From the NCBI GenBank assembly GCA_045863855.1, contig BTVV01000092.1, positions 1 through 24,772 on the forward strand: 24,772 nt of DNA, read 5' to 3'. Source of the stretch: Planctomycetota bacterium (lineage in GTDB: Bacteria; Planctomycetota; SZUA-567; H5-PLA8). Positions within the stretch are counted from its first letter, which is position 1; every line of letters starts with the position of its first letter. Positions 1 to 24,772 of the stretch are shown piece after piece. The notes beneath the pieces are model-generated. The model was not told where the DNA came from. It ran no database searches and saw only the letters and a list, made by a program, of their open reading frames with translations. The position numbers were made by a program, and so were the translations under genes.

Positions 1-16
1 CGCTTCGCATCGTGAA

Positions 17-32
17 TGTTCCACGTGGAACA
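17..32. promoter_or_regulatory. parS: parS site (ParB-binding centromere-like palindrome)
   Basis: Perfect palindrome TGTTCCACGTGGAACA matching the canonical parS consensus TGTTNCACGTGNAACA; the palindrome extends to AATGTTCCACGTGGAACATT (15-34). Confidence 0.93.
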
Positions 33-166
33 TTTGCGTTTTTGTTATGGCCTCCGCACGCCCCACCGATCTGCTGTGATAATCGCCCGCTTTTTCCAAA
101 ACGATCCGCGCCAGCCGCGAGCGGCACGCGGCGCCAAGGCTGCTGCGAAGATGGCCGCCGCCGGCC

Positions 167-925
167 TTACGCGCTCGTTCTCGCGAAGTAATCCTTGATA
201 TCGTCGACCGCGGGCACGCCGGCAACGATCACCAGCACCACGGCCAACGGAACCGTCATCGCATAACCCAGCCGCTCGAACCCGAGGGCGCCGACGATCC
301 CGCCTACGAAAAACGCCAGCACCAGCAGCGAAAGCACCAGCAAACGCTCCCGGTCGGCAACCACTCGCAGGGCTGGATCCTTCACGGTGCGATTCCAATA
401 CACCAGCTTCCCGATCTCGATGCCCATATCCGTGATCAGACCCGTCACATGCGTGGTCCGGATCACGGAATTGGATACCTTGGTAATCACGGCGTTCTGA
501 AGTCCCATCATGAAACACAGCAGCGCCACCGTGCCCGGCACGAAGAGGCCTTGCACCCCATGGAGCTGCGCGCCGATCACGCCGAAAAGAAGCAGCAGCG
601 CGGCTTCGAGCAGCAGCGGCAAGGCAAACTGGCTCTTTAAATGCCGGCGCTTGGCGAAATTCACCAGGATGGCCGTCGTCGTGGCGCCGAGTAAAAACGA
701 GAGCAGCGCACCCGACGCATTCAAGACCAGCCGGTAGTCCCCGAGAACCAGGTTATCGGCCATCGACGAGACTATTCCGGTCATGTGCGAGGTGTATTGC
801 TTGACCGTTAGGTACGCCCCCGCGTTGGCGGCCCCGGCAATGAAGGCCAAAGTCCAACCCAGATGCCGGTCGGCGCGAGCCGTACGTTCCTTCCCGGCCA
901 AGCCGCGTGCGTAATGAATAGGCAT
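167..925 (-). CDS. YoaK/DUF1275 family multi-pass membrane protein
   Basis: Motifs LAFIAGAANAG, YTSHMTG, MGLQNA and IRTTHVTGLITD are characteristic of DUF1275; several hydrophobic helices. ATG at 925 follows a GGGAGA RBS (the ORF track starts at 946). Confidence 0.9.
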   Translation of the reverse strand: MPIHYARGLAGKERTARADRHLGWTLAFIAGAANAGAYLTVKQYTSHMTGIVSSMADNLVLGDYRLVLNASGALLSFLLGATTTAILVNFAKRRHLKSQFALPLLLEAALLLLFGVIGAQLHGVQGLFVPGTVALLCFMMGLQNAVITKVSNSVIRTTHVTGLITDMGIEIGKLVYWNRTVKDPALRVVADRERLLVLSLLVLAFFVGGIVGALGFERLGYAMTVPLAVVLVIVAGVPAVDDIKDYFARTSA

Positions 926-1039
926 ACCGAATTCTCCCGGCCGCAACCACCTCGACTGGAATCTTGAATCTTAAGCGCTCGGCCGCTCAACCGCGAGCGG
1001 CGGCAAGGGCCCTGCAACGCCCCGCACGCACCATGCGAA

Positions 1040-1055
1040 CGTTCCACGTGGAACA
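1040..1055. promoter_or_regulatory. parS: second parS site
   Basis: CGTTCCACGTGGAACA, 15/16 identical to the first site; intergenic. Confidence 0.88.
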
Positions 1056-1160
1056 TTTGCCCTTTTCAAGCGACGGCCAATCACCCGCCCCCGCGTCGCT
1101 TGCTTTTGAACACCGCTCGCGGCAGAACCCAAGGCGGGTGAGCCACCGGGGAAACCGAAA

Positions 1161-2870
1161 ATGCCTACACTTCGCGACAAAGCCGTGCGCCATCTGGCGC
1201 GGCATACCGAAGAGATCCTCTCGAAACAGGATGAGCACGGCGTCTTCTGGCCCGATGCGTATTACAAAGCCGAGTTCAACACCGACTACCAGCAGTTCGC
1301 GTTCTATCCTCTCGCGTGGCTCTATACGCTCGAGCATCCCGACAACCCCTGGCGCGGAAGCGAACGCCTCCTGCGCGCCGTCGAGAAAAGCCTGCGCAAC
1401 AATTTGGCGATCCTCCTTCCCGACGGCCAGTTCCAGATGTCCACGCACGATCACGGCCCGCACCCGCACGCGAACAACTGGCGCAGCTTCCATTGGCTGC
1501 GCACGCTGGAGCTGATCGGCTCCCATCTGGACAAGCAGCTTGTCGCCGACTGCGAAGCCGGTTTGCGCCGGGCGCTCAACGCCGTCGAGAAAACCGCCCG
1601 CGGCCAGGCCGCAAGCGCCGACTTTTGTGCGCGCCACAACGCCGCGAACCACCCCGCGTGGTACATGCTCGCCACGTACGTGCTCTCGAGAAAGTTTGGC
1701 TTGGAGGATAAGGCGGCATGGGCGCGCGAGCAGCTCGAACGCATCTGCGCCGCGCAACATCCGGCGGGGCTTTGGTACGAACACGATGGCCCCGCGGTCG
1801 TCTATCAGCACATCACCATGAGCGCGCTTTCGCATTACCACGCGCTGACGCAAGCCCCCACCGCGCGCGAAGCCCTGCGCCGCAGCCTCGCATACTATCG
1901 CGTCGGAACCTATCCGAACGGGCATCCCGCCGAAGTCCTCGACGGGCGCGTCCGCTACACCGGCTACGTCCTCTCCATGCCGCCGGCCACTTGGGCGCTG
2001 GACCCCGACGGGTGCGCGTACCTGCATTTCATCCTCGACAAGCTGCTCGAACAGCCGCTGGGCGCGGGGCATCAGGTTCACGGCGGCTGGCTCGGCCTGC
2101 CGTTCTTCACGCAGTTCGCGCGGGATCTGCCCGACTGTGAGGATTTCGCCGGCGGCACGGCGCTGGCCGGTCCCGGCCTGCACGAGCTGCCCGGCCTACC
2201 CGTCTGCTCCATTCAGCGCGGCCCCTGGACCGTCTGGCTCAGCGGCTTCACGCGTCCCGCGCAACCCCGCGGACGCTGGACACTCGACTTTCAAACGCAC
2301 CTCTCGGTCTTCCACGCCGAACGCGGCCTGATCTTCGGCGGCGGCGGGAGCAAGCGCCAAGCGGCGCTCTCGCTTTTTACCGGCGGTTCGCGCCCGCTCG
2401 GACTGCCGTGTCTGGCCCTGAACGGCACCGTCGAGAAGCGTGGAGGCGCAGGCGCGGAATTGCGCCTCGATTACTCCGGCTTCCGTGCCCGCCTGCGCGC
2501 CGAGGTCACCGATACCGAAGTTACGCTCGAAGCCCAAGCCGATCCGCTGCTCGGCAGCCCGTCCGCCGAACCGATCTACTGGCAGCTTCCGTTCTTGCTG
2601 AAAGGCCCGGGCCACGTCCGCACCGAGCACGACGAAGTCGCGGAGCTGGACATCCTGAACGAGCTGCTTCCTCAGCACATCGGCTCGTACTTGGGGCGCG
2701 TGGGCAAGTTCCGGGCGTCCGGATTCTCCGGCGCGCACGCGGTCCTGCACGTGCTCCCGTACAACACGCACTGGCGCGACGGGCGCTACACGCCCGAAAA
2801 GGCGCTGGGCATCGTCGCCCAACCGCTTCAGCCCGGCGTCCCGCGGAAACTTACGATCCGCGCGGAATAA
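1161..2870 (+). CDS. hypothetical 569-aa protein; probable (alpha/alpha) toroid plus beta-sandwich, heparinase II/III / alginate-lyase-like architecture
   Basis: Long ORF with GC-typical codon usage. The helical N-half has ANHPAWY and GLWYEHDGPAVVYQHITMSAL, resembling the N-H and G-x-W-x-E-x-G-x-x-Y motifs of toroid lyases; the C-half is beta-rich. No signal peptide. Function is inference. Confidence 0.55.
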   Translation: MPTLRDKAVRHLARHTEEILSKQDEHGVFWPDAYYKAEFNTDYQQFAFYPLAWLYTLEHPDNPWRGSERLLRAVEKSLRNNLAILLPDGQFQMSTHDHGPHPHANNWRSFHWLRTLELIGSHLDKQLVADCEAGLRRALNAVEKTARGQAASADFCARHNAANHPAWYMLATYVLSRKFGLEDKAAWAREQLERICAAQHPAGLWYEHDGPAVVYQHITMSALSHYHALTQAPTAREALRRSLAYYRVGTYPNGHPAEVLDGRVRYTGYVLSMPPATWALDPDGCAYLHFILDKLLEQPLGAGHQVHGGWLGLPFFTQFARDLPDCEDFAGGTALAGPGLHELPGLPVCSIQRGPWTVWLSGFTRPAQPRGRWTLDFQTHLSVFHAERGLIFGGGGSKRQAALSLFTGGSRPLGLPCLALNGTVEKRGGAGAELRLDYSGFRARLRAEVTDTEVTLEAQADPLLGSPSAEPIYWQLPFLLKGPGHVRTEHDEVAELDILNELLPQHIGSYLGRVGKFRASGFSGAHAVLHVLPYNTHWRDGRYTPEKALGIVAQPLQPGVPRKLTIRAE

Positions 2871-2885
2871 CGCCTAAGCGCCTTT

Positions 2886-2920
2886 AAAACAGAAAGGGCA
2901 GGCCGCATGCGGCCTGCCCT
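2886..2920 (-). terminator. intrinsic terminator of the Hsp20 operon (possibly bidirectional)
   Basis: Perfect inverted repeat AGGGCAGGCCGC-AT-GCGGCCTGCCCT (2895-2920), followed on the minus strand by TTCTGTTTT; lies between convergent genes. Confidence 0.8.
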
Positions 2921-2947
2921 CGCGGCACGGAAGCCGCCGCGGTCCGG

Positions 2948-3424
2948 TCAGCCGTTCCTGACTTCGATCCGCTTCGCCGAAGTGCTTGGAAGCTTGGGCA
3001 GCTTCACCGTCAGCACGCCATTCTTGTGTTCGGCGGCGATCTTCCCTTCGTCCACGTCCTCGGCCAGCGGCACGCTGCGCGCGAACCGTCCGTACCGGCA
3101 TTCGGTCCGGCGCATTCCGCCTTCGTCCTTCGTGGCCTCCTGCTTCTTCTCGCCCGAAACCGTCAGCACGCCGTCGTGCAACTCGACGTGGATGTCCTTC
3201 GCGTCCACGCCCGGAAGCTCGGCGCGCACCGTGTACGCTTGGGCATCTTCCTTCACATCCATCGCGGGGCCCCAGTTCTCGAAGCCCGGCCAGACGGGCT
3301 CGAATCCGGCCCACGGATCTCGGAAGAAGCGGTCAATCACATGGCTCATTTCGTCCTGGAGCCGCTCCACCGGCGCCGGCGCGAGGTCCTCGCGCTTCTT
3401 GGCGCGCCAAGGCAGCAAGTTCAT
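2948..3424 (-). CDS. Hsp20/alpha-crystallin small heat-shock protein
   Basis: PAMDVKED..YTVRAELPGVDAKDIHVEL..GVLTVSGEK, YGRFARSVPL and AEHKNGVLTVKLPK; AAAGGAGG RBS. Confidence 0.95.
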   Translation of the reverse strand: MNLLPWRAKKREDLAPAPVERLQDEMSHVIDRFFRDPWAGFEPVWPGFENWGPAMDVKEDAQAYTVRAELPGVDAKDIHVELHDGVLTVSGEKKQEATKDEGGMRRTECRYGRFARSVPLAEDVDEGKIAAEHKNGVLTVKLPKLPSTSAKRIEVRNG

Positions 3425-3460
3425 GGCATCCTCCTTTCTCGGTGCACCCGCCCCCCGCGC

Positions 3461-3838
3461 TCACCGCGCCTCGATCTCGATGCGGCGCGGCTGCCGGCTC
3501 GCGGGCTTCGGCAGATGCAGGATCAACACGCCGTCCTTCAACTCGCCGGCAATGCGAGCGGCGTCCACGGCCGCATCCGCGATGCGGAATTCGCGCCGGA
3601 AATCGCCCACGCCGTATTCGCCCAAAAGCACCCGGGCCCCCTCCGGATGGCGCTGCGGCACACGCGCCGACACCGTTAACGTGCCCTCGCTGAAATCCAC
3701 CTGCACGTCTCCGGACTTCACGCCCGGCAATTCCGCAACGACGCGGAATTCGTCGGCCGTCTCGATCAAATCCGCTCGCGGCAAGTAGCGCCGCGCCGCC
3801 TCGGTTCCCGCCGGAACTTCGCACGCTTGCTGGCTCAT
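3461..3838 (-). CDS. Hsp20/alpha-crystallin small heat-shock protein
   Basis: PRADLIET..FRVVAELPGV, GDFRREFRI and GELKDGVLILHLPK..PRRIEI; AAGGAGA RBS. Confidence 0.93.
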   Translation of the reverse strand: MSQQACEVPAGTEAARRYLPRADLIETADEFRVVAELPGVKSGDVQVDFSEGTLTVSARVPQRHPEGARVLLGEYGVGDFRREFRIADAAVDAARIAGELKDGVLILHLPKPASRQPRRIEIEAR

Positions 3839-3870
3839 GGACCGTTCTCCTCTTCTCCTGGGGTGAATGC

Positions 3871-4305
3871 TTACTCGATCGAACGAATCTCGATCTTGCG
3901 CGGCTGGCTGGAAGCAAGCCTGGGCAGGACGACCGAAAGCACGCCGTCCTTCAGCTCAGCGCGCGCCTGCCCGGCATCCAAGTCGGCCGGGAAACGCACC
4001 GTGCGCGAAAATGGACCCAGCGGGCGCTCCCGCCGATGCACCGTGTCTTGCTCACCGAAAGCCGGCTTGTACTCGCCCTTAATCGTCAGCTCGCGCTGAT
4101 GGACGACCAATTCCAGTTCATTCAGCTTCAAACCCGGCAGTTCCGCCTCGACCCGGTAACCCTCCGGCGTTTCCCACACGTTCAAAGCCGGGAACGCACC
4201 CGCGGACGGGCTCCCATTCGCTCCGAAAAAGCCGTGAAATAACCCATCCATCTCGCGCTGAAATTGCGCAAACGGCGAAGCCGTAACCATACGTCGCGTA
4301 AGCAT
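3871..4305 (-). CDS. Hsp20/alpha-crystallin small heat-shock protein
   Basis: FPALNVWET..YRVEAELPG, RRERPLGPFSRTVRFP and AELKDGVLSVVLPR..PRKIEI; AAAGGGG RBS. Confidence 0.94.
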   Translation of the reverse strand: MLTRRMVTASPFAQFQREMDGLFHGFFGANGSPSAGAFPALNVWETPEGYRVEAELPGLKLNELELVVHQRELTIKGEYKPAFGEQDTVHRRERPLGPFSRTVRFPADLDAGQARAELKDGVLSVVLPRLASSQPRKIEIRSIE

Positions 4306-4380
4306 CGCGTGACCCCTTTCATCTCATTCCCGTGCCGCGCCCGCTTACGGCGGACGATTTCAGGCACTCTGAAAGGGGCG

Positions 4381-4397
4381 ATACAAAGCGCGTGCCA
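4381..4397 (-). promoter_or_regulatory. putative sigma54 (RpoN) -24/-12 promoter of the hsp20 operon
   Basis: Minus strand TGGCACGCGCTTTGTAT versus consensus TGGCACGNNNNTTGCW: GG-N10 spacing is correct, with GT in place of GC at -12. Confidence 0.6.
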
Positions 4398-4423
4398 TCC
4401 AGGTGCACCCTGAGCGGACACGC

Positions 4424-4436
4424 TAATGCCTTGAAT
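4424..4436 (-). promoter_or_regulatory. putative IHF-like bending site
   Basis: Minus strand ATTCAAGGCATTA versus WATCAANNNNTTR (one mismatch), inside an AT-rich patch just upstream of the -24 element. Confidence 0.4.
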
Positions 4437-4485
4437 TTTCTTGAGTTAAATCAGACACAGGAATCGAGGGGCTCAGCAAGCCCAA

Positions 4486-4516
4486 GTCAAAGTGACCGGC
4501 CATGGGTCAGTTTGAA
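4486..4516. promoter_or_regulatory. putative tandem enhancer (UAS) sites for a sigma54 activator
   Basis: GTCA-AAG-TGAC (4486-4496) and GTCA-GTT-TGAA (4506-4516), 20 bp apart and about 90-120 bp upstream of the -24 element. Confidence 0.4.
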
Positions 4517-4540
4517 ACGGTGGCCGCCGTCAGCTCGAGG

Positions 4541-5665
4541 TCAACGCGCCATTTCGCGCATAATGTGCAGGCCCGCCTCCAGCTTGGCGTCGGGTGCGGC
4601 GAAGGATATACGGAAATGGGTATCGCGCTCGGAGAAGACATTACCCGGCACCAGAAGCAACTCTCGGCGCACGGCTTCTTCGACGAATGCTTGCCCGCTC
4701 GGGTATTGGGACGGCACGCGAGGGAATAAATAAAACGCGCCGCCGGGCTCGTTGACTTCGTAGCCGGCCGAACGCAGCCCCTGGACCATAAAGTCGCGCT
4801 TCTGACGGTAGAGCGGCACCGCCGCGGAGAGATCGGACTTGAAGGCCGAAAGCGCGGCCTTCTGGGCGAAACTCGGCGCGCAAACAAACGTGAACTGCTG
4901 CAGTTTGGTCATCTGATCGACCAGTACCTTCGGGCCGGCCGCCCACCCCACCCGCCAACCGGTCATAGATGCGGTCTTCGAGAGCCCGCTCAACGAAACG
5001 GTCCCTTCCGGATACCAAGCCAGCAGACTTCGGTCGGGACGGCCGCCGTACGTAAACAGCTCGTAGATTTCGTCGCTGATCAGCACCAATCCCTTGCGGC
5101 GCGCGAATGCCGCCAGTTCGCGCTTGGTGGAATCGTCCAGGCACGCACCGGTCGGATTACCCGGCGACATCGCCAGGATCACTTTCGTGCGCGAAGTGAC
5201 GAGCTGCTCCAGCACCGGGACATTCACGGTGAAGTTCGGATAGGTGTCGTAATAGACGGGCACGCCGCCGCACAATCCCGTGAGGTGCTTGTAGCTGACG
5301 AAGTACGGATCGGGGACCAGAACTTCGTCGCCGGGATTGACGAGCGCCATCAGCGCAAGGGTCAGCCCGCCGCTGACGCCGCTGGTGATCAACACGTCTT
5401 CGGGCCGCATGCCGTGCAGCTTTTCGAAGCGGTCGAGGACGGCCTTGCGCAGTTCCGGGATGCCGCCGGAAGGCGTGTAGCGGTTAAACCCTTCGCGCAG
5501 CGCGGCGGCGGCGGTTTCTTTGACGGGTTCGGGCACGTCGAAATCGGGCTGGCCGATCGAGAGGTTGACCGGATCCTTCAACGTCGCGGCGAGATCGAAA
5601 ATCTTGCGAATGCCCGAGGCTTCCAGCCCCGCCGCACGCTGCGCCACCAGACGAGCCCAATCCAT
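4541..5665 (-). CDS. PLP-dependent aminotransferase class I/II (aspartate aminotransferase-like)
   Basis: NLSIGQPDF, YTPSGGIPELR, SPGNPTG, LISDEIY, SKTASMTGWRVG (PLP lysine) and GAFYLF; GAGGAGG RBS. Confidence 0.95.
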   Translation of the reverse strand: MDWARLVAQRAAGLEASGIRKIFDLAATLKDPVNLSIGQPDFDVPEPVKETAAAALREGFNRYTPSGGIPELRKAVLDRFEKLHGMRPEDVLITSGVSGGLTLALMALVNPGDEVLVPDPYFVSYKHLTGLCGGVPVYYDTYPNFTVNVPVLEQLVTSRTKVILAMSPGNPTGACLDDSTKRELAAFARRKGLVLISDEIYELFTYGGRPDRSLLAWYPEGTVSLSGLSKTASMTGWRVGWAAGPKVLVDQMTKLQQFTFVCAPSFAQKAALSAFKSDLSAAVPLYRQKRDFMVQGLRSAGYEVNEPGGAFYLFPRVPSQYPSGQAFVEEAVRRELLLVPGNVFSERDTHFRISFAAPDAKLEAGLHIMREMAR

Positions 5666-5710
5666 GCGCTACCTCCTCAAAGCCGAACGGAGTGTAACGC
5701 AGCTGAAACG

Positions 5711-6058
5711 TTAGGCCAGCGCTCCGAGGAAAACGAGGAACACCAAACAAGCTTCCACGCCCAAGGTCATCAGCGCGGCCGCGGGCCAGTGGTCTTGTTC
5801 GTGGATGTCGTACGCTCGATACGCCAGCCAGCCCGACCACCCCATGAACACCATCGCCGTGGCGGCCGTGAAGCCGCGCACGGTCAGGCTATCCGGCGCT
5901 TCCGGCGTGGCGCTGAAGGTCCACCCCAGCAATACCAGGAGCGGCACGAAGGCGAGGAGCGCGACGAGCGTGGCGCTTTTTCCGAAATGGCTGGCCTCGC
6001 GCGGCGCATGCCACGGCGGCGGTTCTCCGGGACGCCAGTCTTTGCCGTCGAAGTACAT
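5711..6058 (-). CDS. small hypothetical membrane protein (about 3 TM helices)
   Basis: ATG at 6058 follows a GGAGA RBS; three hydrophobic segments; co-oriented with the aminotransferase and 45 bp upstream of it. Confidence 0.6.
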   Translation of the reverse strand: MYFDGKDWRPGEPPPWHAPREASHFGKSATLVALLAFVPLLVLLGWTFSATPEAPDSLTVRGFTAATAMVFMGWSGWLAYRAYDIHEQDHWPAAALMTLGVEACLVFLVFLGALA

Positions 6059-6130
6059 GGCGATTCTCCGGTCCGGCCCCATTGGGTATACCAGAACCAA
6101 GCAAGGGAGCTTCTATTACACAAAATCCCA

Positions 6131-6179
6131 AAATAATTTGGCCGTGCGGCGCTTCTTTACGCCGCACGGCCAAGTATTT
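6131..6179 (-). terminator. intrinsic terminator-like hairpin downstream of the metalloprotease gene
   Basis: 14-bp perfect stem TTGGCCGTGCGGCG / CGCCGCACGGCCAA (6138-6173) with an 8-nt loop and AT-rich flanks (minus strand continues ATTATTTT). Confidence 0.7.
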
Positions 6180-6211
6180 CACACGGCATCAACAATGGCA
6201 CGCGTCCCCGC

Positions 6212-9169
6212 CTACCTTCCCGTCCACGAGGTGGCCGTATTCGAGGTGCGAATGATGCTCACCGTCGCATCAAAGGACACTACATCGCCGCTCGCGATCT
6301 CGATCTCGACCATCACCGGCACGTTGTAAGCGGTTGCGCCGCCGGCCGTTGGTACGCCGGTAGCCAGTGCGGTCGTCGTCAGGGCAAACGTCTTTTTCGA
6401 ATTGCTGATCTGGAACTTCGCCGCTTCCGGCGGCTTCGTGACCGCTCTGGTATTCAGGTTGAATACAGCCGTGGTCCCCGCCCCGCTGATGTTCAGCGCA
6501 CTAGGCGGAATATTGAACGAGTCGCCGTCGATCTCAAGGTCGATCCCGTTTCCACCCAGGTTCAAGCTCGTCGCCGCGCCGCCACCGGGCGTCAGGAATC
6601 CGCTCAGGACGAAGGTGTGCCCGCCGGCCACTTCTTTCACCGAGGCCTTCGCCGCAAGGAAGGCGCCCGAAAGCAGCCGGTTCTTGGCCAGCGCGAACGT
6701 CCCCTTGGCCGACTTGTTCACCGTGGACGTCACCGCGAACTCCGGCTGCGCGACGAAATCCATGTCGAAGGCGGGAGAGACGCGCGAGAGGTTCAATCCA
6801 ATGTCGAGCACGTTCGTGTTAATGAAACTGGCGTTCGTGATGCCCACGATATCCGCCAAGTCGGCCAGCTTTACCGTGAACGAGAACTTACCGCCCTTCG
6901 TCGCGATCGAGTACGTGCCGGTGGCCGAAGAAAACTTACCCGCGGCATCCAGCACCCCGACCGGCCCGTACGGTGTGCCGTTGAGCGTCAAGGCGACCAC
7001 CAAGCCGCCTAGATTGGCCGGAAGCTGCCCCGGATTGATGACTCCTTGAAGGATAAGGATATCGGAATTGGGCTTGGCATGGTTAATGGTCAGCGTGCCT
7101 TTAGTGAGCGCCAAGTTGGCGTCGCCCGCTCCGCCGATAACCTCGATGATGACCGTGTCGGCCGCGCTCATGCCTTGGTCGTTGTCCTCGACGATAAGCG
7201 TAACGACATAGGACCCGGGGGTGTCGAACGCATGCATCGTGGCACCGATGGCACTGGTGCCGCTGGAAATATCCGCGGTATCGCCGTCCGCGAAATCCCA
7301 ATGAAAGATGTCCACGGTGCCGTCGGCGTCGCTGGAACCGGCGCCGGCAAAGTTCACCACCTCGTCCACCATCACCGTGACGGTGCCGCTGGCCGGCGCC
7401 GAGATTACCGCGACGGGATTGTCGTTGACGGGCGTGACACTGATCCAGACCGTGGAGGTGTTCGAATTGGCGTTTCCGTCGTTGGCGCGCCAGTCAAACG
7501 AATCCATCCCGCTGAACTCGGAGTCCGGCGTATACGTGAAGGCCCCAGTCGCCGAGTTGAAAATCAGCGTTCCGTTGTCCACGTTGTCTATCAACGCATA
7601 CGAGGGCGGTGCGCCGTCCGGATCGGTGACCGCCACCGACAGGCTGTCAGAGGCCGACGTATCTTCCTGGATGTTCATGAACCAGTCCGAAGTCACGGGT
7701 ACATCGTTGATGGAGATGACCATGATGGTCACCGTGGCCATCATGGACATATCCACGGGCATGTTGTTGTTCAGGGCAAAATAGGTGAACGTGTCGTTGC
7801 CGAAGAAATTCGGATCGGGGTCGTAGGTAAACGACCCGTTCGCATTAAGCGTCAGGTCGCCATTTTGCGCATCCGACACGAGCACGGCGGTCAGGCCGAA
7901 GCCCTTCGCATCGTCATTGCTCAACACGCCCGTGGCGGAATTAACGGTCAGGAAACCGTCCTCGGCAACCGCGTACATGTCGTTGTTGGCGACGGGCCGA
8001 TTGGCCTCCACGACGGTGACGGAAACCAGGCGCTCCGCGCTGAAGATATCGTTCCCGCTGTTCTCGAAGACCGCGCGATAGCGGTAGCGGTAATTTCCGC
8101 TGGCCGGCACGGTCATGTCCACGGCGTTAAACGTGTTCGTGGCCAACGTCCCTGAAGGGTTGGCGTTGTTGCCTCCGCCGGCCTGAATGTTGTTATTCAC
8201 GGTCACGTAGGAGCCGTCGGCCTGGCCATCCAGTTTGCGTTGGAGTTCGTACCGTAAGACGTTGTTTTGCGTCAAGGCGCCGGTGCCCACGCCCGGCCCA
8301 AAGGGCGCCGGCGCGCTGTTCTGGAAGGTCTGGTCGCTGTTGGTGCCGGTCATCTGCTGCGCGACCTTGCGCATCGAGACGGTCACCTGCCCGCTGTTGT
8401 CCACGGCGTTCAGGATGGAGGGGAGCGCGCGCCCGTACAGGCCCGCCTGCGTCCACCACATCTCGTCCTGCGCCGGCCCTACGATCGCGCCGACCGACGG
8501 AAACATCAACGAATTGATATTGGTGTGCTGCAAGCCGATGGCGTGACCAATCTCGTGCGCCGTCACGGTGAGCAGGAAATTGGTGGTCCAGTTGCCCGCA
8601 GTGGTAACCTCCTTATCCAACTGCACGAAGCCGCCGGTGATGAAGAAGCCCTGGCCCTGCGAAGATGCGGTGAAGCCGCCCAAACCCACCGTGCTGCCCG
8701 CCAGCGTCCGCTCGCCGATCTTCATCTGCGCCTGAGTATGGTTGAAGACGCGCACAAGGTTGATGCCGCAGGCCACATTCCACGATTCCACCGCGCGCGC
8801 GATGGTGTCCGCCGTGGTTCCCACTCCCAGATACAGCGATTCGTCGATCGGCTCCAGCGTCTGACCCACGTGCGTGAGGTTTCCCACCCCGCTGGAAGTC
8901 AAGTTGATGAAGTAGTTGACCGTCACGCCGCGATTGTTTTCGGGCGTGGGCAGCGACGGCGGCGTTCTGCTGAAGCGCGCGACGCTGTTCCCGTTCAGCA
9001 GATTTACGCCGCGCTTCCCGACCACGGACCCTTCGAAGTCGTAGCGGTTGGTCTCGAACGACCAGCCGCACGAACAGGTGGCCGCATGTTCGTGCGCCTC
9101 CAAGGCGCCCGCCAGCGCCGCCACCGCCAGGATCCAGCTTATAGCTCCAGCCGTCTTGCTTATGCGCAT
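6212..9169 (-). CDS. secreted matrixin-like (M10) metzincin metalloprotease with two cadherin/Ig-like repeats, a PKD domain and a C-terminal beta domain
   Basis: Signal peptide MRISKTAGAISWILAVAALAGALEA; zinc motif HEIGHAIGLQH (8525-8557) and Met-turn SLMFP; repeats PVANND..ED..GVLSND..NGSFTYDP..GNDTFTY and PVTSD..ED..GAFTYTP..GMDSFDW; PKD signature SSDADG..FHWDFADG..HAFDTPGSYVVTLIV. Confidence 0.88.
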   Translation of the reverse strand: MRISKTAGAISWILAVAALAGALEAHEHAATCSCGWSFETNRYDFEGSVVGKRGVNLLNGNSVARFSRTPPSLPTPENNRGVTVNYFINLTSSGVGNLTHVGQTLEPIDESLYLGVGTTADTIARAVESWNVACGINLVRVFNHTQAQMKIGERTLAGSTVGLGGFTASSQGQGFFITGGFVQLDKEVTTAGNWTTNFLLTVTAHEIGHAIGLQHTNINSLMFPSVGAIVGPAQDEMWWTQAGLYGRALPSILNAVDNSGQVTVSMRKVAQQMTGTNSDQTFQNSAPAPFGPGVGTGALTQNNVLRYELQRKLDGQADGSYVTVNNNIQAGGGNNANPSGTLATNTFNAVDMTVPASGNYRYRYRAVFENSGNDIFSAERLVSVTVVEANRPVANNDMYAVAEDGFLTVNSATGVLSNDDAKGFGLTAVLVSDAQNGDLTLNANGSFTYDPDPNFFGNDTFTYFALNNNMPVDMSMMATVTIMVISINDVPVTSDWFMNIQEDTSASDSLSVAVTDPDGAPPSYALIDNVDNGTLIFNSATGAFTYTPDSEFSGMDSFDWRANDGNANSNTSTVWISVTPVNDNPVAVISAPASGTVTVMVDEVVNFAGAGSSDADGTVDIFHWDFADGDTADISSGTSAIGATMHAFDTPGSYVVTLIVEDNDQGMSAADTVIIEVIGGAGDANLALTKGTLTINHAKPNSDILILQGVINPGQLPANLGGLVVALTLNGTPYGPVGVLDAAGKFSSATGTYSIATKGGKFSFTVKLADLADIVGITNASFINTNVLDIGLNLSRVSPAFDMDFVAQPEFAVTSTVNKSAKGTFALAKNRLLSGAFLAAKASVKEVAGGHTFVLSGFLTPGGGAATSLNLGGNGIDLEIDGDSFNIPPSALNISGAGTTAVFNLNTRAVTKPPEAAKFQISNSKKTFALTTTALATGVPTAGGATAYNVPVMVEIEIASGDVVSFDATVSIIRTSNTATSWTGR

Positions 9170-9454
9170 GACGCCCACTCTCCCGTTTGGGGTAAAAAAT
9201 AGATCCGATCCCAATCCAACCGTTTTACCGCCTGCTTGTTGGGTTCACGAATAAGCAAATGACGGGACAAGAGGTGAACTTCCTGCCTCCGAGCGTCACG
9301 CCTGTCAGGTGCAGCACGCGTGCGTTCACGGATCGAACAGGCGTCGAAGTTTGCGCCAAAGGGGCTGTTGTCCGATTGACCTGCGATTGCCGTAAATGGT
9401 CAGTGGTTCTATCGTTGCGCAAGGATCGGGCCACTTTCACGAGGAGCTTAAATC

Positions 9455-10132
9455 ATGACTAAGCGCGCGATGGTCGTCTTCGGGGGCTGGAAGGGGCATG
9501 AGCCGGACCTCGTCGCCAAGCTGTTTGAAAGCATCCTTAAGGATTACGGCTTTGGTGTCGAGATGTCGGAGACCCTCGATTCGCTGAAGGATCTCGAAAA
9601 GCTTAAACAACTCAACTTGATCGTCCCGGTCTGGACGATGGGCTCGATCACGGGCGAACAGGAGAGCGCGTTGTTGAAGGCCGTGGAAGCGGGCGTCGGC
9701 ATAGGCGGCTGCCACGGCGGCATGTGTGACAGCTTCCGCAACAACACCGGTTACCAGTGGATGACCGGCGGGCAGTGGGTAGCGCACCCGGGCAACGACG
9801 GCACGAAGTACACGGTGAAGATCACCGATCCGAACCATTTCATCACGCGCGGGATGAGCGACTTCGAAGTCAGCAGCGAACAGTATTACATGCACATCGA
9901 TCCGGCGATCAAAGTCCAGGCGGTCACGCGCTTTCCGGTGGCCGACGGACCGCACAGCCCCAACGGTCCGGTGGACATGCCGCAAGTCTGGACGAAGTAT
10001 TACGGCCAGGGGCGCGTTTTCTATTGCGCACTGGGGCATAAGGCAGACGTCCTGCAGAAGCCCGAACCGAAGCGCATCTGCGCGCGGGGGCTGTTGTGGG
10101 CGGCGAAGGCTGAGGAACTGGCCAAAGACTAA
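9455..10132 (+). CDS. ThuA-like domain protein (class I glutamine amidotransferase-like fold)
   Basis: VFGGWKGHEP, GIGGCHGGMCDSFR, MTGGQWVAHPG, SEQYYMH and YGQGRVFYCALGH; GAGGAG RBS. Confidence 0.88.
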   Translation: MTKRAMVVFGGWKGHEPDLVAKLFESILKDYGFGVEMSETLDSLKDLEKLKQLNLIVPVWTMGSITGEQESALLKAVEAGVGIGGCHGGMCDSFRNNTGYQWMTGGQWVAHPGNDGTKYTVKITDPNHFITRGMSDFEVSSEQYYMHIDPAIKVQAVTRFPVADGPHSPNGPVDMPQVWTKYYGQGRVFYCALGHKADVLQKPEPKRICARGLLWAAKAEELAKD

Positions 10133-10162
10133 ACCGGGGATGGACCTGCTGCTTTTCCGTAC

Positions 10163-10192
10163 GGGGCCGCTCAGCGCGGCCCTCTTAATTTT
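10163..10192 (+). terminator. possible weak intrinsic terminator after the ThuA-like gene
   Basis: GGGCCGC-TCAGC-GCGGCCC hairpin followed by TCTTAATTTT. Confidence 0.35.
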
Positions 10193-10290
10193 GCGGCGCA
10201 CCAACCGGAAGCGGCTCGAATCGTTTACCTCTTGGCCGCGTCTGACCGTCTGATACGCTCTGCGTTTCGTTGGCCTCCGCGAGAGTGCCC

Positions 10291-11529
10291 ATGCTGCCAG
10301 GCTCCGAAGAAACTCCGCCCCAACCCCACCGCTTCGGCGAACTGGCCGTCGAATTGAGCCTGATTACCGAAGCGCAACTGAAAGAGGCCGTCGAGCAGCA
10401 GTGGTACCTCAAACGCCGCGGCGACCGTACGCGCTTGGGCGATCTGCTCGTCAAGGCACGCGTGTTGGATGCCGAAGGCGTCAAACGGATCCTGGCGGAG
10501 CAGCGCAGGCGCCGCATGGCCGACGCCGACAAAAAGCTGCCGATGGAACGCTTCGGCGATTACCGCCTGCTCGAACGCTTGGGGCGCGGGCGGATGGGCG
10601 ACGTCTACAAAGCCAAACACGTCCTCGCCGAGCGCGTCGTGGCTCTGAAGGTGCTGGGGCGCAACAAGAACCTCGAGCGCGAAAACCTGGAACGCTTCCA
10701 GCGCGAGTTGCGTCTGGCCGGACAACTTGAACATCCCAACCTGGTCAAGACCTACGATGCCGGCGTCCTGAACGGGGTCCAGTTCCTCGAGATGGAGTAC
10801 GTGGAGGGCGAATCCCTGGACGTTCGCATCGCGCGGCTGGGGAAGCTCGACGAGGCCGAAGCGCTCCAGGTAGCCATCGGTTTGACGCGAGCGCTGGAGC
10901 ACGCGCACGCGCAGGGCCTGGTGCATCGGGACGTGAAACCCGACAACGTGCTGCTGGCCGAAAACAACCTCGCCAAGCTTTGCGACTTGGGCCTGGCCAA
11001 ATCGCTCGAAGATAGCTCGGAATTGACCCTGACGGGCCAGGTGGTAGGCACGCCGCACTATCTGTCGCCCGAACAGGCCTTAGGGCAGAAGCCCATCGAC
11101 CACCGCGCGGACCTCTACAGTTTGGGCGCGACGCTGTACCACACGTTGACGGGCCGCACGCCTTTTGAGGCTCATTCAGCGGGTCAGCTCATGGAGGCCC
11201 ACGTCCGCGGCAAGCTCACGAATCCGAAGGATGCCAACCCCTCGCTGAGCGGCGGCATCGTGGCCGTCGTCACCAAGCTGATGGCGAAGAACGCAGCTGA
11301 CCGCTACGCCAGCGCCACCGAACTCCTCGCCGACCTGGAACGGCTTCAGCGTGGCGAAGCCCCGCTGCATGCCGGATTGGACGCGAACCGCTCGGTGGTC
11401 CTGCCGCCGGGCGTGGCGCCGGAACGGCTTCAAGCGCGCGAACGGAGCAAGCGATCGGGTTGCCTGGGACGCGCGGGAATGCTGGCGCTGGCGGCGTACT
11501 GGCTGGTCGAACGGTCGGGACTCCTATGA
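10291..11529 (+). CDS. Hanks-type Ser/Thr protein kinase with N-terminal MshEN-like tandem motifs
   Basis: LGRGRMGDVY, VALKVL, HRDVKPDN, DLGLAK, GTPHYLSPEQ and DLYSLG; N-terminal RFGELAVELSLITEAQLKEAVEQQ and RLGDLLVKARVLDAEGVKRILAEQ. Start could instead be TTG 10270. Confidence 0.93.
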   Translation: MLPGSEETPPQPHRFGELAVELSLITEAQLKEAVEQQWYLKRRGDRTRLGDLLVKARVLDAEGVKRILAEQRRRRMADADKKLPMERFGDYRLLERLGRGRMGDVYKAKHVLAERVVALKVLGRNKNLERENLERFQRELRLAGQLEHPNLVKTYDAGVLNGVQFLEMEYVEGESLDVRIARLGKLDEAEALQVAIGLTRALEHAHAQGLVHRDVKPDNVLLAENNLAKLCDLGLAKSLEDSSELTLTGQVVGTPHYLSPEQALGQKPIDHRADLYSLGATLYHTLTGRTPFEAHSAGQLMEAHVRGKLTNPKDANPSLSGGIVAVVTKLMAKNAADRYASATELLADLERLQRGEAPLHAGLDANRSVVLPPGVAPERLQARERSKRSGCLGRAGMLALAAYWLVERSGLL

Positions 11530-12561
11530 GCCTTCCAGGGTCCCGTCTTCGGTAATGGCCTTGGGCGACCAAGCGATCGACCCGTTGGCATTGACGATCT
11601 GGCGCACATGCTCGCCGTCGAAATCGACCTGAAATCCCACCGGCATGAGCAGGTAATTCACGAGCTTGGGGCGCAAATCGAGCAGGCGAAACGCGGGCAT
11701 GACCTCCCAGCGCCGCGGATCGGCCTCGACGCGCTTGATATCGGCCGGATCGCCGGGGCCAACCTGCCACCCCGACTTGCCCGGCGCGGGAAAGTCTTTT
11801 CGGAACAACCGCACCCGCTTGTAATCGAGGCACCCGCGCGCGACCCGGATCTCGTCGGTGAACAGACTCGGCATCGGCTTGCGAACCTGAGCTAGATCCA
11901 CGGCCTCCTGCTGCGCCGCGGTCACCTCGAATACCTTGGTCAGGTCGTCGATCAGATCGTCGAACGGGTTGCGCGAAAAGTTGGGCGCGCACAGAATCCG
12001 TTCGTCCACCCGCGGCAGCACACCCAACACGAACCAGTTGAAGACGAAGCGAAAATCTTCGGGATAATCGCCCTCGGCGTTCACCAATTCGCTGACGAAT
12101 TGCAGCAGATCCATGGCGCGCGACTGATACTTCGGGTCTGCGCGCAGCAGCAGCGTGAGATGGCCGAGCTGCTTGCGGCAGATCAGGCGCGTGTCTTTCT
12201 GGTCTTCCTGAACGGCCGCTTTGGGTTTGGCCTTCCAGGCCATTTTAGGCGGCGCCAACCCTTTGAATTTATCGGCGTTGGGCGACTGCACGGTACGGCT
12301 TCCGGCGGTGCTCCCGAAGGCGTTTTGCCTTCCCGAACCGTGCGGCGAGGCGGACTCTTCCGGTCCATTGGTCGCAGGCTCGGCCGGTTCGGGCGCCGGC
12401 TCGGAAACGTGAACGGGCGCCGGCGCCGGAACCGCCGCCGTGGCCGGCTTGCCCGGCACGCGCAGCTTGTTCGCGCACTTCGGACAACTGACGACGATGC
12501 CTTCGAATCCGGTGAGGTCCGGCCATTCGTGTCCGCAAACGCATGCAACCGGCAACGCCAC
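11524..12561 (-). CDS. Zn-ribbon + Pro/Ala-rich linker + Imm33/DUF2185-like C-terminal domain protein
   Basis: N-terminal CVCG...CPKC, a PAPAP linker, and C-terminal SGWQVG...LLDLRPKLVNYLLMPVGFQVDFDG resembling Imm33-family domains; GTG start after GAGGG. Confidence 0.6.
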   Translation of the reverse strand: MALPVACVCGHEWPDLTGFEGIVVSCPKCANKLRVPGKPATAAVPAPAPVHVSEPAPEPAEPATNGPEESASPHGSGRQNAFGSTAGSRTVQSPNADKFKGLAPPKMAWKAKPKAAVQEDQKDTRLICRKQLGHLTLLLRADPKYQSRAMDLLQFVSELVNAEGDYPEDFRFVFNWFVLGVLPRVDERILCAPNFSRNPFDDLIDDLTKVFEVTAAQQEAVDLAQVRKPMPSLFTDEIRVARGCLDYKRVRLFRKDFPAPGKSGWQVGPGDPADIKRVEADPRRWEVMPAFRLLDLRPKLVNYLLMPVGFQVDFDGEHVRQIVNANGSIAWSPKAITEDGTLEGS

Positions 12562-12656
12562 GCTAGAACCCTCTGGAACCGCAACCGAACCGAGTGTTAC
12601 AGCTCAGGGATGCTACTCAATCACCATACGCTTGTCACCAGAAGGCTGCTGACCCC

Positions 12657-12686
12657 AAAAAAGAAGGCCGCCCGAAGGCGGCCTTC
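12657..12686 (-). terminator. intrinsic terminator of the selenoprotein gene
   Basis: Minus strand GAAGGCCGCC-TTCG-GGCGGCCTTC-TTTTTT: a 10-bp perfect stem, a C(UUCG)G tetraloop and a U-tract. Confidence 0.92.
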
Positions 12687-12714
12687 CCGATCGTCCCACG
12701 GCCTCTATCTATGT

Positions 12715-13728
12715 TTATTTATACTGGCTCATCAGATCCTCGGCCTGCTGTGCGGCCTTGGTGCCGGGATAACGCTGCACAAGCATCTGGCAGCCGCCCA
12801 TCATTTGCTGAATGGCGGCAGCGTTCGCGCGGCGGAATTGCTCGTTTCTGGGATTCTTCTGCCCCGCAACCGGCTTGAGCGCCTCATTCATCTTTTCGAT
12901 CTGCAACCAGACCCCCGCGGCTTCCAGCTCTTTCTTCACCGCCGGATCGTTGCGCATCGTCTGCGCTTCTTTTTTGGCCGTCTCGCCGATCTCGTCCCCG
13001 GCGAATTGCAGCGAGATGCGCTCGAGATTCTTGAGGCTTCCCGCCGGATCTTCCGCCTTACGCGCCAGTGCGGAATCGAGCTGCCGCTTCGCCGCTCCTT
13101 CGAGCGCTTCGAACATCATTTTGGCTTCGCCGGCTTCGGCCGCATCGGTGCTGTTGACTTTGGTGCGCAAGGTCTTGAGCACCGCACCCAGCCCTTGACC
13201 GGCCTTGATCTGCGCCGCCTGCGCCGCGAGCTTCGTATACGGCCCGGGACCGGCCATGGCCGCCGAGGTCTCGTTCAGCAGTTCTTTGACTTTTTTCTCG
13301 AGTTCGGCGCCGCGAGGATCTTCGACTGCCAGTTTGCCGTCCGCGCCGAAAAGGAACCCGTGAGGAATGCCGCGCACGTTGGCCCCGCGCAGATCGCCTC
13401 CGGTCGTAAGCTGAAACTTCACGCCTTTACCCTGCGCCATGCTGACGATGGCGTCCTTCGCACTGCCTTGGCATTCCAAACCGACGATGTGAAAGCCCTG
13501 ATCCGCGTACTTATTGTATAGCTCCGCCAACCTGGGGAGCCCAGCGACACACGGCCCTCACCGCGTACCCCAGAACTCAACGAAGACCACCTTGCCCTTC
13601 AAATCCGCCGAAGACAGGCTCGGACCGTGCACCGTCGTACCGGGATTCAAATCGTCCAGCGTCATCGCGGATGCTACCGACGAAACCGTCAGCACCCCCG
13701 CTAGAACCAAAAGACTCGTACCGCGCAT
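12715..13728 (-). CDS. exported TlpA/redoxin-family thioredoxin-fold selenoprotein (UxxC; Sec57 encoded by TGA at 13558-13560) with a helical C-terminal domain, 337 aa
   Basis: ORFs 13558..13800 and 12715..13530 are in the same frame and read LKGKVVFVEFWGTR-TGA-GPCVAGLPRLAELYNKYADQGFHIVGL, the TlpA pattern FWAxWCxxC. The cis-Pro loop GIPHGFLFGADGKL is present. Signal peptide MRGTSLLVLAGVLTVSSVASA; AAAGGAG RBS 8 nt before ATG 13728. Confidence 0.88.
13520..13541 (-). promoter_or_regulatory. putative bacterial SECIS element
   Basis: Nucleotides 17-38 after the UGA read GGCUCC-CCA-GGU-UGG-C-GGAGCU, which forms a stem with one bulge and an apical GGU loop; the CAGGU resembles the E. coli fdhF SECIS apex. 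Confidence 0.7.
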
Positions 13729-13906
13729 GGCCATGGCTCCTTTCAGCCCCATTCGTCCGATCCCATCGTGCCCACTATCCAATAAGGTAGCCCCTTCCAC
13801 GACACGCTACAAGTATCGAGTGTACGGCTTTACACAGGCCTACCTTGTCTAGTAAGGTGGACGGAGGTCTAGTCCACTTGCTTCAACTAAGCCGAGAAAG
13901 TCTCCC

Positions 13907-16525
13907 ATGCACACCACGCCTGTCCTAACCTCCTTGGACCGCTTGACCTTAAGTGTGATCCCCAAAATTCGCCAAGCCACCCAAGGCAAGCGTATGGTGG
14001 CGTTGGTCAAACAGCTCGTCGCTACCGAACGCTGGAACCGCTTCGACCGCTGGCAAAGCACGACCCGAACCTTGGTCCGCGCGTATCGCGATGCGGGCGC
14101 CCATGCGGAAGTGTATCGTGCGCCGACCGGCGGCGCGTTGGGCTCGGGACGCTGGATCGTCGCCGAAGCCTCGGACGTGCACACGCTTCGCGCCGAGATC
14201 GTGGCGCCCTTTCGCCGCCCTCTGCTCGACGCTCAAGAGAATCCCTGGCACGCGGTCCAATGGACGGCGGGCACCGCAGCCGAAGGGCTCACCGGTACCT
14301 TGGTGGTGGAAGACGATCTCGAAGAACTGAAACACCGCCCGGCGGATCGCTTGCGCGGACGCTTCGTACTTACGCGGCTGGAACCGCGCGTCACGCGAAC
14401 CTTGCTCTTCGATAAAGGCGTGTTGGGAGTGGTGTACGACTGCCCGGTTAAGGATCTGCCCGGTGCGACGGGCTGGCTTAAGTTCGGCTGGGGCTCCTTA
14501 CCCTACGGCGAAGCATCGGCTCGCCTGGTGGGCATGGCCCTTTCGCAACGCGCGGGCGAGCGCCTGCGCGCGGAACTCGCGAAGCATAAGGCCGTCCGGT
14601 TGCGCGTGAAGGCCGATGTGCGGCGCTACGCCGGAACGCACGACGTCGTCAGCGGCGTGGTGCGCGGCGCGGCCGATCCGCAGGACGAAGTCTGGGCGGT
14701 CGCGCACAGTTCAGAACCCGGAGCGCTGGACAACGCCAGCGGCGTCGCGGTCTGTGTCGAGATCGCGCGCGTCCTGGAGGCGCTGATCGCCAAGGGTGCA
14801 CTCCCCCGCCCCAAGCGTTCGATCCGCTTTTTGAGCGGTTACGAATGTTACGGATTCTTCCACTATCTGGAGCACGCGCGGCGCTTGCAGCCGCCGCTGG
14901 CGGGCGTCTGCATCGATACCGTCGGCGCGAAGCCTGAACTCTGCGAACAGCATCTGCGCTGGCACGCAACGGTGCCCGGTTCGGCGGATTTCGTGGACGA
15001 ACTGGGCTCGCGCTGCCTGGAAGCCGCATCCACCATCGATTCCGCCGGGTACGTGCTCGAACGCCGGCCCTTTGTCTCGACCGAAGACACGCTCCTGGGC
15101 GATCCGCAATTCGGGTTTCCCTGCCCGTGGTTGACCAATCATCCGTTTCGCGGTTACCACAGCGACGCCGACACGCCCAAGCTGCTGCATGCGCCGGGCT
15201 TGGCGCTCAGCGCCGCCGCCATGGCCGGATATCTGTACTATCTGGCCGATGCCGCGACGCCCGAGGCGCTCGAAATGGCGGAGTCCGTCACCTCTCGGAC
15301 GCTTGCGGCGCTGGCCGAGCCGGGCCTCTCGCCCGCCCTGGCCCATCTGCGCCGCGAGGCGCATCGCACCAATCTGAATCGCTTGCGGCGCTGGTGGTGG
15401 GGCGGCCGGAAGTCCGATCTGGAAGCGCGCTTCGCCGCCGCGGCCGCGCGCGTGGCCGCGGCCGGACCGCGCGCGGAGCCATCCGCCGCCAAGTCCAGCC
15501 CCGTGGTGCGGCGCACCGCACCGCTGGCGCCCGCCGCCGAGAATACGCCACCCGAACTCTGGCAACGCATCGCGCAGAGCGGCCTGTCCAAATGGGCGCT
15601 CTATTGGGCCGACGGAAACCGCACGCTGGAAGAGATTCGCCAACTCATCGGAGCCGGACGCAAGCAAGCCCTAGAAGCTCAGGCCGTCCTCGACTACTTC
15701 CGCGCGCTGGAACAATTGGGCTATGTGCGCCTGTCCCAACCGCGCGGGCAGGCCTCGCGCGCGCAATTGGTGCGCGATCTCAAGCGCCTGGGCGTCAAGC
15801 CCGGGATGGACCTGATGGTTCACAGTTCGCTCTCGAAGGTCGGACCCGTGGCCGGCGGCGTGGAAACCGTGATCGACGCGCTGCTCGAAGCCATCGGCGC
15901 GCGCGGAACGCTGCTGATGCCTTCCTTTAACCACTTCGCCGCGCGCGTCTACAATCCGCTGACCACGCCCACCACCAACGGCGCGCTGCCGGATGCCTTC
16001 TGGCGGCGCACCGAGGCCGTCCGCAGCCTCCAAGGCACCCACGCTGTGGCGGCTTTGGGACCGAAAGCCGAGTGGTTTTGCGCCGGACACCTGGAGCACG
16101 GAATCTGGGCGGCCAAAAGCCCCATCGGCCGGCTCGTCCACCACGGCGGCTACATTCTGGGGCTGGGCGTGGATAACACGAGCAGCACGGCGTACCACAT
16201 CGGCGAAATCTCGCTGGGTTGCGGCTGCCTGGACATGTTCGGAAGCCGCGATTGGGTCGTAACGGAATCGGGCGAAGCGATGGAAGCGGGCGGTCTGGCC
16301 TGGCGCGCCGGCGGCTGTCCGGTCAGCCCGCGCAAACTGGACTCGGACCTGGACGCCGCGGGACTACAGCGGCACGGCAAGGTCGGGCAGGCCGACTGCA
16401 TGCTGGTCAAGGCCCACGACGTCTGGGCGACGCGCCGGAAGCAATTGGAAAAGATCTGTCCGGGGTGCTCGGTTAAGCCACACCGCCGCCGCGGCGGACT
16501 GTACGCGGAGATCCATCCGGTCTGA
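13907..16525 (+). CDS. fusion of an M28-family (DUF4910-like) zinc peptidase, a winged-helix-like linker and an AAC(3)/YokD-family N-acetyltransferase
   Basis: M28 motifs VAHSSEPGALDNASG, GYECYG, CIDTVG and YHSDADT with a PA-like insert; WADGNRTLEEI wHTH-like segment; AAC(3) motifs DLMVHSSLSKVG, GTLLMPSF, RSLQGTHAVAALG and LGVDNTSSTAYHIGE. Confidence 0.85.
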   Translation: MHTTPVLTSLDRLTLSVIPKIRQATQGKRMVALVKQLVATERWNRFDRWQSTTRTLVRAYRDAGAHAEVYRAPTGGALGSGRWIVAEASDVHTLRAEIVAPFRRPLLDAQENPWHAVQWTAGTAAEGLTGTLVVEDDLEELKHRPADRLRGRFVLTRLEPRVTRTLLFDKGVLGVVYDCPVKDLPGATGWLKFGWGSLPYGEASARLVGMALSQRAGERLRAELAKHKAVRLRVKADVRRYAGTHDVVSGVVRGAADPQDEVWAVAHSSEPGALDNASGVAVCVEIARVLEALIAKGALPRPKRSIRFLSGYECYGFFHYLEHARRLQPPLAGVCIDTVGAKPELCEQHLRWHATVPGSADFVDELGSRCLEAASTIDSAGYVLERRPFVSTEDTLLGDPQFGFPCPWLTNHPFRGYHSDADTPKLLHAPGLALSAAAMAGYLYYLADAATPEALEMAESVTSRTLAALAEPGLSPALAHLRREAHRTNLNRLRRWWWGGRKSDLEARFAAAAARVAAAGPRAEPSAAKSSPVVRRTAPLAPAAENTPPELWQRIAQSGLSKWALYWADGNRTLEEIRQLIGAGRKQALEAQAVLDYFRALEQLGYVRLSQPRGQASRAQLVRDLKRLGVKPGMDLMVHSSLSKVGPVAGGVETVIDALLEAIGARGTLLMPSFNHFAARVYNPLTTPTTNGALPDAFWRRTEAVRSLQGTHAVAALGPKAEWFCAGHLEHGIWAAKSPIGRLVHHGGYILGLGVDNTSSTAYHIGEISLGCGCLDMFGSRDWVVTESGEAMEAGGLAWRAGGCPVSPRKLDSDLDAAGLQRHGKVGQADCMLVKAHDVWATRRKQLEKICPGCSVKPHRRRGGLYAEIHPV

Positions 16526-16572
16526 GCGCCAAGCGCGCCGGGGGGATTCCGTTCTGAAATCAGCGCGAAGCG

Positions 16573-18498
16573 TTATTGCGCGGCGACGGGCTCAGCGATG
16601 CTCTGCAGCACCTTCCGCGCGTAGCCGCGCACCAGCGCGCGATGATCGGCCGTGTAGCGCTCGGCGATCTCGCGCGCTTCGGCCACGGCGCCCCAATGCG
16701 CGAAGGCTTCGGCCGCCGCCAAGTGCAGTTCGAAATGGCGATCCTGCATCGATCCTTTTGCGCCCGAAGAGCTGACCTGGAGCGTCAACTTACCCTGAAT
16801 GTCGGGACGCTTCAGGACCGTGCGCACGGCTTCAAGCGCCTCGGCCGCCGTCGCATGCCGGCCCAGCAGCCGCACGGACTGCACGGCCTTGGCGAGGCTT
16901 AACTCCTGGTCCAGAAGAATCTCTAAAGCCAGTGGAATGGCTCCGTGCTCGCGTGCGCCTAGCTTTTCAAGTACGAACAGCGCGCCCGCCCAGCGCGCGC
17001 CGGCACTGCGCGACTTTGCCTGATCCTGCCGCCGCGCGCGGACCGTCGCTTGCAAAACCGCCACTCCGTCGGTCTTGCCCTGCAACCCCAGGTTCAGTGC
17101 CGCCATGAGCTTCGCGTTCTCGTCCTGGCCGCCCAGCGCTTCGCGCAATGCGCCGTGTGCGCTCGCCCCGCGGCGCATCAGCTCGGTCTGCGCCGGCCCT
17201 TCGCGGTCGGTCCCGAAGTAGCTGAACAACTTAGCTACGTCGGCCTTGGGCATCTCTTCGTCGGCCGGCAAGGTGGTGCCCAGGCCCTTCCCTTCCAAAG
17301 CCTCGGGCGCGAGCGCGCCGCGTTCCACCAGCCGCTTCTGCAAGGTCTTCACATCCACCTTGCGTACGCTGGTACCGTTGCGCTGCGCCACGCCGGCGGC
17401 CACGGCCGCGGCCTCGCCCAGCGCCTGCATGTCGCGCTGCATCCGGAAGAGCTGGTGCGCGTCGTGGGTCATGCCCACGGCGCGGCAGGCGACCAGAAGA
17501 TTCTCGATCTGCAGCGGCACCATGCACCGGTACGGCACATCGTGGCACATCAGCGTGCGCCAGTTGCCGGAGGCGGTCACCCACAGCGCGGCTTCGAGCG
17601 ACTCGTTCTCGTAGTCGAGCGCATGGTTGTCGTAGTGCGCCTTCGCGCGCGCGATGCAGTCGGCAAAGCGGCGCTGCTGGACCTGATCCTCAAGCGTCAC
17701 CATATACTCGGCATCGATGAAGCGGCTCTCCCGCAGTCCCAGGATCGGCGAGACATACAGCATGCGGTTGGCTTCTTCGTAGTTCGTCTTGCGCAGATGC
17801 GTGCGTCCCTCGAACTGCGCGCGGCTCTGGTCGCGGGCGTTGGTGGCGTCGATGTACCCGGCGTCGAAATTGTGGAAGCCGACGGATTCGAGGTTCTTCA
17901 CGAAGCCCGGCGCGAGGCTGTAGGGCTGCGGCGCATGGTCGCCGCTGCGCCCGAACCGGAACGGCGCGCCTGCCGCGGCCGCCACATCGGCATCGCCGGT
18001 GCTGTCGATCACCGTCTTCGCTTCGATCCAACCCGGACCCAGGGGGCCTTCGACCGCCACGCCGCGCAGCGCTTTTCCTTCCAGCACCGCGCCGACGAAG
18101 AAGTGATTGTAAAAACAGCGCACCTGGGCCTCGTTGGCCAGTTCCTGCAGCGCCAGTTTCTTCGCTTCGGGATGGAAGCCGCTGGCTTTGCCGCCCAAGC
18201 GCTTGTTCCACGAATCCGTGCGTTCGTCGATCTGAACCTGCACGCCCGTTTGCAGGCCGTGGTAGTACATGTGGATCCCGCCGCCCGTCCCGATCCCGCC
18301 CAGGAACGCTTGGGGTTCCACTACCGCCGTGTGCAGGCCTTCCTGTCCCGCCACAATGGCCGCCACCGCCCCCGCGGTGCCGCCGCCCACGACCACCACG
18401 TCGAACGAGCCCAGCTTCGGCAAGTCCGCGGCCAGCGCTTTGGTGCGGCCCTGAACTTCCTGATCCGGCAAGCGATTCGTGCGCAGCGACAGGCTCAT
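16573..18498 (-). CDS. FAD-dependent oxidoreductase (FAD_oxidored/PF12831-like) with C-terminal HEAT-like helical repeats
   Basis: DVVVVGGGTAG, LGGIGTGG, IDSTGDADVAAAAGAPF, GLRESRFI, DVPYRCMVP..ENLLVACR and LGEAAAVAA; Ala/Leu-rich helical tail; GAGGGAG RBS. Confidence 0.9.
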   Translation of the reverse strand: MSLSLRTNRLPDQEVQGRTKALAADLPKLGSFDVVVVGGGTAGAVAAIVAGQEGLHTAVVEPQAFLGGIGTGGGIHMYYHGLQTGVQVQIDERTDSWNKRLGGKASGFHPEAKKLALQELANEAQVRCFYNHFFVGAVLEGKALRGVAVEGPLGPGWIEAKTVIDSTGDADVAAAAGAPFRFGRSGDHAPQPYSLAPGFVKNLESVGFHNFDAGYIDATNARDQSRAQFEGRTHLRKTNYEEANRMLYVSPILGLRESRFIDAEYMVTLEDQVQQRRFADCIARAKAHYDNHALDYENESLEAALWVTASGNWRTLMCHDVPYRCMVPLQIENLLVACRAVGMTHDAHQLFRMQRDMQALGEAAAVAAGVAQRNGTSVRKVDVKTLQKRLVERGALAPEALEGKGLGTTLPADEEMPKADVAKLFSYFGTDREGPAQTELMRRGASAHGALREALGGQDENAKLMAALNLGLQGKTDGVAVLQATVRARRQDQAKSRSAGARWAGALFVLEKLGAREHGAIPLALEILLDQELSLAKAVQSVRLLGRHATAAEALEAVRTVLKRPDIQGKLTLQVSSSGAKGSMQDRHFELHLAAAEAFAHWGAVAEAREIAERYTADHRALVRGYARKVLQSIAEPVAAQ

Positions 18499-18552
18499 GG
18501 ACGGGACTCCCTCGTTGAGTTCGGTTCGTATGCAGCCATGGTACGGATGACG

Positions 18553-19479
18553 TTACTTGGCGACGGCGGCCTTCAGGCGCTCCAGCGCCGCCGTTCCGGC
18601 TTCCACGCCCAAGCGGGCGCGTTCCTGCAAACTCGGTTTCCGGCCCAGCACGCTCGGGCCGGCCACGCGCAGGTTTTCGTGCAGCGTCGCGGCTTCCAAG
18701 CGTGGAACCTGAATCGCGAAAGCTTCGTGGGCGGTGAGCGCCAAGTTCGCTTTATCGAACCCGGGCTTGCGGGCGCGCAAAGCTTCGACGGCCTTGGCGA
18801 TCGCAAAACGCTGCTCGCTTTCGGCGCGATCGGCCGATGCGGAATCGACGACGAACGAAACTTGAGCCTCGCTCTTCCAGAGCGTCGGACGCACGAGTAC
18901 TTCGCGCAGGCCTTCGACCTCGAAGCTCTCGGGAGCGGCGGGCGGTTCGACGGCGCAGACCATGAAGGCCCGCGAAACGGCTTTGCCGGCCGCGCCTTGG
19001 AATTTCGCACCGGCGCTGCGCGCGAGGCGCGCGTTTTCGGTGGCATCCACCAGCACATTGGCTTGAACCGCCAAGGGACCGGATTTCGTGGTCAACCGCA
19101 CCAGTCCGCGTTCCGCATCGCAGGCGCCGGCCAGCGCGCGGAAGTGCACCCGAATCTGAGCCGCCTGGACCAGTTCGTCCATCAGCAGTTCCCAGGCGAC
19201 CGGATCCAACGTACCGTCGCGAAAGGCATTACGTGCGGTTAAGGCATCGACGATGCGCTGCAGCGCGGGCGGAACCGCTTGCCCGCGGGCGAGGTACAAT
19301 TCCAGGCCGTGCGGCACTTCCCAGCCCAAGGCTCCGCGCTCTTCGACGAGCAAAGTCTCGACTCCGGCTTCGGCCAGCGTCAGCGCCGCCGTCAGTCCGG
19401 CCAGCCCTCCGCCCAGCACCGCGGCCTCGCCACGATCCAGCAGGTCCAAGTCCTGATTGAACTTAAGTGCGTCGGTCAT
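18553..19479 (-). CDS. short, divergent FAD-dependent oxidoreductase paralogue (308 aa)
   Basis: AAVLGGGLAGLTAALTLAEAGVETLLVEERGALG Rossmann motif and LVDATENARLARSAG. ATG 19479 follows GGGAGAG; the ORF-track extension to 19992 is the antisense shadow of the divergent gene. Confidence 0.78.
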   Translation of the reverse strand: MTDALKFNQDLDLLDRGEAAVLGGGLAGLTAALTLAEAGVETLLVEERGALGWEVPHGLELYLARGQAVPPALQRIVDALTARNAFRDGTLDPVAWELLMDELVQAAQIRVHFRALAGACDAERGLVRLTTKSGPLAVQANVLVDATENARLARSAGAKFQGAAGKAVSRAFMVCAVEPPAAPESFEVEGLREVLVRPTLWKSEAQVSFVVDSASADRAESEQRFAIAKAVEALRARKPGFDKANLALTAHEAFAIQVPRLEAATLHENLRVAGPSVLGRKPSLQERARLGVEAGTAALERLKAAVAK

Positions 19480-19681
19480 GCGCGGAGCTCTCCCGGTCCC
19501 TTGGTCAAGTGGACTCACTAAACCACGCCGAGGTGCACTTGGGAATGAAGGAAGGCGTCGAAGTATCTGGACTTTCCGGCTGGCCGGCCAATCTGGAAAC
19601 GAGATGCGACCCAAAAGCGTCCCAAGGGTTACATTAAAGGATAAGAGCTGCTTCGACTTCCACCCGGATGACTCCCCGCCG

Positions 19682-22486
19682 ATGCGCGCACCGTGGTCCA
19701 CGCTACCTAAAGGCATAGGCCGGATCGGTTTACTCCTGATCGTCGCGTTCTTGGTGGTGGCTGCCGCCGTGTTCGTTTTGGGCTTCAGCGGCAGCTCGGG
19801 GACGCCGCCCGCTCCACCGGCTGCGATGCTCGTTTGGGAAGCCGAATCCGCGCAAGTGCTCGCCCATCCCCTGGTCTTCGAGCCGAACCGCGAGGCCGCG
19901 CACGGCGCGGTGCTGGCCATTCCGCTGGGAGCGGGCAAGGCCGAACACGCTCCGCCGGCCGGCGCGGAGTACGTGCTCGACGTTCCCGCCACCGGCGCTT
20001 ATGCGCTGTGGGTCCGCGCGTGGTGGACGGACGGCTGCGCGAACTCGGTGGCCGCGTCCGTGGACGACGGCGAGCAGCACGTGCTGGGGAACGACGGGAC
20101 GTATCACGCGTGGCATTGGGTCGAAGGTCCGGAGGTACAACTCAAAGCCGGTGCGCAACGGCTCAAGCTTTATCACCGCGAGGACGGGATCAAGCTCGAC
20201 CAGTTCGCGCTCGTGCCCGTCGATTCGGCCTATGCTCCCGTCGGATTCTTACAGACTCAGGCTCCGAATACGGCCGTGGCCCAGCTCGAGCCGCCCCCTT
20301 CCGAAACGATCCCGGTAGAGCCGAAGCCCGCCGAACCGCGAGCGGAGGCGGAAGCACCGGCCGTTGCGGAGCCTCGCGAAGCTCCGGCGGAAGCGGCGCC
20401 GGTCAAACCGGCCGAGCCCGCTCCGCCGCCGGAAAAGCCGCGCACCAAGCCGTTCGTCGCGGGCATCGCGGGTTGCTACCGCGACGGATTCGAAGGGCAT
20501 TTGGTATCGCTCGGCATCCCCTACGTGCGCCTGTACCAGCACGAACTGGAAGACGCAGAGAAGCTGAAGGACATCGACCTTCTGGTACTCAGCGACCCGC
20601 GCGCCAACAGCACCAAGTTTTTCCAGACGCTGTACGCCTTTCTCAAGAGCGGCAAAACGGTAGTGATGGAGATCCTGCCGAACGAACGCGCCCCGCAGAA
20701 GCGCGACGATCCCGAGGATCTGTTCCTCCAGCTAGAGAACCGCCAAGGGTACTGGAAGCGCGGCTTCCTCCTCGCCGACGACTCCCGATTCTTCGCCGGT
20801 GTGCCGAAGGAACGGAGCTACCACGAGGATGTGCGCTGCAACGGCTTGCCGCTTGCCACGCGCGCCCCCGGAGCCCAAATCTACGGCCGCCAGGCGTCTC
20901 ATAACGCCGGCAACGTGAGGGGCGGTGCGCTGCTGGTTCGTGAAGTCGGCGCCGGCAAGCTCTACTACATGGGCCTGCCCGCAGCCTTTGCGGCGATGTG
21001 GCGCGAACGGCAGGTCGATCCGTTCGTCGCGAACATTCTGCGCGACGCGCTACAGAACCGGTACCCCTTTGCGTACGAGCGCTTTACGTATGCGCCCGCC
21101 GACCGTGCGGCGGTGCGGCTCAGCGACGACTTCATGCGCACACCGGGCGAAAAAGGCGGCTGGAAGGTGCTCTCCGGCCGCTTCACGCTCACAGGTGAGG
21201 CCGCCGGCGGCGAAGAATCCTTCGCCGTCCGCGCTTCGGGACCGGCATGGTCAGCCGCCGGACAAGAGTCTTGGCGCGATTACCGCACCATGGCGGCGGT
21301 GAAACTCCTCTCGGGCGAAGCCGGCATCTGGCAAAGCGCCCCCGACGGCGGCCAATTGAGCCTCACGCTGCGCGAAGGCGGCGCCGAAGCGGTGCTTGCC
21401 CTGCATTATCCGGATAAGGTTCGCACGCTGGGCTCGGCGAAGGTTCCTGTCTACGCGGGTTGGCGCAGGCTTGCGCTCTTCCGCCGCGACGGGAAAACTC
21501 AAGGCTACGTGGACGGCGCGCGCGTCCTGGAGGTTGCCGACGCGCCCGATGCTCGCGGGCGAACGGGGCTCTGCGCGGTCACAGGCGAAGCCTGCTTCGA
21601 TGACGTGCGCATCGTCGATACGGCCCTCCTGACGCCCGGCCGAGACGTGGCCCCGGACGAGGAATCGTCCGAGCGCTGCATGGACCGTTACTACCAGCGC
21701 TGCTTCGAAAAATTGAGCGTCTACGCGCCGCAATGGTTTCTCACACCTGACCCGGGCAATCCGTCGCGCCTGAACATTCCCTTGCCGCTGTATGCAGGCG
21801 GAACGCTGGAAGCCGATGGCGAACGCGTAGCGATTCCCGCCGGTCCGGACTTGCCCGGGCTGAAGTGGCCGCAAGGCCATGCACCGGCGCGCGATCTGGC
21901 GCTGCACACCACGGGCTGGAAGGACTTCCAGTTCGCGGGGCGCGTAACCGACTGGTACGTGGGGAGCGGGCGCTGGGGACAGGTCAATCGCTGGAGTTGC
22001 TCGCCCGATTACCTCTGGTACGGCGGCGAATCGCGGCAAGATGCTGTGCTTTGGTACAAACACGAGGTCAGCGGGCCGGTGGCGGTGGAAGCGCTGATGG
22101 CGCCGCGCGCCGACGCGCGCTACGGCGAAGAAATAGGACGCGATCTCGACTTGGTCCTGTTCGGGAACGGGAAAGATTTAAGCCAAGGCTATCAATTTAC
22201 GGTGCTGAGCGAGAGCGACGGCTGCCGCGTCACCAGAAACGGAAAAACGCTGGGCGAAGCGCGCGGGATCGGCCTGCCGGCCGGACACGCGCTCCACCAC
22301 TCCTGGTTCAGCGTCGCCGCGCACTGCTCGGGCAGCAAACTGCGCTTCTATTTCGACCGCAGATTGGTGCTGGAAATCGACGATCCGGATCCACTGACAC
22401 GCGGCCAATTGGGCGTCTGGACGCAAAAGAATAAGATCAGCCTCGCGCGCTGCACGCTTTCGCTGGCCGGTCCCGACGGGAAATAG
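19682..22486 (+). CDS. membrane-anchored multi-domain protein: CBM-like jelly roll, Pro-rich linker, GATase-like domain and two DUF1080/LamG-like beta-sandwich domains
   Basis: N-terminal TM LLLIVAFLVVAAAVFVLGF; WEAE...GAYALWVRAWW...WHWV...LKAGAQRLKLYHREDGIKLDQF; PEPKPAEP linker; LLVREVGAGKLYY; SDDFMR..GWKVLSG..WRDY..ACFDDVRI; IDDPDPLTRGQLGVWT. Start uncertain (19604 or 19682). Confidence 0.7.
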   Translation: MRAPWSTLPKGIGRIGLLLIVAFLVVAAAVFVLGFSGSSGTPPAPPAAMLVWEAESAQVLAHPLVFEPNREAAHGAVLAIPLGAGKAEHAPPAGAEYVLDVPATGAYALWVRAWWTDGCANSVAASVDDGEQHVLGNDGTYHAWHWVEGPEVQLKAGAQRLKLYHREDGIKLDQFALVPVDSAYAPVGFLQTQAPNTAVAQLEPPPSETIPVEPKPAEPRAEAEAPAVAEPREAPAEAAPVKPAEPAPPPEKPRTKPFVAGIAGCYRDGFEGHLVSLGIPYVRLYQHELEDAEKLKDIDLLVLSDPRANSTKFFQTLYAFLKSGKTVVMEILPNERAPQKRDDPEDLFLQLENRQGYWKRGFLLADDSRFFAGVPKERSYHEDVRCNGLPLATRAPGAQIYGRQASHNAGNVRGGALLVREVGAGKLYYMGLPAAFAAMWRERQVDPFVANILRDALQNRYPFAYERFTYAPADRAAVRLSDDFMRTPGEKGGWKVLSGRFTLTGEAAGGEESFAVRASGPAWSAAGQESWRDYRTMAAVKLLSGEAGIWQSAPDGGQLSLTLREGGAEAVLALHYPDKVRTLGSAKVPVYAGWRRLALFRRDGKTQGYVDGARVLEVADAPDARGRTGLCAVTGEACFDDVRIVDTALLTPGRDVAPDEESSERCMDRYYQRCFEKLSVYAPQWFLTPDPGNPSRLNIPLPLYAGGTLEADGERVAIPAGPDLPGLKWPQGHAPARDLALHTTGWKDFQFAGRVTDWYVGSGRWGQVNRWSCSPDYLWYGGESRQDAVLWYKHEVSGPVAVEALMAPRADARYGEEIGRDLDLVLFGNGKDLSQGYQFTVLSESDGCRVTRNGKTLGEARGIGLPAGHALHHSWFSVAAHCSGSKLRFYFDRRLVLEIDDPDPLTRGQLGVWTQKNKISLARCTLSLAGPDGK

Positions 22487-22792
22487 GCCGTCGCGTCCGA
22501 TCCCGAAGGTATCGACTTAGGCGCGTTGGGATGCAACGAGCGTGCATTGTCTCCGGCCGATACACGCGCGATCGGTTCGAATTCCAAACCATTATTCAAC
22601 TTAAATAACCGCCACTCTCCAATAAGTCCTACGCCCATGACTGCGGATGCATGCCTGCCGCCGTCCCCTGCCTTCAAAGCATAGGTACCGCTTCCAGAAC
22701 GCACCGCACCCGCGCGATCCGGCCCATCGTTCGCATGGCCATCACGTACGGCGGTCTTGAAAGATCGCGGCGCTTTGCGAAAGGAGCTGACC

Positions 22793-23068
22793 ATGGCTTA
22801 CGTCGTCACTTCGGCTTGCGTCGGCGTGAAAGACTTAGCGTGCACCAAGGTGTGCCCCATCGACTGCTTTTACGATGCCGGCGACCAGTTGGTCATCGAT
22901 CCGAACTCGTGCATCGACTGCGGTCTGTGCGCGATCGAGTGCCCAGTCCAGGCGATTTTTCGCAAGGAGGACGTTCCCGAAGCGGAGACGGCGCTCATCG
23001 AGCGCAATGCCGATTTTTTCAAAACCAAAAGCGAAGCGGAATGGGAAGCATTTCGTATGCGCGCGTGA
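22793..23068 (+). CDS. fdxA: ferredoxin, FdxA/Azotobacter FdI-type ([3Fe-4S]+[4Fe-4S])
   Basis: MAYVVTSACVGVKDLACTKVCPIDCFY...IDPNSCIDCGLCAIECPVQAIF, giving C-x7-C-x3-CP and CxxCxxCxxxCP; AAAGGAG RBS. Confidence 0.92.
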   Translation: MAYVVTSACVGVKDLACTKVCPIDCFYDAGDQLVIDPNSCIDCGLCAIECPVQAIFRKEDVPEAETALIERNADFFKTKSEAEWEAFRMRA

Positions 23069-23152
23069 GGTTTTACACACGCCTTACTTCCGAGTTTCCG
23101 AACACGGACTACTATCCCTGAAGACGAAGCTCGAACCCCAGGAGATGCGGTT

Positions 23153-23785
23153 ATGCGTAAGCTCGTAGGGATGTGCGCTGTTTGGGTGGCGGTGTGGGTC
23201 TGGAGCGCATCGAGCGCCGAAGTGGACGGCGACGGCTACTACGCACCGACGGCGGCGCAGCGCGCAGCGACGGAGCGGCTCGTTCCGGATCTGGCATCCG
23301 AGGACTACGAAATCCGGGAGGAAGCGAACCGGAAACTGCAATCCCTCGGCCCGGTCATTCGTCCGATCTTGGAGCAGCAATGCGCGTCGAGCGGCGATCC
23401 GGAAGCGCGCTTGCGCTTAACCAATCTGATTACGCGTTGGCATCTCGAACGAATGGCGGTGCAGCAGTTGCCGCTGTTCCGCTTCTGCGAAGCGCTATCC
23501 GCTCCGACCGTAGTCCGCGGGCGGTACACCGTGTTGCCGTGGTCGCCCACTACGGAAAGCGCCGCGCAAGTTGTATGGGGCGGAGTGCCTCAATCCAGCG
23601 CTGTGAGGCTGCAGATCTTGAATCCCTATGCCCGCTTGATCGAACTCACGTCCGATCCCTACCCCGTCTTGCTGGCCCAGCCGCAGCAGCAACGCTTGGG
23701 CATGAATCCCGTCCAAAACGATTGGGGCGATTCGGACGCGCAAGTGGAACAGGTTTTATGGAGGGATTGGGTCGTATCGGAATAA
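23153..23785 (+). CDS. hypothetical secreted protein with a HEAT-like N-terminal motif (paralogue 1, 210 aa)
   Basis: Signal peptide MRKLVGMCAVWVAVWVWSASSA; LASEDYEIREEANRKLQSLG...DPEARLR; AGGAGA RBS. Confidence 0.75.
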   Translation: MRKLVGMCAVWVAVWVWSASSAEVDGDGYYAPTAAQRAATERLVPDLASEDYEIREEANRKLQSLGPVIRPILEQQCASSGDPEARLRLTNLITRWHLERMAVQQLPLFRFCEALSAPTVVRGRYTVLPWSPTTESAAQVVWGGVPQSSAVRLQILNPYARLIELTSDPYPVLLAQPQQQRLGMNPVQNDWGDSDAQVEQVLWRDWVVSE

Positions 23786-23811
23786 GTCGCGGAAAACAGG
23801 AGTATTCGACC

Positions 23812-24447
23812 ATGCCATTAGATAACTGGGCACGCCGGATCGGAATCGTTGCGGCGCTCCTGAGCCTGCCCCTTTGCGGGTTCGCCGAGGAATACCGGGC
23901 TTGTGGACTTCATGCCGCGGACAGTTCCAGTGAGGTCGAACGGTTGACCGAGCAATTGAGCGCGGACGATTTCAGCGTTCGAGAATGCGCAACGGAAGGC
24001 CTCTATTACCTCGGCCCCATCGCACGGCCCAGGCTTTTGGAGCAACTCCACACGGAGCTAGACGCCGAAGCTCGACTGCGCATTTCGAACGTCCTCGCGC
24101 GCTGGGACGCGGATGCTCGGGCGATCCGGCGGCTGCCCATCTTTCGCTTCGCCATCGCCGAGCGTTCGCCGTACGTGCTGAATGGGCGGTACGCGGCGCT
24201 GCCTTGGTCGCCGCAACCTACGTACGGGATTTGGACTTCGAGGCTCGAACAGACGATCCCCTACGTCTCCCTGCAACCGGCCCCGAATGTATTCGCCCGC
24301 ATGCTGACACTGACCGGGCAGGCTCAGGAGGAAGTTCTCACACCGGTGTTCAACGAGATGAACAGCTACTTCTCGGATTCTCGAATCGACTCGTTCGAAT
24401 GGTGCAACGAGGACTACTTGCTCTATCGCATTAAAGACGGCTGTTAA
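23812..24447 (+). CDS. hypothetical secreted protein with a HEAT-like N-terminal motif (paralogue 2, 211 aa)
   Basis: ATG 23812 after an AGGAG RBS; signal-like IGIVAALLSLPLCGFA; LSADDFSVRECATEGLYYLG...DAEARLR aligns without gaps to the upstream protein. Confidence 0.75.
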   Translation: MPLDNWARRIGIVAALLSLPLCGFAEEYRACGLHAADSSSEVERLTEQLSADDFSVRECATEGLYYLGPIARPRLLEQLHTELDAEARLRISNVLARWDADARAIRRLPIFRFAIAERSPYVLNGRYAALPWSPQPTYGIWTSRLEQTIPYVSLQPAPNVFARMLTLTGQAQEEVLTPVFNEMNSYFSDSRIDSFEWCNEDYLLYRIKDGC

Positions 24448-24772
24448 TCGCGCCCGTCGAGGAACGCGAGCATGCGTTCGGCGGTGCGCTTGGAGGCACC
24501 TGGTCCGCCGAGCTTCTTGGGGAGTTCGGCCAGCGCCGCGCGTTGCTGCTCGATGTATTTCTGGTCGGTCAGCCCGCGTTCGATCTCGGCGGCAATACGC
24601 TGGGGATTGACTTCACTTTGAAGCAGTTCCGGGACGGCGTACTTGCCGAGCACGATATTCACCAGAGAAAAAACGGGGATATCCACGAGCATGCGCGCGA
24701 TGGAGTAACTGACCCACCCGCCGCGGTAGACGACGCACATGGGATTGCCCTGCAACCCAGCTTCGAGCGTGG
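24444..24772 (-). CDS. lpxB: lipid-A-disaccharide synthase, C-terminal part (5' end outside the window)
   Basis: TLEAGLQGNPMCVVYR...FSLVNIVLGKYAVPELLQ...LGGPGASKRTA is the typical LpxB C-terminus. Confidence 0.88.
   Translation of the reverse strand, partial: TLEAGLQGNPMCVVYRGGWVSYSIARMLVDIPVFSLVNIVLGKYAVPELLQSEVNPQRIAAEIERGLTDQKYIEQQRAALAELPKKLGGPGASKRTAERMLAFLDGRD

Follow-up and report, generated by a model that had tools for sequence, protein, structure and literature searches.

When two short genes are called in one frame, and the only stop codon in that frame falls on a catalytic position, the question arises whether they are two genes at all, or the halves of one gene whose stop is read as selenocysteine (Sec). 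This question was raised by the first-pass annotation of a stretch of 24,772 nucleotides (the window) from a planctomycete genome (G000, 93.9% complete), which had proposed a 337-aa periplasmic seleno-oxidoreductase split by standard gene calling. No strand was named there; the feature sits on the minus strand. As argued below, the two called short genes almost certainly form a single gene for an exported thiol-redox enzyme whose active site contains selenium.

One reading frame and its single internal stop

Read from position 13728 down to 12715, the minus strand gives 337 codons with a single internal stop, a TGA at codon 57 (13560-13558) within FWGTR-*-GPC, which agrees with the claim of one frame broken only at the first position of the thioredoxin motif. 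Calling with translation table 11 returns two ORFs in this frame, of 80 aa from a GTG (13800-13558) and of 271 aa from a TTG (13530-12715); the downstream piece has, as had been said, only a TTG to start from. The ribosome-binding site and signal peptide attributed to the upstream piece were recovered, the latter as a prediction: AGGAG precedes the ATG at 13728 (a second ATG, at 13734, is just 2 nt from it), and residues 6-16 are hydrophobic (mean 2.5) and lead into V-A-S-A, which resembles a cleaved signal peptide. The N-termini of homologues resemble this region of the redoxin. The strong terminator described after the intact frame corresponds to a GC-rich hairpin 3' of the stop codon (fold z -3.48; 0 of 200 shuffles equally stable), though a promoter/terminator scanner left it out of its terminator list and gave no promoter upstream of the gene.

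Of the original proposal, the single 337-codon selenoprotein frame stands, and the word periplasmic has the predicted signal peptide as its one basis; on that basis, export is very likely. A plus-strand reading was dropped, since it held nothing relevant and its ORF at 12100-13521 is an antisense shadow that is also present opposite the homologues. Coordinates are collected in Table 1.

Table 1. Features of the split gene, further Sec candidates in the same genome and carriers of the C-terminal domain (positions refer to the window unless a contig is given)
Feature	Position	Strand	Basis
Shine-Dalgarno-like AGGAG	13737..13741	-	sequence; 8 nt ahead of ATG 13728
Whole gene, 337 codons + TAA, one TGA read through	12715..13728	-	translation; full-length homology
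Predicted cleaved signal peptide, residues 1-21	13666..13728	-	hydrophobic stretch; A-S-A; homologue N-termini; low pLDDT 1-19
ResA/TlpA-like redoxin (thioredoxin-fold) domain, ~residues 22-153, U57-G-P-C60 + cis-Pro122	13270..13665	-	Pfam; Foldseek
In-frame TGA, codon 57, predicted selenocysteine	13558..13560	-	homologue alignment; independent contigs
Predicted bacterial SECIS hairpin, +17 to +38 after UGA, apical loop GGU +26 to +28	13520..13541	-	folding; homologues
C-terminal all-helical domain, ~residues 155-337	12718..13266	-	model pLDDT 93; fusions
Intrinsic-terminator-like hairpin: 10-bp stem, UUCG loop, U6	12657..12686	-	fold statistics
MsrA, Sec candidate	G000 C24:45219	-	TGA scan, Pfam
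AhpC/TSA UxxC protein, Sec candidate	G000 C19:11568	+	TGA scan, Pfam
Exported heavy-metal-associated (HMA) domain protein, UxxC, Sec candidate	G000 C3:15006	+	TGA scan, Pfam
Rdx/SelW protein, CxxU, Sec candidate	G000 C4:108705	-	TGA scan, Pfam
Second exported redoxin, Sec candidate	G000 C41:33140	-	TGA scan, Pfam
selD	G000 C231		own in-frame TGA
Tail-bearing proteins	P0010, P0013, P0017, P0030, P0039, P0045, P0046, P0047, P0060, P0086, P0128
Tail-bearing loci	L031, L032, L033, L072, L075, L040, L109, L118

The read-through protein as a redoxin

With U read as C, the read-through protein matches the Pfam families PF08534 (Redoxin; 38.8 bits, cut-off 26.6) and PF00578 (AhpC/TSA; 34.6, cut-off 26); no NCBIfam family reaches its cut-off for the redoxin, and the other 14 aligned members match the same families. 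An AlphaFold2 model of the whole protein (pLDDT 85.6, low over residues 1-19) shows a thioredoxin fold in which a helix begins at U/CxxC and a cis-Pro loop is present, and in Foldseek it matches ResA structures best (E 2e-8, target TM 0.71). The loop is the G-I-P motif already pointed out from the sequence, and its P122 is invariant in 15/15 aligned homologues. More distantly, 60 full-length relatives were picked from the best 150 protein-library matches; they have Cys at site 57 in 52/60, C60 in 55/60 and the cis-Pro in 59/60. The inner dipeptide of the motif varies (GP, GA, PP). C313 was considered as a general catalytic residue and rejected, since it is invariant in 15 close homologues yet present in only 11/60 distant ones.

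In the ResA, TlpA and CcmG redoxins, a disulfide is attacked by the first motif residue, the mixed bond that forms is resolved by the second, and electrons come from DsbD. The protein resembles the ResA/TlpA/DsbE (CcmG) group in its fold (with ResA as top match), in the W-x-x-x-C/U-x-x-C motif, in the cis-Pro and in the export signal. It differs in scoring far below the NCBIfam cut-offs for ResA (NF002854, 60/170), TlpA (NF047696, 33.8/230) and DsbE (TIGR00385, 29.3/123), in an apparently cleaved signal instead of a membrane anchor, and in the lack of cytochrome-c-maturation neighbours in the window. Two families of thioredoxin-fold (seleno)proteins, NF041054 (ResA-like WAxxUGC) and NF053656 (TUGYCR), show weak similarity, but their scores (20.5/300 and 16.3/100) are below the cut-offs and the motif here is UGPC, not UGC or UGYC. 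Overall, an envelope redoxin of the reductase type is predicted, and seems probable.

Two other activities have to be weighed. A selenoprotein that mainly reduces peroxide, like a peroxiredoxin or glutathione peroxidase, and not disulfides, would fit the weak Pfam GSHPx match (21.8 bits, below the cut-off of 27), the GPX structures among the lower fold matches, the partial conservation of Cys86 (18/60 distant relatives) in the strand after the active-site helix, and the resistance of Sec to over-oxidation that PMC13188914 describes. However, nearly all relatives have U/C-x-x-C and not U-x-x-T or T-x-x-U, the cis-Pro is kept in all but one, and the best matches in both sequence and fold are of the ResA/DsbE type, which leaves a peroxidase improbable. 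Less probable again is a DsbA-like oxidase that acts on exported proteins and binds its substrates through the helical domain. Predicted export, an extra helical domain and the variable inner dipeptide speak for such an enzyme, but the fold matches are reductases, and in DsbA the helical domain is inserted in the thioredoxin fold whereas the model here places it C-terminally.

Codon 57 in homologues and independent assemblies

Whatever the activity of the enzyme, its existence depends on the reading of the TGA. Among 61 related genomes, 12 full-length matches of at least 48% identity were found, including the query; the other 11 are 48-98% identical to the redoxin, and among named records, Planctomycetota bacterium MAGs come closest (98% and 65% identity). 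Exactly one TGA, always at site 57, is present in 10/12 matches (10 genomes, 6 genera), and thus in nine other genomes of the family, and the remaining 2/12 have Cys there. In a phylum sample, 69/301 genomes gave matches with E values of 1e-25 or lower, part of which are confined to the redoxin domain. From 24 further loci in this search, all belonging to other families, 27 matches were aligned; two of them do not cover the site, and the other 25 have 13 TGA (12 genomes, 9 families), 11 Cys and 1 Glu (all these TGA and Cys counts come from related genomes, and kin are not independent). Homologues had been expected to have Cys or TGA at this position, and with the one exception they do.

The coding sequence on both sides of the TGA is under purifying selection. 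Compared with the congeneric G002, the 35 codons upstream have 4 synonymous and 0 non-synonymous changes, and the 75 codons downstream 8 synonymous and 1 non-synonymous. The TGA is considered more than chance because homologues align TGA or Cys there and because both flanks are so constrained; signs of decay, which would have pointed to a pseudogene, are absent. As for sequencing error, 4 of 24 listed sequencing runs were compared with the window (X4, X5, X6 and X12). Contigs from X4 and X5, from two other studies that are not marked as possible sources, bridge codon 57 with no differing letter there (as contigs, not raw reads) and so show the same TGA; those from X6 do not reach it. Contigs from the RNA run X12 cover 13134-13446 and 13581-13817 and not the TGA, and since an RNA library may hold DNA, this coverage does not equal expression.

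Could the TGA nevertheless be a true stop, in a pseudogene, through a sequencing error or between two separately translated pieces? UGA does end 6/16 long ORFs of the window, and databases hold truncated products that begin at residues 64-73, one of them an NCBI hypothetical protein. On the other hand, a break here would cut the remaining fold off from its nucleophile and from the signal peptide, and the same TGA is found in nine other genomes of the family, in 12 genomes of other families and in independent assemblies, with purifying selection on either side. A true stop seems very improbable and is already contradicted by conservation. The truncated records are as expected if split Sec genes lie behind them: among the best 150 library matches, 13 products were picked that start at residue 63 or later, and so past site 57. 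Together with the split into two ORFs here, they bear out the warning that pipelines miss or mis-call this gene.

Reading the codon as Sec, members with Sec and with Cys can be compared across the family. In a tree computed with site 57 masked (36 rows, P0135 being excluded for want of the motif), the Sec label needs four changes, and Sec and Cys members are intermixed in one supported clade; with the backbone of the 22-row clade open, the tree fits gain of Sec as well as its loss. Among the genomic redoxin-plus-tail copies examined, about half have Sec and the rest Cys.

Tandem paralogues of the redoxin-plus-tail family occur at L104 (G159 C29), L112 (G167 C274) and L097 (G110 C2); in G159 a Sec copy adjoins copies without TGA, and G167 has two Sec copies. 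Further redoxins of related genomes have a TGA at the equal motif position (L084 on G010 C42, L085 on G048 C90, L088, L089 and L090); in one of them a long Ig-like surface region is attached, and another has the motif U-x-x-A.

The predicted SECIS hairpin

In the bacterial SECIS model given in PMC13188914, a loop of 3-9 nt with G in its first two positions lies 16-37 nt after the UGA, at an energy of -7.5 or lower. The hairpin of this gene agrees with the model (loop GGU 25 nt past the UGA, -12.9 kcal/mol), and the TTG 'start' of the downstream ORF begins inside its loop. Loop and energy together fit in 10/10 Sec orthologues against 1/9 Cys homologues, with the loop alone fitting in 4/9 of the latter; in other families, the model fits 10/13 TGA matches, 3/13 failing it, against 1/11 Cys matches.

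More specifically, the loop sequence GUUGG is kept in all ten Sec orthologues across three codon pairs (Arg-Leu, Gln-Leu and Ser-Trp) and relies on rare codons (AGG is 1/179 Arg codons and AGT 14/208 Ser codons elsewhere in these genes); between G000 and G007, one stem base pair changes from C-G to U-A. The contrast in GUUGG between Sec and Cys members is a fair one for G008 only, as the other 8/9 Cys homologues cannot or can hardly encode it. G008, the closest Cys orthologue (63% identical), has Cys57 and the same residues in the loop region, but encodes them with other codons and has no hairpin (-3.9). No selA, selB or selD was found in this genome (83% complete), and it is the cleanest control for the hairpin, as Cys, hairpin loss and the absence of detectable sel genes coincide. 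G016 (79% complete) has the TGA form; the search there found neither selA nor selD, and of selB only a partial match under the cut-off.

The hairpin by itself is not strong evidence. Synonymous recodings fold equally well in 5.7% of cases for this gene (2.7-19.5% over ten Sec genes), two of the Cys homologues have more stable folds than the majority of Sec ones, and one short fold window gives z +1.09. A crude genome-wide scan passed 254 of 57,916 TGA candidates, mostly in antisense frames, and therefore the generic model was not taken alone as evidence.

Neither the hairpin nor the separate helical domain, which makes up more than half of the protein, had been mentioned in the first-pass annotation.

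Selenocysteine machinery and further candidates

The organism was held to have the Sec trait, and its genome does encode selA (E 3e-133), selB (336 bits, cut-off 242), selC, the tRNA-Sec (70.7 bits, cut-off 47), and selD, the last with its own in-frame TGA; all four are above curated cut-offs. Besides SelD, the crude TGA scan combined with Pfam gave five further Sec candidates (Table 1). The SelD, MsrA, AhpC/TSA, HMA and Rdx candidates have GGU, GGUC or GUU loops at a similar distance, and the second redoxin does not fold into such a loop.

That UGA is reassigned throughout the genome (to Trp or Gly), or read as Cys, is scarcely credible: a second tRNA with a TCA anticodon on C125 (Aragorn) would favour it, but this call is unconfirmed and not among 13 RF01852 matches, in the window UGA serves as an ordinary stop, and codon 57 aligns with Cys, not Trp or Gly.

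The Aragorn call itself, a tRNA-SeC at G000 C125:17730-17828, is missing from the Rfam tRNA-Sec matches and is probably spurious. A 4.5-kb array in the same genome (C1:23667-28178) contains 26 tRNA genes, all on the same strand; PMC4807772 mentions degenerate tRNA clusters in planctomycetes.

The C-terminal helical domain

Residues ~155-337 are modelled with confidence as an all-helical domain. Above the Pfam cut-offs, it has no match (YfiO at E 0.075 in 1/27 members), nor is there a significant one among PDB sequences, in Foldseek (best E 0.22) or in VIA (best Z 7.4; BamD Z 7.0 over 62 residues). The Atlas leads are all under 0.9 and weak, some having TPR_6/YfiO in 11-38% of members, and a profile match to the helical tail of the more distant redoxin L034 (probability 45%) is a lead only. 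This lack of a family match does not show that the tail is a new fold.

The redoxin-plus-tail layout is common in the protein library, and the same tail also ends other proteins. The 11 library proteins scanned comprise four SASA carbohydrate esterases, one GDSL esterase, one alpha/beta hydrolase, one with NPCBM, two with sub-cut-off matches to carbohydrate enzymes only and two with none, and all 11 have a hydrophobic N-terminal stretch; at four loci of the same family, the tail stands behind an apparent GDSL esterase, by reading of the sequence. By these fusions, the tail is a mobile module, as yet with no Pfam family, that ends putatively exported esterases and hydrolases.

One further reading can be entertained, although we think it unlikely: the tail would be an undescribed envelope-sorting or docking module of Planctomycetota, which places a selenium reductase beside esterases and hydrolases to keep their cysteines right. 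In G000 itself, the search gave no further copy of the tail, and a sorting role there is weakened accordingly. If true, redoxin-plus-tail would make up a large selenoprotein family that is missing from the catalogues and linked to a novel secretion or display system.

Proposed mechanism

The best explanation overall, and a likely one, is an exported soluble selenoprotein in which UGA57 is recoded, acting as a thiol-disulfide reductase or isomerase of the envelope with a docking tail. SelB loaded with Sec-tRNA would bind the GGU-loop hairpin 25 nt downstream, so that UGA57 is decoded as selenocysteine, and the signal peptide would export the product. Sec57 would then attack a substrate disulfide and Cys60 resolve the mixed bond, after which the membrane protein DsbD may re-reduce the selenenylsulfide; a full three-domain DsbD is encoded in G000, on C40. 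Through its helical tail, the enzyme could dock to partners or at a site in the envelope common to other exported proteins. These steps differ in strength: the reading of UGA57 as Sec is highly probable, and the docking role of the tail, the weakest step, is a tentative suggestion that may well prove wrong.

Relation to known selenoproteins

UxxC selenoproteins with PF08534, PF00578 and cd02966 are catalogued in PMC13188914, and the same UxxC classes in PMC9312934. Compared by class description, the catalogued redoxins of PMC13188914 share the Pfam domains, the Sec at the first position of UxxC and a SECIS in the coding region, and the protein described here differs in its extra C-terminal helical domain of ~180 residues. 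A word search of the main text of PMC13188914 finds no 'Planctomyc', 'signal peptide' or 'periplasm'. The Sec trait has been reported in planctomycetes (PMC4807772), and the tables of that paper list Sec 'thiol-disulfide isomerase-like thioredoxin' candidates, from the same phylum and each under two adjacent gene ids; they are listed without SECIS, and the likeness is one of table entries, not of sequences. In the literature searched, no description of the two-domain family or of the tail was found, though bioRxiv supplements and subscription journals may hold one.

The gene is thus a real, mis-split UxxC selenoredoxin with predicted export, of a class already known, for which we infer the substrate and the function of the tail. 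UGA recoding in a UxxC redoxin is a known principle, and the significance of the locus lies elsewhere: (i) it corrects a recurring annotation error, in that Sec members of a phylum-wide family are stored as truncated hypothetical proteins, (ii) it offers natural Sec/Cys pairs, including the one with G008, that suit testing what Sec adds in the cell envelope and (iii) its helical tail, an unnamed mobile domain that deserves a family model, is the one open point of interest.

Genomic neighbourhood

The gene is a solitary one, flanked by a divergent peptidase-M28/AAC(3)-like gene on one side and by its own terminator on the other. In a clustering of 21 loci plus the window, generic kinases, in four loci, were the only partners conserved outside the genus, and the neighbourhood points to no substrate beyond the genus level. 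Elsewhere in the window, the products of 1161-2870 (+; 569 aa) and 19457-22486 (+; ~1000 aa) have no Pfam match at E 0.001. Three tandem genes at 2948-4305 (-) resemble, judging by their translations, what we take to be small heat-shock proteins. The gene at 13907-16525 (+) encodes an 872-aa protein in which a peptidase M28-like region is joined to a domain of the aminoglycoside 3-N-acetyltransferase family.
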